NCBI GenBank assembly: GCA_964642615.1
Contig: CAZXSW010000004.1
Span: forward strand, 2,210-66,209
Length of the DNA stretch: 64,000 bases
Direction of reading: 5' to 3'
Source of the DNA: an uncultured Rikenellaceae bacterium
GTDB taxonomy: Bacteria; Bacteroidota; Bacteroidia; Bacteroidales; VadinHA17
Position 1 is the stretch's first letter; the number at the start of each line of letters is the position of its first letter. Shown here piece by piece: positions 1 to 64,000 of the stretch. The translations under genes and the position numbers were made by a program. The notes below the pieces were generated by a model that saw only the letters and a program-made list of their open reading frames with translations, was not told the DNA's origin and ran no database searches.

Positions 1-748
1 AATATTCATTGTCAATCATGGTGTTAAAGAGCAGACTCATATTATAGGGGCCTGCTCCGCAAACACTGCCCTTAAGGTTGAAGTCTTCGCTATAGTCAAG
101 TTCCATGGCCTTATGCAGGGCCAGGGTGGCCCACCCCCCCTGGGAATAGCCAATGAGACTGTATTCATTAAGCACAGACACACCATCCATAATTTCGGCC
201 GGGACCTCATTAAGAGCATAAAGCATATCAGTGATTGACCTTACTGTCGGCTCCTTAACAAGATATGGATGGGGTATATCAGCCGACTCTCCAAAGCCCG
301 GGTAATCAGGGATAACAACAATATACCCGGTCGAGGCGACTACTTCAACCATCTGATAGAGAGGACTGGTGAAAAACTCACTGGGAGCATTGCTGTTTTC
401 TGTGTTTGTTCCGTTCTGGAAACACAAAACAGGGTATTCTCCTTCCTTGCCGGGCAGACAGATGAGTCCTGATGCCTTTATCTCCCTGTTGTTTACCTCA
501 GTTTTGTATACCAGCCTGTAGACCCTGACAGATGATGTTACAAGTGGTTTTATCTGGCCAAGCTCGGGGTACATCTGTTCGCCGGTGCCAAGAAGTGTAT
601 TTATATAATCGAGACTATACGACACAGCATACTCTGCTGATATATAGTGCTCATAATCCTTAGTATCGTCCTTCCTACACGATACCGCAGCAAGAAAAAC
701 AGTGAGTGTTATAAGAGCAAACCTTGAAACTCTGTACTGTATTTTCAT
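1..748 (-). CDS. Alpha/beta hydrolase (secretory lipase-like) lipoprotein, truncated by the window edge; absent from ORF track
   Basis: Manual translation from ATG at 748: MKIQYRVSRFALITLTVFLAAVSC (lipobox) ... VLCFQNGT ... YIVVIPDYPGFGES ... LIGYSQGGWATL (GxSxG nucleophile) ... CGAGPYN; open to the window start. Confidence 0.85.
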   Translation of the reverse strand, partial: MKIQYRVSRFALITLTVFLAAVSCRKDDTKDYEHYISAEYAVSYSLDYINTLLGTGEQMYPELGQIKPLVTSSVRVYRLVYKTEVNNREIKASGLICLPGKEGEYPVLCFQNGTNTENSNAPSEFFTSPLYQMVEVVASTGYIVVIPDYPGFGESADIPHPYLVKEPTVRSITDMLYALNEVPAEIMDGVSVLNEYSLIGYSQGGWATLALHKAMELDYSEDFNLKGSVCGAGPYNMSLLFNTMIDNEY

Positions 749-800
749 TTCTTAAGTATTTATTGATTTCACAAGCGCGGCGTACATCGTCCGTTCACTG

Positions 801-863
801 CAAAGATAATTCTTTCTTCTGACAGGCGGTTTTCAATGCAGTGACATACTTTTCCTATATTTG
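801..863. promoter_or_regulatory. Divergent Bacteroidota sigma-A -7 elements
   Basis: TATCTTTG on minus (801-808) and TATATTTG on plus (856-863); both match TAnnTTTG and face their respective genes. Confidence 0.65.
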
Positions 864-883
864 CAGCAACATTTTTCATCCTG

Positions 884-2836
884 ATGGTTTCCATAAAAGA
901 TATCTCAGTATCATTCGGAAGTTTTGATCTTTTAACAAACATATCGTTTCTGGTCAATGATCAGGACCGTATAGGTCTTGCTGGTAAAAACGGAGCAGGT
1001 AAATCGACTCTTCTACGTATCATATCGGGCGAGCTAAGTCCCTCTTCGGGACTGGTCGACATGTCGAAAGAGATAACCATTGGCTATCTCCCCCAGCAGT
1101 TAAAGGTAAGCGACACCACGACTGTTCTGAACGAGACCCTTTCTGCCTTTTCTGCCCTGCTTAACCTTAAGGAGTCGATTGAAAACTACCACCATGAGAT
1201 CTCCCGAAGGGATGACTATGAAAGCGAGTCGTACCTGAGGCTCTGCGACAGGCTTATTGAGGACGAAGAGCGCTTCAGGATAATGGGTGGCAACAACTAT
1301 ATGGCAGAGACTGAGCTGGCACTTACAGGACTTGGATTTGAAAGGAAGGATTTTGACCGGCCCACCAGAGAGTTGAGCGGAGGCTGGAGGATGAGAATCG
1401 AGCTTGCCAAGATCATCCTCAGAAAACCATCTCTCTTCCTTCTGGATGAACCTACCAATCATCTCGATATTGAATCAATACAGTGGCTCGAATCTTTTCT
1501 TTCGGGTTATAACGGTGCTGTTGTCCTTGTATCACACGACAAGGCATTTCTTGATAATGTAACAAACCGCACCCTGGAGATCTCTCTTGGCAGAATCTAC
1601 GATTACAGGGCATCATGGTCGGAGTATTTACGACTACGGACAGAGAGGCGCGAACAGCAGTTAGCCGCATACCGGAACCAGCAGAAGATGATTGATGATA
1701 CGGAGAAATTCATTGAGAGGTTTCGCTACAAAGCCACCAAGGCAGTCCAGGTACAGTCAAGGATCAAACACCTTGAAAAGACTGAAAGGATTGAGGTTGA
1801 CGAAGAAGATTTCAGTTCAATAAACCTGCGTTTTGCTCCGGCTCCCAGATCAGGGACTGTGGTTATTGAAGCCAGAGAACTGTCAAAGAGCTTTGGCGAG
1901 CACCAGGTACTTAATAAAATATCCTTTACTGTCACCCGGGGAGAGAAAGTGGCTTTTGTAGGCCGTAATGGGGAAGGCAAGACCACTTTTTCAAAAATCA
2001 TAACAGGAGAACTCGACCATACGGGATTCCTCAGAATGGGTCATAACGTAAAGACCGGCTATTTTGCCCAGAACCAGGATGAGTTGCTTGATGAATCGAA
2101 GAGTGTCTTTCAGACCATCGACGATATTGCCACTGGCGACATAAGGTCAAGGATAAGGGATATGCTGGGGGCCTTCCTGTTCAGGGGTGATGAGATTGAA
2201 AAGAAAGTAAAGGTACTCTCGGGAGGAGAGCGGTCAAGGCTGGCCCTTATAAGGCTTTTACTTGAGCCCTACAATCTTCTGGTGCTTGATGAGCCCACCA
2301 ATCACCTCGACATGAGGTCAAAGGATATCCTTAAACAGGCTCTGATCCGTTATGATGGCACATTAATTGTGGTCTCTCACGACAGGGATTTTCTCGACGG
2401 ACTTGTCGGTAAGGTTTATGAGTTCCGCAATAATACCATTAAAGAGCATATCGGTGGAATTTACGACTTCCTTAAGAAGAAAAAAATTGGGAACCTGAGA
2501 GATATCGAAATAAAGGAAAAAAACTCATCAGGGGAAGTCCGCACCGAAGAACTGACAGGCAGCAAAAAAAGATACCTTGAGAAAAAAGAATATGAAAAAA
2601 ATCTCAGGAAGATGAGAAAGACACTCGGGGAATCTGAGACAAGGATTGAAAAGCTGGAAGCTGAACTTGCAGAGGTCAGCCGTCTGCTCAATGATCCTTC
2701 GGCGACAGACGAATCTCCTGACAATATTTACAGACGGTATGAGGAAGTCAGGATAACCCTTGAGCTGGAGATGGATCGCTGGACCCTCTGTAGTCACGAA
2801 ATGGAGGAATACCTGAAATCAAATGACAATGAATAA
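884..2836 (+). CDS. ABC-F family ATP-binding protein
   Basis: Two ABC cassettes (GKNGAGKST/LSGGWRMR/LLDEPTNHLD; GRNGEGKTT/LSGGERSR), no TM segments, C-terminal coiled coil. Confidence 0.93.
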   Translation: MVSIKDISVSFGSFDLLTNISFLVNDQDRIGLAGKNGAGKSTLLRIISGELSPSSGLVDMSKEITIGYLPQQLKVSDTTTVLNETLSAFSALLNLKESIENYHHEISRRDDYESESYLRLCDRLIEDEERFRIMGGNNYMAETELALTGLGFERKDFDRPTRELSGGWRMRIELAKIILRKPSLFLLDEPTNHLDIESIQWLESFLSGYNGAVVLVSHDKAFLDNVTNRTLEISLGRIYDYRASWSEYLRLRTERREQQLAAYRNQQKMIDDTEKFIERFRYKATKAVQVQSRIKHLEKTERIEVDEEDFSSINLRFAPAPRSGTVVIEARELSKSFGEHQVLNKISFTVTRGEKVAFVGRNGEGKTTFSKIITGELDHTGFLRMGHNVKTGYFAQNQDELLDESKSVFQTIDDIATGDIRSRIRDMLGAFLFRGDEIEKKVKVLSGGERSRLALIRLLLEPYNLLVLDEPTNHLDMRSKDILKQALIRYDGTLIVVSHDRDFLDGLVGKVYEFRNNTIKEHIGGIYDFLKKKKIGNLRDIEIKEKNSSGEVRTEELTGSKKRYLEKKEYEKNLRKMRKTLGESETRIEKLEAELAEVSRLLNDPSATDESPDNIYRRYEEVRITLELEMDRWTLCSHEMEEYLKSNDNE

Positions 2837-3599
2837 GATAAGAGAACTGACAAAGGAATACAGGGTTAATGTGTATGATACCGGACCCAACGGCCAACTT
2901 GCCATATACACAATGTTCGACTATCTTCAGGATATTGCCTCGGACCATGCTGAAATGCTGGGTTACGGACGTGATGATCTTATGCAGCAGAATAACTTCT
3001 GGGTACTCTCAAGAATCTATGCTGAGATTCACAGCCTTCCGGTATGGAACGATCTCATAAAAATAAGGACATGGCCAAGGGGTACTGACAAGCTTTTTGC
3101 AGTCAGGGATTATGAGATCATGGAGCCGGGAGGCCAGAAGATTGCTGCTGCCACATCATCGTGGCTTATTATTGACAGAACAACAAAGAAGATAAGACGG
3201 CCTGATAACACTCTCAGTTATATGAATACTGATTTCCTGAAGGACAGATCTCTTTACAGGAATTCAGGGAAAATTGAGCCGGTAGCGCCGGAAGGAATGA
3301 TTATGTCGAGGTTCAATGTCAGGGTCAGTGATCTCGATCTCAATCTTCATACAAATAATGCAAGATATCTGAAATGGGCCATCGACACCTACAATCTTGG
3401 ATTCATACTTAATAACGATCCTTTTTCCGTTGAAATAAACTATCTTGCTGAATCTCATTTCAACGATGAGATAAACATTAAGGTATCTGTAGAAAACAAC
3501 GGAGCGATGTTTTTCAATCATTCCATTTTCAGTTCGCAAGGGAACAATGAGCTCTGCCGCATCAAAATAGGGTGGAAAGAAAATTCTACTGAAAAATAA
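2829..3599 (+). CDS. Acyl-ACP thioesterase (FatA/FatB-like double hotdog)
   Basis: Motifs YRVNVYDT, WVLSRIY, IRTWP, DLDLNLHTNNARY; start 2823 or 2829, overlapping the ABC-F stop. Confidence 0.88.
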   Translation: MNKIRELTKEYRVNVYDTGPNGQLAIYTMFDYLQDIASDHAEMLGYGRDDLMQQNNFWVLSRIYAEIHSLPVWNDLIKIRTWPRGTDKLFAVRDYEIMEPGGQKIAAATSSWLIIDRTTKKIRRPDNTLSYMNTDFLKDRSLYRNSGKIEPVAPEGMIMSRFNVRVSDLDLNLHTNNARYLKWAIDTYNLGFILNNDPFSVEINYLAESHFNDEINIKVSVENNGAMFFNHSIFSSQGNNELCRIKIGWKENSTEK

Positions 3600-3611
3600 A
3601 TTATTACGGTT

Positions 3612-4949
3612 ATGAATCTGAGCAATCTGTCAAAATTCTGCGTAGGGCTCTGCGTTATTATAGCAGAGGCTCTTCTTGTTACATCATGCAGAACGGTTCA
3701 GACGGCAGTTGATTCCAAAGATCTCTCCTACCTGTACAATCCGACCAAAAACCTTTTTAGTCCGCGTTACAGCGTATTCAACGAGACTGATGAGAGGTCG
3801 ATGCTTTCAGTAAGGTTTTTCAACTCCGACCTTTATTTTTCGGAAGCAAACCCACAGGGGATTCCAACAGCCCAGATACTTATATCAGTAAAGGTATACG
3901 ACACCGGCCGGGGAAGGATACTTGCCGATACTGCAGCCAGTTATCTGAGTATTATTAAGGATACAACCCGACAGGAATATGTATATTCCATCCCCATGAA
4001 GGTTGAAGCCGGTGGCGATTATATGACTGAGGTAAAGGTCCTCGACCGGATAAGGATGCAGGTTGTTCAGGCCTTTGTCCCTTTCAGCACCCTGACCCGC
4101 ACGAGCAGGTATAATTTCAGGGTAAGAAGTCATTTTGAAAATAACCTGTTGTTTAACCCGGTGGTTGCAACCGGAGATTATGTAAATCTTCTTTATCCTC
4201 GCTTCCCCCTCGATACAATCTATATTTCCCTGTACGCGCCCGTGGAGGGGATTCCTGATCCTCCATCGATGCTTCTTCCTGAAAGGATTATTGATTATCC
4301 TCCCGATACAACCGTAGCCCTCGCATATTCAGATACACTACCCATGATGTTCCCGGGGAGAGGCGTTTATCATATAACCACTGAGCGGGTGAACACTGAA
4401 GGTTTTACATTTTTCAACTTCGGGGAATCGTTTCCGGTTGCCGACACTCCTGAGGCTATGATGGATCCGCTTGAATACCTTGTAAGCAAAGATGAACTGG
4501 CGAGGATGAAGAGTGCTCCCAGGCCGAAGGTTGCCCTTGATGAGTTCTGGATAAGTTGCGGAGGGAATGTTGAAAGAGCCCGTGAGCTTATTAGAATTTT
4601 CTACACCAGGGTTCAGTATTCCAACTACTATTTCACCTCCTTCAAGGAAGGGTGGAGGACTGAAAGGGGTATGGTATATATTATTTACGGACCTCCCGAC
4701 AAGGTTTACAAGACTTCAGACGGGGAACAATGGGGCTACCGGAAACCTGCCATCAGATCGACCTGGGGAGGACGGGTACATATGAGTGAAGATTATATTT
4801 ACTTTACCTTCCGGACAAGAAAAAGTGATTTTACTGATAATGATTTTTATATAAGCCGGAGTGAAACTCTGGTGACCTACTGGGATCAGGCTGTGGCCAG
4901 CTGGCTGAAAGGCATTGTATTCCGGTTTGATAACCCCGACGATATTTAG
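3612..4949 (+). CDS. GWxTD domain-containing lipoprotein
   Basis: Lipobox LVTSC; C-terminal FTSFKEGWRTERGMVYIIYGPPD (GWxTD motif, here GWRTE). Confidence 0.85.
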   Translation: MNLSNLSKFCVGLCVIIAEALLVTSCRTVQTAVDSKDLSYLYNPTKNLFSPRYSVFNETDERSMLSVRFFNSDLYFSEANPQGIPTAQILISVKVYDTGRGRILADTAASYLSIIKDTTRQEYVYSIPMKVEAGGDYMTEVKVLDRIRMQVVQAFVPFSTLTRTSRYNFRVRSHFENNLLFNPVVATGDYVNLLYPRFPLDTIYISLYAPVEGIPDPPSMLLPERIIDYPPDTTVALAYSDTLPMMFPGRGVYHITTERVNTEGFTFFNFGESFPVADTPEAMMDPLEYLVSKDELARMKSAPRPKVALDEFWISCGGNVERARELIRIFYTRVQYSNYYFTSFKEGWRTERGMVYIIYGPPDKVYKTSDGEQWGYRKPAIRSTWGGRVHMSEDYIYFTFRTRKSDFTDNDFYISRSETLVTYWDQAVASWLKGIVFRFDNPDDI

Positions 4950-4951
4950 AT

Positions 4952-5692
4952 ATGCTAAAAGAATCTGATTGTATTTTTGGTCTTCGTCCTGTGATAGAAG
5001 CCATCAGGGCCGGAAAACAGCTCGACCGTCTTCTTATAAGGCAGGGGCTGCAGGGGCCGCTCTATTATGAACTGATGACTGAGGTGAGGCAACACAACAT
5101 TGTTTACCAGATCGTTCCTGTAGAAAGGATAGAGCTTGTAACCAGGAAGAACCACCAGGGCGTTCTTGCCTGGCTCTCTGTTGTTGAATATGAGAGTATA
5201 GCCAACCTGCTTCCTATGATCTTTGAAAAGGGGGAAGATCCTCTTATTATAGCTCTCGACGGGGTATCGGATGTGAGGAATTTTGGAGCCATTGTCAGAA
5301 GTGCCGAATGCATGGGTGCCCATGCTGTGATGATACCAGAAAAAGGATCAGCCAGGATCACCGCCGATGCAGTAAAAGCTTCAGCAGGAGCTCTTCACCT
5401 TTTACCTGTGTGCAGGGAAAAAAGCATTGTCAGGTCAGTAAGCTACCTTAAAGAATCTGGATTAAGCGTTGTATGTGCCGAAGAAAACTCCGGAGTGATG
5501 GTTTCAGAGCTGCCCCTTAAGGGGCCACTGGTTCTTATTCTTGGATCGGAAGGTCAGGGCATCAGCCGCGAACTTATAAAAATGGCTGATCACATGGCCG
5601 GAATACCCATGTCAGGAAAGATAACCTCGCTGAACGTCTCTGTTGCAGCAGGGATTATCATCTATGAGATCATGAGACAGAGATCCTTATAA
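4952..5692 (+). CDS. rlmB: 23S rRNA (Gm2251) 2'-O-methyltransferase
   Basis: SPOUT motifs NHQGV, LDGVSDVRNFGAIVRSA, LGSEGQG, SLNVSVAAGI. Confidence 0.92.
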   Translation: MLKESDCIFGLRPVIEAIRAGKQLDRLLIRQGLQGPLYYELMTEVRQHNIVYQIVPVERIELVTRKNHQGVLAWLSVVEYESIANLLPMIFEKGEDPLIIALDGVSDVRNFGAIVRSAECMGAHAVMIPEKGSARITADAVKASAGALHLLPVCREKSIVRSVSYLKESGLSVVCAEENSGVMVSELPLKGPLVLILGSEGQGISRELIKMADHMAGIPMSGKITSLNVSVAAGIIIYEIMRQRSL

Positions 5693-5693
5693 A

Positions 5694-6911
5694 TCATTCT
5701 ATTATTCCACTGATCCTCTGATCGAGCATCTCCTGGTCGGCTGTGAACGATGCCAGTCCTGCCAGCGTAAGCAGTGTATCGGGTGCCACCTCTCCCTTTT
5801 TAATCCTGTCGGCCCATCTTGAATAAACCGGGATCTTACCATCGCTTTTGATGAATGATTTCTCCTCTTTATTCATTAAAGGGAACATATCCCCGCAGCC
5901 TTCATCGTGAGCGATACGAATAAGCTCCTGACCCGATGAGGGAAGCTTTGCAGCCAGTCTCTCAGCCAGTTTTATTACATTATCATCCACCTCCCAGAAT
6001 TTTTCTATCCTGGCTTCTGAGGCTGAGGAAAAGAGGTTCACGTCATAGTTCTGATGCAGTTGTGAACTGAACACACCCTTAAGTTCTTTTCTTCCTCCGG
6101 CAGCAACTTTTGGTGGCATGGTATATACATCCGTTCCGGCCAGAAGCTCAAGCTGTGACGGATTTCTGAGGCTTGCCGCAATGAGTTTTGTCTGCCACGG
6201 ATTCCGGGCAGAAAGGGCTGTAACCCAGTTCTGAGAAGCAATAACTGCCCTCTCCCCTGCTCCTGTCCCGTCTCCCAGCTTGTTCTCAATTATGAAAGCA
6301 CCTATCCTGCCAAGAAAGACATTCAGGTAATCGGGCCTTGTAACAAGGGTCACGAGCGCATTTTCCCTTGCGCTGAACTCAAGTGTGAAGTTGATCTTTA
6401 CCCCGGCATCCTTCAGTTTTCTTGCACCTATAAGGCCCTCGGCCGTATAGGGTACCTTTACTATGAACTGATCGGGACATATATCATGGAATCTCTTTCC
6501 GTAATACTCTATGGCCTTAATGTCGTGAGCCGTGTCGGTATGAAGCTCAACACTGACGTATCCCCCGAACCTTGAAGCAAGTCTCAGTCCGTGCCTGGCA
6601 TTAAGGATGAATGCTATTTCTTTGACCCTTTCCTCAGCCGGCAGTTCCCTTACAATACTCTTTGCCTCAGAAATGAAGATATCGTACATCCCTTTCTGTA
6701 TCTCATTGTTAAGCAAGGTATTGTTGGTTGTCAGAGCACTCATCTCGGCCGTCCAGTTTGCCTCAGCTTCTTCCATATCGCCTGTATCGAGCCACAGTTC
6801 CGTACCCGTATTCCTCAGCGCCTCCCAGAAAGAGTCTTTTTTCCCGGTTATATGCTTCTCATTGAGGTTCTTCCATACATAATCGCTAATTCGTGTGTTA
6901 AGGTCAGCCAT
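5694..6911 (-). CDS. tal: Transaldolase family protein (long form)
   Basis: LWLDTGD, TTNN, SVEL, VKVP (Schiff-base Lys), NFTLEFS, VFLGR, AASLR. Confidence 0.82.
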   Translation of the reverse strand: MADLNTRISDYVWKNLNEKHITGKKDSFWEALRNTGTELWLDTGDMEEAEANWTAEMSALTTNNTLLNNEIQKGMYDIFISEAKSIVRELPAEERVKEIAFILNARHGLRLASRFGGYVSVELHTDTAHDIKAIEYYGKRFHDICPDQFIVKVPYTAEGLIGARKLKDAGVKINFTLEFSARENALVTLVTRPDYLNVFLGRIGAFIIENKLGDGTGAGERAVIASQNWVTALSARNPWQTKLIAASLRNPSQLELLAGTDVYTMPPKVAAGGRKELKGVFSSQLHQNYDVNLFSSASEARIEKFWEVDDNVIKLAERLAAKLPSSGQELIRIAHDEGCGDMFPLMNKEEKSFIKSDGKIPVYSRWADRIKKGEVAPDTLLTLAGLASFTADQEMLDQRISGIIE

Positions 6912-6932
6912 AGTATTACTTTTTTAAAAGGT

Positions 6933-8219
6933 TCAGTTTTCTGCTTTTTTCTCTGACAGAGTCAGAAGATCATCTCCTGATGGTTGCTGGAACACCCTTA
7001 ATCCAAAGCCAGGCATAACGGCATATAGGTGTTCGAATATCTCAGAAAGAATATGTTCATAGTGAATCCAGGAGTTCCTTGTACAAAATGCATATATCTC
7101 GAGGGGAAGTCCGTCACTGGCCGGAGGCCGGTGACGGACAATTATTGTCTGGTCGCTGTCTATCATAGGGTGTTTCCTGAGATAGGTCTCGGCATAGATT
7201 CTGAAGAGGCCCAGGTTTGTTATCCTGGCCGAACCCGATATGCTATGCCTGTCTTCCCTCCCGGGTTTCCTGCTACCGTATTCCTTATCAACTGAGTTAA
7301 AGAAATCCCTTATCTCCGGAATCTCAAGATATGTCTTCCTGAGATCCTCACCGGCAACGCTGATACTTCTGATGTCGATCATAATGGCTCTTTTGATCTG
7401 CCTGACACCCGACTCCTCCATACCTATCCAGTTCTGGAACGATTCAGTGACGAGCGACCATGTAGGAATAGTAATGATCGACTTGTCAAAGTTCTGAACC
7501 TTTACAGTGGTAAGGGTCATATCTATGACGTTTCCGTCAACCTGTCGTCCGGGGATGGAGATCCAGTCTCCAACCTTCATCATCTTATTGACCGACAGCT
7601 GAATACTTGCCGCAAGCCCAAGAATGGGATCCTTAAAGATGAGCATAAGCACGGCAGCCATAGCTCCGAGACCGGCAACAACCGCACTTACTTCCTTTCT
7701 GAAAACGGCAGCAATTATAATGAGTGCAGTTACTGCAACCACAAATATCTTAACCACCTGTACATACCCTTTGATGGGCCTGTGCTGCGAAACAGGCAGG
7801 GTGAGATAGATCTTGTGCCATGCTTCAATAAAGGTGTTTATAACCACCATGCCTATGAGAATCATGTATATATAGGTCAGCTTCCTGACGGCCAGCAGCC
7901 ACACCGGATACTCCTGAAGAGCCCATCCTGCCATAAGCCATATGACAAGTGCGGGAGCATAATGTGATAATCTTAGGAACACTTTCTGTTCAAGGAGTAT
8001 ATCGTCCCAGACAGATGCAGTTCTTTTGACAATCCTGGAAACAACTTTCCCTATGATGAATCTGGTAATTATATTCGAAAGCCAGCTTAGCACGATAACC
8101 ACTGAAACAAGGATCACCGTACTTAAAAAGACAGACAGGCTACTGCCCAATCCGGTACCAATAAGCAACTCTTTCAACCATACTGCCGGATCGTTTGAGA
8201 AAAGCATAGGATCGATCAT
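6933..8219 (-). CDS. MscS-family mechanosensitive channel (YbdG-like)
   Basis: Multiple TM helices; GLGAMAAVLMLIFKDPILG, VGDWI, VKVQNFDKSIITIPT, SFQNWIGM. Confidence 0.9.
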   Translation of the reverse strand: MIDPMLFSNDPAVWLKELLIGTGLGSSLSVFLSTVILVSVVIVLSWLSNIITRFIIGKVVSRIVKRTASVWDDILLEQKVFLRLSHYAPALVIWLMAGWALQEYPVWLLAVRKLTYIYMILIGMVVINTFIEAWHKIYLTLPVSQHRPIKGYVQVVKIFVVAVTALIIIAAVFRKEVSAVVAGLGAMAAVLMLIFKDPILGLAASIQLSVNKMMKVGDWISIPGRQVDGNVIDMTLTTVKVQNFDKSIITIPTWSLVTESFQNWIGMEESGVRQIKRAIMIDIRSISVAGEDLRKTYLEIPEIRDFFNSVDKEYGSRKPGREDRHSISGSARITNLGLFRIYAETYLRKHPMIDSDQTIIVRHRPPASDGLPLEIYAFCTRNSWIHYEHILSEIFEHLYAVMPGFGLRVFQQPSGDDLLTLSEKKAEN

Positions 8220-8301
8220 TTGGTTTCGGCAAAATTATATAAATTATTGATCCTTTTTGCCGATAATTTTTAGCTTTACATATTTTGATCAAAATAACAC
8301 T

Positions 8302-9576
8302 ATGAGATTATTCACTTGTACAATCCTGTTTTGTGTCACTTTCCTGGTCTCAGGTCAGGAAGCTTTCGACAGATACTTCAATGATAAAGTGCTGAGGTTT
8401 GATTTCATGCTTTCAGGCGACAGTTCAACTACCCTCGTCTATCCCGTGGGTATGAAGGAAGAACCTCACTGGTCAGGATCCCTTAATAATCTTATTGATC
8501 CTTTCGACTTCGGCAGTTTCAAATATGAGTTGTTTGATCAATCAGACGATAACCTGATCTATTCCAGGGGATTCTGCTCCCTCTTCCAGGAATGGCAGAC
8601 AACAGCTGAAGCAAAAGTGATGCAACGAAGTTTTTACGAGGTAGCCACAATGCCCTACCCAAAAAACAAAGTGAAATTCGTACTAAGCAAAAGGGAAAGA
8701 AGCGGTGAATTTTCAAAGCTCTATGAAACCATAATAGATCCGGAGGATTATTTCATAAGGAAGGAAGCTGTTACAGCTGTTAACACATCCAGGATCCACT
8801 ATTCGGGCGATCCTCATAAGTGTGTGGATATTGTCTTCCTGGCTGAAGGATACACGGCAGGAGAAATGGAAAAGTTCAGGAACGATGCAGCAAGGATGGC
8901 AGCCATTCTTTTTGAGGAGGATCCTTTCGGTGAATTCAGGGATAAAATCAACATATGGGCAGTGGAGGCCGTTTCGGCTGATCCGGGCACTGACATACCC
9001 GGAGAAAAGATATACAGGAACACCGCCATGAATGCCAGTTTTTACACTTTCGACCTCGACAGGTACCTTACCACACAGGACATACAGGCTGTAAACGATT
9101 ATGCCGCAGCTGTTCCACACGACAATATAGTTGTTCTGATTAACAGCGACAAGTATGGCGGTGGCGGGATTTACAACTACTACAGCGGCACAACGGTCGA
9201 TCACGCTCTTTCGGCTCATGTCTTCCTTCATGAACTGGGGCATGGATTTGCTGGCCTGGCAGATGAATATTATGAGTCAGAAGTGGCATACGATGAATTC
9301 TATCCTCTCGATGTCGAACCGTGGGAGCCCAATATAACCACCCTGGTTGACTTTGATTCGAAATGGAAAAAGATGCTTGACAGGGATACCCCCGTTCCCA
9401 CACCTCCCATTGAAAAGTTCATGAATACTACTGGTGTCTTTGAGGGAGGAGGCTATTCTGCAAAAGGAATTTACAGACCCCGGATAAACTGCCGTATGAA
9501 ATCAAATACATCTGACGGCTTCTGCAGCGTGTGCACTGAAGCCGTCAGGCAGATGATACTGTTCTACACCGAATAG
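8302..9576 (+). CDS. M64 family metallopeptidase (IgA peptidase-like), secreted
   Basis: Signal peptide from ATG 8302; DIVFLAEGYT, HELGHGFAGLADEY zinc motif, FEGGGY, CRMKS, FCSVC. Confidence 0.9.
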   Translation: MRLFTCTILFCVTFLVSGQEAFDRYFNDKVLRFDFMLSGDSSTTLVYPVGMKEEPHWSGSLNNLIDPFDFGSFKYELFDQSDDNLIYSRGFCSLFQEWQTTAEAKVMQRSFYEVATMPYPKNKVKFVLSKRERSGEFSKLYETIIDPEDYFIRKEAVTAVNTSRIHYSGDPHKCVDIVFLAEGYTAGEMEKFRNDAARMAAILFEEDPFGEFRDKINIWAVEAVSADPGTDIPGEKIYRNTAMNASFYTFDLDRYLTTQDIQAVNDYAAAVPHDNIVVLINSDKYGGGGIYNYYSGTTVDHALSAHVFLHELGHGFAGLADEYYESEVAYDEFYPLDVEPWEPNITTLVDFDSKWKKMLDRDTPVPTPPIEKFMNTTGVFEGGGYSAKGIYRPRINCRMKSNTSDGFCSVCTEAVRQMILFYTE

Positions 9577-9596
9577 TCAACAGCAACCAAAAAACC

Positions 9597-9633
9597 CATG
9601 ACCGGCATCAGGTATTTCAGGATGCCGGTCATG
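9597..9633. terminator. Hairpin between convergent genes (probable bidirectional terminator)
   Basis: 13-bp perfect inverted repeat CATGACCGGCATC / GATGCCGGTCATG. Confidence 0.7.
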
Positions 9634-9648
9634 AACCCAAACAAAAAG

Positions 9649-10014
9649 CTATTTATTCTTCCTGTCAATAATGTAGAAGAGAACGAGTCCCAGACCTCCG
9701 AAGAAGAAGATCATTGATGCATAGCCGGGTCCTTCATCCAGGGCACCGAAATTGTCCAGAATTCCACCAGCTATAATACCAAGACCTATACCCATCAGGA
9801 ACATCCCTGTTTTAAGGGAGAAACGGCTCCAGCTGAAATTCATGATCCCCGTCTTCCCTGTATTGAAGAGACTGGCATCAGCTCCCTTTTCAATCAATGC
9901 CATCCTTTCCTTGTTACGTGTTGTGAAAAAAATGTATGCTATCCCGAAGACTGAGGCAAACATTGCGATAAAAACAATTACTGTTTCCATAATACCCGTT
10001 TTAATAATTTTCAA
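9649..10014 (-). CDS. DUF6249-like small membrane protein
   Basis: Three TM segments; RNKERMALIEKGAD signature; start 10014 or 9990. Confidence 0.78.
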   Translation of the reverse strand: MKIIKTGIMETVIVFIAMFASVFGIAYIFFTTRNKERMALIEKGADASLFNTGKTGIMNFSWSRFSLKTGMFLMGIGLGIIAGGILDNFGALDEGPGYASMIFFFGGLGLVLFYIIDRKNK

Positions 10015-10033
10015 ACTGTTTTGTTATCCCTTA

Positions 10034-10059
10034 GACTTATTAACCTGTTGCCAGGTTAC
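10034..10059 (-). promoter_or_regulatory. Putative ECF-type promoter for the DUF6249 gene
   Basis: Minus strand GTAACC-N16-AGTC. Confidence 0.6.
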
Positions 10060-10263
10060 AAACACGGGGAATAATTTAATCAGGCATCAAATTTTCAACG
10101 GACCTCTCTGGCGAAAATAATGTACACGACCGGATTAAGCGATCGCCCAGGCTGAATAAAGCGGTAAAAATGAATAATATTATAACTTACAGTGATCTGC
10201 CAGCCGGTTAACGCAAAAGAAATAACTTTACAAAAACATTGTTACCATGTTTTTTAAAAACTG

Positions 10264-10289
10264 GTAACCATAAGGCAGAATTTTGCGTC
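10264..10289 (+). promoter_or_regulatory. Putative autoregulatory ECF promoter
   Basis: GTAACC-N16-CGTC ending 10 nt before the sigma factor ATG. Confidence 0.6.
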
Positions 10290-10299
10290 AAAGAGCCAA

Positions 10300-10875
10300 A
10301 TGAGTTACAAAGGAGATATATTTTACATCGAACAAGTCCTTTGCGGAAAGACTGAAGCCTATTCCCTAATTATAGACAGGCATAAGGACAGAGGCTTCAA
10401 CCTGGCTTTCAGGATCTCGGGCAGCAGGGAAGATGCAGAAGAAATATTGCAGGATTCGTTTCTCAAGGCTTTCAACTCATTGAAAGGATTCAGGATGAAA
10501 AGCAGTTTCGCGACCTGGTTTTACAGGATAGTATATAATACAGCCGTCTCAAGGGTACGTTCGAGAAAAAACTCTCCTCTGTCGCTTGAAGAATTCCCGG
10601 CCGACTACATAGATTTTTTCGCCAAAGGCCAGACACAGGAAGATACTGAAAAGGAATACAGGGAATCTTTAATTAACTTTGCCCTTCAGAAGATAAGCGA
10701 GGAAGAAAGAGGCCTGATAACCCTGCACTATTATGAAGATCTCGACATCAGTGAGATCTCAGACATAACAGGGATAAGTAAGGCAAACATTAAGGTCAGG
10801 CTCTTCAGGGCCCGGCAGAAAATGATTCAGATAATTGCAAATGCAGAAAAGAAAAATCTTGTATTAAATGGATAA
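10300..10875 (+). CDS. ECF RNA polymerase sigma factor
   Basis: Region 2 (DAEEILQDSFLKAF, FATWFYRIVYN) and region 4 (EISDITGISKANIKVRLFRAR). Confidence 0.93.
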   Translation: MSYKGDIFYIEQVLCGKTEAYSLIIDRHKDRGFNLAFRISGSREDAEEILQDSFLKAFNSLKGFRMKSSFATWFYRIVYNTAVSRVRSRKNSPLSLEEFPADYIDFFAKGQTQEDTEKEYRESLINFALQKISEEERGLITLHYYEDLDISEISDITGISKANIKVRLFRARQKMIQIIANAEKKNLVLNG

Positions 10876-11287
10876 ACGGGACACATACAACGATGATTTT
10901 CTGAGGTCTTATATTGATCACGGAAAGATTGAGAAAGCTCCTGCTGAGTTCACTTCGGAAACCATGACAAGGATCCGTCTTGAAGCCACATCCTCTGAAT
11001 CAAATCGTGCGCAGGTCCGCAGATGGGTTGTTCCTGTACTTTCTGTCCTGGTAACAGCAGCACTTATTACAGCATCCCTTATTCTTATTCCCTCTGAGGA
11101 AGGAAGCAACCTGTTCTCCAGAATTCCCGACCTTATTCCTGATATAAGGATAGCACTTCCCGATCCCGACTTCGGGTTCATAAAAAACATCAATCTGCCC
11201 GGCTGGATGATTTACGGAACGGCCTGTATCTTTGTCCTGGCCTTTTTTGACAGGGCTTTATGGGGATTATTTCACAGAGAGAGATAA
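10868..11287 (+). CDS. Putative anti-sigma factor (membrane)
   Basis: Overlaps the sigma stop; short cytoplasmic N-terminus (KAPAEFTSETMTRI) then two TM helices. Confidence 0.65.
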   Translation: MDKRDTYNDDFLRSYIDHGKIEKAPAEFTSETMTRIRLEATSSESNRAQVRRWVVPVLSVLVTAALITASLILIPSEEGSNLFSRIPDLIPDIRIALPDPDFGFIKNINLPGWMIYGTACIFVLAFFDRALWGLFHRER

Positions 11288-11289
11288 GG

Positions 11290-11571
11290 TCAGTTGCCTG
11301 CTATTTCTACCCTGGAGGTCAGACCCTTAAAATTAAGGGAACGGCTCATGGCATGTAGCACCTCCCTTATTCCTAACTTGATTTCACAACTGCCCTTAAG
11401 ATGAACGATGAGGGCGCACTGTTCAGCCTGTACGGCATCGTGACCGCATACCTCGACCAGTGATTTGATTACATGATCAAAAGTATTTATCTCATCATTA
11501 TAGAGGACCAGCACACTTTTCTCTCCTCCATGCTTCAGTTTATCATCCCTATGTAGTGTTCTCTCTTTCAT
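11290..11571 (-). CDS. clpS: ATP-dependent Clp protease adaptor ClpS
   Basis: LVLYNDEINTFDHVIKSLVEVC, QAEQCALIVHLKG. Confidence 0.88.
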   Translation of the reverse strand: MKERTLHRDDKLKHGGEKSVLVLYNDEINTFDHVIKSLVEVCGHDAVQAEQCALIVHLKGSCEIKLGIREVLHAMSRSLNFKGLTSRVEIAGN

Positions 11572-13244
11572 TCAGTCATCTCAAAAAGCTGTTTTGCAGT
11601 CTCCACCGGAATTTCCCTTTTCCCAAGCCAGGCTGAAACCCTGGCATCACTGTAGCCGTTCCTTCTGAGCAGACCGGCATAATCTTCCGCGCTTTCAAAA
11701 GTAATAAATTTTCCTATCAGATATACTATCTTACCATCATCTGAATTGAGTATTTCAAAACCACTTTTCCCTGCCAGAACCCTGTATCCCTCAACCACAT
11801 CATCAGCAAGAGGTTTTTCAGATCTTGTGATGTCGACCCTGTACGACAGTTCAGGAGGAATATCCTCCCTGGGTGCTTCCACTTTCTCTTCAGCGCCTGC
11901 TGCAAAAGCAATATTTCCCCATTCTTTCTCAAGTACAGAAGCTCTTTCCTGCGATACCGGTTTCCCATCCATAAAGGCAACAACAAAGGCATCTTTAAGG
12001 CCTTCCTGCCTTACAAGTATAAGAGCCCTCTGGGCATCCGCAATCTTTCTGAAATAACCTGCGTAGTAATATGTTATGTCTGTTTCTTCAGCCCTGATCC
12101 CGTATACGGGATTTATTCCCCTGAACAGTGAAGGAGATACCGGATTCCTGAAGACAGCCATCTGAATCCTGTAAACCAGTCCCGGCGGAACCACCGGATT
12201 AATCTCAATGGTCTCCTCCGGACTGAAAACCCTGCCTGGGATTATCCCGAAGATAGCTGTACTGCCACTCTGTTCCTGGAGACTCTCATCCTGCTTTCCC
12301 TGAGCCTGGCTGTTAGTGGAAGATACTGAGGGAAGAACTACGGGTTTCAGGCTGTCAGTCCCGATTACTTTATTTTCAATTTCAGTCTCAGTCTGAGTAT
12401 TCCCCTCCAGGTCTGAGAAAATCCTGTCGGCTTCCTTCTGGTTAAGAGCGGAGGCCTTCTCTGCATCAGCCACCCGGGTATCGACTGTCAGGGGCACTCC
12501 AGCGGTCTTCTGACCAGGTTTTGCCCTGGAGTCAGAGACAATTCTCTGCAGTGAATCTGCCTTTGCCTGATAGTCAAAGGCATTTGACAACAACCTGTCG
12601 TCTCCTTCAGGCAAATATTCCCTGGGACCTTCGCGCCTCTGAGACGTCACAGCGCTTTCCTTACTGACTGCGGCTCCATCCCTGGCAACACCCGAATTCC
12701 GGGCAGCAGAACCCGTACCCTCAGCCATGATAGTCTCAAAACTTCTCATTCCCTCGTTATTCCTGCACTGTTTTATATACAATTCCGTATCACGCTCCCT
12801 GGCTTTCTTTCTTCCTGCCACATCAGAAAAAGTTTTGAATGCTATTATTGCCTCATCATATTCCCCCGACATCTGCCTGGCCCGTCCAAGATAGAACCAA
12901 CCGTCGTCAGGAACACTCTTTATACCCCTCGCTCCATCCATGGCTTCAGTCAACAGTAATGAAGCCGTGTGGGTTTCCTGCTCAAGCATCACCAGTGAAG
13001 CACCATAATAGTATTTATACAGAGGGTCAGCCGGATATACCTTTAACAGTTGTCCGAAGTCATCAAGTGCCTGTACAAAATCACCTTTGGAAAACGCCCC
13101 GGTTGCTCTGGCCTTAATCTTTGCTCCGCTTTCAGGCTGCGAATAAAGACCAGCGCTGAAGAGAAAAGCCAGAGCAATCGCAGAAAGGAAGCTGGCAGGC
13201 TTCAAAGGAGAGATTCCTTGTTTAATTCCTGGCTTTTTAATCAT
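11568..13244 (-). CDS. Secreted TPR protein with C-terminal SPOR-like domains
   Basis: Signal peptide from probable ATG 13244 (track start 13337); TPR helices (YKYYYGASLV, WFYLGRARQMSGEY); YRIQMAVF...DAFVVAF SPOR-like repeats. Confidence 0.65.
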   Translation of the reverse strand: MIKKPGIKQGISPLKPASFLSAIALAFLFSAGLYSQPESGAKIKARATGAFSKGDFVQALDDFGQLLKVYPADPLYKYYYGASLVMLEQETHTASLLLTEAMDGARGIKSVPDDGWFYLGRARQMSGEYDEAIIAFKTFSDVAGRKKARERDTELYIKQCRNNEGMRSFETIMAEGTGSAARNSGVARDGAAVSKESAVTSQRREGPREYLPEGDDRLLSNAFDYQAKADSLQRIVSDSRAKPGQKTAGVPLTVDTRVADAEKASALNQKEADRIFSDLEGNTQTETEIENKVIGTDSLKPVVLPSVSSTNSQAQGKQDESLQEQSGSTAIFGIIPGRVFSPEETIEINPVVPPGLVYRIQMAVFRNPVSPSLFRGINPVYGIRAEETDITYYYAGYFRKIADAQRALILVRQEGLKDAFVVAFMDGKPVSQERASVLEKEWGNIAFAAGAEEKVEAPREDIPPELSYRVDITRSEKPLADDVVEGYRVLAGKSGFEILNSDDGKIVYLIGKFITFESAEDYAGLLRRNGYSDARVSAWLGKREIPVETAKQLFEMTE

Positions 13245-13378
13245 CTTATTGTCAGTATGTTTATTTTTTATATACCAGATCCGCGCAGCTTGTTTTGTTA
13301 ATAATAATTGCAAATCCCCTGCCGTAATACGATTCAAACTTCGTAAATTTACCCTTAATTACAAAATCATATAATTAT

Positions 13379-13840
13379 ATGGACCAGCTAAAGGAAGGAA
13401 TGAAAGCCCCCGACTTCGCGGGAGTGGACCAGAATGGCAATACTGTCAGCCTGAAAGATTTCAATGGCAGGAAGCTTGTACTCTATTTTTACCCCAAAGA
13501 CAACACCCCGGGTTGCACAGCTGAGGCATGCAATCTGAGGGATAATCATGACGGGTTCCTTGAAAAGGGATTTGCAGTTGTGGGTGTCAGCATGGATTCT
13601 GAAAAATCGCATAAAAGCTTTGCGCAGAAATATTCTCTCCCCTTCCCCCTGATAGCCGATACCACAAAAAAAATAACAGATGCATACGGGGTCTGGAAAG
13701 AGAAAAAGCTTTATGGAAAGACATTTTTAGGGATCGCCAGAACAACCTTTGTAATTGATGAAAAAGGGAATATTGAGAAAATTATATCAAAAGTCGATAC
13801 AAAGGACCATTCGGAACAGATCTTCGGATTGTACAAATAA
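13379..13840 (+). CDS. bcp: Thioredoxin-dependent peroxiredoxin Bcp
   Basis: YFYPKDNTPGCTAEAC. Confidence 0.93.
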   Translation: MDQLKEGMKAPDFAGVDQNGNTVSLKDFNGRKLVLYFYPKDNTPGCTAEACNLRDNHDGFLEKGFAVVGVSMDSEKSHKSFAQKYSLPFPLIADTTKKITDAYGVWKEKKLYGKTFLGIARTTFVIDEKGNIEKIISKVDTKDHSEQIFGLYK

Positions 13841-13854
13841 ATAACTGAGCTGAT

Positions 13855-14865
13855 ATGAGCAACGAAAGAAAAGAAATCAATAAGGAAAAACTTAAGGCAC
13901 TTGAAGTAACCCTTGGGAAAATTGAAAAAGATTTTGGCAAGGGCACAATAATGAAACTCGGCGACCAGGCTGTTGATAATGTTCAGGTTATCTCAACCGG
14001 ATCAATAAGTCTTGATGCCGCCCTGGGGATAGGTGGAATCCCACGGGGAAGGGTGATCGAGATCTACGGACCGGAGGCATCGGGTAAAACGACGCTGGCC
14101 ATTCATGCCATTGCCGAAGCCCAGAAGAACGGGGGCATAGCTGCAATAATTGACGCTGAACACACTTTCGACAGGAATTATGCCGAAAAACTCGGTGTCG
14201 ATGTCGGTAACCTTCTTATCTCCCAGCCCGACAATGGCGAACAGGCACTTGAAATTACTGATAACCTGATACGTTCGGGAGCGCTCGATATAATTGTCAT
14301 CGACTCAGTGGCCGCCCTTACTCCTAAGGCAGAGATCGAAGGTGAGATGGGTGACTCGAAAATGGGACTCCAGGCACGACTAATGTCGCAGGCTCTGAGA
14401 AAACTGACGGCTAACATCAACAAAACAAATACCTCATGTGTCTTTATCAACCAGCTAAGGGACAAGATCGGTGTTATGTTCGGCAATCCCGAGACCACTA
14501 CAGGAGGCAATGCCCTTAAATTCTATGCATCGGTAAGGCTCGATATAAGAAGGACAAGCCAGATTAAGGACGGAGAAGAGATAACAGGCAGCAGGACGAG
14601 GGTTAAGATAGTTAAGAATAAACTTGCACCGCCTTTCAGGAAAGCTGATTTTGATATACTTTATGGCGAAGGAATTTCGCAGCTTGGTGAAATAGTAGAC
14701 CTTGGTGTTGACTTCAACATCATAAAGAAAAGCGGGTCGTGGTTCAGCTATGGAGAGACCAGGCTGGCCCAGGGAAGGGATGCCGTTAAGCAGGTCCTGA
14801 AGGATAACCCTGAACTTTATGATGAGCTGAAAACCAAAGTCTCTGAAGCTCTTAAGAAACAATGA
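13855..14865 (+). CDS. recA: Recombinase RecA
   Basis: [51 protein letters not shown]. Confidence 0.99.
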
Positions 14866-14892
14866 TCCGGTAAGGTCCGGATATTTATTACT

Positions 14893-14939
14893 AACCCGCG
14901 GGGAAGAAGATACGTTTTCTGCTTTCCCTCCGGGTTTTT
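14893..14939 (+). terminator. Probable intrinsic terminator of bcp-recA
   Basis: Imperfect stem AACCCG..GGGAAG / CTTTCCC..CGGGTT followed by Ts. Confidence 0.5.
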
Positions 14940-14988
14940 CCTGATATAGTCAGCCGGTAAAATTACAGTAGAAGCAAAATACCTGATT

Positions 14989-17049
14989 ATGGAAAAGAAG
15001 CTTGCCATCCTCGTGATGTTCATCATCCTGTTATCTTCATGCAAAACCAAGGATAAGCCTGAAGAGGTAACAGGTTCTCCGGAGATTAACAACGAACTCA
15101 CCGGGGCAGAAAAAGAAGCAGGTCTGATGACACCAGAAATAATGTGGAAATTCGGGAGACTTGGCTCTTTTGCCTTATCGCCCGACGGGAAAACAGTGCT
15201 TTATACTGTAACGCGCACCGACCTGGCAACCGAAAAATCGCTTACCGAAATCTTCAGCCTTAATACTGAGGGCGGCGACCCGGTGAAACTGACTGACGGA
15301 GGAGGCAGCTCACCGCAGTGGTTTGAGGAGGGAAAGAAGATCGCATTTGTCAGGGAAGGCTTGCTTATGACGATGAATGCCGATGGCTCGGACAAAGCAG
15401 AGATAGGTGGCCTTGAGGACTTTGAAAGCTTCAGCATATCTCCTTCAGGCAAAAAGATCTTCTTCAGCCGCAGGGTAAAGATCGATCAGACGGCTAATGA
15501 AAAACACGGATTCGAAGAAGCAAGGGTCAGGATAATAAACGATCTTATGTACCGTCACTGGAATTCATGGAGCGATTATTCATACAGCCACATCTTCGTG
15601 GCTTCCTTCAACGGGGGAACCGTTACCGGTGAAAAGGATATCATGGAAGGTCAGAGGTTCAACTCCCCCACGGCACCCTATTATGATGAATCGGAGATTG
15701 CGTGGAGTCCCGACAGCAGGCACCTGGCCTATACTGTAAAAAAGCTTTATGGCCGTGATGATGCTGTAAGCACAAACACCGACATCATTCTTCACGAGAT
15801 CTCTTCAGGCAAAGAAGTAAACATAAGTGAGGGCAACCGGGGTTATGACAAATATCCGGTGTTTTCACCTGATGGGACCAAAATCGCATACCTGAGCATG
15901 GAACGCGATGGGTATGAATCGGACCTTGACAGGATATTTGTTTACGACCGCGAATCAGGCAGCAGAACATGGGTCTCCAGGGGCTGGGATTTTGATGCAG
16001 AGAACCTGGTATGGTCCGGCAACAGCACTCTTTACTTCACATCTGCCTATCTGGGTACTTCCCAGATCTTCAGGATAAACATTTCAGACAACAGGGTTGA
16101 TAAAGTAACCGAAGGGAAACATGATCTTGGTCCAATCCGGATAAACTCAGGAACCCTTGTCACAGGTATCATGTCGATGTCGATGGCTCCTGAGCTGGCC
16201 GCTGTGGATCCGGTATCGGGTACCATAAGGCAGGTGAGTTCAATTAACGGGGAAATTTACAGGCATATCCGTATGGGCAGATCTGAAGAGAAATATATAA
16301 AGACACGTGACAATAAGGATCTTCAGATGTGGATAGTCTATCCTCCTGATTTTGATCCTTCAGTAAGGTACCCTGCTCTGGTTTTCTGTAACGGAGGCCC
16401 TCAGTCTTCGCTGGGGCAGTTCTGGTCGTACCGCTGGAACTTCCAGATGATGGCGGCAAAAGGGTATATAGTAATAGCTCCCAACCGCAGGGGAAACAAA
16501 GGCTTCGGGCAGGCATGGAAGGAGCAGATATCGGGGGACTATGGTGGTGCCAATATCCAGGATTATCTTGATGCCACCGATGTCATGGCAAAGGAGAAGT
16601 ATATAGACAGTGAGAGGATGGGTGCCATTGGTGCCAGTTACGGAGGTTACTCGGTATTCTATCTGGCCGGAGCTCATGCCGGAAGGTACAAAGCTTTTAT
16701 TGCTCATTGCGGCATGTTCAACTTCACAAGCTGGTACGGAACAACCGAGGAGCTATGGTTTCCGGACAAGGACATTGAGGGCCCTTACTGGAACGGCCCG
16801 AGGAGTTATTTATACTCTCCTCACCTGAAAGCTGATGAATGGGATACTCCCATTTTGATTATAACAGGGGCAAATGATTTCCGGATTCCGTATACACAGA
16901 GCCTTGAAGCCTTTCAGGCTGCCCAGCTTAACAACATACCAAGCCGTCTGCTATTCTTTGAGAACGAGACACATTTTGTTCTCAGGCCGCAGAACTCAGT
17001 TATCTGGCAGCGCGAATTCTTCGAATGGCTCGACTCGTATATGCAATAG
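14989..17049 (+). CDS. S9 family serine peptidase (dipeptidyl-peptidase 5-like) lipoprotein
   Basis: Lipobox LSSC; beta-propeller (FSPDG repeats); GGPQS, GASYGG (Ser), NDFRIP (Asp), ETHFV (His). Confidence 0.92.
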   Translation: MEKKLAILVMFIILLSSCKTKDKPEEVTGSPEINNELTGAEKEAGLMTPEIMWKFGRLGSFALSPDGKTVLYTVTRTDLATEKSLTEIFSLNTEGGDPVKLTDGGGSSPQWFEEGKKIAFVREGLLMTMNADGSDKAEIGGLEDFESFSISPSGKKIFFSRRVKIDQTANEKHGFEEARVRIINDLMYRHWNSWSDYSYSHIFVASFNGGTVTGEKDIMEGQRFNSPTAPYYDESEIAWSPDSRHLAYTVKKLYGRDDAVSTNTDIILHEISSGKEVNISEGNRGYDKYPVFSPDGTKIAYLSMERDGYESDLDRIFVYDRESGSRTWVSRGWDFDAENLVWSGNSTLYFTSAYLGTSQIFRINISDNRVDKVTEGKHDLGPIRINSGTLVTGIMSMSMAPELAAVDPVSGTIRQVSSINGEIYRHIRMGRSEEKYIKTRDNKDLQMWIVYPPDFDPSVRYPALVFCNGGPQSSLGQFWSYRWNFQMMAAKGYIVIAPNRRGNKGFGQAWKEQISGDYGGANIQDYLDATDVMAKEKYIDSERMGAIGASYGGYSVFYLAGAHAGRYKAFIAHCGMFNFTSWYGTTEELWFPDKDIEGPYWNGPRSYLYSPHLKADEWDTPILIITGANDFRIPYTQSLEAFQAAQLNNIPSRLLFFENETHFVLRPQNSVIWQREFFEWLDSYMQ

Positions 17050-17050
17050 A

Positions 17051-17986
17051 TCAGCCTTTTCGGAGCAGATCCATTATCTGCTGCTTCTTCTGCTCTGCTG
17101 GCAGGGTCGCATCGATCCAGTGAATGACGGTTCCTTTTCGTTCCATACCTCTGAACCATGTCATCTGACGTTTGGCAAACTGATGAATAGCTATCTCCAG
17201 TTCTGACACCATCCTGTCATATGACATCTTCCCTGTCAGGTACAGAGTTATGTACTTATATTCTAGGCCATAATAAATTAGTGTCTCCGGATCGAGTCCG
17301 CCCTCCAGAAGCCTCCTTACTTCATCTATCATTCCTGTCTCCAGCCTCTGCCTGAGTCTCTCACTTATCCTTTTCCTCCTTGTCTCCCTGTCTGGATTGA
17401 CCCCGGTAATAAGTGCTTTCATGCCCGGGAAGTGTGTCGGCTGCCCCCCTTCCTTTCTCTGAAAAAGCTCTATCTCAATAGCCCTTATTGCACGTTTCTT
17501 TGTATCCGTGTCGGTAACATTATGAAGTTTCCTGAACCCGGCAAGCATCTCAGTCAGCTCTTTCAGATTTTTTGTTTCAAGTTCAGCCCTGAGCTGTGGG
17601 TCGGGAGGCACTTCAAACATACGGTAAGCTGAGACGATACTGTCGACATACAATCCCGACCCTCCGCACACCACCGGAAATATACCCCTGCTCTTCAGGT
17701 CGTGAGCTACCCGCAGAAAATCGCGCTGGTACTCGAAAACGTTATACTTGTACCCGGGCTCTGCAATATCTATAAGATGGTATGGAATCTTATGGCCGTC
17801 CACTATATAATCATCGTAGTCTTTACCTGTGCCCAGATCCATACCTCTGTATACCTGCCGCGAATCGGCACTTATGATTTCAGCCCCCAGTTCCAGTGCC
17901 ACAGAAGCGGCAAGAGCTGTTTTCCCGGAAGCAGTGGGCCCCGTAACTACAAGTAAATCATATTTTAATTTGTTTTCATCCGCCAT
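17051..17986 (-). CDS. miaA: tRNA dimethylallyltransferase
   Basis: GPTASGKT, ISADSRQVYRGMDLGTGK, GGSGLY, QFAKRQMTWFR. Confidence 0.95.
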   Translation of the reverse strand: MADENKLKYDLLVVTGPTASGKTALAASVALELGAEIISADSRQVYRGMDLGTGKDYDDYIVDGHKIPYHLIDIAEPGYKYNVFEYQRDFLRVAHDLKSRGIFPVVCGGSGLYVDSIVSAYRMFEVPPDPQLRAELETKNLKELTEMLAGFRKLHNVTDTDTKKRAIRAIEIELFQRKEGGQPTHFPGMKALITGVNPDRETRRKRISERLRQRLETGMIDEVRRLLEGGLDPETLIYYGLEYKYITLYLTGKMSYDRMVSELEIAIHQFAKRQMTWFRGMERKGTVIHWIDATLPAEQKKQQIMDLLRKG

Positions 17987-18060
17987 TGGGGAATGATTTG
18001 ATATTAATCAGTAAGTTACCATAAAATTACTTATTTTTGCGGCACCTTTATAATACTACA

Positions 18061-18642
18061 ATGGATTACAGGTTTTTATACAGGAGACTTAAAAATCTGA
18101 CTACCGATCCGGTCAGAGAATGGATTTCAATTATGGCCGGCGACAAACCTGTCGGCGATATAAACCTCCTTTTCCTCCTTCCTCTGGTCATCATGGCTTC
18201 AGTTGCAGCATTTCTGGGGACTCTGTTTTTTACACATTCCGGACTGAATCTGCTGTATGCGGTTCTTGCAGGTGTTAAGACATTCATCCTTTACTACACT
18301 GTGGTATACGCCTTTACATATCTCTTCAACCTTGTAGCAGGTTACCTGGATGTAGAAAAAGACCACAACTTTGCCTTCAGGCTTATAGTATATTCAATAA
18401 GTCCGCTTCTTGTATGCCAGATAATCAGTCAGTTATTTGAATCACTTATTTTCGTAAACATACTTGCCTTTTATGGCTTTTACTTCTGCTGGGCCGGTCT
18501 TTTATCCTATCCCGGTCTGAGTGATAAAAAAAGAATTCAGCTCTTTATTGTTTCATCAATACTGTTTGTGGTCCTATTCTTTGGTGCGAGCCGTATTCTG
18601 TCAACTGTTTCGGACACAATTTATTTCACACTCTTCAGCTGA
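18061..18642 (+). CDS. Yip1-domain membrane protein
   Basis: About five TM helices; LIVYSISPLLV pattern typical of bacterial YIP1 proteins. Confidence 0.65.
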   Translation: MDYRFLYRRLKNLTTDPVREWISIMAGDKPVGDINLLFLLPLVIMASVAAFLGTLFFTHSGLNLLYAVLAGVKTFILYYTVVYAFTYLFNLVAGYLDVEKDHNFAFRLIVYSISPLLVCQIISQLFESLIFVNILAFYGFYFCWAGLLSYPGLSDKKRIQLFIVSSILFVVLFFGASRILSTVSDTIYFTLFS

Positions 18643-18651
18643 AATATACTG

Positions 18652-19110
18652 ATGAAAGGAAGCACATCAGATATAGTAATCAAAAACCGGAAGGCCTCGC
18701 ACGACTATGAATTTCTTGAGAAGTACGTTGCGGGAATAAAGCTGTCGGGGACAGAGATAAAATCAATACGGATGGGGAAAGCGGCACTTTCCGACTCGTA
18801 TTGCTTTTTCAGTGGAGGCGAGCTGTTCCTAAAAGGCATGCACATTTCAGAGTACTGGTGGGGAAATCTCAACAACCACGATCCGATACGCGACAGGAAG
18901 CTTCTTCTTAAATCAAGGGAACTCCGCAAGATAGAAAGGAAGGTAAAGGAAAGCGGCCTGACCATCATAGTGATAAAAGTATTTATCAATGAAAGGGGCT
19001 TTGCCAAAGCTGAGATAGCGATTGCAAAGGGTAAGAAGGAATATGATAAGCGCGAGACCCTTAAACGGAAGGATGCCTCGCGCGAAATGGACCGGATAAG
19101 GAAAAAATGA
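18652..19110 (+). CDS. smpB: SsrA-binding protein SmpB
   Basis: NRKASHDY, GIKLSGTEIKSIR, RDRKLLL, KGKKEYDKRE. Confidence 0.97.
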   Translation: MKGSTSDIVIKNRKASHDYEFLEKYVAGIKLSGTEIKSIRMGKAALSDSYCFFSGGELFLKGMHISEYWWGNLNNHDPIRDRKLLLKSRELRKIERKVKESGLTIIVIKVFINERGFAKAEIAIAKGKKEYDKRETLKRKDASREMDRIRKK

Positions 19111-19155
19111 ATCTGCTTTCTCCTTCCTGTTTTCAGCCTGCACTTTTTGTGGTTG

Positions 19156-19869
19156 TCAGAAATTCGGACTTAGAAGATACCTCGAGTAAAACTGTACAAT
19201 AGTTTCAACAGCTTCATCAGAAGTCTCAACTACCGTAAACAGGTCCATATCTTCGGGTGAAATATTTTTTTCCTCCTCCAGCATCTCTTCTTTTATCCAT
19301 TTGATAAGACCGCTCCAATATTTTTTTCCAACAAGGATAATAGGAAACTTACCTATCTTCCTTGTCTGGATAAGTGTCATAGCCTCAAATAATTCGTCGA
19401 AGGTGCCGAATCCGCCCGGAAGCACAATAAATCCCTGGGCATATTTCATAAACATTACTTTTCTTACGAAGAAATGATCAAATGTGATAAGTTTGTCAGG
19501 ATCAATATAGAAGTTTGGTCTCTGCTCAAATGGAAGGTCGATGTTGATGCCCACTGACTTGCCGTTCCCTCTTTTAGCGCCCTTGTTAGCAGCTTCCATG
19601 ATCCCCGGTCCGCCACCTGTAATGACTCCATAGCCATTCTGAGTGAGCTTGAAGGCTATATCTTCAGCCAGGCGGTAGTATTTGTCGTTGTAGTGTGTCC
19701 GTGCTGAACCGAAGATTGAAACGCAGGGTCCGATCCTTGCCAGTTTTTCAAAGCCTTCCACTAATTCAGATAGTATTTTAAAAACCCTCCAGGAATCAGT
19801 TATATGAATTTCCTGCCAGGTCTTCTGGTCAAATGCATCTTTAATAAGATCTGCCGGTTTTTCCATCAT
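19156..19869 (-). CDS. LOG family (TIGR00730-type) nucleotide monophosphate nucleosidase
   Basis: VSIFGSAR, ITGGGPGIMEAAN, FFVRKVMF, PGGFGTFDE; likely start 19869 (track 19908). Confidence 0.9.
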   Translation of the reverse strand: MMEKPADLIKDAFDQKTWQEIHITDSWRVFKILSELVEGFEKLARIGPCVSIFGSARTHYNDKYYRLAEDIAFKLTQNGYGVITGGGPGIMEAANKGAKRGNGKSVGINIDLPFEQRPNFYIDPDKLITFDHFFVRKVMFMKYAQGFIVLPGGFGTFDELFEAMTLIQTRKIGKFPIILVGKKYWSGLIKWIKEEMLEEEKNISPEDMDLFTVVETSDEAVETIVQFYSRYLLSPNF

Positions 19870-19894
19870 TAAAAAATTTAATTTCCAAATATAA

Positions 19895-22744
19895 TTATTT
19901 TCCAGCACTGAGTTCCTGCTTCAGAAACATACCGGTGTAGCTTTCGTTACATGATGCCAGTTGTTCAGGCGACCCTGAGAAGAGTATGTCACCACCATCC
20001 TTTCCACCTTCCTTACCCATATCTATTATATGGTCGGCCATTTTTATTACATCCATATTATGCTCGATGACAATAACAGTGTTACCCTTGTTAACCAGCT
20101 TATTAAGCACATCAAGTAACACTCTGACATCTTCGAAATGAAGGCCGGTTGTAGGTTCATCAAGGATATAGAGTGTTTTCCCCGTGTCGCGCCGGGCAAG
20201 TTCAGTAGCCAGTTTCACCCTTTGGGCCTCTCCTCCCGAGAGGGTTGTTGATTGCTGACCCAGTCTGATATAGCCCAGGCCAACATCCTGCATGGTTTTA
20301 ATCTTGTTGTAAATGGAGGGCACATTGGCAAAAAACTCTGCCGCATTGTTGACAGTCATTTCCAGCACATCACTTATTGACTGCCCTTTGTATTGTACTG
20401 CAAGTGTTTCCCTGTTATATCTTTTACCGTTGCAATCGGGGCAGTTGACATATACATCGGGCAGGAAATTCATTTCTATTGTTTTCATCCCTGCACCTTC
20501 GCATCCTTCACATCTGCCTCCCTTCACGTTAAATGAAAAACGGCCGGCACCGAATCCTCTGATCTTCGCCTCGGTTGTCTGCTCAAAAAGCCTTCTGATA
20601 TCAGTGAAAACGCCGGTGTAAGTGGCTGGATTGGATCTGGGCGATTTGCCTATGGGGGACTGGTCGACCTCTATCACCTTATCAAGGTTTTCGGCACCGA
20701 GCAGATCGCGGAAAGGCAGGGCTGCCTTGCCTGAATTATGATACCTGCGTGCCAGAACCGGATGAAGGGTCTGATTTATAAGTGATGATTTTCCGCTTCC
20801 TGAGACACCTGTGATACAGATAAAGGTGCCCAGAGGCAGAACCAGGTCAACATTCTTAAGGTTATGTCCGCTTGCCTCCGACAATACCAGAAACTTGCCG
20901 TTGCCGGTCCTGCGATGCTCAGGGATCTCTATCTTCCTGCTGCTGTTGAGGTATCTGGCTGTAAGCGTATCTGAATTACATATCTCTTCGGGATTTCCGA
21001 ATGCCACTATTTCTCCTCCGTGTCTTCCGGCCCCCGGGCCCATATCGATAATATGGTCGGCCGAGAGTATCATCTCTTTGTCGTGTTCAACAACAATAAC
21101 CGAGTTACCCGAATCCCTGAGTTCCTTCAGTGCCGCTATCAGCCTCCTGTTGTCTCGCTGGTGAAGACCGATACTTGGTTCATCGAGTATATAAAGCACA
21201 TTTACAAGACGTGATCCGATCTGGGTTGCAAGTCTTATCCTCTGGCTCTCTCCGCCCGATAATGTTCTTGCACCACGGTTAAGTGACAGATATTCGAGTC
21301 CGACATCAAGCAGAAATCCCAGCCGCGATCTTATCTCCTTTAGTATCTCCGAAGCAATGGCTCTCTGTCTGTTGCTAAGTCTTGTCTCCACATCAGAGAG
21401 AAAATCAGCAAGCTCTTTTATGTCCATTGCCGACAGCTCTCCTATATTCTTTCCGTCTATCCTGAAATAAAGGGCTTCTTTTTTAAGGCGTGTTCCCTCA
21501 CACTCGGGGCAGACAGAGTAGCGGACATACTGATCGCTGAGTTTTGTACCGTTCTTCCGTCCGTTTATTACTTCTGCATTGCCAACGAAGTTGATGACAC
21601 CTTCAAAGGTCAGGAAATAGTTAGACGTCAGTCCAAGTGGAGTATTTGAAAGTTTGAGCACCTCGTCGGAGCCATAAAGCACTTTATTCAGAGCATCTTC
21701 GGGAATTTCCTTTATAGGGGTGTCAAGAGTAAAGCCGTTTTTCTCTGCAATAGCTTCAATCTGCCAGAAGATCCATACATTTCTGTATTTTCCGAGAGGT
21801 TCTATACCTCCTTTCCGGATACTCAGTTCCGGGTCGGGAATAAGTTTTCTGACGTCGATGCCTGAAACCTCACCCAGGCCGTTACAGTGGGGGCATGCTC
21901 CCTGAGGTGAGTTGAAGGAGAAGCTGTGGGGAGCAGGCTCATTGTACGACAGGCCTGTTACCGGACACATCAGATGCCGGCTGAAATAGCGGGGTTCATC
22001 TTTGTCAGAACCTGTTATCATCATCACTCCGTCGCCCTGGTCAAGGGCCATAAGGACAGAGTCCCTGAGTCTTTTCCCGCTCACATCCCCGACTATGAGT
22101 TTATCGATAACAAGTTCAATAAAATGAGTCTTATACCTGTCGAGTTTAAGGCCGTGGGTTATCTCCCTGATCTCTCCGTTTATCCTGGCATGAAGGAATC
22201 CCTTGCGCCTGAGTTGTTCGAACAGCTCCTTATAGTTTCCCTTGCGGCCTTTAACAACAGGCGCCAGGAAATAGACTTTTTCCCCGTGGTAGCGGTTCTG
22301 AATCAGTTCAATGATCTGATCATCATTATATTTAACCATTTTTTCTCCCGAGGCGTACGACCAGGCATCGGCGGCTCTGGCGTAAAGAAGCCTGAGGAAG
22401 TCATAGATCTCTGTGATTGTTCCGACTGTCGACCGGGGGTTCTTGTTGGTTGTCTTCTGTTCGATTGAGATCACCGGACTAAGTCCGGTTATCTTGTCAA
22501 CATCAGGGCGTTCCATTCCGCCCAGGAACTGACGGGCATAGGCTGACAGTGTCTCCAGGTAGCGGCGTTGTCCTTCGGCATAGATGGTATCGAAAGCCAG
22601 AGATGATTTTCCGCTTCCGCTGAGTCCGGTGATGACAACAAGCCTGTTTCTCGGAATCACAACATCAATATCCCTGAGGTTATGGACCCTGGCTCCCAGG
22701 ACCCGTATTTCTTCCTGCATGCGCTCCACCGCCGTTTCAGACAT
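19895..22744 (-). CDS. uvrA: Excinuclease ABC subunit A
   Basis: [45 protein letters not shown], zinc fingers; start 22744 or 22759. Confidence 0.98.
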
Positions 22745-23705
22745 CACCTGCTGTTTCACCTGGTACTGATATCCTCATTCCGTCTGCCGGAATCTTTATT
22801 ATATACTTCTTTGAGGGGCGGGGTGTAAATGATGGTTTGCGAAGCCAGGGATTGAGATATTTGAGCATCTTGTAGTTTGTCCCGAGACCAGCAGCAAAAA
22901 TCTGCAGGTCGGCTATAGCAGTATCGACTGTTACTTCACGGAAATCGAGCTCATGATAAAGGTCGTCCTTCGAGATATCGAATCCGTATTTCTGAGGATT
23001 GCTTATAATAAGCTTGTATGCCACTGCCCTGAAGACATATCTTGCAGTCTCCTCATTAAGAAGAAGATCATAGTAATTCTGTTCTTTCTGGATGTCTATC
23101 TGCCTGTCGATAGAAGCTCTCCCGCCGTTATATGATGCTGCTGCCAGTGTCCAGTTGTTGTATTTCTGGTACGATTTTTTAAGATAATCGCAAGCGAGCT
23201 GAGTTGATTTCTCCAGATGATACCTTTCGTCAACAACATCGTTGATCTCCATCCCTGCTTCCCTTCCGGTGGCCTGCATTATCTGCCACATGCCCGTGGC
23301 ACCTGCAGGACTGATTACATTCATGAATTCACTCTCTGCCGCTACCAGGTACTTCATGTCATCGGGCAGCCCGTTCTCCCTCAGGATCTTTTCAATCACA
23401 GGAAAGTAGCGGTTGGCCCGCTTAATTATTAGTATTGTTGAAGAGTGGCGGTATGCGCTGGTAAGCATCTCGCGGTCGAGGCTTTCCCTGACATCAAAAT
23501 TCTCAAGAGGCATCCTCTCTCCGGCAAAGGCCACACTGTCGGGCAGTTTGTAAATGGTATTCAAAACAGTAGCAACTGAAGGTGATGGCGTCTCTTCTGA
23601 TTCACTTATCTCCTTAAAACTCTGGGTCATAAGCATAATAATACCGGCTAAAGCTGTCAGAACAACAGCCGCCGCAACAGTCTTTCTTCCCGTAATCGTC
23701 ATCAT
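22737..23705 (-). CDS. Lytic transglycosylase (SLT/MltD-like)
   Basis: YLVAAESEF (catalytic Glu), [14 protein letters not shown]; TACCTTTG -7 element at 23732-23739 supports start 23705. Confidence 0.9.
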
Positions 23706-23820
23706 TTTCCCTCCCTTTGTAAAACAAACTGCAAAGGTAACACTTTTGACCCTAATAAGTAACAATGTGTTATCTTAAATGAGTTTAAAAGGGATCTTGT
23801 CTAAATCCTGAAACAGAATA

Positions 23821-25131
23821 TCAGAATTTGTATGAGAGGCCGGAGAAGACGCCAACAGAATAAGGATGGTTTTTAAGTCCGGGCAGTGTACTGAAGGGGT
23901 TAAGGTAGTATCTGAAGGTAGGTTCGAGGTTAAGTGACAGGTTATCAGTAACAGTATATTCAAGGCCCATCCCAAGCGAGCTGCTCAGCATAAAGTTACT
24001 TACACCTTCCGTCTTTCCGACCCTGTACCTGTCTCCCTCAGAGACCGCATATACTGAATTGTTTACGAGCATGTTGTAAGAGAATCCACCAATAATATTA
24101 AATCCGACTGTACCGTCGACGACCTTGTATCTAAGGAAGACAGGCATCTCCAGATAGCTGAAGTTCTGGTGTATTGAGCTGTTAATGTACTTAAGGCTGG
24201 CTTTGGCCGGGTCAAAGGAATCGTTGTTAAATCTTGAATTCACGCGGCCTCCGACACCGTCGAAAAGAAATACGTCTGAGTTGTTTGTATATACAAGGCC
24301 GCTTGATGTCATGACTTCAAAGTTATGGTCTCCTTTTGAGTAGGTATAATCGCTGAAGCCGCCGAAGGCACTGATTCCTCCCACTTCCTGGCCGAGGGAT
24401 GAATAGTAAAGGCCCGACTGGATACTGAACTTGTCGCTCACCCTGTATGAGAATGAGAGTCCGCCCGTATATGAGAAATTAGTCTGCTCGGTAGAAAGGA
24501 TTTCTCTGGCCATTTCGCCCGAACCTTTTGACAGAGCTGACTGGTAGGTTGGTGATGCCATGGCTGTCACCGACCATCGGTTTATCTTTTCGGTAACAGG
24601 CGGTGGTGCCGGTACCTGTTCAGGGTAATAGGTAAAGAAGTCATCAGGATCATCCTTTTTATCGAATATGGAAGCCAGCATCCCGTGAAGTCCTTCCCTG
24701 TCAGCATCATCATTAAGTACGGGAATGGTTGTCCCCTGGAATATTGCCGAAGGGACAGGGATTACCTGTTCCTGGTCGTATGAAGGCTGGCTTACAGGAC
24801 TGTCTGATGGTGTGGATTCAGACATATTTAATGGCGCATCAACAGAAACGGGTGTATCCCTGAGGACTGTCTCCGGCCTTGATGATTCCTGATCAAAGGC
24901 AAGGAAACCCGTATCGAAGGGGATGGTGGTCTGACGGGTCAGCTGGTAGGCAAGTACTGAAACGGAAACAAGGATTAAAGCCAGGGCTGCTGCCCTGAGC
25001 AAAACAGATGGTGACTGCTTCTTCCTGACTGAAGGAAGGATGCTGGTCCACACCTCAGGAGGCGGGAGTACTTCGTATTCCCTGAGCCCGTTCCTGAAAA
25101 CAAGATCAATATTTGCCTGTTTATCAACCAT
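23821..25131 (-). CDS. Anti-sigma-like N-terminus + TM + outer-membrane beta-barrel protein
   Basis: IDLVFRNGLREYEVLPPPEVWTSI, one TM helix, P/S/T-rich linker, amphipathic strands (YLEMPVFLRY, LNLEPTFRYY) ending in YKF; overlaps the ECF stop. Confidence 0.75.
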   Translation of the reverse strand: MVDKQANIDLVFRNGLREYEVLPPPEVWTSILPSVRKKQSPSVLLRAAALALILVSVSVLAYQLTRQTTIPFDTGFLAFDQESSRPETVLRDTPVSVDAPLNMSESTPSDSPVSQPSYDQEQVIPVPSAIFQGTTIPVLNDDADREGLHGMLASIFDKKDDPDDFFTYYPEQVPAPPPVTEKINRWSVTAMASPTYQSALSKGSGEMAREILSTEQTNFSYTGGLSFSYRVSDKFSIQSGLYYSSLGQEVGGISAFGGFSDYTYSKGDHNFEVMTSSGLVYTNNSDVFLFDGVGGRVNSRFNNDSFDPAKASLKYINSSIHQNFSYLEMPVFLRYKVVDGTVGFNIIGGFSYNMLVNNSVYAVSEGDRYRVGKTEGVSNFMLSSSLGMGLEYTVTDNLSLNLEPTFRYYLNPFSTLPGLKNHPYSVGVFSGLSYKF

Positions 25132-25684
25132 AGTTGGGTTTCTTTTTAATTCCGGTAAATAGACTAACCCTTCTCTGTAAAATAACCCTTGCCCTTGAGA
25201 GGTTGGATTTTGATGTCCCTTCCGTTATATTCATCATGTTGCTTATCTCTTTATGCGAATAGCCCTCAAGAGCAAACAGGTTGAACACCATACGGTATTT
25301 TGTGGGAAGCTCCCTTATGATACCCAGAAGATCTCCTGCCTCAAGCCCTGAATAATCGCTATTATCAGGTTCCGCATCGGGCTCGGGTATCTGGTCGATA
25401 TCGTCAACCCTGTAGAGATTATGCTTACTCCGGTATTTTTCGAGAGCGGTATTAACCACTATCCTGCGCATCCATCCTTCAAAAGAACCTTCATACTTAT
25501 AGTTGGCAAGATTCTCGAAGATTTTTATAAAGCCTTCCTGAAGAATATCCCTTGCCTCTTCATCGTTTCCGGAATACTGAAGACAGACCGCGTACAATCT
25601 TGGAGCGTGTCTCCGGTACAGAAGTTCCTGATCCCTTCTGTTGCCGGTAAGACAACCATTGATTATATTTTTTATCTCGGGCAA
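25124..25684 (-). CDS. ECF RNA polymerase sigma factor
   Basis: DILQEGFIKIF, FEGWMRRIVVN, FNLFALEGYSHKEIS, GTSKSNLSRAR; TTG start. Confidence 0.93.
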   Translation of the reverse strand: MPEIKNIINGCLTGNRRDQELLYRRHAPRLYAVCLQYSGNDEEARDILQEGFIKIFENLANYKYEGSFEGWMRRIVVNTALEKYRSKHNLYRVDDIDQIPEPDAEPDNSDYSGLEAGDLLGIIRELPTKYRMVFNLFALEGYSHKEISNMMNITEGTSKSNLSRARVILQRRVSLFTGIKKKPNYG

Positions 25685-25754
25685 GGCAAATGACCTTTAA
25701 GAAATATAAAAATATAAAATTATTGGCTGAAATACCAGCAATTTCCGAAAGATT

Positions 25755-25780
25755 GATGGTATTTTGCTCTTAAAGGTTGC
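25755..25780 (-). promoter_or_regulatory. Possible ECF-type promoter upstream of the second ECF gene
   Basis: Minus strand GCAACC-N16-CATC, same geometry as the 10264 motif. Confidence 0.35.
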
Positions 25781-25792
25781 GTTTGAATAAAA

Positions 25793-27184
25793 CTAAATAT
25801 GAATTACCTCATCATAGGCTGCTGCTGCAGCCTCCATAATTGCTTCCGACATTGTGGGATGGGGATGTACGGACTTTATTATCTCGTGAGCTGTGGTTTC
25901 GAGTTTTCGGGCTACAATGATCTCTCCTATCATCTCGGTAACATTGGCACCTATCATATGTGCTCCCAGGAGTTCTCCATAGGCGGCATCGAATATGAGT
26001 TTTACAAATCCGTCCCTGGCCCCTGAGGCATTTGCCTTGCCTGATGCAGTAAAGGGGAATTTCCCGACTTTGATATCATAACCTGCTTCCCTTGCTGCAG
26101 CTTCAGTCATTCCGCACGAAGCGATCTCCGGACTGGTATATGTACATGCCGGTATATTTTTATAATCGAGAGGCAAAGGATTAAGACCCGCAATATGCTC
26201 AACACATATAATACCTTCAGCTGAGGCTACATGGGCAAGGGCGGGACCGTGGACAATATCTCCAATGGCAAAGATTCCCTCTGCCGTGGTTCTGTAATAA
26301 TCGTCAACAGTAATCTTTCCCTTTTCAACCTTAACACCTGCAGCTTCAAGTCCCAGGTTTTCTGTATTGGGAGTTACCCCTGCGGCCGACAGCACCACAT
26401 CAGCTTCAATGGTATCCTCTCCTTTGGGTGTTTTTATCTTAACCAGGCACCGGCCCGATGATTCTTCAACAGATTCAACAGAGGAACCGGTAATGATCTT
26501 CATCTTCATCTTTCTGAAGCTACGCTCGAGTTGCTTTGATACTTCCTCGTCTTCGTTGGGAACAAGCCGGGGAAGATACTCGACCAGTGTGACATCGGTA
26601 CCGAGGGTCCGGTAGAATGATGCAAACTCACTTCCTATTGCACCGGAGCCCACCACAACCATTGATCCGGGCTGTGACTCAAGGGTCATGGCTTCCCTGT
26701 AGCTTATTATATTCCTGTGATTAAGGGGTATTCCAGGCAACTCCCTGGGCCTGGCACCGGTAGCAAGGATGATGCTGGCTGCCGATAAAACCCTTGCCTG
26801 TCCCATTGGTTCTTCAACAGCTACACTGTTACCTCCGGCAAGCTTTGCAGTACCTTTTATCAGTTCAACATTGTTTTTTTTGAAAAGGAAGCTTACTCCC
26901 TTGCTCATTCCCTCAGCCACACTCCTGCTGCGGGCTATCATTGCACCAAAGTCAGGTTTGACCTCTCCCTCAACACTAACCCCATAATCAGCTGCATGGG
27001 TCAGATATTCATAAACCTGTGCACTCTTGAGAAGTGATTTAGTGGGTATACAACCCCAGTTAAGGCAGATACCTCCGATCTCAGCCTTTTCAATCACAGC
27101 CACCTTCATCCCGAGCTGGGCTGCCCTTATAGCTGCCACATAGCCGCCCGGTCCGCTTCCAATAACAATAATATCGTAATCCAT
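25793..27184 (-). CDS. lpdA: Dihydrolipoyl dehydrogenase
   Basis: GSGPGGYVAA, GGICLNWGCIPTK, GSGAIG, HPHPTMSE. Confidence 0.97.
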   Translation of the reverse strand: MDYDIIVIGSGPGGYVAAIRAAQLGMKVAVIEKAEIGGICLNWGCIPTKSLLKSAQVYEYLTHAADYGVSVEGEVKPDFGAMIARSRSVAEGMSKGVSFLFKKNNVELIKGTAKLAGGNSVAVEEPMGQARVLSAASIILATGARPRELPGIPLNHRNIISYREAMTLESQPGSMVVVGSGAIGSEFASFYRTLGTDVTLVEYLPRLVPNEDEEVSKQLERSFRKMKMKIITGSSVESVEESSGRCLVKIKTPKGEDTIEADVVLSAAGVTPNTENLGLEAAGVKVEKGKITVDDYYRTTAEGIFAIGDIVHGPALAHVASAEGIICVEHIAGLNPLPLDYKNIPACTYTSPEIASCGMTEAAAREAGYDIKVGKFPFTASGKANASGARDGFVKLIFDAAYGELLGAHMIGANVTEMIGEIIVARKLETTAHEIIKSVHPHPTMSEAIMEAAAAAYDEVIHI

Positions 27185-27202
27185 ATCCTTAAGTTTTATT
27201 TA

Positions 27203-28045
27203 TTATCCTGAGTAGCTTTTTTTAAGGTCTTTCCAGTTTTTTCCGGTTAACATTATCACCAGCCTGACTATCAGCCAGAGTATTGCAAGGGTAAAGATAA
27301 TTGTAGCACCAACAGGTATGCCGGCATACCACGATACGGCATACCCGGCTGCCGTTCCGGCGAAGCCTGCAATTACTGAAATGATGACTATCTTCAAATA
27401 ATTCCTTGTCAGAAGCATTGCTATGTTCGGCGGGATGGTAAGCAATGAGATGACAAGTATGATCCCGGCCATCCTTATGTTAAGAACAATGGTCAGGGCC
27501 ATGAGCGAGGTGGTAAGGTATTTGAATACATTGACATGTGCTGAGTAAGTTCTTGCAAATGTCTCGTCGAAGGAGATATACAGTATTGTTCTGTAGAAAA
27601 AGCCAAAGTAGAATATCAGGACCAGCGACATAATGGCAAGCGCTATGATGTCGGCGCTGGTTACAGTAAGGATGCTTCCAAAGAGGTAGCTCATCAGGTT
27701 GGGGGAGTAACCGGGAGTCAGGAACATAAATATAATTCCGGTTGCCATCCCGAAGGCCCACAGGATCCCAATGGCTGAGTCTTCCCTTATTTTTTGCTTT
27801 ACAGAAAGGTATTCAACACCCAGGGCAGAGAGTATTGCAAAGACTGCAGCTCCAACCACCGGGTTGATGCCTGCATAGTATCCGATTCCAATTCCTCCGA
27901 ATGAGGCATGGGTAATACCTCCGCCCAGGAAGACCATTCTTTTTGAAACCATATAGGTGCCGGCTATGCCTGCAGTGATACTTGCAAAAAGGGCACCCAG
28001 CAGTCCCCTTATGAAAAAATCATATTGAAGTATACTTCCTTCCAT
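27203..28045 (-). CDS. Zn/Mn ABC transporter permease (ZnuB-like)
   Basis: GITHASFGG, YLFGSIL, GIILVISLLTIPP. Confidence 0.92.
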   Translation of the reverse strand: MEGSILQYDFFIRGLLGALFASITAGIAGTYMVSKRMVFLGGGITHASFGGIGIGYYAGINPVVGAAVFAILSALGVEYLSVKQKIREDSAIGILWAFGMATGIIFMFLTPGYSPNLMSYLFGSILTVTSADIIALAIMSLVLIFYFGFFYRTILYISFDETFARTYSAHVNVFKYLTTSLMALTIVLNIRMAGIILVISLLTIPPNIAMLLTRNYLKIVIISVIAGFAGTAAGYAVSWYAGIPVGATIIFTLAILWLIVRLVIMLTGKNWKDLKKSYSG

Positions 28046-28791
28046 CAGCTGTGACGTTTAAGGACTGTATGCGGCACTTCGCCATGGGTAATAAGCTGAA
28101 TGGGACAGCCATAAGCCAGAAGCTGTTCATTTGTGATCTCGGAGGAAGGATGATAGTGAAGTCTTTTGTTTACACAGGCAAAAGTCTTTACATACGATGA
28201 AACCATGCCGATATCGTGTGATACCATCAGAATCGCCATACGTTTGTTAAGCTGCCGGAGCTTTTCGTAGAAATCGCTTTCAAAATCAGCATCCACGAAG
28301 TTTCCCGGCTCATCCAGAAGAAGGAGGCAGGGATCTCCAATGACTGCCCTTCCCAGGAATACACGCTGCATCTGTCCGCCCGAAAGCTCATTGAGCGAGG
28401 CTGAAGCAAATCCGGTCAAACCCAGCTCATCAATTACCCTGGCAGCTTTTTCCCTGTCGCTCCGGGTCATCCTCGAGACCAGGCTCTTACCCCTCATCAG
28501 TCCCGACAATACCACATCACTGACTGAAACGGGGTAGCTGACATCTCCAGTGGATATCTGGGGGAGATAACCTATCCTGCTTCTGTTAAGAACTTCAGTA
28601 TTGAATATGATGTTTCCTTTTACTGGTTTAAGCAGCCCCAGGATCACCCTCAGAAGAGTGGTCTTTCCTCCTCCGTTTGGACCAATGACACCTATGAAAT
28701 CGCTCTCGTTTACAGTAAAATCAACGTCTTCAAGAATCAGCGAAGAACCATATCCTGCTGATAATGAGCGCATTTCAAGTAGATAAGACAT
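28045..28791 (-). CDS. Zn/Mn ABC transporter ATP-binding protein (ZnuC-like)
   Basis: GPNGGGKTT, LSGGQMQRV, LLDEP, VSHD. Confidence 0.93.
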   Translation of the reverse strand: MSYLLEMRSLSAGYGSSLILEDVDFTVNESDFIGVIGPNGGGKTTLLRVILGLLKPVKGNIIFNTEVLNRSRIGYLPQISTGDVSYPVSVSDVVLSGLMRGKSLVSRMTRSDREKAARVIDELGLTGFASASLNELSGGQMQRVFLGRAVIGDPCLLLLDEPGNFVDADFESDFYEKLRQLNKRMAILMVSHDIGMVSSYVKTFACVNKRLHYHPSSEITNEQLLAYGCPIQLITHGEVPHTVLKRHS

Positions 28792-28794
28792 CCC

Positions 28795-29673
28795 TTAGTT
28801 ATTTACAGATTTGACAAAACCCTCATTAAGGGCCTCAATTATTTCATCTACAGCCTTATACCAGTCGCCGGACAGGGGGTCGATGATAACGATTCCTGCA
28901 TCCGTCTCATCAGCAATGGCTTTTGCATTTTTTATGTCGAACTCCTTCTGAACAAGAATGACCTTTATGTCTTCCTTCCCCATGCGGTCGATAAGGCTTC
29001 GGAACTGAGCCGGACCTGGCTCTTTGCCTTCCGATTCGACAGCAAGTTCCTCGAGACCGTAATCTCTTGCAAGGTAAGCCAGGTTAGGATGGTATATCAT
29101 AAAAGCTTTCCCCCGGGCCTCCGAAAACAGCTCCTTTGCCTTTGTGTCGAGCTCTGATATCTTCCCGGTAAGTTCCCTGTAGTTCTTCTCATACCTTTCG
29201 CTGTTTTCAGGGGCAAGACTGGTGAGAAGGTCCCTGACAGTGGCAGCCATAATAAGGGCATTCGCAGGTGAAACCCAATAATGGGGATCAGCTCCTTCGA
29301 CATGATCACCTTCATGATGATGCTCAGGTTCGATGAGTTCAATACCCTCGTCAAGTGAAACCCTAAGCATTTCACCGTTCATACCATAGAACCTCTCAAG
29401 CCATGTAATCTCAAAGCCAAGATAACCATTGCTTATGTAGGCCGCCGACTTAACAAGCCTGTCTATCTGACCGGGGGCTGGTTCATAAATATGAGGATTG
29501 GCACCCGGAGGAACCATAATGTTTACTTCAAAATCATCACCGGCTATGCTGGTGACAAAATAGCTGAAAGGGGCTATGCTGACTGTAATAATATCCCTCT
29601 CCTCACTGACGGTGTTTTTACGGCCGCACGAAAGGAGTACTGTCAGAATCAGGAAAGAAATGGCAGGTCTCAA
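28795..29673 (-). CDS. Zn/Mn ABC transporter substrate-binding lipoprotein (ZnuA-like)
   Basis: Lipobox LLSC, TTG start; PHIYEP, His-rich loop HHHEGDH, DPHYWVSP. Confidence 0.92.
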   Translation of the reverse strand: MRPAISFLILTVLLSCGRKNTVSEERDIITVSIAPFSYFVTSIAGDDFEVNIMVPPGANPHIYEPAPGQIDRLVKSAAYISNGYLGFEITWLERFYGMNGEMLRVSLDEGIELIEPEHHHEGDHVEGADPHYWVSPANALIMAATVRDLLTSLAPENSERYEKNYRELTGKISELDTKAKELFSEARGKAFMIYHPNLAYLARDYGLEELAVESEGKEPGPAQFRSLIDRMGKEDIKVILVQKEFDIKNAKAIADETDAGIVIIDPLSGDWYKAVDEIIEALNEGFVKSVNN

Positions 29674-29763
29674 TTTCGTTCTTTTGAATTATGGTACAAA
29701 TTTAACATATAAGAATTCAAAAGGTTTAGGGACAGCAAATAAAAGTCGGACTCATGGGCATAT

Positions 29764-29792
29764 AAAAAAAAGGCCGGACTTGTGATCCGGCC
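29764..29792 (-). terminator. Intrinsic terminator of the 29814-30521 gene
   Basis: Stem GGCCGGA/TCCGGCC, 7-nt loop, U8 tract on minus strand. Confidence 0.8.
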
Positions 29793-29813
29793 ATGAAATG
29801 AGTAAAATACTGC

Positions 29814-30521
29814 CTAGAAAGTCTGAAGTGATATTTTAAAGTATCCTGTTGCTTTGGTGGCTTCAATCTGGAACTTCCATTCCCCGACCTTGTCCTTGTT
29901 TTCCTCGTCGGAGATGTTAAAGGACTTGCGCCAGTTCATATTGCCGAACTCATCTATCATTATATCTGCATAGACCTTGCCATCGGGGGAGAGTATCTTT
30001 ATTTTGAAGCTGCCGGTTTTACTGTCGCCGTTAACTGCCATCATAACAGTTCTTACAGACTTACCGACATCGATTATATAATCTCTCCTGAAAGAATCAT
30101 CCTTGACTGATCTTACAAAATCCCAGGTTGTCCTTTCGGCATCAGCCACATAACCCTGTCCGTAGGTTGGTCCCATCCCGGGATTGAACATCCAGGGTTC
30201 ACCAAGGTTAAATGATTTCTCACCGTAGTATCTGAAGTTCTTGTAGAATTCGTTCATGTCAACGCCTGACTCCTTGCCTTTCTCAAGGTTTTCGAGAGCC
30301 TGATCAACAGTTTTCTGCTGTTCCTCCAGTTTTTCCCTCGACTCTTCAAGCATACGCTTCTGAACGTCTGCCATTTCTTTTTTCTTTCTGTCAATCTCCT
30401 GCTGAATCCTGTACTCCCTGTCCCTATCCTCTCTGGACCTTTCCTGGCCCATGGAAGGCTGAAGATTAATGCCAAGTATTAACACGAGACCGGCGACGAT
30501 TATTGATGTTCTTTTTTTCAT
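29814..30521 (-). CDS. Hypothetical exported protein (charged coiled coil + C-terminal beta-sandwich-like domain)
   Basis: Signal-like N-terminus from ATG 30521 (track 30539); E/R/K/Q-rich helix; beta-rich C-terminus ending GEWKFQIEATKATGYFKISLQTF. Confidence 0.7.
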   Translation of the reverse strand: MKKRTSIIVAGLVLILGINLQPSMGQERSREDRDREYRIQQEIDRKKKEMADVQKRMLEESREKLEEQQKTVDQALENLEKGKESGVDMNEFYKNFRYYGEKSFNLGEPWMFNPGMGPTYGQGYVADAERTTWDFVRSVKDDSFRRDYIIDVGKSVRTVMMAVNGDSKTGSFKIKILSPDGKVYADIMIDEFGNMNWRKSFNISDEENKDKVGEWKFQIEATKATGYFKISLQTF

Positions 30522-30544
30522 TGCTGTCGTTTTTAACACTGTAA

Positions 30545-30603
30545 CAAAGATAGTGCCCGGAAAAATCCCTCACTGTTAATGCAGGGTTAACGCCAGGTTA
30601 ATG
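30545..30603 (-). promoter_or_regulatory. -7 promoter element plus three 11-bp-period direct repeats (putative OmpR-family operator)
   Basis: TATCTTTG (minus, 30545-30552); GTTAA at 30575, 30586, 30597. Confidence 0.6.
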
Positions 30604-30723
30604 TTTCAGCCTGTTATCTAAGGTATTATTAAATTGAATACTTTTGAAAGGTAAACAATTCCTGCAGATCTGCCAGAGCTGACAGGCCTGGTTTTTTTTG
30701 TGAAATATGAAAAATAGCGTTCT

Positions 30724-30823
30724 ATGAAACCAACATGATTGAACCAAATCGCAAACACGTATGATTCTTATTCATTATCAAGCATTTGTGGCTCCATCCA
30801 ACCTTTAAATAAACTATATACGG
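30724..30823 (+). repeat. Dispersed imperfect-palindrome element, copy A, abutting the sensor kinase ATG
   Basis: Manual alignment: 87/100 matches plus a 2-nt gap to the reverse complement of 41463-41564. Confidence 0.9.
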
Positions 30824-32239
30824 ATGAAAAAAAGAAATACCATCCTGATTTCCGGAGTGATTTCGATAGTTATCCTGATCTCTGTTCAGATCATAATAAT
30901 AAGCGGCGTATGGCAACAGAAGGATGAAATGTTCAATCTACGGTACAGGTTGTATTCTCAGGACGCCATGGAGAGCCTTGAAAGAAGATGGGGTACTGAC
31001 GGGTTCGACACTGCCCGTTACCTCATAAACAGTTACTCTGAATTTGCAGTTGGCGAATTTTCAGTTATCACTGATGATTCTTCAGCCGCCGAGATGAAAC
31101 GCGACGTATATGATTTTGTATTGAAAGTACTCGAGCAGGAACAGGATCTGTCTGATTTCCTTTCTTTTTATTTTGCCCGCCAGGGAGTTGAAAAAGACTT
31201 CAACCATAAGATAGTAATCAACTATCTTGAGCTTCTCGGACCGGACATCAGAATACCTATTTATATAAGCGAGGATTATCTGAGACACAGGCCGCCGGTA
31301 CCGGGCCAGGAACCGGGTTCAGTTGAGCAAAGGGAAATAACCCGGCCCTCTTCCGAGATTCTCATTAAGGGGTACAGATCTGAAGATAACCTTTACAGGC
31401 TCGACTTTGATTACTATATTGATTTCAGTGACAAGCAGAGGGTTATACTGCGTGAGACATCAGCCTCACTTATTATGAGTATCCTGAGTATAATGGTTGT
31501 GGTTGCCTTGTTTATGACAACCTACAGAAACCTGATGGAAGAAAAAAGGCTGTCGGATCTGAAAACCGACTTCATAAACAACATGACCCATGAGCTCAAG
31601 ACTCCTCTTTCGACTATTACTGTTGCCGGAAAGACACTCGAGATACCCCAGATCAGGGCCAACGACTCCAAAATTCTTGAGACGGCCAAAATGATAGGGA
31701 AACAGAGCGTTCACCTTAACCAGCTTATAAATATGATCCTCGAAATAAGCATGTGGGAAAGAACACAGTTCCAGGTTGACAGGAAGAATGTAAATATGGA
31801 TGAACTGCTTACCGACATCATCGAGAGCTTCAGGACCGGCTGCAACAACTGCGCCGAAGTGTCGGCAAATATTAACCTCCGGGATATTTATGCAGATGTT
31901 GATGTCGTTTACTTCACCACCCTGATCAACAACCTGTTGTCAAATGCAGTAAAATATTCGGACAGGGATCCGGTGATAAAGGTCGATGCCCTGGTTGAAA
32001 ACGACATCATAATGATTAAGGTGGCCGACAATGGCATAGGCATCGGCAGAAATGACCAGAAACACATTTTTGATAAATTTTACCGCGCCTCTACAGGAAA
32101 CATACATAAATTCAAAGGCCTTGGACTGGGACTGTACTACGTAAAAAAAATCGCAAATGCACACGGAGGAGATGTTACCGTTAGCAGTAAACCAGGAAAA
32201 GGTAGTATATTTACAATAAGTATACCTATCAAACAATGA
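30824..32239 (+). CDS. Two-component sensor histidine kinase
   Basis: Two TM helices; FINNMTHELKTPLS (H box), NNLLSNAVKY, DNGIGI, FDKFYR, GLGLGL. Confidence 0.96.
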   Translation: MKKRNTILISGVISIVILISVQIIIISGVWQQKDEMFNLRYRLYSQDAMESLERRWGTDGFDTARYLINSYSEFAVGEFSVITDDSSAAEMKRDVYDFVLKVLEQEQDLSDFLSFYFARQGVEKDFNHKIVINYLELLGPDIRIPIYISEDYLRHRPPVPGQEPGSVEQREITRPSSEILIKGYRSEDNLYRLDFDYYIDFSDKQRVILRETSASLIMSILSIMVVVALFMTTYRNLMEEKRLSDLKTDFINNMTHELKTPLSTITVAGKTLEIPQIRANDSKILETAKMIGKQSVHLNQLINMILEISMWERTQFQVDRKNVNMDELLTDIIESFRTGCNNCAEVSANINLRDIYADVDVVYFTTLINNLLSNAVKYSDRDPVIKVDALVENDIIMIKVADNGIGIGRNDQKHIFDKFYRASTGNIHKFKGLGLGLYYVKKIANAHGGDVTVSSKPGKGSIFTISIPIKQ

Positions 32240-32243
32240 CACT

Positions 32244-32954
32244 ATGAAAGTTCTTTTAGCTGAAGACGACCGCGATTTCGGGAATATTCTTTCGCAATAT
32301 GTATCAATAAGCGGATTTGATGTGGTCCTTGCCCGCAACGGGAAGGAGGCATGGGACATCTTCTCAGGCGACAAGCCCGACATCTGTGTCCTTGACGTGA
32401 TGATGCCGGAGATGGATGGATTTACACTGGCCGAGAAGATTAAGCAGGAGAAACCTGAGATGCCTGTTATATTCCTCACTGCAAAAAGTCTCAAGGAAGA
32501 TATTGTAAGGGGACTTAAGATCGGAGCCGACGATTATATAACAAAACCTTTTGATCCTGAAGTTCTTATACTCAGAATAAACAATATTCTGAAGAGGGCT
32601 TATTCTTCAGTAAATGATGAATTTAAAATTTCAGATACAACGCTTAAGTTCAACACCCTTGAGCTGATATCAGGTAACAGCAAGGAAAAACTTACACTTA
32701 AAGAAGCCCAGCTGCTTAAATACTTCATAATTAACAAGAACAAGATCCTTGCCCGCGAAGATATACTTACAGAGATATGGGGCGAGGATGATTACTTCCT
32801 TGGACGGAGTATGGATGTATTCATCAGCAGGTTAAGGAAATATATTTCAGAAGACAAGAATATTGATATCCGTACGGTAAGGGGAACAGGGTTTATCCTT
32901 GAAGAGCTTAAAAAGGAAACCCCTGCACCTGAAGATGAACAAGTTGATTCATGA
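32244..32954 (+). CDS. OmpR/PhoB-family response regulator (RprY-like)
   Basis: LAEDD, LDVMMPEMDG, FLTAK, GADDYITKPF; winged helix RSMDVFISRLRK. Confidence 0.96.
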   Translation: MKVLLAEDDRDFGNILSQYVSISGFDVVLARNGKEAWDIFSGDKPDICVLDVMMPEMDGFTLAEKIKQEKPEMPVIFLTAKSLKEDIVRGLKIGADDYITKPFDPEVLILRINNILKRAYSSVNDEFKISDTTLKFNTLELISGNSKEKLTLKEAQLLKYFIINKNKILAREDILTEIWGEDDYFLGRSMDVFISRLRKYISEDKNIDIRTVRGTGFILEELKKETPAPEDEQVDS

Positions 32955-32995
32955 TTCCGGCACAGGGGCTTTATACTTTTCAGGCTGTAAAGTTA

Positions 32996-34099
32996 TTACT
33001 GATTGCCCAGTACTTCTTTTACCCTGTTATAAAGATCCTGGCCCCGGAGGTTCCTTGCAACTATAACACCGTTTTCATCAAGCAGGAAGCTGGCAGGTAT
33101 TGCATTCACTGCATATAGTTTTGCAGCTGTACTGTTCCAGTACTGGAGATCCGACACATGGGTCCAGGTCAGCTTATCGTCAGAAATGGCCATCAGCCAT
33201 TCTTCACGGGTCCTGTCGAGAGAAACCCCGAATACATCGAAACCCTTCTTGTTGAACTCATTGTATACTTTAACAATATTAGGATTCTCCTGTCTGCATG
33301 GTCCGCACCAGCCTGCCCAGAAATCGACAAGCAGCAGCTTTGAGCCCACCTTTGAAGATAGTGAAACAGGGTTTCCTTCGGGATCGTTAAGGGTAAAATC
33401 AGGAGCCTTCTGGCCAACAGATACGGTTTTCATCAAGGTCACTTTATCTTTTAACTCCCTCATTACAGGAATATTAGATACTGCCGTATCCATAGCGTTT
33501 ATAAACGACTCTATCTCGGCCGGCTCCAGTTCATAACTGAGACCCGACAAAACAGAAGGTGCAACAAAGGAAGAAGGATTTCTCCTCAGGAAATCTTTTT
33601 CGATCTCAACAAGCTCCTTCTGAAGAGCTTCAGCATCTTTTTCAAGCTTCGACATACTTGCCGTGTCACCACGCTGACTGGCCGACTGATATTCATTATA
33701 TAGCCTGTCGTATCTTTCATTGAGGGCATTGCCTGCATCGTTATAAGCCTTGAATTCATCCTGGGTTTTTGATCCGGTAATCCTAATGTTTTCAAGTGAA
33801 TCAATCGATCCGCTTATTGAAATGTCAGAATTCTCGAGATAAAATGTCGTCCTGATCCTCGACTCCTTTGCTGTAAGCAGAACCATTTCAGGATAACTAA
33901 TGGATCCTCCCTGCATCTTAAATGAACCTTTAACTGCAAATGCAGAATCGATGGTTACTATCCTGCCTTCTTCCCTTTTCTGAAGTAGAAAGGTAATGCT
34001 GTCGGCTCCGTCTATATTGCCGGTTATCTTGTACCGGGGCTCGGTCGAACACGACACAATCAGGAGGGCTGTCATAATAACAAAAATGATCTTTTTCAT
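32996..34099 (-). CDS. TlpA/ResA-like thiol-disulfide oxidoreductase lipoprotein with N-terminal DUF4369-like domain
   Basis: Lipobox IVSC; DFWAGWCGPCR; AIPASFLLD. Confidence 0.9.
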   Translation of the reverse strand: MKKIIFVIMTALLIVSCSTEPRYKITGNIDGADSITFLLQKREEGRIVTIDSAFAVKGSFKMQGGSISYPEMVLLTAKESRIRTTFYLENSDISISGSIDSLENIRITGSKTQDEFKAYNDAGNALNERYDRLYNEYQSASQRGDTASMSKLEKDAEALQKELVEIEKDFLRRNPSSFVAPSVLSGLSYELEPAEIESFINAMDTAVSNIPVMRELKDKVTLMKTVSVGQKAPDFTLNDPEGNPVSLSSKVGSKLLLVDFWAGWCGPCRQENPNIVKVYNEFNKKGFDVFGVSLDRTREEWLMAISDDKLTWTHVSDLQYWNSTAAKLYAVNAIPASFLLDENGVIVARNLRGQDLYNRVKEVLGNQ

Positions 34100-34154
34100 T
34101 TCTTACTTTTGGATTAATAGTTAAATCTGTTATAATTTACACAAATAAAGCATA

Positions 34155-35255
34155 CTAACAATCTTTTCTTCTGACAGAATACATATCTAGCAGTTTCGAA
34201 GCAGCCTTTAAAGAGGTGATTTTCCCTTCCCTCAGTTGATCTTCGAGAAGGCTGGTCATCACGCTTATCCTTTCATCCCTGTAAAAAGAATTCTTAAGGG
34301 CTTCAATAATTGCATCATGCATCCTGATAACATCCTGTTCCTTCCTTTGTTCATCAAAAAAACCATTTTTCTTTGTGGCTTTCACGAAATCGCCTATAGT
34401 AGCAATTATCTCATCAATACCCCTGTCTTCAAGGGCTGAGCAGGCAAGCACCCTTGGATGCCATCCGGGGCGGGAGACAGGGAAAAGATTCAGAGCATTT
34501 TGAAAAGAGTGTTTTGCAAGCTCTGCTTTCCCGATGTTATCTCCGTCTGCTTTATTTATGACCACTGCATCGGCCATCTCCATGATTCCCCTTTTTATAC
34601 CCTGAAGTTCATCGCCTGTACCTGCCAGCATAAGCAGAAGGAAGAAGTCGACCATTGACCTGACAGCCGTTTCGGACTGGCCGACACCCATAGTTTCGAT
34701 TACGACAGTATCAAAACCGGCAGCTTCACAGAGCATGATGCTTTCACTTGTCCTGGCAGCCACTCCTCCCTGTGCACCTGCTGATGGTGAAGGTCTGATA
34801 AAAGCATTGGGGTCAGTGCTCAGCTTATTCATCCTTGTCTTGTCGCCCAGTATGCTGCCTCCTGAGTTCTGACTGCTGGGGTCTATTGCCAGAACGGCAA
34901 GCCTCTTTCCCGATTGAGTGAGATGAAGTCCGAAGGTCTCAATGAAAGTGCTTTTACCGGCACCTGGAATGCCGGTGATGCCAATCCTTACCGATTTTCC
35001 GCTGTGAGGCAGGCATTTCCCTATGATCTCCCGGGCTATGGCTGTATGTTCAGGGAGGTTACTCTCAATCAGGGTGATGGCTTCACTTAGTATGGTCCTG
35101 TTACCCGAAAGTATACCCTCAACATAACCGTCAGATGAATAAAGTCTTTTCTTCTTTCTGCCCTGACTGGTAAAAAGTTCCGGATTGACTGCCGGCGGAG
35201 GGTTTACTCCTTCTCTGACAGCTGGTGAAGTGCCTTCCTTTTTCCCTTTTTCCAT
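34155..35255 (-). CDS. meaB: Methylmalonyl-CoA mutase-associated GTPase
   Basis: RIGITGIPGAGKST, LAIDPSS, GDKTRM, ETMGVGQSE, GDELQGIKRG, INKAD. Confidence 0.95.
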   Translation of the reverse strand: MEKGKKEGTSPAVREGVNPPPAVNPELFTSQGRKKKRLYSSDGYVEGILSGNRTILSEAITLIESNLPEHTAIAREIIGKCLPHSGKSVRIGITGIPGAGKSTFIETFGLHLTQSGKRLAVLAIDPSSQNSGGSILGDKTRMNKLSTDPNAFIRPSPSAGAQGGVAARTSESIMLCEAAGFDTVVIETMGVGQSETAVRSMVDFFLLLMLAGTGDELQGIKRGIMEMADAVVINKADGDNIGKAELAKHSFQNALNLFPVSRPGWHPRVLACSALEDRGIDEIIATIGDFVKATKKNGFFDEQRKEQDVIRMHDAIIEALKNSFYRDERISVMTSLLEDQLREGKITSLKAASKLLDMYSVRRKDC

Positions 35256-35280
35256 TTCAACTTATGATTCTGCAAAAATA

Positions 35281-35308
35281 AGAAAAGGGTACCATATACC
35301 GGTACCCT
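35281..35308 (-). terminator. Probable terminator of the DUF1573 gene
   Basis: AGGGTACC/GGTACCCT stem with short U tract on minus. Confidence 0.55.
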
Positions 35309-35340
35309 CTTAATTCAATAATTCTATTAAGCAGGCAGAC

Positions 35341-36432
35341 TCAGTTCGAAGCTGTCTTCTGCTCAACATCGGCGTTAAGCATGAGTACAACCTCGGAGTT
35401 CCTGGGATCATTTGTATAGACATAAATGGCTTTGGTCACTTTTCCCTTGTAGGTACCTGAATTGAAGGTAGCCTTGATTGAGCTCTTCTCACCGGGCTTG
35501 ATACCGACACCCTGGCTGCCATCCTGAATGGCTGTACATCCGCATGTGGATCTGATATGTCTGATCACGAGATCACTCTTACCCTCATTGGTAAAGACAT
35601 ACTCAACATCCTTCTTTGTAGCTCCCGGCATCTTGCCCAGATCCACATTCGAGGAGGCCACTTTAAATACCGGTGCATTTGCCAGATCTTCCTTTGAAAG
35701 CTTCGAAAAATCCTCTACAAGGTTTGCCGAGACATAAAAATATTCTTTATCCTGCGACACTCCGTTGATCTTCACCCTTACCAGATCACTGAGGTTACCC
35801 CAGCCGTTGTTCTTTGTTGCATCATAGGTGCCCTGGATAATCCCTTTCTGGCCCGGCTTGAGTGTTGCGGGCTCAGCCTTGATTGAAATATGCGCGGGGA
35901 CTCTCTCAAATTCGATTGTAGCCGGAGAGTCACTATTGTTGACAATCGGCATTACCCTTATTTTCTTCTCGGTTTTTTTAACATTTGTAAAAGCAAGATG
36001 GTTGCTTTCAAACCTTACGTTGCCCACAGCAAAGGTGAACAGTTCCTCGATGGTCTTTTCCCTTGGAACCACTTCTCCCTTTATTACCAGAACGGAAAGC
36101 TCAGGTTTTGAATTAGTGTAAACAGAAAGAGTCTTGTTGAATGCTCCGGGCCTGTTTGCCGGATCATAAATAGCTGTGATCTTACCTGTTCCGTTGGGGG
36201 CAATAGGACTCTTGGTCCACTCCGGGGTTGTACAGCCGCATGAAGCTACGATGTTCTTTATTACAAGAGGCTGGTTACCTGTATTCATAACAACAAAATC
36301 GAATTTCTGCCTTCCATCCTCTTCCCTGAAAGAACCAAAATCATGATCTGTCTTCGAAAGCTTCATCACAGGCTGCGACAGAGCAATGATTCCAGGCACC
36401 ATTAACAATAAGATAAATACTATTCTTTTCAT
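35341..36432 (-). CDS. DUF1573 domain-containing exported protein
   Basis: Signal peptide; repeated Ig-like units with ASCGCT and STCGCT motifs. Confidence 0.88.
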   Translation of the reverse strand: MKRIVFILLLMVPGIIALSQPVMKLSKTDHDFGSFREEDGRQKFDFVVMNTGNQPLVIKNIVASCGCTTPEWTKSPIAPNGTGKITAIYDPANRPGAFNKTLSVYTNSKPELSVLVIKGEVVPREKTIEELFTFAVGNVRFESNHLAFTNVKKTEKKIRVMPIVNNSDSPATIEFERVPAHISIKAEPATLKPGQKGIIQGTYDATKNNGWGNLSDLVRVKINGVSQDKEYFYVSANLVEDFSKLSKEDLANAPVFKVASSNVDLGKMPGATKKDVEYVFTNEGKSDLVIRHIRSTCGCTAIQDGSQGVGIKPGEKSSIKATFNSGTYKGKVTKAIYVYTNDPRNSEVVLMLNADVEQKTASN

Positions 36433-36696
36433 ATCAACCTATTTATTTGATGAAAATATATAACTAATTTCTGCCTAAATATAATCAATAATTATTAAAC
36501 CGTTTTGATGACCTTTTGGTTGCATGTGTTCAAAACAAAAATCAGACCATTGATTAAAGACGGCAAAACCTCATATTAATAAAGTTTGGACTTTTTAATT
36601 AATTTAATTCAGAATATCTTAGTTTTGCTTCGGAACGTTCCTTGATTGGAACAGAATTTGCTCATTGGAAGATCATTAAATCCTTCAGGTACCGAC

Positions 36697-39600
36697 ATGC
36701 CGGATAGTATTAAACGACTGATATTCATAATAGTTACATGCGCTTTGTACCTAAATGCCTCGGGCCAGTTTTACAATGGTCACCAGATGGCCTTCGGGAA
36801 GAACAAAGTACAGTATTATGATTACTACTGGTCGTTTTACAGGTTCGATGACTTCGACTGTTATTTCAATGAATATGGAAAGGAGCTGGCTGAATTCACA
36901 GCCGACTATGCCCTTGAAAAAATTGACGAAATTGAGGATTTTTTTGACTATACGCTTGAAAAAAGGCTGATCTTCATCATATACAACAAGGCTGCCGAGT
37001 TTAAACAGTCAAACATAGGTCTGGTAACCTTTGATGAAGACTCGTATAACACCGGAGGCTTCAGCAGAATCATCAAGAACAAGGTCATGCTCTACTATGA
37101 AGGGGACCATGTAGCCTTCAGGAAACAGATAGCCGCGTCAATAGCCGAGGTCTTAATAAACGAGATGCTGTACAATGCCGACATGAAGGACAGGATTGCC
37201 AGCTCTTCAGTTATCAACATACCCGACTGGTATATGAAAGGACTCGTTAATTATGTTGCCTGGCAGTGGGATTTCGATGTTGACAATAAGGTCAGGGATG
37301 GCATAAAATCGGGCAAATACGACAATATAAGTCATCTTGAATATGATGACGCGGTTTATGCCGGACAGTCGTTCTGGAGATTCCTGGCAGGAAAATACGG
37401 CGACGCCATGATCCCCAACATCCTTTACCTTACAAAGATCTACAAGAATATAGACGACGGACTGCTTTATGTTCTGGGAGTAGACCTTAAAGATCTTCTT
37501 AAGGAGTGGAAAGAATATTACAGTATTGAGTATGCCGACGGTGAAACCAATCCATCTTCGGGTCAGGATTTTCTTGTGAAATCGCGAAAAGAACAGATCT
37601 ACCAGCAGGTAAGGATAAATCCCGGCGGCAACACCATTGCCTACGTTACCAACGACTGGGGAAGGAAAAAGATATGGCTGTATGACCAGGCTTCAGGCAA
37701 ACAGAAGGCTATCTTCAAAGCCGAACCACGGTTTGAACAAAAGACCGACGACACATATCCCGTTATGGCATGGCACCCCGATGGCAATATTCTGACTTTC
37801 ATAAATGAGGAAAAAGCAGGACTGGTAATATATTTTCACAGGATGCAGGAGAAAGAGACAAGCAAGCGCAACCTGCTCTATTTCGATAAGGTCCTCGACT
37901 TTTCATACTCGCCCGACGGGACACAACTTGTTTTCTCTGCAGTAAAGGATGGGATGACCGACATATTTGTCCACACACTTGCCTCTGCAACCAACGAACA
38001 GATCACAAGGGATTTTGCCGACGACCTTAACCCGTCGTACCTTGACGGACAGCCCGGGATGATAATTTTCTCCTCCAACCGCCTCAGCGATACCCTTGCA
38101 AATACTGCTAACCCTTTCGAAAGAGCAGGTCTTACTTTCGATCTGTTCACATACAACACCATCAGCGGTACAGGGGTTCTCACCAGGTTACCCGAGGAGC
38201 GTTTCATAAGCAGATACTCACCTCAGAGTACGGGGAAAAACCAGATTTCATACCTGGGAGACAAAAACGGGATACTTAACAGGTATACAGCATCGTTCGA
38301 CAGTTCAATAAGTTATATTGACACAATAACCCACTACCAGCAATTCATCCGTTCGGTACCTGTAACCGGCTACAACAGGAACATACTTAGTGTCTCGGTT
38401 TCGGAAGGAAGCGGAGAGGCGGGGGAGATTATTTTTGCCGACGACAAATATCTTGTCAGGAGCCAGCCCGGCATGGAGGCTGCGCTGAAAGGGGAAGAGA
38501 TGGCCGTGACTACGTACAGGAAGGAATGGGACGAATTTCTGCACAAGGCCGACAGCATTGAACAGATAAGACAGTGGCTTATCAGAGAGGACCAGAAGAT
38601 GAGAGACACCCTTACAAAACCTCTTTATGAGTATTACATAACAGATGAACCTATCGATATAAACCACTACATCTTCGAAAGGGAAAAACAAAATTTCTAT
38701 GATGAGCTGTGGAGAAAAGACTACATGGATATTGACCTCGATACCGGGGTGATAGATCTTCCTCTTATAAGAATCTATGAGACATCCTTTTACAACAACT
38801 ATATTGCAAACCAGATTGACTTCACCTTTCTTAATAATTCCTACCAGGTTTTCAACGGAGGAGCCCCCTACTTCAATCCGGGGATAAACCTCCTTACCCG
38901 CTTCGGAATACTTGATCTTTTTGAAGACTACAGGCTTACAGCCGGCTTCAGATTCTCGGGGAACTTCGACAGCAACGAATATCTGATCAGCCTCGAGAAC
39001 CTTAAAGGCAAATTTGACAAGCAGGCCATCTTTCACAGACAGGCCTACTACAGCTCGAACGATTCGAACCTGTTCAAATCATATACCCATAACGTATATT
39101 TATCATTTGCCAGACCACTTACCCCTGTGCTTGCACTTAAGGGAACCGTTTCTTACAGGAACGACAGGCATGTTTACCTCTCAACCGACATGCTTTCACT
39201 TAACTTGAAAGACATATCTCGTCACTGGGGCGGGTTGAAGGGAGAAGTGATTTACGACAACACCAGAAAAAGGGCAGTAAACATTTACTACGGTACAAGG
39301 TTTAAAGCCTTCGGGGAATACTACAGGAATTTTAGCTCCGCAAAGTCTGACATGATAGTACTCGGAGTCGATTTCAGAAAATATACAAGGATTCACAGGG
39401 AACTTATATGGGCTAACAGGTTTGCCGCCAGCAAATCATTCGGCCCCACAAAACTTGTCTATTACATGGGAGGTGTTGACAACTGGATGGGTTATCTCTT
39501 CAATAAGTATCCTATGTTTGATGCCTCCGTTCCGGTTAATCCCGAAGGCAACTACGGTTTTCAGGCTCTGGCAACCAATATGAGGGGATTCAGACAGAAC

Positions 39601-39972
39601 ATACGCAACGGGGAGAGCTTTGCACTTATTAACAGTGAAGTAAGATGGCCCTTTGTAAGGTACTTCGCCGGACACCCTCTTCGCTCAAACTTCCTTAACT
39701 CACTGCAGGTTGTAGGATTCGGCGATATAGGGACAGCCTGGTCGGGACGGTCACCCTGGTCGGGAGAAAATGCCTATGAAAAGGATATTATCCGCAATGG
39801 TCCTGTAACAGTAACCCTCGACTCAAACAGGATGCCTGTTGTTGCCGGTTTAGGTGCAGGCCTGAGAGCCCAGATCTTCGGCTACTTTGTAAGGGCCGAC
39901 TGGGCCTGGGGCATTGAAAACAGCTATGTAATGCCTAAGATCTTTTACCTCTCATTCAGTCTTGATTTCTGA
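36697..39972 (+). CDS. Omp85/BamA-superfamily protein with PD40 beta-propeller and degenerate peptidase-MA-like N-domain
   Basis: Signal peptide from ATG 36697; TolB-like repeats (WHPDG, YSPDG, IIFSSNR); barrel with MRGF motif and terminal Phe. Confidence 0.72.
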   Translation: MPDSIKRLIFIIVTCALYLNASGQFYNGHQMAFGKNKVQYYDYYWSFYRFDDFDCYFNEYGKELAEFTADYALEKIDEIEDFFDYTLEKRLIFIIYNKAAEFKQSNIGLVTFDEDSYNTGGFSRIIKNKVMLYYEGDHVAFRKQIAASIAEVLINEMLYNADMKDRIASSSVINIPDWYMKGLVNYVAWQWDFDVDNKVRDGIKSGKYDNISHLEYDDAVYAGQSFWRFLAGKYGDAMIPNILYLTKIYKNIDDGLLYVLGVDLKDLLKEWKEYYSIEYADGETNPSSGQDFLVKSRKEQIYQQVRINPGGNTIAYVTNDWGRKKIWLYDQASGKQKAIFKAEPRFEQKTDDTYPVMAWHPDGNILTFINEEKAGLVIYFHRMQEKETSKRNLLYFDKVLDFSYSPDGTQLVFSAVKDGMTDIFVHTLASATNEQITRDFADDLNPSYLDGQPGMIIFSSNRLSDTLANTANPFERAGLTFDLFTYNTISGTGVLTRLPEERFISRYSPQSTGKNQISYLGDKNGILNRYTASFDSSISYIDTITHYQQFIRSVPVTGYNRNILSVSVSEGSGEAGEIIFADDKYLVRSQPGMEAALKGEEMAVTTYRKEWDEFLHKADSIEQIRQWLIREDQKMRDTLTKPLYEYYITDEPIDINHYIFEREKQNFYDELWRKDYMDIDLDTGVIDLPLIRIYETSFYNNYIANQIDFTFLNNSYQVFNGGAPYFNPGINLLTRFGILDLFEDYRLTAGFRFSGNFDSNEYLISLENLKGKFDKQAIFHRQAYYSSNDSNLFKSYTHNVYLSFARPLTPVLALKGTVSYRNDRHVYLSTDMLSLNLKDISRHWGGLKGEVIYDNTRKRAVNIYYGTRFKAFGEYYRNFSSAKSDMIVLGVDFRKYTRIHRELIWANRFAASKSFGPTKLVYYMGGVDNWMGYLFNKYPMFDASVPVNPEGNYGFQALATNMRGFRQNIRNGESFALINSEVRWPFVRYFAGHPLRSNFLNSLQVVGFGDIGTAWSGRSPWSGENAYEKDIIRNGPVTVTLDSNRMPVVAGLGAGLRAQIFGYFVRADWAWGIENSYVMPKIFYLSFSLDF

Positions 39973-40209
39973 TAAACGGGAAACCGATTGACCCCTTGTC
40001 TGTCATTAATTGATTCTGGTCAGGAACCCGGGCAACAAAAGGATATTCCGTTTCCTCCGGGAACCTTATACAGGTTACTGCAATTATGGCACACTTATTG
40101 AATAAATGATAAACGTAATATTATTGATAAAGATTCTTTTTCAATTGGAAAATTTAGGGTATAATTGTACGATTATTGTAAAATGATTAATTAAAAAATA
40201 ACAGTAAAA

Positions 40210-40377
40210 ATGGCTTACAAAATTAGTGAAGACTGCACTGCTTGCGGAACCTGCATAGATGAATGTCCCGTTGAAGCAATATCAGAAGGTGACATCTATA
40301 AAATCGATCCTGACATGTGCACCGATTGTGGAGCATGTGCCGATGTATGCCCGGTTGAGGCAATTCATCCCGAATAA
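40210..40377 (+). CDS. 2[4Fe-4S] ferredoxin, 55 aa; absent from ORF track
   Basis: MAYKISEDCTACGTCIDECPVEAISEGDIYKIDPDMCTDCGACADVCPVEAIHPE*; two CxxCxxCxxxCP motifs. Confidence 0.97.
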   Translation: MAYKISEDCTACGTCIDECPVEAISEGDIYKIDPDMCTDCGACADVCPVEAIHPE

Positions 40378-40396
40378 GAGTGCATGTAAATTGAAT

Positions 40397-40436
40397 AATT
40401 TGAAGAGCCGCTGCATCTGCAGCGGCTCTTCAAATT
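40397..40436. terminator. Bidirectional terminator between ferredoxin and gldB
   Basis: 19-bp perfect inverted repeat AATTTGAAGAGCCGCTGCA-tc-TGCAGCGGCTCTTCAAATT. Confidence 0.8.
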
Positions 40437-41462
40437 CTATCGCGGGTTGTATTTTGCTTTCTCAACAATCAGCTGAACATCTGTCATATTCAACAGATCT
40501 TCCAGGGATGTGCCCGGATTCCGCTCCATAAACGATTCAGCGATCCTGTATCCCAGCCATACTGCTGCCCTTCCTGGAGATTCATTTGTGAAAAATGATG
40601 TAAAGGGAGCCTCTCCTGTAAGCTTTCTTACAGTGAACTGGTCTGTTTTGAAAAGCAGATCATTTTCAACAAGGTACTGCCACATCTGACCTTCATTGTT
40701 CCTGCAGAATTTAATCTGATCGGAGGTAAACCCGAAAAGGATCTCTTCAGATAGTCCGGGCAGCATGGATCTTAGATAATACTTGAGTTTCCCTTCATGA
40801 ATAAGAGCTGAGAGAACGGTCTCCGACGGATAACCCATGTCGGGATAATACCATTCTGAGGCTCCCCAGCCATAAACGGCATCAGGAACAACATATTCAG
40901 GAGTCATCCTGGCCGAAAGGTAACTGTAGATCATTAACCTGGGATAATAGCTGCAGTCGGCACCCAGATAACGGTCGAGACTGATACCCAGGACTGAATC
41001 GCCGGCAATAATGCTGCTGTTGAACCCTGTGATGCAGGTATAAACAGAGGGGACCACCCTGCCGGGGAAATAATGATGGTAACGGCTGAAAGCTTCTTCA
41101 AGGCCATCTTCAATCGCAGTAACATCTGGATAGAGCTTCATAACCTCGGCATATACTTCATTATTCAGCCTGTCGGTAACAAAGACGGTAAGATAGTCGC
41201 CAAAATCAGGATCATTTATATCACCTGTATTTATAACATTGCTGAACAACTGCAGAAAGGCAGGGTATTTTTCCTTTAACCCGGCGACCTGCTCACTCAC
41301 CAGTCCCGGGTCATTAATAAAGAGATCCTCCTCAAGCCTCATGATCTCAAGTTCAGCATGCTCGCCTGAGATATTGATCCTGAAACGGTCTCTTTTACAC
41401 GAAAGTATCAAAACACCCGCCACTGCCAGGGTAAGGAGAAGACTGAATGTCTTTATTTTCAT
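40437..41462 (-). CDS. gldB: Gliding motility lipoprotein GldB-like
   Basis: Lipobox ILSC from ATG 41462; VSLDRYLG, LIHEGKLKY, NEGQMWQYLVEN, ESPGRAAVWLGYRI. Confidence 0.8.
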   Translation of the reverse strand: MKIKTFSLLLTLAVAGVLILSCKRDRFRINISGEHAELEIMRLEEDLFINDPGLVSEQVAGLKEKYPAFLQLFSNVINTGDINDPDFGDYLTVFVTDRLNNEVYAEVMKLYPDVTAIEDGLEEAFSRYHHYFPGRVVPSVYTCITGFNSSIIAGDSVLGISLDRYLGADCSYYPRLMIYSYLSARMTPEYVVPDAVYGWGASEWYYPDMGYPSETVLSALIHEGKLKYYLRSMLPGLSEEILFGFTSDQIKFCRNNEGQMWQYLVENDLLFKTDQFTVRKLTGEAPFTSFFTNESPGRAAVWLGYRIAESFMERNPGTSLEDLLNMTDVQLIVEKAKYNPR

Positions 41463-41564
41463 CCGTAAATAATTTATTTTTAAAGGTTGGATGGAACCAC
41501 ACATGATTGATAATGAACAAGATTCATATTATTTTGTGATTTGGTTCAATCATGTGGGTTTCAT
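41463..41564 (-). repeat. Dispersed element, copy B, abutting the gldB ATG
   Basis: Matches copy A; core 41491-41564 has arms ATGGAACCACACATGATTGA / TCAATCATGTGGGTTTCAT. Confidence 0.9.
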
Positions 41565-41613
41565 AAGTAAATGTTTTAATGTTTATGGTCTGATAGCCTC
41601 CTGCATTAAGCCC

Positions 41614-41678
41614 GGGAATCCACATATTTGAAAAATCATTTTAAAAGTGTTTATGTTATCATAAAATGTGGGGTTCAT
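41614..41678 (-). repeat. Dispersed element, degenerate copy D (tandem to B)
   Basis: Minus strand ATGAACCCCACAT...TCAAATATGTGGATTCC resembles both arms of B. Confidence 0.55.
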
Positions 41679-41849
41679 ATTTCAGTTTTTCTGAGTCAAA
41701 AATAGGTACTTTTTTATTCACCTCCGGAAATAAACGAATTCTTTACTTCCATTATTATTTACTAATTTTACAACTGTGTATTCGGATGCACCAGAAAAAG
41801 CCGGATTTCTTAAAGCGAATCTGATGCTATTAACAAAAAACTGACTGTC

Positions 41850-42521
41850 ATGAAGAAGATTATTCTTTCATTTTCTCTGATTCTCCTGATAGCAACAACC
41901 GTTGGAAAAGCTCAGGATTACAGGTTCGGCATATATGCCAGCCCGATGATATCGTGGTTCAGTCCGGATGTTTCAGAGATAAACAATGAGGGTGCCAGGG
42001 CAGGCTTCAGCTTCAGTTTTATGTATGAGAGGATGTTTACTGATAATTACTCGCTGGTTGCAGGTGTAAACCTTATAAGCTCCGGAGGAAGACTTGCAGG
42101 CAGGGAAAAGTTCACATTCGAATTCCCTTCTTTTACACGACAGATAGGAGCTGATACTTCAATAATCTACAGGATTCAGTATTTCTCTGTGCCGGTAGGG
42201 CTGAAACTCAAGACAAATGAGATTGGTTATCTTACATATTTTGCCGACCTTGGAGTCGATCCGAAGATGGCTGTCAGAGGCAGGGTAGACATTCCGGCGA
42301 TAGATATCGAAGGAGAAAGAGCCATGTCGGAGATCAAAAGATTCAATTTTGGCTGGCATATAAATGCAGGCATCGAATATGCCCTGGGCCTTGAGACCTC
42401 GGCTATCCTGGGGCTTGGATTCGAAAACAATTTCTTCGATGTCACAAAAGACAACAGGGATCAGCCAAAAGACAAGACCTCCCAGAAAATGCTCAAGTTC
42501 ATTTTCGGGGTGAACTTTTAA
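41850..42521 (+). CDS. Outer-membrane beta-barrel protein (PorT/OMP_b-brl-like)
   Basis: Signal peptide ending AQD; YFSVPVGLKLKT; terminal GVNF. Confidence 0.82.
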   Translation: MKKIILSFSLILLIATTVGKAQDYRFGIYASPMISWFSPDVSEINNEGARAGFSFSFMYERMFTDNYSLVAGVNLISSGGRLAGREKFTFEFPSFTRQIGADTSIIYRIQYFSVPVGLKLKTNEIGYLTYFADLGVDPKMAVRGRVDIPAIDIEGERAMSEIKRFNFGWHINAGIEYALGLETSAILGLGFENNFFDVTKDNRDQPKDKTSQKMLKFIFGVNF

Positions 42522-42532
42522 TGTGTTTTTAA

Positions 42533-44182
42533 ATGAAAATTACTCTTGCTCAGCTAAATTACCATATAGGGGATTTTGAGGGGAACGGCAATCTTATTAA
42601 AAATGCCATACGGAAGGCTAAAAATGAGGGATCGGAACTTATCATCCTTTCCGAATTATGTATCCCCGGCTATCCTCCGCTTGACCTTCTCGACCGAAAG
42701 GATTTTATCGAAAAATGCCGCCTGGCCGCCGAAGATATTGCTTCAGAATGCTATGGCATCACAGCCGTCGCCGGATGCCCGGTAGCGAATCCGGGAACTG
42801 AGGGTAAGAAACTCTTCAACAGCGCACTGGTACTTTCCGAAGGAAAAGTTACCTTCTCCGTCAGCAAGGCATTGCTCCCTACTTACGACATCTTTGACGA
42901 ATACCGTTATTTCGAACCCGAAAAGATTTTCAGTCTTTTCAGCTTTAAAGGACTTAAGATCGCCCTTACCATTTGCGAGGACCTCTGGGATGAGCAGCCT
43001 TTTGACAATGAGTTTGAAAAATCGAGGCTTTACACGGTCTCACCAATGGAAGAGCTCTCAAAACTTGATCCTGATCTAATAGTAAACATTGCAGCCTCAC
43101 CTTTCGCGTATACCAAGGTTGAAGCAAGGCAAAACATTTTCAGGGACAAGGCCATTAAGTATGGTATCCCCGTGATATCTGTCAACCAGACGGGTGCCAA
43201 TACCGAACTTCTCTTTGACGGTGCCTCCATTGTTGTCGACAGGCAGGGAAAAATATTCAGGAGGCTGCCCTTCTTCGGTGAAGCCGTCGAGACTTTTGAA
43301 CTCGACGACCTTATGAATGGGCGGGGACATACTGATTCTCCTGTGCCGGAAACCATTTCTTTAATTTACAAGGCTCTTACGACTGGAATAAGAGATTATT
43401 TCAGAAAATCGGGTTTCAGCAAATGTATACTCGGCCTTTCGGGAGGAATGGATTCGGCAATTTGTCTCTGCCTTGCCGCTGATGCCCTCGGGAAAGACAA
43501 CGTGAGAGCCGTCCTCATGCCTTCCCGTTATTCGTCGGAACACTCGGTCACTGACTCTGTCGACCTTGCACTGAACCTGGGGATCCACTATGATATAATA
43601 AATATAGAAGAACCTTTCAGTGCCTTCACCGATGTACTGGCCCCTGTTTTTAAAGGCAGCAAAGAAGATGTTACAGAAGAGAATATTCAGGCCCGGATAA
43701 GGGCTGTTATTCTTATGGCTATTTCCAACAAATTCGGATGTATGCTTATAAATACATCAAACAAGAGCGAGGCAGCCGTCGGTTATGGTACCCTTTACGG
43801 CGATATGGCAGGAGGAATCTCTGTGATCGGCGATGTCTACAAGACAGATATATACAAACTTGCTTCATATATAAACAGGAACAGCCAGGTAATACCGCTT
43901 AACATAATAAATAAACCTCCATCGGCCGAACTGCGGCCCGGACAACTCGATACAGACTCTCTCCCCCCCTATTCAGTTCTCGACCCCATCCTTTATCAGT
44001 ATATTGAACTGCTGCGCCCTGCAGGCCTGATAGAGACTGATGCTGATCCCTCCCTTGTTGCCAGGATTATCAGGATGGTAAATAACAATGAGTACAAGAG
44101 ATACCAGGCCCCCCCTATACTTCGGATCTCGTCCAAAGCCTTCGGCGACGGCAGGAAGATGCCCCTTGTGGCCAGATATTGA
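42533..44182 (+). CDS. nadE: Glutamine-dependent NAD+ synthetase
   Basis: Nitrilase domain (ELCIPGYPP, ICEDLW) + LGLSGGMDS, ENIQARIR, NKSEAAVGYGTLYGD, KPPSAEL. Confidence 0.96.
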   Translation: MKITLAQLNYHIGDFEGNGNLIKNAIRKAKNEGSELIILSELCIPGYPPLDLLDRKDFIEKCRLAAEDIASECYGITAVAGCPVANPGTEGKKLFNSALVLSEGKVTFSVSKALLPTYDIFDEYRYFEPEKIFSLFSFKGLKIALTICEDLWDEQPFDNEFEKSRLYTVSPMEELSKLDPDLIVNIAASPFAYTKVEARQNIFRDKAIKYGIPVISVNQTGANTELLFDGASIVVDRQGKIFRRLPFFGEAVETFELDDLMNGRGHTDSPVPETISLIYKALTTGIRDYFRKSGFSKCILGLSGGMDSAICLCLAADALGKDNVRAVLMPSRYSSEHSVTDSVDLALNLGIHYDIINIEEPFSAFTDVLAPVFKGSKEDVTEENIQARIRAVILMAISNKFGCMLINTSNKSEAAVGYGTLYGDMAGGISVIGDVYKTDIYKLASYINRNSQVIPLNIINKPPSAELRPGQLDTDSLPPYSVLDPILYQYIELLRPAGLIETDADPSLVARIIRMVNNNEYKRYQAPPILRISSKAFGDGRKMPLVARY

Positions 44183-44290
44183 AAAATCGCCACAAGTGCC
44201 TGTGAGTGAATATGTTAAAAAATGTTAATTTCTTTTTTTTTCATTTCTTTTGCTAACTTTATATGTTTTTTAGCATAACATATTCGCAAA

Positions 44291-44989
44291 ATGTACAGAA
44301 ATCAGTATATCGAATCGTGCCTGGAGAACCAGACCTCACTTCTTAAAAACCTGAGTCAGAAGGAAAAAGAAATAATTTTGCTGCATCATTCCCATACTTT
44401 TTACAGGAAAGGTGAGCAAATAATCGAAGATGGGGAGAAGGCACGGGGCCTTATATATCTGGGATCAGGAAAGATAAAGATCTCCAGGATCGGAGTCGGC
44501 GGCCGTGAACAGATTCTCAGGATGGGCCGCCAGTATGGCTTCATGGGTTTCACCTATCTGTTTTCAGATTCTCCGTCACCATTTACTGTCTCAGCCGTCG
44601 AGGATTGTGATGTTATAATTATTGATAAGAATCCCCTTTTAAAGATCCTTAAGAAGAATGCCGAGCTTTGCCTTTTATTTATGAAGGAAATGTCGGAAGA
44701 GATTATCTATCTTAACAGCAGACTTGTATCTCTTACCCAGAAACATATAAGGGGCAGGATAGCTGAGTCTCTTCTTCAACTTCGCGATACCTACGGCACT
44801 GAACCCGATGGAAAAACAATCAGGGTAATGCTTTCGCGCGAGGATATTGCCCATCTTTCAAATATGACCACCTCAAATGCCATAAGAACTCTCTCAAATA
44901 TGGCATCAGAAAAGCTTATCCAGATTGAAGGACGAAGGATAATAATACTTAATAACACCAAGCTCGAGCATATCAGCGATCTTGGGTAA
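44291..44989 (+). CDS. Crp/Fnr family transcriptional regulator
   Basis: Cyclic-nucleotide-binding fold (GKIKI..GREQIL) and HTH LSREDIAHLSNMTTSNAIRTLS. Confidence 0.92.
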   Translation: MYRNQYIESCLENQTSLLKNLSQKEKEIILLHHSHTFYRKGEQIIEDGEKARGLIYLGSGKIKISRIGVGGREQILRMGRQYGFMGFTYLFSDSPSPFTVSAVEDCDVIIIDKNPLLKILKKNAELCLLFMKEMSEEIIYLNSRLVSLTQKHIRGRIAESLLQLRDTYGTEPDGKTIRVMLSREDIAHLSNMTTSNAIRTLSNMASEKLIQIEGRRIIILNNTKLEHISDLG

Positions 44990-44996
44990 GCAACTT

Positions 44997-47459
44997 CTAC
45001 TCCCTGAAAAAAATTCTTTTAACCCTGCCTGGTATTGAAGTAAGTATCTCATACGGGATTGTTTCTATTTTTGCGGCCATCTCCTCGATTGGCAGATTCT
45101 CGCCAAAGATTTCAGCCTCATCTCCCTCCACGGCTCCGATACCTGTAACGTCAACCATACACATATCCATGCATATGTTTCCGGTTAATGGGGCCATAGC
45201 TGATCTGATAAAAACTGAACCGTTCCTGTTACCCAGTTTCCTGTCGAGTCCGTCAGCATAACCCACGGGCAGTATTGCTATCAGCCGTTCATGATCAGCT
45301 ACATCCATACAGTTGTAGCCCACCGGTTCTCCCGCAGGGATTCTTTTAACCTGCGATATTCTCGTTTTAAACCTTCCTGCCGGCTTAAGTGAAATTCCTT
45401 CGTACTGCCCTACTCCGTATATTCCTATCCCGGGTCTCACCATGTCGAACTGATACTGAGGGAACCTTATTATTCCTGATGTATTGAGGATATGTCTCAG
45501 GAACGGATAACCTGTTGCCATTCGTATCTTTTCGGAAGCCTCAACAAATGTCTCAACCTGCCTGTGTGTAAAATGATCGAGTGCCGGTTCATCGGCAGCT
45601 GCAAGATGAGAAAGCACAGATACTATCCTTATAGAATCCCAGGAAGGTAACAACGATATGAGTTCATCAATGTCTTCGGGCAGGAATCCAAGCCGGTGCA
45701 TTCCCGTATCTATCTTTATATGAACCGGATAATTGACCAGTCCGTGACGCGAAGCGCAGTCAGCAAAGTTCCTGAGGGAGGAAAAGCTGAAGATCTCAGG
45801 CTCAAGATTATAATTTATAAGCTGATCTGCTGATGACGGATTGTGGTTCATAACCATAACCGGCAGGGTGACACCGGCTTCTCTCAGTTCCACCCCCTCG
45901 TCAGCATAAGCTACAGTTAAATAACTTACCCTGTGAAACTCAAGCAATGATGCTATCTCGGCCGGACCTGCACCGTAGGCAAAAGCCTTTACCATTGCCA
46001 TAATCCTTGTACCGTGACTTATGTACCTCCTTATCTCATTGAGATTATACGATATAGCATCCAGATTAATTTCAAGAACAGTGGTATGTGCCTGCTGTTC
46101 AAGCAGTCTGGCAATTTTCTCAAACTCATAAGCCCTTGCTCCCTTAAGCAGAATGACTTCGTTCCTGAATGAAGAAGTATTAAAGCTGTTTATAAACTCG
46201 TCGGTGGTATAGTAGAATTCAGCCCCGCTACCAAATAGGTTGTTGTTTCTCATAAGGGCCTGTCCTATCCCTACAAACCTGTCAACACCTGCGCTTTTAA
46301 CCAGGTCCGCAACCCCTGAATACAACTCCTTCTCATCCCTCCCGCTCTGGAGGAAGTCGGAAAGGATAAGTGCACTTCTCCTGTTGTTCTGCGATTTAAG
46401 GTATTCCAGGGCCATGCCAAGTGAACCCGGATCAGAGTTATAGTAGTCTTCTATAAGCTGGCAGTTATTGATCCCGTTCTTCAGTTCCATCCTCATAGCT
46501 ACAGGATTAAGTTCGGACAGTCCCTTTCCTATCAACTGCTTCTCAATGCCAATTGCCAGACATACCGTAAGTACTGATACTGCATTCTCGACTGAAGCCC
46601 TGTCGGTGAAAGGGATCTCATACAGCTCCGAAGATCCTTCGAAATGTACCTGCAGGACTGTCCTTCCCCTGTCCTTTTCACTGCGTTCCACATACACCCT
46701 TGCATTGCTGTCGGAGAATGACCAGTCGTAAATGGCTTTCGAAGCTGAGGAAGCATCACCGGCAATCAGTTCACGTATCTCCCTTTGATCCCTGCAGTAA
46801 ATTATGGTTGAGGCATTTCTGAAAAGTTTAAGTTTTTCTGATGCTTTCATTTCGTGAGAAGGGAAATTCTCACCATGGGCCTCTCCAATATTAGTAATAA
46901 CCCCTATATCAGGATCTATAATTCTCTGCAACTTCTCCATCTCTCCAGGTTTCGAGATTCCGGCTTCGAAGATACCAAGCCGGAATCTGTCATCCAGTTT
47001 CCATACCGACAGGGGAACGCCAATCTGTGAATTATAGCTCCTGGGACTCCGGATAACAGGCATTGCCAGACCGGCTACATCGGCCAGCCACTCCTTAACT
47101 ATTGTTTTTCCTGTACTTCCGGTTACTGCAACTACCGGGTATCTGAATGACTTTCTCCTGCTCATGGCAACCTTCTGAAGCGCCTCAACACAGTTCCCGG
47201 TTACTATGAAGGCTGCTCCCTTAAATCGCTTAAGGCCGGGGGGTAATTTCTCAACCACAAAGATCCTTATTCCCTTATCATAAAGGTTTTCTATAAAACA
47301 GTGTCCGTCGTGATTGTTACCCCTGATGGCAAAAAAGGCCATCCCTTCCGTAATGCTTAACTGGCGGCTGTCGGTAAGAAGATCATTCACAGTCAAATCA
47401 GGCTCTCCTGATAACCGGCCACCGGTTATACCGGCAAGATCTGAACTTGAAATTTTCAA
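44997..47459 (-). CDS. alr: Bifunctional MurF / alanine racemase
   Basis: Mur ligase (VTGSTGKT, SYNSQIGVP, DYYNSD) fused to Alr (MVKAFAYGAG, KIDTGMHRLG, VRPGIGIYG, GYADG); fusion is typical of Bacteroidota. Confidence 0.95.
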   Translation of the reverse strand: MKISSSDLAGITGGRLSGEPDLTVNDLLTDSRQLSITEGMAFFAIRGNNHDGHCFIENLYDKGIRIFVVEKLPPGLKRFKGAAFIVTGNCVEALQKVAMSRRKSFRYPVVAVTGSTGKTIVKEWLADVAGLAMPVIRSPRSYNSQIGVPLSVWKLDDRFRLGIFEAGISKPGEMEKLQRIIDPDIGVITNIGEAHGENFPSHEMKASEKLKLFRNASTIIYCRDQREIRELIAGDASSASKAIYDWSFSDSNARVYVERSEKDRGRTVLQVHFEGSSELYEIPFTDRASVENAVSVLTVCLAIGIEKQLIGKGLSELNPVAMRMELKNGINNCQLIEDYYNSDPGSLGMALEYLKSQNNRRSALILSDFLQSGRDEKELYSGVADLVKSAGVDRFVGIGQALMRNNNLFGSGAEFYYTTDEFINSFNTSSFRNEVILLKGARAYEFEKIARLLEQQAHTTVLEINLDAISYNLNEIRRYISHGTRIMAMVKAFAYGAGPAEIASLLEFHRVSYLTVAYADEGVELREAGVTLPVMVMNHNPSSADQLINYNLEPEIFSFSSLRNFADCASRHGLVNYPVHIKIDTGMHRLGFLPEDIDELISLLPSWDSIRIVSVLSHLAAADEPALDHFTHRQVETFVEASEKIRMATGYPFLRHILNTSGIIRFPQYQFDMVRPGIGIYGVGQYEGISLKPAGRFKTRISQVKRIPAGEPVGYNCMDVADHERLIAILPVGYADGLDRKLGNRNGSVFIRSAMAPLTGNICMDMCMVDVTGIGAVEGDEAEIFGENLPIEEMAAKIETIPYEILTSIPGRVKRIFFRE

Positions 47460-47525
47460 AGATTTAATTATTAGATTGTTTTTTAATCCTCACCTGCCAT
47501 ACAAAATTATGATAAAGGGCTTTTA

Positions 47526-48113
47526 TTAACGGCCTTTTACAGCCTTATTGTAACAGAATCTGCAGAGAGGTTCGTATTTATTCTTTTCACCCAGCACCAC
47601 CAGTTGCTCCTCAGCTGATCTCCTGAAAGAATGGTTAGCCAGGTTCCCGCATCTCATGCAAACTGCATGCACCTTTGTAACATACTCGGCGACTGATAGG
47701 AGAAGAGGCATCGGACCAAAAGGGTTGCCCATAAAATCCATGTCAAGTCCGGCAACAATAACTCTTATACCATTATCTGCCAGTGCCTTACAAACATCAA
47801 CTATTGAATTGTCGAAGAACTGTGCCTCATCAATTCCAACAACGTTTACACCTCCTGAGAGCAAAAGAATTGATGAAGCATTTTCAACGGGGGTCGACAT
47901 TATAGATTTTTCATCATGCGACACTATCCTGTCTCCCGCGTATCTTTTATCGATCGATGGTTTGAAGATTTCTACCTTCAGTCCTGCAAACTGAGCCCTT
48001 CTGAGTCTTCTGATCAACTCTTCGGTTTTTCCTGAGAACATTGACCCGGTAATGACTTCAACAGAACCCCTTCTGACGCTTACATCCTGTGGATTTTCAA
48101 TAAATTCCATCAA
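47526..48113 (-). CDS. tdk: Thymidine kinase
   Basis: [31 protein letters not shown]. Confidence 0.96.
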
Positions 48114-48224
48114 TTTTATTGTCTTGTTCCGAATGCTAAATGTGATATTATTCCGTTATGTCATAAGGAATAATATTACTTTTGCAAAATAATGAAAATG
48201 GTTTGGTAAAACAGCAGTAAAAGC

Positions 48225-49019
48225 ATGGATTTAAGTACTTCAATAAGCATTATTATACAGGATCTCAACAGAGCCTGTGAAATTATAGATGATCTTAAAA
48301 ATTATCCGGGTGTTCCTCTCCTTCAGATTGAGCTGGCAAAGTCAAAGTGCAGAAGTGCTGCTGATGTGATTTCGCTGCTTCCTTCACTCGGAAAGGAAGG
48401 ATTTGCCCCGGAAAGCACCCCGTCGCCTGTAAATGAAGGTATTACCATTCATAAGAATGAAAATCAGGATGTTACGGCAGAAAAAATCAGTGTAATAACA
48501 GCTTCCGTCATCATCGAAGAACCTGTTCAGCCTTCACCCCGGGAAGAGGCAGTAATGGAAGCTGAAGAGCTTACAAACACGGAACAGCCTGTGGCAATGG
48601 TTACAGTGGCTGCCGGACAGTTTACAGGGAAGACTGAGGAAGTACCTTCAGAAGCTGACATGGTTAATTCATCAAATGGTTCAGGCATACTGGCCGATCA
48701 GTTCAACAACCTGTCGAAGTGCTTCAATGAGGAGCTGGGTAACATGAAGCATGAGGAAGACATTGCCGGGAAGCTCAGGAGCAAACCCCTCACCGACCTC
48801 TCGGATGCTATAGGAGTAAACGACCGCTTTGTGTTTATAAGAGAGATCTTCAACGGCAGCTACGAGAACTATGCCAGGGCAATATCTGAACTTAACACTG
48901 CCGGAAATATGTCGGATGCCCGAAAGGTCCTTACCGGCTATACAGGCAGTAAATCAGACAATGAGGCCGTCAGACAACTTATGGAACTGGTGAAACGCAA
49001 AATTCAGATCCATGGGTAA
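48225..49019 (+). CDS. Conserved hypothetical protein (helical ends, low-complexity acidic middle)
   Basis: Long ORF coupled to rsmI; C-terminal LSDAIGVNDRFVFIREIF domain. Confidence 0.7.
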   Translation: MDLSTSISIIIQDLNRACEIIDDLKNYPGVPLLQIELAKSKCRSAADVISLLPSLGKEGFAPESTPSPVNEGITIHKNENQDVTAEKISVITASVIIEEPVQPSPREEAVMEAEELTNTEQPVAMVTVAAGQFTGKTEEVPSEADMVNSSNGSGILADQFNNLSKCFNEELGNMKHEEDIAGKLRSKPLTDLSDAIGVNDRFVFIREIFNGSYENYARAISELNTAGNMSDARKVLTGYTGSKSDNEAVRQLMELVKRKIQIHG

Positions 49020-49686
49020 ACTGTTCCTTGTCCCTACCCCTATCGGTAATCTTAAAGATATCACCTTTCGGGCCGTTGAAATACTTGGAAAAGTCGACCT
49101 TATCCTGGCCGAAGATACAAGGGAGGCAAAAAAGCTCCTCGACCATTATAACATAAAGGCAGTTCTTCAGTCGCATCATATGTTCAACGAGCACCGGACC
49201 GTTGAAGGTATCTGTTCCAGACTTCTATCCGGAATCTCCGTGGCTCTTGTTTCCGATGCAGGAACCCCCGGGATATCTGATCCTGGTTTCCTTCTGGTAA
49301 GAAGCTGTGTTGAGAAAGGAATCCCGGTTGAGACCCTCCCCGGTCCTTCAGCCCTTATTCCCGCGCTTGTGAATTCAGGCCTTCCCTGTGAACGCTTCTG
49401 CTTTGAAGGATTCCTCCCTCCCAAAAAAGGAAGGAACAAAAGGCTTGCACGACTGCCTGAAGAAGACAGGACCATGGTCTTTTATGAATCACCTTACAGG
49501 CTGGTTAAAACACTGAGTGATCTGGCCCTTCATCTTGGAGGCGACCGCGAGGCTTCCGTGTCGAGGGAACTGACCAAACTCCATGAGGAAACAATCCGCG
49601 GATCGCTCACAGGCATTGCTGAACACTACACCGCAAATCCGCCAAAAGGTGAAATTGTGATTGTTGTAGCCGGGAAGAAAGATTAG
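49012..49686 (+). CDS. rsmI: 16S rRNA (C1402) 2'-O-methyltransferase
   Basis: VPTPIGNLKDIT, AEDTR, VSDAGTPGISDPG, FYESPYR, RELTKLHEE. Confidence 0.97.
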   Translation: MGKLFLVPTPIGNLKDITFRAVEILGKVDLILAEDTREAKKLLDHYNIKAVLQSHHMFNEHRTVEGICSRLLSGISVALVSDAGTPGISDPGFLLVRSCVEKGIPVETLPGPSALIPALVNSGLPCERFCFEGFLPPKKGRNKRLARLPEEDRTMVFYESPYRLVKTLSDLALHLGGDREASVSRELTKLHEETIRGSLTGIAEHYTANPPKGEIVIVVAGKKD

Positions 49687-49738
49687 TTTTAACGATAAGA
49701 AAAAAAAATTTACTTTCGCTCCTCCTTAAATTTTGCTT

Positions 49739-52450
49739 ATGCGACATTGCCTTTTAATACTTCTATTTGCCCTGTTGCCTGCAGAACTTATTATCAGTCA
49801 ATCTGTTAAAGGAAAGATCACCGACACAGGAGGGAAAGCTGTCGCGTATGCAACGGTTTATGTTCAGGAACTCAGGCAGGGAACCACTTCAAATGCCGGC
49901 GGAGAATACGAACTTAACATACCATCCGGCAAATACCTGATCTTCTTTCAGAGCCTGGGATATGAACCCGCCATTATTGATCTTACTGTTGGAGAGGAGA
50001 CCATTACCCGCGATGTGGTTCTGAATGAACAGTTTTATGAGATACCGGAGGTACTCATATCACCTTCGGGGGAAGATCCGGCCTACTCAATAATGAGAAG
50101 AGCCATAGGTCTTGCTCCCTACCATCTTAACCAGGTGAGCCACTACAGGGCAGATGTTTATCTCAAGGGCAACCTCATAGTAAATAAAATCCCGAAAATA
50201 GTCACCATGTCGGTAAAGATGGACCGTAATGAACGGAGTGCAACCGTTTCAGCAGGAGGCCGGGAAGGGGGTAATGAGGGATCCCTCAAAGAAGGCGACC
50301 TGTATTTCATGGAGTCATTCAACGAGGTTGAATTCAATGCTCCCGACAGATATGTTCAGAAAGTCATTTCAGTAAACAGCACCTTTCCTGAAAGCAACGG
50401 TTATATATCCCCGATGGATTTCATCCAGGCAAGCTTCTACCAGCCCGTACTTGCCGATATGGCTATCTCCCCGCTTTCGCCCCAGGCCTTTTCGCATTAC
50501 AACTTCAGTTATCTGGGGGCCTCTCCGCAGGGAGATTATACAATAAACAAGATCGGGGTCAAACCAAAGAGAAAAAGCCAGCAACTTTTCGAAGGTACAA
50601 TATACATTGTTGATGAGCTTTGGTGCATCCACAGTCTCGACCTTACAAACAACAACATCATAGGCAGAATAAGAATCAGGGAACTGGCTGTCCCTGTCCG
50701 TGATGAGATATGGATGCCCGTGAGCTACAACTTTGATGTCAATGTAAGTATCCTTGGATTTAAATCAGATATCGGCTATACAAGTTCAATAAAATACCTT
50801 GATATCACTCCTGATACAAGGCTAAAAAGGCCTGAAGAATTTGCATTATTACCTGGGGTTGGGAAACTTCCTTCAGATACCCTGCCAGTGTCAGCGAACG
50901 GGGAGAAGATTGGGAAGATCCTGAATAAGGAGGAGTTGTCGAACAGGGATATGGTTACACTTGCCCGACTGATGAAGAAGGAAAGTGAAACCGGAATCGC
51001 CGATACTGTCAGTCAGAGCCCTGCCGAATCGAGAAATACCACCTTAATATACGATGAAGATGCCGCTAAAAAAGACCAGGAATACTGGGCTTCAGTCAGA
51101 CCGGTCCCATTAACTCCCGAAGAACTTACAAGTCTGGCTTCTGCTGACAGCCTGAAAAAACTACGCAGGCAGACTGTTTCTTACGATGCCGACTCCCTTG
51201 ATGGCCCTGGAAACCGAAAATCAAGCCGTTTTCTGAGACAGGCAGGCGACATAATCTTCGGACACACATGGGCTGACACTTCAGGTACAAGTTTCAGATC
51301 GGGCGGACTGGTGAACCCCTCCAAAATAGGCTTCAACACAGTCGACGGCTTTGTTTATGGAACCGATTTCAGCATATCCAAAAAGTTTGGTAACGGAAGT
51401 AACCTGTTTATCATACCTGAACTAAGGTATGCCTTCAGCCGTCAGAAACTTATGTGGAAGCTTAATGCAAACATCACTACAGGAGGGAAAAGGCCTGGTC
51501 AGTTTTATGTCCGCACAGGTGTTGTCAGCAAGGATTTCAACCTGGCAGGTGGAATTGATCCACTGGTCAATACACTTACAACCCTGTTTCTTCGAAGAAA
51601 CTACATGAAACTTTATGAAAGCCGTTATTTGAATCTCGGTTACAGGGCGGCCATCTCCGACAGGGTAACGCTTGTAATTAATGCAGGTTACGAGAATCGC
51701 AGGATGCTGCAGAACAATACTGACTACTCCTTCTTTAGCCGCCATCGTGAATATACGGACAACATACCCGGAAACTCACTCCTTACCCCTGATAGTCACG
51801 AAAGATACCTGCCTGAAAATCAGAAACATTTCAGTTTTGAAGCAACCGCCGAAATAGTTCCCGGCCAACCTGACAGGTTACCCCTGAGCCGAAGGCCGGC
51901 TGTTCGTTCAGCCTGGCCTGATATCTCGCTTACCTGGAAACACGGGATGAACCAGGAACAAGTTAACTCAGACAGTTACCGACACTTCGACATGATTAAG
52001 CTTGAGGTCTCTGACAGGTATGACGCCGGTGCCTTCAGTGAATTCAGATGGAGATTCCGAACCGGAACTTTCATAAACAGGGAAGCACTCTCCTTTGTCG
52101 ACTTCTTCCATTTCAATGCCCAGCCTTTCTGGTTCCTTCCCGGCGATTATGAAGATGCCGTAATGCTTCCGGGTTATTATGCCCTCAGCACTTCCGATCT
52201 CTTCGCAGAGCTTCATGCTAAATATACAACACCTTACCTGCTTGTTAAGCTATTGCCTGTAGTTAGCAACACCCTGGTAAGGGAAAACCTTTCCTTACTT
52301 TATCTCGGATCGCAATTCCACGGTAACTATTTTGAGTTAGGGTACAGCCTCAGCGAGATTTTCCTTTTTGCTGAAGCCGGGGTCTACCTGGGCTTTGATG
52401 ATTTCAGGTACAAAAGTACAGGGTTTAAGCTTACCTTACGCTTCAACTGA
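49739..52450 (+). CDS. DUF5686 / carboxypeptidase-regulatory-like domain outer-membrane protein
   Basis: Signal peptide; SVKGKITD..YATVYV..GTTSNAGGEY..SLGYE (CarboxypepD_reg-like); DPAYSIMRRAI; barrel-like C-terminus. Confidence 0.78.
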   Translation: MRHCLLILLFALLPAELIISQSVKGKITDTGGKAVAYATVYVQELRQGTTSNAGGEYELNIPSGKYLIFFQSLGYEPAIIDLTVGEETITRDVVLNEQFYEIPEVLISPSGEDPAYSIMRRAIGLAPYHLNQVSHYRADVYLKGNLIVNKIPKIVTMSVKMDRNERSATVSAGGREGGNEGSLKEGDLYFMESFNEVEFNAPDRYVQKVISVNSTFPESNGYISPMDFIQASFYQPVLADMAISPLSPQAFSHYNFSYLGASPQGDYTINKIGVKPKRKSQQLFEGTIYIVDELWCIHSLDLTNNNIIGRIRIRELAVPVRDEIWMPVSYNFDVNVSILGFKSDIGYTSSIKYLDITPDTRLKRPEEFALLPGVGKLPSDTLPVSANGEKIGKILNKEELSNRDMVTLARLMKKESETGIADTVSQSPAESRNTTLIYDEDAAKKDQEYWASVRPVPLTPEELTSLASADSLKKLRRQTVSYDADSLDGPGNRKSSRFLRQAGDIIFGHTWADTSGTSFRSGGLVNPSKIGFNTVDGFVYGTDFSISKKFGNGSNLFIIPELRYAFSRQKLMWKLNANITTGGKRPGQFYVRTGVVSKDFNLAGGIDPLVNTLTTLFLRRNYMKLYESRYLNLGYRAAISDRVTLVINAGYENRRMLQNNTDYSFFSRHREYTDNIPGNSLLTPDSHERYLPENQKHFSFEATAEIVPGQPDRLPLSRRPAVRSAWPDISLTWKHGMNQEQVNSDSYRHFDMIKLEVSDRYDAGAFSEFRWRFRTGTFINREALSFVDFFHFNAQPFWFLPGDYEDAVMLPGYYALSTSDLFAELHAKYTTPYLLVKLLPVVSNTLVRENLSLLYLGSQFHGNYFELGYSLSEIFLFAEAGVYLGFDDFRYKSTGFKLTLRFN

Positions 52451-52460
52451 TTTCTTTAAT

Positions 52461-52544
52461 ATGAAACACGCATGTATTGCATAAACACGCATGAAATAAT
52501 TTCCTTACATGTGTTTCCATCAGGCTTTTAAATATAATTATTTA
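52461..52544 (+). repeat. Dispersed element, divergent copy C, between convergent genes
   Basis: ATGAAACACGCATG...CATGTGTTTCCATC plus tail CTTTTAAATATAATTATTTA resembling the copy B tail. Confidence 0.65.
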
Positions 52545-52554
52545 AGACAGGGAA

Positions 52555-52585
52555 GACCAGGGAATCTCCTGGCAGATCCCTGGTC
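52555..52585. terminator. Hairpin downstream of dnaB
   Basis: GACCAGGG(A)ATCT / AGATCCCTGGTC stem. Confidence 0.55.
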
Positions 52586-52620
52586 CTGATATTGATACAT
52601 AATACTTATTCTTCTTAAAC

Positions 52621-54138
52621 CTAGGCAAACGGAGGCTCATCATGGAAGCCATTCTCATCTTCAAATGCTCCGCCAGGCAACCTTACAGGATCATGATTCA
52701 TTTTTGACCCCAGGGTGATACTCTGCGTTCCGCCTATATCAGGAGTTACTATATCAAAGTCGTCAAGATCAACAAACTGGGCCTTCTCCTCCCTGAATCT
52801 TAATCTTACATCATCAACCGGACCGTTTCTGTTTTTTGCCAGGATTATTTCGGCTATCCCCTTTGTTGAGACATCATCTTCAAAAGTCGGTATTCCGAAT
52901 TTTTCAGGACGATGGATAAAAACGACCATATCAGCATCCTGTTCAATTGCTCCTGATTCACGAAGGTCGGAAAGCAGGGGACGCTTGGAACCTCCCCTCA
53001 TCTCAACCGACCTGTTGAGCTGTGAAAGAGCAAGAATAGGAACATTAAGCTCCTTGGCAATACTCTTTAGCGATCGTGATATAGTACTGACCTCCTGTTC
53101 ACGGCTTCCGGCATTTTCCGGTCCCGACATAAGCTGAAGATAATCAACTATAACTAAATCAAGCTTATGCTGAGCCATAAGTCTTCTGCATTTAGCCCTG
53201 AGTTCGAAGATAGATATAGCAGGAGTGTCGTCGATAAAAACAGGAGCCTGGACAAGCTTCTTTATTCTGGTATCAAGCTGTTTCCATTCTTCTTCATTGA
53301 GCCGGCCGTTTTTTATCTTATCACCCGAAATGTCGGTCTCAGCAATTATGAGCCTGTTTACCAGCTGAATTGACGACATCTCAAGAGAGAAGATGGCCAC
53401 CTTCTTGCCATGATCTATAGCCATGTTTCTGGCCATGGAAAGGGCGAATGCCGTCTTTCCCATCGAAGGTCTGGCGGCTATTATTATGAGCTCCGATTTC
53501 TGCCATCCTGAGGTAAGCCTGTCAAGTTTAGTAAAACCCGAGGGTATCCCAACGAGTGCATCCTCACGTTTCCCTGCCTCTTCAATCTCCCTGATAGCCT
53601 CCTTAATTACCATGTTTATGGGCGAGACCTCCCTTTTTATGTTCCCCTCAGCTATCTGAAACAAGGCATTCTCTGAGAAATCGAGTAATTCGGTTACATC
53701 ATACGAATCATCAAATGACCTCGACTGTATCTCTGTTGCCACTCTTATAAGCTCCCTCTGGATGTATTTCTGAGCAACGATTCTGGCATGAAAGTCGACA
53801 TTGGCAGCAGATACAACCTTGGTTGTAAGCTGTGTCAGATAAACCGGTCCTCCAACACTCTCAAGTTCATTACGCGAACGCAGGTCCTCAGTAACAGTAT
53901 ACAGGTCAACCGGGTATTCCCTTGCTGAAAGATCCGAAACACTTCTGAATATCTTCTGGTGAGCCTCTTTGTAAAAGCTCTCGGGCTTAAGAATGTCAAG
54001 GATAGTGATAACCGCCTCTTTCTCAAGCATTATAGCTCCCAAAACAGCTTCTTCCATGTCGATTGCCTGAGGAGGGATTCTTCCAAGATCAGGAAGTAAA
54101 GAAGCAACCTGCCTGACACCATTCTTTTGTCTGACCAT
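52621..54138 (-). CDS. dnaB: Replicative DNA helicase
   Basis: PPQAIDMEEAVLGA, ARPSMGKTAF, IVDYLQLM, LSQLNR, SDLRESGAIEQDAD, AKNRNGP. Confidence 0.98.
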   Translation of the reverse strand: MVRQKNGVRQVASLLPDLGRIPPQAIDMEEAVLGAIMLEKEAVITILDILKPESFYKEAHQKIFRSVSDLSAREYPVDLYTVTEDLRSRNELESVGGPVYLTQLTTKVVSAANVDFHARIVAQKYIQRELIRVATEIQSRSFDDSYDVTELLDFSENALFQIAEGNIKREVSPINMVIKEAIREIEEAGKREDALVGIPSGFTKLDRLTSGWQKSELIIIAARPSMGKTAFALSMARNMAIDHGKKVAIFSLEMSSIQLVNRLIIAETDISGDKIKNGRLNEEEWKQLDTRIKKLVQAPVFIDDTPAISIFELRAKCRRLMAQHKLDLVIVDYLQLMSGPENAGSREQEVSTISRSLKSIAKELNVPILALSQLNRSVEMRGGSKRPLLSDLRESGAIEQDADMVVFIHRPEKFGIPTFEDDVSTKGIAEIILAKNRNGPVDDVRLRFREEKAQFVDLDDFDIVTPDIGGTQSITLGSKMNHDPVRLPGGAFEDENGFHDEPPFA

Positions 54139-54349
54139 GAATATATGTAATTGATTTATTGTATTTTAATGGATTATTTTTATAATCCCCGCCAACAGCT
54201 TCAAAGGTAAGACAACCACAACCATTAAATGAAGTGTACCTGCATTTCTTACAAACAAAGTTCTGTTAAAAACTTGTTGAAAATCCAAAAACCCTTTTCT
54301 TATATAAAAAAATCCGATCCTTATGGTATTTTTGTACAAACGACCTTTT

Positions 54350-55168
54350 ATGGTGATATTTCCGAGAGCAAAGATCAATCTGGGATTGAGGGTTATTGAG
54401 AAGCGAAGCGACGGTTATCATAACATAGAGACTGTATTCTACCCTGTCGGTCTGAGCGACGCCCTGGAGATTGTTGTTGCTCCTGAAGGGAGTGACGGGG
54501 ATATCCTTGAGGTGACTGGTCATCCGACAGGAGGTGATCCGGAAGATAACCTGGTCATCAGGGCAGTCATACTGTTGCGGAACGATTATCATTTTCCATT
54601 TCTCAGGATCCACCTTCACAAGATGATTCCACCGGGAGCGGGACTCGGGGGAGGATCGTCTGATGCTGCTTCGGCAATAAAAGCCATTGACAGAAGCTTC
54701 AGGCTGGGAATGTCAAATGAGACTATGATGGAATATGCACTCAGACTGGGCAGCGACCTGCCTTTTTTCATTGACGGCCGGCCTTCCCGTGCTTCGGGCC
54801 GCGGCGAAATTCTGAGCCCAGCCGCCGAATACCTTAAGGGCTGCTATATTATTCTTGCCAATCCTGGAATCCATGTCAGCACAGCAGAGGCCTATGAAAA
54901 CTGCAGGCCAACAGATACCAGGGGGAGCCTCGACATTATGGACGTCATCCCTCTTTCAGAATGGAAGAGCCATATCTTTAACGACTTTGAGGATTATGTA
55001 TTCAGAGCCCACCCCGTAATAGGAGAGATAAAGGATCTGATGTACGTCTCAGGTGCTGTTTTCAGTCTGATGTCAGGTAGCGGGTCGACCATTTATGGGA
55101 TTTTCAGCAACGAGGCCCGAATGCCTGAAGCGCTCCGGCCACATGTGATCTTCTCAGGATATGCATAG
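54350..55168 (+). CDS. ispE: 4-diphosphocytidyl-2-C-methyl-D-erythritol kinase
   Basis: AKINLGL, KMIPPGAGLGGGSSDAA, LGSDLPFF, MSGSGST; -7 element TATTTTTG at 54327-54334 supports start 54350. Confidence 0.95.
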   Translation: MVIFPRAKINLGLRVIEKRSDGYHNIETVFYPVGLSDALEIVVAPEGSDGDILEVTGHPTGGDPEDNLVIRAVILLRNDYHFPFLRIHLHKMIPPGAGLGGGSSDAASAIKAIDRSFRLGMSNETMMEYALRLGSDLPFFIDGRPSRASGRGEILSPAAEYLKGCYIILANPGIHVSTAEAYENCRPTDTRGSLDIMDVIPLSEWKSHIFNDFEDYVFRAHPVIGEIKDLMYVSGAVFSLMSGSGSTIYGIFSNEARMPEALRPHVIFSGYA

Positions 55169-55173
55169 TAACC

Positions 55174-55491
55174 TCAGACCATCCTTATAAGGAGGCTACC
55201 CTTAGAGACCCTGTCACCTTTTGCGACAAGTATATCACCGATAGTGCCGGCGGCCGGACTAAGGAGCATGTTCTGCATCTTCATGGCATCAAGGATCATA
55301 AGTTCGTCTCCCTCCTTTACCGTCTGGCCTTCTGAAACAAGAATATCGAGAACCGTCCCGGGAATAAAACTGGTGATAATCTTCGGGTCGGCAGGTGCAT
55401 ATGGCTTCCTTTTTAAGAAACTGCTGCTCAGTCGTGTTCTGTATGGGACTCCGTCAATATTGAGTATGTCTGATGAATCATTTTCTTTCAT
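55174..55491 (-). CDS. Biotin carboxyl carrier protein (short)
   Basis: DAMKMQN biotinylation motif. Confidence 0.9.
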   Translation of the reverse strand: MKENDSSDILNIDGVPYRTRLSSSFLKRKPYAPADPKIITSFIPGTVLDILVSEGQTVKEGDELMILDAMKMQNMLLSPAAGTIGDILVAKGDRVSKGSLLIRMV

Positions 55492-55515
55492 GGGATTCAG
55501 GTATTGCTATCAGTT

Positions 55516-57060
55516 TCAGAAAGGAGGCAATCCATGCTTTTTGGCAGGCATAACAACAGTCTTGTTCTCAGACAGTTCAAGTGCATGAAGCAGAAACTTC
55601 CTTGTCTCAGATGGTTCGATAACCGCATCGACATATCCCCGCGAAGCAGCCACATAGGGGTTTGCAAACTTGGCCTTATACTCTTCTACCTTTTGCTTCC
55701 TCATACCCTCCGGATCATCTGACGACATTATTTCCTTCCTGAAGATTATATTGGCAGCTCCTTCGGGTCCCATCACCGCAATCTCAGCAGTGGGCCATGC
55801 AAAAACGAAGTCAGCACGCAGATGCCTCGAGCTCATGGCTATATAACCGCCTCCGTAGGCCTTACGCAGGATAACGGTGAGCTTTGGCACGGTAGCTTCG
55901 CTGTAAGCGTACAGCACCTTGGCCCCATGACGAATTACGCCCGCATGTTCCTGATCGATGCCGGGCAGATAACCGGGCAGGTCGACAAAGGTAACAATGG
56001 GTATATCAAAGGCATCACAGTAACGGATGAACCTTGCAGCCTTGTCGGATGAATCGACATCCAGCACGCCAGCCATCTCCAGTGGCTGATTGGCTACAAA
56101 GCCAGTAGTCTTTCCTCCCATCCTTCCGAAGCCGATAACCATGTTCTTTGCATACAACTCCATAATCTCAAAGAAATCGGAGTTATCAGATACTGCCCGT
56201 ATTACTTTTCTGACATCATAGGGAAGTGTTGGATCTTCGGGCACTATCTTATTGATCTCATATGAAGGATCAGGGGGGGAAGGCTCACAGGCTTTGGCCT
56301 TTGTGCTGTTGTTCCATGGGATAAAGGTCATAAGCCGTTTTATCTGGGCAAAACACTCTTCCTCGTTAAGTGAAAAGAAATGTGCATTACCGGTAACCTC
56401 GCTGTGGACCCTGGCTCCTCCGAGCTCTTCCATGGGGATATCTTCACCCAGTACCGTCCTTATTACTTCCGGTCCGGTGATAAACATTTTGGATATATTG
56501 TCGACTACAAACACGAAATCGGTAAGTGCCGGAGAATAAACTGCACCACCTGCACAGGGTCCGAGGATAACCGAGATCTGTGGGATGACCCCGCTTGAAA
56601 TAGTATTCCTGAAGAAGATCTCGCCGTAACCTGCAAGTGAATTCACGCCCTCCTGTATCCTGGCTCCTCCCGAATCGTTTATCCCTATAAGAGGAATTCT
56701 CATCTTCAGGGCATGATCCATGATCTTTGTTATTTTTCGTGAATGCATAAGTCCGAGAGAACCTCCTGCAACAGTAAAATCCTGGGCAAAGATAGCCACC
56801 GGAGAGCCGTATATTGTTCCCGATCCGATAACCACTCCGTCGCTGGGGAGTGATTTTTTATCCATATCAAAATCGCGGGCATCGTGTTCGACAAAGAGGT
56901 CGTATTCGCTGAAAGAGTTTTCATCAAGCAGGGCCAGGATACGTTCCCTGGCAGTGCGCTTCCCCAGTGCTTTCTGTTTCTCAATAGCCTGCTCTCCGCC
57001 TCCGAGCAATACCTTGTCTCTTTTTTGTTTTAATTCAAGAATCTTCTTTTCAAGTGGCAT
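55516..57060 (-). CDS. Acyl-CoA carboxylase/decarboxylase carboxyltransferase subunit (PccB/MmdA-like)
   Basis: DFTVAGGSLG, DSGGARIQEG, GPCAGGAVYSP, PGYLPG, RKAYGG, KKHGLPPF. Confidence 0.94.
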   Translation of the reverse strand: MPLEKKILELKQKRDKVLLGGGEQAIEKQKALGKRTARERILALLDENSFSEYDLFVEHDARDFDMDKKSLPSDGVVIGSGTIYGSPVAIFAQDFTVAGGSLGLMHSRKITKIMDHALKMRIPLIGINDSGGARIQEGVNSLAGYGEIFFRNTISSGVIPQISVILGPCAGGAVYSPALTDFVFVVDNISKMFITGPEVIRTVLGEDIPMEELGGARVHSEVTGNAHFFSLNEEECFAQIKRLMTFIPWNNSTKAKACEPSPPDPSYEINKIVPEDPTLPYDVRKVIRAVSDNSDFFEIMELYAKNMVIGFGRMGGKTTGFVANQPLEMAGVLDVDSSDKAARFIRYCDAFDIPIVTFVDLPGYLPGIDQEHAGVIRHGAKVLYAYSEATVPKLTVILRKAYGGGYIAMSSRHLRADFVFAWPTAEIAVMGPEGAANIIFRKEIMSSDDPEGMRKQKVEEYKAKFANPYVAASRGYVDAVIEPSETRKFLLHALELSENKTVVMPAKKHGLPPF

Positions 57061-57148
57061 AACTATGGTTTTTGATCTGCTAAATTAACCAATTCATCGT
57101 TCAGAAAAAGTATAAAACCCATACTCCTTAACCCGGGATATTCATGTT

Positions 57149-58285
57149 TCATTTGGGAGCCAGCCTGTAAAGGATAAATGCGATGACAGCATAGAGAATG
57201 TTTGGTATCCACATTGCCAGCATTGGTCCAAGGTTCCCCTTTAGTGAAAACTGCGAAGCAAACTGCATGAACAGGATGTAAGAGAAACTCAGTCCCAGCC
57301 CTATTCCTATATTCATACCTATCCCTCCCCTCACCTTCTTTGAAGAAAGTGAGACACCAATAAGAGTAAGGATGAATATGGCGAAAGGATTTGAGATCCG
57401 CCTGTGTTTTTCGATAAGGAACAACTTAAGCTCGTCTGAACCCTGCAGTTCCAGGAGGTTAATATAATCATTAAGCTCACTGTAGGTCATGGTGCCTACA
57501 AAACCCGGATCCCTCGAGAAATCCTGAGGGGTTATAGTGAGAGTGGTATCAATCTTATCTCCTTTTGTAAGTATCTCCTCCATTCCCCTGATCTCCCTTA
57601 CGTTGAAGTTCATTACCGACCATTTTCCGATTGTAGAGTCCCATCTCACCACTGGAGCACTCAGCTTAGACTCCAGCCTTCCCGAATCAGAAAATTTCTC
57701 TAAGGTGAAGTTCCTGCCTGTCTGGCTTACCTGATTGAATGATTCCATAAAGACCAGAACGTTCCGGGCAACCTGCCTGTGGATATTCATTATCGGTATC
57801 CTTCTGTTTGACGATCTGTAATACTTGTCCTCGAAATCCATCCTTTTTAGGTTGGCCTGTGGTATCACGAAGTTGGTCAACATAAAAGTGAACACGGCAA
57901 TAACCAGGGCCGAAATAAAATAGGGAAGCAGCATTCTCCTGAAGCTGGTCCCGCTGTTTAGGATGGCTATTATCTCGGTGTTGACGGCCATCTTCGATGT
58001 AAAGAAGATAACCGAGATAAAGACAAAAAGAGGTGCAAAGAGGGTTGCGAAATAAGGAATGAAATTAAAATAATAGTCGAATATTATGGCTCTTACAGGG
58101 GCTTCACGCTCCATAAAGTTATCTATCTTCTCGGCAAAGTCAAAGACAACGGCAATGGTCAGTATCAGTACCAGTGAAAAAACGAAGGTACCAAGAAACT
58201 TCCTGATAATATAAACATCAATAATCTTGAATCCCGCAGAGCCTATAATCTCTCTGAGAGTTTTTTTACCATTGCGTTTTTCCAT
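57149..58285 (-). CDS. LptF/LptG family LPS export permease
   Basis: IIDVYIIRKFLG, NTEIIAILNSG, GLGLSFSY, AMWIPN; true start uncertain. Confidence 0.9.
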   Translation of the reverse strand: MEKRNGKKTLREIIGSAGFKIIDVYIIRKFLGTFVFSLVLILTIAVVFDFAEKIDNFMEREAPVRAIIFDYYFNFIPYFATLFAPLFVFISVIFFTSKMAVNTEIIAILNSGTSFRRMLLPYFISALVIAVFTFMLTNFVIPQANLKRMDFEDKYYRSSNRRIPIMNIHRQVARNVLVFMESFNQVSQTGRNFTLEKFSDSGRLESKLSAPVVRWDSTIGKWSVMNFNVREIRGMEEILTKGDKIDTTLTITPQDFSRDPGFVGTMTYSELNDYINLLELQGSDELKLFLIEKHRRISNPFAIFILTLIGVSLSSKKVRGGIGMNIGIGLGLSFSYILFMQFASQFSLKGNLGPMLAMWIPNILYAVIAFILYRLAPK

Positions 58286-59370
58286 CTTTTAAAATCACCT
58301 TCCTCGATCTTTTTCCTGGCCTCTCCAACCAGTTTCAGGTAAAAAGCCAGGTTATGAATACTTGAAATCTGCGATCCCAGAATCTCTCCTGATATTATAA
58401 GGTGCCTGAGATAAGCCTTTGAATAATTAAGGCTTACACTCGAAGGACCATCAGGGTCGATTGGTGAGAAGTCGTTTATCCATTTCCGGTTCTTAATATT
58501 AATGGTCCCCTCACCTGTAAAAAGCATCCCGTTTCTTCCGTTCCTTGTAGGCATCACGCAGTCGAACATATCAATTCCCCTGTCGATGGCTTCAAGGATA
58601 TTAACCGGTGTTCCCACTCCCATAAGGTAACGTGGTTTGTCGTCAGGGAGTATTTCATTAACAGTTTCTATCATCCTGTACATCTCCTCAGCAGGCTCAC
58701 CAACCGACAAACCGCCAATAGCGTTTCCCGTCATGCCGGCCGAAGCAACCTTTTCTGCAGATATCCTTCTCAGGTCCTCATATGTGCTACCCTGAACGAT
58801 AGGAAAGAGATACTGTTCATGGCCCCATACCGGTTCAGTCTCCCTGTACCTTGCCACTGCCCTGTCGAGCCATCTGTGTGTAAGCTCGACCGATCTCTTT
58901 GCATATTTGTATTCACACGGGAAAGGCGCACATTCATCAAATGCCATTATGATATCAGCTCCGATTATTCGCTGAATGTCAACAGTGTTCTCGGGGGTAA
59001 AGAAGTGTTTTGATCCGTCGATATGCGATCTGAAGATGGCTCCTTCTTCTGTAAGCTTTCTGTTCCCCGAAAGGGAAAACACCTGGTAACCTCCGCTGTC
59101 AGTAAGCAGGGGCCTGTCCCAGCTCATAAACCTGTGAAGACCTCCGGCCTCCTTCATTATGGCAGTACCCGGACGCAGGTACAAATGGTATGTGTTGCCC
59201 AGGATGATCCAGGCGCCGATCTCATCAACCAGATCCCTCTGAAGGATCCCCTTTACAGTCCCGGTGGTTCCGACAGGCATAAACACCGGTGTCGGGATAT
59301 CCCCATGAGCTGTTTTCAACACACCAGCCCTGGCCTTACTTTCCCCATCTCTTTTAACTACAGCAAACAT
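58243..59370 (-). CDS. tgt: tRNA-guanine transglycosylase
   Basis: PVFMPVGT, LGNTYHL, TDSGGYQ, RYLMGVG, DMFDCVMPTRNGRNG. Confidence 0.97.
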   Translation of the reverse strand: MFAVVKRDGESKARAGVLKTAHGDIPTPVFMPVGTTGTVKGILQRDLVDEIGAWIILGNTYHLYLRPGTAIMKEAGGLHRFMSWDRPLLTDSGGYQVFSLSGNRKLTEEGAIFRSHIDGSKHFFTPENTVDIQRIIGADIIMAFDECAPFPCEYKYAKRSVELTHRWLDRAVARYRETEPVWGHEQYLFPIVQGSTYEDLRRISAEKVASAGMTGNAIGGLSVGEPAEEMYRMIETVNEILPDDKPRYLMGVGTPVNILEAIDRGIDMFDCVMPTRNGRNGMLFTGEGTINIKNRKWINDFSPIDPDGPSSVSLNYSKAYLRHLIISGEILGSQISSIHNLAFYLKLVGEARKKIEEGDFKRWKNAMVKKLSERL

Positions 59371-59540
59371 ACAATCTGTTAAAATTTTAGCAGCACAAAG
59401 GTAATCGATTCATCATGCCCCGAAAAATTAAAAACGGTATTTTTTCCCTCATAGTTGAATGCTTAAAACTATGATTGTTGATAACTCATTTTCTGCATTC
59501 AGATTATCTTATTAATATTGCTGCCATATTTGGAAGTTAA

Positions 59541-60671
59541 ATGGCAACCCGGGAACATCTTTTCCTCCTGATCACTTTCGTAGTTTTCGGACTTACTTTT
59601 GCTGTTCAGTCATTTTACTATCTTTATTTCTATCTGACTCTCCTTAAAATAAGACCAGCCGCAGACCGGGTTAAAAATGAGCCCGTCTCAGTTATCATAT
59701 GTGCAAGGAACGAAGAAGAGAACCTCAGGGCCTTTCTTCCTTCGGTACTCACCCAGAACTATCCTGCATATGAAGTAATTGTAGTTAACGACTGTTCAGA
59801 AGACAATACCTTCGAGGTCCTGGGTAATCTTTTACCTGAATATCCTCATCTGAGGGTATCAACGGTTCAGAAGGATCCCAAGTTCACCCATAACAAGAAA
59901 TTCGCCCAGTTTATAGGAATAAAAGCTGCCTCAAACGAATACCTGTTGTTTACTGATGCCGACTGCCACCCGGTGTCACCCGACTGGATAGGCGGGATGG
60001 TCTCACATTTCACCGAAAACACCGATTTTGTACTTGGCTACGGAGGATTCTTCAGAGAGAAAGGATTGTTTAACCGTTACATAAGGTACGACTCCATGAC
60101 CATTGCCATGCAATACCTGGGGATGGCGATAAGGGGCCTGCCCTATATGGGTGTGGGCCGGAACCTGGCATACAAAAAATCAGTTTTTTTCAGAAACAGG
60201 GGATTCAGCTCACATAACTACGTGATATCCGGTGATGACGATCTTTTCGTTAATGCCAATGCCACAGGCAGTAATACTGCCGTGGAATACAACCATCCGT
60301 CACATACCAGATCGGTTCCTGCGTCAGGATTCCGTCAGTGGTTCCGTCAGAAACGCCGTCATCTCACTACTGCAAAATACTACAAACCCAGGCATAAGAT
60401 CCTGCTTATGGCTGAACCTGCTTCACGTATTATCTTCTATCTTTCCTTTGCTGTCCTGTTAAGCAGACTCTTTCTCTGGCAGACTGTTGCAGCTTTATTT
60501 CTTTTAAGAATGATTATCCAGATCACGGTTCTGGCAATCACATCACGAAGACTTAATGAAAAAGGACTTATAGCTATTTCGCTTATTTTTGATATCTTTT
60601 CACCCTTGTTGAACGGATCAGTGTATCTGGCAAATATTCTTAACAAGTCAGGGCAGGATAAATGGAAGTAA
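59541..60671 (+). CDS. GT2 glycosyltransferase (membrane)
   Basis: VSVIICARNE, VNDCSED, LFTDAD, SGDDDLF, QKRRH; N- and C-terminal TMs. Confidence 0.92.
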   Translation: MATREHLFLLITFVVFGLTFAVQSFYYLYFYLTLLKIRPAADRVKNEPVSVIICARNEEENLRAFLPSVLTQNYPAYEVIVVNDCSEDNTFEVLGNLLPEYPHLRVSTVQKDPKFTHNKKFAQFIGIKAASNEYLLFTDADCHPVSPDWIGGMVSHFTENTDFVLGYGGFFREKGLFNRYIRYDSMTIAMQYLGMAIRGLPYMGVGRNLAYKKSVFFRNRGFSSHNYVISGDDDLFVNANATGSNTAVEYNHPSHTRSVPASGFRQWFRQKRRHLTTAKYYKPRHKILLMAEPASRIIFYLSFAVLLSRLFLWQTVAALFLLRMIIQITVLAITSRRLNEKGLIAISLIFDIFSPLLNGSVYLANILNKSGQDKWK

Positions 60672-61258
60672 CAAACGGACTATCTGAAAAAGCCAGGAAT
60701 GATCTCATCCTTGTGCATAAGGCACGGGAGGGAAACGAAAAGGCTTTTGCCAGCCTGATGAACAGGTACCGCGATTCAATCTATTTCATGCTTCTTAAAA
60801 TGGTTAATAACTCCGCCGATGCCGAGGATCTTACAATCGAAGCATTCGGAAAGGCTTTCAGGAACCTTGAATCCTTTACTCCGGATTATGCATTCAGCAC
60901 CTGGCTCTTTAAGATAGCTACAAATAACTGTATCGACTTTATCCGGAAGAAACAGGTGTCGCCTGCCCTTCTTGATCAGTACCAGGATGATATTGACAAT
61001 CTGACAGTCAACATCCAGTCCGACCTTCCCGACCCTGAAGAAGCCCTTATCAACGACCAGAAGATTGCCGTGCTCCGTGAAATTGTCAACCAGCTCAAAC
61101 CGGGATACAGGGCACTTATTGAACTCAGATACTTCAAAGAATACTCGTACGAAGAGATATCCTCGGAGCTTAATCTCCCCATTGGCACTGTCAAGGCTCA
61201 GCTTTATCGTGCAAAATCGCTGTTATACAACATCTTCGTCAAATCAGGCAACAGATAA
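60662..61258 (+). CDS. ECF RNA polymerase sigma factor
   Basis: DAEDLTIEAFGKAF, FSTWLFKIATNNCID, LPIGTVKAQLYRAK. Confidence 0.94.
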   Translation: MEVTNGLSEKARNDLILVHKAREGNEKAFASLMNRYRDSIYFMLLKMVNNSADAEDLTIEAFGKAFRNLESFTPDYAFSTWLFKIATNNCIDFIRKKQVSPALLDQYQDDIDNLTVNIQSDLPDPEEALINDQKIAVLREIVNQLKPGYRALIELRYFKEYSYEEISSELNLPIGTVKAQLYRAKSLLYNIFVKSGNR

Positions 61259-61881
61259 TGCAGGAATCAATTTCCCGGTACTTCCCCTTGCTTTCCGACA
61301 CCCAGATCTCGCAATTCTCAGCGCTTTATGAACTGTATGAAGTATGGAACAGCAGGATTAACGTTATTTCCAGAAAGGATATGGATAATTTCCAGATCCA
61401 TCACGTTCTTCATTCACTGGCCATTGCAAAGATCATCAACTTTGTCCCCGGCACCCGCGTACTTGATGCCGGCACCGGGGGCGGATTTCCCGGCATCCCT
61501 CTTGCTATTCTTTTCCCCGGAACTGAATTTACCCTCCTCGACTCTATTGGGAAAAAAATAATGGTTGTCGAAGCTGTTTGCAGGGAATTAAAACTTGAAA
61601 ATGTGTTGCCGGTAAAGAAGCGGGTCGAAGAGGAAAAAGGAAGCTACGACTTTGTGACAAGCCGTGCAGTTACCTCCTTTCCTGAATTTGTCAGACTTAC
61701 TGAAAGCAGAATCGGGAAACCATGCAGAAACGTTATCCCCAACGGGATCCTGTATCTTAAGGGCGGAGATGTATCAGACGACGCCGCTTTCTTCGGGAAA
61801 AGGCTTGAAATATGGGATATAAGCGATTTCTTCAGCGAACCTTTCTTCGCCACAAAGAAGATTCTGTATCTGCCTGTTTGA
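61258..61881 (+). CDS. rsmG: 16S rRNA (G527) N7-methyltransferase
   Basis: WNSRINVIS, HVLHSLA, DAGTGGGFPGIPLAI, VTSRAV, LYLKGGD. Confidence 0.96.
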   Translation: MQESISRYFPLLSDTQISQFSALYELYEVWNSRINVISRKDMDNFQIHHVLHSLAIAKIINFVPGTRVLDAGTGGGFPGIPLAILFPGTEFTLLDSIGKKIMVVEAVCRELKLENVLPVKKRVEEEKGSYDFVTSRAVTSFPEFVRLTESRIGKPCRNVIPNGILYLKGGDVSDDAAFFGKRLEIWDISDFFSEPFFATKKILYLPV

Positions 61882-61929
61882 TTTTATTAAAAAAAAACCT
61901 GCTGCTTATTTTTATTTAAAAAAAGATTC

Positions 61930-61937
61930 TATCTTTG
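61930..61937 (+). promoter_or_regulatory. -7 promoter element of rpmH
   Basis: TATCTTTG. Confidence 0.65.
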
Positions 61938-61979
61938 CGATCTCAAATAAAAGAGTACTGATATTTAATATTTCTGATT

Positions 61980-62135
61980 ATGAAAAGGACATTTCAGCCA
62001 TCAAGAAGGAAGAGAGCAAATAAGCATGGATTCAGAGAAAGAATGTCCACCCCTAATGGAAGAAGGGTACTGGCTGCCCGCAGGGCCAAAGGGAGGAAGA
62101 AACTTACAGTTTCTTCTGAGCTTAAGTTGAAATGA
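61980..62135 (+). CDS. rpmH: 50S ribosomal protein L34; absent from ORF track
   Basis: [51 protein letters not shown]. Confidence 0.98.
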
Positions 62136-62163
62136 CATTACCTTGACTTAAATCTAATACAGG

Positions 62164-62192
62164 AGGTGCTCATTAATATGAGCGCCTTTTTT
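62164..62192 (+). terminator. Intrinsic terminator of rpmH
   Basis: AGGTGCTCAT/ATGAGCGCCT stem plus U tract. Confidence 0.8.
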
Positions 62193-62236
62193 ATTTATAG
62201 TTAACATTATTCTTAACTTTGCCTGTCGTAAAAATC

Positions 62237-63340
62237 ATGACTGAATTACTGCAACACATAGAGGGCCGCGAGTTAAGGGATATTGCCTTAAAAGTATATG
62301 ATGGCAAAAGAATAAACAGGGAAGAAGGAATGGCCCTTTATACACGGGCCGGGTTACCCCTGCTGGGTCTTCTTGCAGGCTTCATAAGAGAAAGGAAGAA
62401 CGGCAGGTCTGCTTTTTTTAACCGTAACTTCCATATCGAACCAACCAACAGGTGTATTTACAACTGCAGATTCTGTTCCTACCATAAAGATGCCAATGAT
62501 CCTGAAAGCTGGGAGTTCAATCCGGAAGAGATACTCGGAATAGTAAGGCGCTTCGACGGAAAACCTGTTACCGAAGTTCATATTGTCGGGGCCGTTCATC
62601 CATCACACGATCTGCATTATTACGGCCGCATATTAAAAATGATAAAGGAACACCGTCCCGGCCTCCATATCAAGGCCTTCTCAGCCGTTGAACTCGATTA
62701 TATGATAAGAATTGCGGGAATACCTTTTGATGAGGGACTCAGGATACTGAAGGGTTATGGGCTCGACTCCATTCCCGGTGGCGGCGCGGAGATCTTTGAT
62801 GAAGAAATACGAATCAGGATCTGTCCCGAAAAAACAAGCTCCCGGTTATGGCTCGAAATTCATGAAACAGCTCACCTTAACGGTATACCTTCGAATGCCA
62901 CCATGCTCTACGGTCACATGGAAAACTACTCACACCGGATTGACCATATGGAAAGAATAAGGTCTCTTCAGGACAAAACCGCGGGGTTCAATGCTTTCAT
63001 CCCGCTCAAATACAGGAAGAAGAATAACCCAATGTCGGAACTGGGTGAAGTAAGCATAATCGAAGATCTCAGAAATTATGCAGTCGCCAGAATCTTTCTC
63101 GACAATATACCACATATAAAGGCTTACTGGCCCATGACAGGCAAGACAGTGGCCCAGATAGCCCTCTCTTTCGGAGCCGACGACATGGACGGAACAATAG
63201 ATGACACAACAAAGATATACTCGATGGCCGGGGCCAGTGATGAGAACCCGGCAATGTCGACAGGGGAAATAAGCAGGCTTATAAGCGATGCCGGATATAT
63301 TCCGGTGGAACGTGACTCCCTGTACAATCCTGTCAGATAA
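62237..63340 (+). CDS. mqnE: Aminofutalosine synthase MqnE (CofH/MqnC-like radical SAM)
   Basis: TNRCIYNCRFC (CxxxCxxC), EVHIVG, SIPGGGAEIF, NATMLYGH, HIKAYW, GADDMDGT; TAACTTTG at 62214-62221 supports start 62237. Confidence 0.82.
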   Translation: MTELLQHIEGRELRDIALKVYDGKRINREEGMALYTRAGLPLLGLLAGFIRERKNGRSAFFNRNFHIEPTNRCIYNCRFCSYHKDANDPESWEFNPEEILGIVRRFDGKPVTEVHIVGAVHPSHDLHYYGRILKMIKEHRPGLHIKAFSAVELDYMIRIAGIPFDEGLRILKGYGLDSIPGGGAEIFDEEIRIRICPEKTSSRLWLEIHETAHLNGIPSNATMLYGHMENYSHRIDHMERIRSLQDKTAGFNAFIPLKYRKKNNPMSELGEVSIIEDLRNYAVARIFLDNIPHIKAYWPMTGKTVAQIALSFGADDMDGTIDDTTKIYSMAGASDENPAMSTGEISRLISDAGYIPVERDSLYNPVR

Positions 63341-63384
63341 TAATTTTATCCTTACATTTGCGTTAGTATAACATATGTAGCCAG

Positions 63385-64000
63385 ATGAGCCTAAAAAATT
63401 TTATTTTCAGCAAAGCATTTATAAGGAATCTTGGACTGGCATTTGCCATTATTGTGGGGATTGCCATGCTTCTCATTATATGGCTCAATATTTACACACG
63501 TCACGGCCAGTCAAGAAGTGTACCCGACTTCTCAGGAATGGATATTGAGGAGGCAGCTCTTACCGCCAGAAAGAACAAGCTTAAGTACTTAATCACTGAT
63601 TCGGTATATACAAGCATTGTTGGGCCGGGTTGCGTGGCTGAACAGCATCCGCTGGCAGGTCTTAAGGTAAAAAAATGGAGGACCATAGCTCTAACCGTTA
63701 ATGCCTTCAACCCTGAGATGGTTGAGATGCCCGACCTTGTTGAATTACCAAAAAGACAGGCCCTGGCCCTTATCGGAAGTTCAGGAATGGAAACTGGTTC
63801 GCTCAGATATATCTCAGACATATCAGTCGATGTTGTACTCCAGCAGTTACATAACGGCAAAGAGGTATCGGCCGGTGAGTTACTTCAGCGGGGCTCGGTC
63901 ATTGATCTTGTCCTGGGGAAAGGCCTCAGCAACCAAAGGACAGTGGTCCCCAACCTTGTCGGACTAAACCTCGAACCTGCAAGAAACAATATCTTTTCAG
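63385..64000 (+). CDS. PASTA domain-containing membrane protein, truncated by the window edge; absent from ORF track
   Basis: MSLKNFIFSK...TM...YTRHGQSRSVPDFSGM...VAEQHPLAG...MPDLV...VPNLVGL (PASTA repeats). Confidence 0.88.
   Translation, partial: MSLKNFIFSKAFIRNLGLAFAIIVGIAMLLIIWLNIYTRHGQSRSVPDFSGMDIEEAALTARKNKLKYLITDSVYTSIVGPGCVAEQHPLAGLKVKKWRTIALTVNAFNPEMVEMPDLVELPKRQALALIGSSGMETGSLRYISDISVDVVLQQLHNGKEVSAGELLQRGSVIDLVLGKGLSNQRTVVPNLVGLNLEPARNNIFS

Follow-up and report, generated by a model that had tools for sequence, protein, structure and literature searches.

The duplicated leader that precedes two functionally unrelated genes in the 64,000-nt stretch of DNA analysed here (the window) is most probably a non-autonomous mobile DNA element, comprising about 95 nt plus one ATGAAA, that targets and restores the start codon of the gene it enters. 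Judged from sequence comparisons, we put the probability of this reading at roughly 0.85. No description of the ~100-nt ATGAAA element was found in the literature searched.

Copies of the element in the window

The initial annotation had reported that the leaders of a sensor-kinase gene and of gldB match at 87 of 100 positions with one 2-nt gap, and realignment reproduces this exactly (30724-30823, + strand, against the reverse complement of 41463-41564; 87 matches over 100/102 nt). The similarity starts sharply at (T)ATGAAACC and ends a few bases past the 3' ATGAAA. Both copies do end at the ATG of their genes, as claimed (ORFs 30824..32239, +, and 40437..41462, -), and the flanks, said to be unrelated upstream, show no relation on either side. 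Chance resemblance of the pair is ruled out, since nhmmer finds this element 86 times in the genome. The one-off local duplication that the annotation had weighed against its own proposal is excluded. The features that belong to the element, or border on it, are as follows.

18642..18657, + strand: solo element tail (AAATATACTG + ATGAAA) before smpB; a full unit occupies the same site in sister genome G043
30724..30829, + strand: copy A, subfamily A; 5' ATGAAA at 30724-30729, 3' ATGAAA at 30824-30829
41457..41564, - strand: copy B, subfamily A, intact; 5' ATGAAA at 41564-41559, 3' ATGAAA at 41462-41457, which is the gldB start
41560-41546 and 41510-41495, - strand: arms of hairpin P1 of copy B, with a small inner hairpin ATGAAT/ATTCAT
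41493-41489 and 41464-41460, - strand: arms of helix P2 of copy B
41559..41678, - strand: older, diverged unit in tandem upstream of copy B (nhmmer E = 8e-9), with a GC-rich insert after P1
41679..41720, - strand: native gldB upstream region, with a Bacteroidota-type -7 promoter box (TATTTTTG) conserved in relatives
52461..52544, + strand: decayed copy between two convergent genes, away from any start codon; covers nhmmer model positions 1-92

The third unit, in tandem upstream of the gldB copy, the decayed copy at 52461-52544 and the large dispersed family had been missed in the initial annotation.

The 3' ATGAAA of copy A supplies the start codon and Lys codon of the sensor-kinase ORF (471 aa). 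Its P1 hairpin has decayed (fold z = -0.03) and P2 (CCATC/GGATG) is retained. Copy B folds at -24 kcal/mol as RNA (z = -3.85) and with z = -2.57 as DNA. The GldB-like ORF downstream of it has 341 aa when read from the ATG in the element, and its N-terminus aligns with those of its orthologues from residue 1. In the decayed copy at 52461..52544, the 5' ATGAAAC and the hairpin persist and the right end, including its ATGAAA, is gone. Three solo tails occur in the genome (G000, 2.7 Mb). Such tails, and copies that lie off start codons, are to be expected of DNA insertions that decay.

The gldB locus holds two units. The 3' ATGAAA of the tandem unit (41564-41559) doubles as the 5' ATGAAA of copy B, and its 5' end, ATGAAC (41678-41673), lies where the start codon of gldB stands in relatives, as judged from the flanks in G043 and 19 further genomes of the genus. 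At orthologous gldB loci the same -7 box is found about 20-35 nt ahead of the ATG; here the two units, about 220 nt in all, now lie between the box and the coding sequence. The box TATTTTTG presumably acts as the gldB promoter, and the units would then be transcribed as 5' UTR because both stand between it and the coding sequence. An outward promoter borne by the element itself (-7 box TAnnTTTG with an upstream TTG) was considered and rejected: the best candidate in the consensus, TAATTTTC, lacks the final G, subfamily A has none, and the native gldB box is upstream of the units, not inside them.

Structure, spread and insertion sites of the family

Each unit begins with a 5' ATGAAA, followed by the 15-bp hairpin P1, an A/T-rich tail and, at the 3' end, NNN-ATGAAA. 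A second helix, P2, is formed by CAT-NNN after P1 and the NNN-ATG of the right end. Terminal inverted repeats are absent. The unit is bounded by direct repeats (ATGAAA...ATGAAA) and has its inverted repeat inside, followed by an asymmetric tail of about 35 nt; the right end, as opposed to the left with its P1, has only the weak, long-loop helix P2 and an optional GC hairpin. The two helices were set by hand and then tested for covariation; RNAalifold on a MAFFT alignment predicted no pairs. In P1, 10 of 15 pairs are changed on both sides, a figure reached in none of 500 shuffles, and the inner triplet varies across families as CCA/TGG, ACC/GGT and ATC/GAT. P2 is found as CAG/CTG, CAT/ATG, CCG/CGG and CTG/CAG. 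Of 189 copies, 177 have ATGAAA as their 3' hexamer and none has ATGAAG, the second commonest gene start in G000.

By nhmmer, G000 holds 86 copies: 53 stand at the start of an ORF of 100 aa or more, 8 are followed directly by another unit of a tandem array and 10 run off a contig end. The element stands upstream of roughly 3% of the genes in this genome. The same placement at gene starts is seen at 119 loci of other MAGs. The genes downstream encode, e.g. biosynthetic enzymes, lipoproteins, kinases and SmpB, and are functionally unrelated. About 84% of arrays are at gene starts, as against only about 40% of non-coding ATGAAA sites, so either the target exceeds the hexamer or selection is stronger than assumed.

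The family occurs among uncultured Bacteroidales: 43 of 201 genomes sampled from this order carry it, and it is nearly absent from the rest of the phylum. Young and old copies coexist in G000, where 10 have a paralogue of at least 98% identity and 29 fall below 80%, and some insertions specific to G043 belong to the same young subfamily. The subfamily-B consensus, derived from G000 copies, is matched at 95-96% identity by copies in G004, G015 and G019; the GldB proteins of these genomes are only 58-62% identical to that of G000. One copy lies inside a Mu-like phage contig, and collections of cultured phages and plasmids gave no match to the element.

Eleven comparisons of filled and empty loci show what insertion does to a site. 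A filled site reads flank-ATGAAA-(95 nt)-ATGAAA-gene and the empty site flank-ATGAAA-gene, and in all eleven the element lies directly behind an ATGAAA, itself ends in ATGAAA and has one and the same orientation. There is no true duplication of the target, and the 5' and 3' hexamers of a unit can differ. The search for empty sites that the initial annotation had recommended was fruitful at both loci: gldB is empty in G043 and the 19 further genomes of the genus, and the kinase locus is empty in a related strain represented by metagenome contigs (...ATTATTAATAA-ATGAAAAAAGAAA). Conversely, nine loci filled in G043 are empty in G000 and carry a single ATGAAA each (ATGAAG and ATGACA once each). 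Arrays also grow, with one unit at a locus in one genome and two or three at its orthologue, the newer units being on either side of the old. A MITE/REP-like unit serving as a portable leader with its own translation start, one of two options offered in the annotation, is thus supported by the 86 dispersed copies and tandem arrays, by the empty sites in relatives, by the spectrum of ages and by the copies in distant species. The other option, a cis-regulatory module shared by the kinase gene and gldB, is not supported: the downstream genes have unrelated functions, and the element is absent from gldB in 20 genomes of the genus.

Integration would occur in a single orientation at the hexamer ATGAAA. 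The filled and empty sites show that the former start codon is left at the foot of P1 and that an identical new one abuts the coding sequence, behind an A/U-rich, mostly unstructured tail. This tail should suffice for initiation because Bacteroidota start translation without a Shine-Dalgarno sequence. Repeated insertion at either ATGAAA of an existing unit generates head-to-tail arrays. Most survivors would be those on Met-Lys starts, the sole type of ATGAAA site at which insertion spares the gene. As a side effect, the weak helix P2 would cover the real AUG in the mRNA and could modulate translation.

Mobilization and alternative explanations

At the 3' foot of P1, the segment TT(N)CAT-NNN has two complements, ATGAAA at the left junction and NNN-ATGAAA at the right end, and its NNN pairs covary between subfamilies. 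It may be an internal guide that marks both cleavage/joining sites and the target. This logic resembles that of the single-strand HUH (‘peel and paste’) transposons of the IS200/IS605 type. A circle junction, if one is formed, would join ...NNNATGAAA to CCCACATG....

The known Y1 TnpA is probably not the mobilizing enzyme. The Y1_Tnp profile has no match in G000, G043 or G021, all rich in young copies, bearing in mind that MAGs often lose IS copies, and across genomes it is equally frequent where the element is rare and where it abounds. The element does not flank TnpA loci; a copy does occur within 2 kb of two TnpA genes, with other genes in between or a different repeat adjoining, and the Y1/RAYT-like genes inspected in relatives adjoin a different, GC-rich repeat. 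Nor was an autonomous partner found, as a longer element with the same ends or as a recurrent gene beside the copies, and when the genes downstream of 93 copies in other genomes were clustered there was no recurrent transposase, just scattered orthologues. Matches in G017, G019 and G021 limited to positions 1-62 were considered as the left end of a longer autonomous element and rejected, being ordinary units with a GC-hairpin insert. A bias towards the lagging strand would be expected because transposition would be single-stranded, and it appears in one of three genomes. In G193, a complete genome, 16 of 19 copies are co-oriented with the fork as against about 50% of genes, a significant excess; there is no bias in G004:C4 (14/22 copies; 64% of genes) or in G000 (22/45; 50%).

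A more speculative extension, possible and decidedly tentative, is that this start-codon-homing element encodes its own address. TT(N)CAT-NNN would pair with target and right end, a single-strand DNA enzyme other than Y1 TnpA would paste the unit onto Met-Lys start codons and restore the start, and in the mRNA P2 over the AUG, in competition with P1 over the old AUG, would form a common, possibly tunable, initiation module for about 3% of the genes of these bacteria.

The mixed replication orientation in G000 and G004, together with the orientation-specific insertion, would also fit conservative site-specific recombination at a 6-bp ATGAAA core, carried out by a tyrosine or serine recombinase or an IS110/IS492-type enzyme rather than by an HUH nuclease. 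A core common to the joined ends and the target would remain on both sides, an invariant hexamer does flank every unit, and IS492-type elements and the attL/attR cores of integrases leave such a direct-repeat pattern. Nevertheless, this alternative is unlikely. It would require a double-stranded circle of about 100 bp, which is mechanically unfavourable; there are no inverted recombinase-binding repeats around the core; and the covarying P1 and P2 hairpins would be superfluous. The IS110-type DEDD domain (PF01548) is missing from five element-rich genomes (no match in G000, G043, G021, G015 or G019, with the same proviso that MAGs often lose IS copies) and present in the element-poor G007 and G012. 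Neither Y1 (IS200/IS605) nor IS110 transposases track the element, and in two genomes that had recent bursts no transposase of either type was detected.

In its small size, high copy number, hairpin-forming body and what looks like a 6-bp direct repeat, the element resembles a classical MITE, which a DDE transposase would move in trans with a 6-bp target duplication and an extreme preference for ATGAAA. This reading is quite improbable given the absence of terminal inverted repeats, with a left end of ATGAAACCCACATG to set against TTTCATCAGTATAT, which is the right end in reverse complement. The two flanking hexamers, 5' and 3', are unequal in 7 copies (ATGAAA versus ATGAAT), unlike a fresh duplication. 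Furthermore, the junction hexamer is near-fixed, whereas MITE target duplications vary in sequence, and no full-length IS with the ends of the element was found in a 5-contig genome.

It is very unlikely that the unit is above all a cis-regulatory RNA leader, for instance a thermosensor, a ribosome standby site or a module that binds a protein or sRNA, and that its spread is secondary to the control of translation of many genes. Copies decay, as copy A has done in losing P1, and some lie between convergent genes; presence and absence differ between sister genomes and even strains; and the downstream genes lack functional coherence. The element is nonetheless always on the sense strand and falls inside the presumed 5' UTR of gldB, P2 sequesters the real AUG and covaries, and families across the order share a conserved loop sequence, ACACAAACAC. 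In predicted structures, 43 of 52 copies have a more open 3' start (window -18 to +9) than 5' start. The asymmetry between G-U and A-C, which could distinguish an RNA from a DNA hairpin, is 34 to 26 and favours neither. Rfam at gathering score returned nothing over the whole window, and at E up to 10 the loci of four copies gave chance matches (best E 0.31) far below gathering scores. The earlier statement that no known riboswitch or IS end is involved holds for Rfam 15 and for the literature searchable here, as does, for public sources, the designation of the element as undescribed.

A small gene is extremely improbable. In this reading an upstream ORF of 31 codons (MKPTCIADT...) would begin at the 5' ATG and end in a TGA that overlaps the real ATG (TGATG), giving a conserved micropeptide or translational coupling. 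A conserved uORF was rejected on frame counts, since the frame, open for 31 codons to TGATG in the young-subfamily consensus, survives in no more than 17 of 56 copies in this genome and 50 of 128 in others, stops after 4 codons in subfamily A (both window copies) and has no conserved relation between the two ATGs.

Comparison with known mobile elements and repeats

Descriptions of small bacterial repeats usually present them as extragenic passengers whose targets are loose. In contrast, the element described here would target the first six bases of coding sequences, and its harmlessness would come from a spare start codon and a Shine-Dalgarno-free leader, a solution suited to Bacteroidota. If the internal-guide reading is true, the target is written in the element itself. 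There are practical consequences as well: gene callers are misled about start sites and report spurious ‘micro-ORFs’, short-read assemblies break at copies, 11 of the 86 being located at contig ends, and the element risks being mistaken for a riboswitch or regulon signal. It also offers a natural experiment on leader structure and translation in a phylum that does without Shine-Dalgarno pairing.

A close parallel is with PATEs, gene-less derivatives of IS200/IS605 that are moved by the Y1 HUH TnpA on single-stranded DNA. They too are about 100 nt long and lack terminal inverted repeats, and they carry hairpins near their ends, where the element has P1 on the left and the weak P2 with an optional GC hairpin on the right. 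Their insertion is orientation-specific beside a short fixed sequence, a similar sequence at the right end gives an apparent direct repeat, and an internal segment is complementary to the cleavage/target sequence (the ‘guide’ principle). Our element differs in having a hexamer as its target rather than 4-5 nt, in having its left junction in the foot of a hairpin rather than some 20 nt away, and in that both ends would depend on a single guide-like segment. It has no linked TnpA, and it shows the lagging-strand bias in one of three genomes only. To our knowledge, landing on a start codon and restoring it is not a described property of PATEs.

The REP/REPIN-RAYT systems resemble the element in being short, very abundant, hairpin-forming, non-autonomous and clustered, with stems that covary between subfamilies. 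REPs, however, are palindromes of 20-40 nt located mostly downstream of genes, each family being tied to a single-copy, REP-flanked RAYT, whereas the element is ~100 nt long and asymmetric, lies at the 5' ends of genes with a fixed junction hexamer and has no Y1 gene in G000. The islands and phages that integrate at the 3' ends of tRNA genes share the ‘do no harm’ principle, replacing the displaced part of the gene identically. They are kilobase-scale, encode their own integrase and use one or a few sites per genome; the unit here, a passenger of 100 nt, has hundreds of potential sites and would replace a start codon and leader instead of a tRNA end. Finally, the Correia elements of Neisseria, the ERIC/IRU sequences of enterobacteria and the RPEs of Rickettsia are likewise small repeats co-transcribed with neighbouring genes. 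The hairpins of Correia and ERIC alter mRNA structure, stability or translation, and RPEs are tolerated inside genes. Correia and ERIC differ in possessing terminal inverted repeats and loose targets (a TA duplication for Correia), and none of the three groups aims at, or regenerates, an initiation codon.

A repeat family inserted at start codons

The duplicated leader of about 100 nt proposed in the initial annotation is real: aligned with the reverse complement of 41463-41564, 30724-30823 (+) matches at 87 positions, with one gap of 2 nt. At the 3' end of both copies an ATG starts a long ORF, and their flanks are dissimilar upstream and downstream alike. In the alignment the similarity has a sharp onset at (T)ATGAAACC and stops just past ATGAAA. 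Profile searches add a tandem unit and a decayed copy, making four copies in the window.

30724..30829, +: copy A, whose 3' ATG opens the sensor-kinase ORF (30824..32239, +)
41457..41564, -: copy B, whose 3' ATG opens the GldB-like gene (-)
41559-41678, -: older tandem unit preceding copy B on its upstream side (profile match)
52461-52544, +: decayed copy between convergent genes (profile match, ORFs)

The GldB-like protein, read from the 3' ATG of copy B, aligns to its orthologues from residue 1. The decayed copy lies 10 nt past the stop of a 905-aa ORF (49733..52450) and ahead of a convergent gene (52621..54138); it has lost its right end with ATGAAA and is not at a start codon. An extra ATGAAAAATAG (window 30700-30723, +; ATG at 30707) precedes copy A by 18 nt, between the unit and a T-run that trails a GC-rich inverted repeat; it may be either the original start codon or some older remnant.

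A one-off local duplication is ruled out, as the pair belongs to a genome-wide family of 86 copies. BLAST with copy A against the window's own assembly (G000; 2.71 Mb, 214 contigs, 98.6% complete) recovers 11 near-full-length copies, and an iterated nhmmer profile recovers the 86 distinct copies, on many contigs. Most (53) end at an ATG opening an ORF of 100 aa or more; in another 10 the frame from the 3' ATG runs past the contig end, eight adjoin the next unit of a head-to-tail array, eight stand before short ORFs and seven have lost the right end. Identity to paralogues is at least 98% in 10 copies, 90-98% in seven, 80-90% in 19 and below 80% in 29. Eleven copies are 150 nt or less from the end of a contig (C167, C135, C125, C110, C90, C23, C7), and the repeat thus contributes to the fragmentation of the short-read assembly.

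The element is an insertion. In the closest sampled relative, G043 (GldB identity 85%), the sequence upstream of gldB stays collinear with that of the window until the start codon is reached, then continues directly as ATGAAG-ATA-AGA, whereas the window has the same flank followed by ATGAAC, unit 1, ATGAAA, unit 2 and ATGAAA-ATA-AAG. No units occur upstream of gldB in 19 further genomes of the genus. The reverse comparison, in which 20 unit-bearing G043 loci were fetched and matched against G000, gave nine that are empty in G000. Seven of these empty sites read flank-ATGAAA-gene against flank-ATGAAA-[about 95 nt]-ATGAAA-gene in G043; the other two have ATGAAG and ATGACA. The kinase gene also exists without the unit in a related strain, on metagenome contigs from two other samples (...ATTATTAATAA-ATGAAAAAAGAAA). 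Where both genomes are filled, array sizes differ (one unit versus two to three), and the younger extra unit can lie on either side of the old one, toward the gene or away from it, so both ATGAAA hexamers of a resident unit are usable as targets.

One G000 site scored as empty keeps part of the element. At smpB (ATG at 18652; window 18642-18657, +) the last 10 tail bases, AAATATACTG, are followed by ATGAAA with the hairpin absent, and the G043 site carries a full unit of another subfamily; the solo tail looks like a deletion remnant. Two further solo tails are found in G000:

C4:71273, solo tail
C48:17625, solo tail

Anatomy and target site

The unit reads ATGAAAC, a left hairpin arm, a loop with conserved ACACAAACAC, a right arm that terminates in GTT(N)CAT, a variable triplet, an A/T-rich tail (ACCATTAAAAT.AAAATTATATAC) and finally three more bases followed by ATGAAA. 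The main hairpin, P1, is 15 bp long; ten of its pairs have changed on both sides, and none of 500 shuffles reached the observed values in the covariation test. Across other families of the order its inner triplet shows clean switches among CCA/TGG, ACC/GGT and ATC/GAT. The second helix, P2, pairs CAT-NNN just past P1 with the right-end NNN-ATG, and it covaries too (CAG/CTG, CAT/ATG, CCG/CGG, CTG/CAG). Minimum-energy folds consist of P1 and P2 under both RNA and DNA parameters. The RNA fold z-score is -3.85 for the intact gldB copy and -4.05 for the consensus; in copy A, P1 has decayed and z is -0.03. The TT(N)CAT segment has two possible pairing partners, the 5' ATGAAA at the base of P1 or the 3' ATGAAA in P2.

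In about 40% of copies the right arm is followed by one or two extra GC-rich hairpins (CCCGC-N4-GCGGG). The unit at C44:19667 differs from that at the orthologous G043 locus solely by presence or absence of this module, which suggests exchange between copies. Long variants of about 143 nt in G000, with two such hairpins between P1 and the tail, are:

C17:31674-31815
C167:2422-2564
C13:41072-41214
C28:5636-5778
C79:5499-5641

Insertion is firmly established as orientation-specific and tied to the hexamer, and it regenerates the start codon. Among 189 copies the right-junction hexamer is ATGAAA in 177, ATGAAT in eight, ATGAAC in four and ATGAAG in none; at G000 gene starts ATGAAA opens 349 genes and ATGAAG, the second commonest, 128. 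Upstream of the left junction, the neighbouring 12 bases show no more than an A-rich composition, resembling ordinary Bacteroidota start contexts, which agrees with the gene having originally started at the 5' ATGAAA. G000 has about 3,476 ATGAAA sites, some 350 of them gene starts and about 574 other non-coding, the rest being intragenic. Gene starts account for about 84% of arrays, against roughly 40% expected were the hexamer the sole target and intragenic insertions alone removed. Two explanations fit: a target that extends beyond the six bases, or selection and deletion that favour copies at starts; the copy at 52461 shows that non-start sites can be hit.

Predicted consequences for the host gene

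The initial annotation had offered a shared cis-regulatory module or a MITE/REP-like portable leader. The second reading was essentially right; for the first, no regulon emerges among the downstream genes, which encode unrelated proteins (aspartokinase, 2-isopropylmalate synthase, GcvT, threonine dehydrogenase, many lipoproteins, a sensor kinase). Its statements that the leader belongs to no known riboswitch family and is undescribed both hold for public sources: Rfam gave no match, and the literature searched contains no description of such an element. A 31-codon uORF (5' ATG, ending TGATG) was rejected, its frame being intact in only 30-39% of copies; in both window copies it stops after four codons.

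No Bacteroidota -7 box (TAnnTTTG) was found inside the unit, and the conserved gldB -7 box lies upstream of both units, which would therefore be transcribed as part of the gldB 5' UTR. This box is TATTTTTG within AAAAGTnnCTATTTTTGAC (window 41679-41720, -); in most genus genomes (loci L036-L055) it lies ~20-35 nt before the start, with a 'TAAAAATAACAAATAATAA'-like conserved block farther upstream. Insertion would push the native promoter 100-300 nt upstream and add at least one strong hairpin to the mRNA. Ensemble predictions make the region from -18 to +9 more open at the new start than at the old in 43 of 52 copies (Wilcoxon p = 2e-6), so the unit looks built to keep the gene translatable. 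The AUG triplet of the new start tends in these ensembles to lie in the weak P2 helix, and the unit could also dampen or condition initiation.

Spread and mobilisation

About 90 copies are present in G043 and about 58 in G004. BLAST finds copies in 19 of 24 genus genomes, and the covariance model R1 has matches in 43 of the 201 genomes sampled from the order, or 37 of 167 genera. A sample of 300 genomes from the wider phylum gave a single weak match each in two genomes only. The named records that match exactly are without exception uncultured Bacteroidales-type MAGs, of digester, biofilm, wastewater and soil origin. The subfamily-B consensus made from G000 copies is matched at 95-96% identity by copies in G004, G015 and G019; vertical neutral descent cannot account for this, as GldB identity to the same genomes is 58-62%. 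A Mu-like phage is a plausible route between species: the IMG/VR contig L222 (IMGVR_UViG_3300025613_000874) carries a unit directly before a 113-aa gene (7500-7600), with genes for a repressor, a 653-aa MuA-like transposase and a MuB-like ATPase upstream.

As to the machinery, no IS110-type transposase is associated with the element, and no longer element with the same ends or recurrent neighbour gene was found, even in a 5-contig genome. The main alternative to a guided single-strand mechanism is a site-specific recombinase directed to the core. Single-strand insertion classically shows itself in an orientation that follows the lagging-strand template. G193, a genome in one contig, has 16 of 19 copies co-oriented with the fork, against ~50% of genes (one-sided binomial p ~0.002); there is no bias on contig 4 of G004 (14 of 22 copies, 64% of genes) or in G000 (22 of 45, 50%).

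Membership of IS200/IS605 failed where tested. Y1_Tnp is undetectable in the assemblies of G000, G043 and G021, all three with recent bursts, and its frequency is equal in element-poor and element-rich genomes. The inspected TnpA genes are not flanked by the element; one adjoins a different GC-rich repeat. At L211 (G019:C54:40000-44000, ~2280-3140) several copies of a GC-rich repeat distinct from the element, which when translated gives a spurious motif (...LPRGETRATGRPALKAGRNHP), lie beside a 150-aa Y1/RAYT-like gene, and probably form a REP-like family of their own, linked to that transposase.

The resemblance to IS200/IS605 single-strand transposons and the gene-less PATEs lies in their guide and cleavage-site logic. 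The element has no terminal inverted repeats, a fixed hexamer at its right end, and an internal segment that complements the hexamers of both junctions. The base triplet beside the right-end hexamer covaries with that segment. That it works like a guided single-strand element is the leading mechanistic idea, to which we would give roughly one chance in three. The element is a small non-autonomous bacterial repeat, of a known kind, distinct in homing to and regenerating Met-Lys starts.
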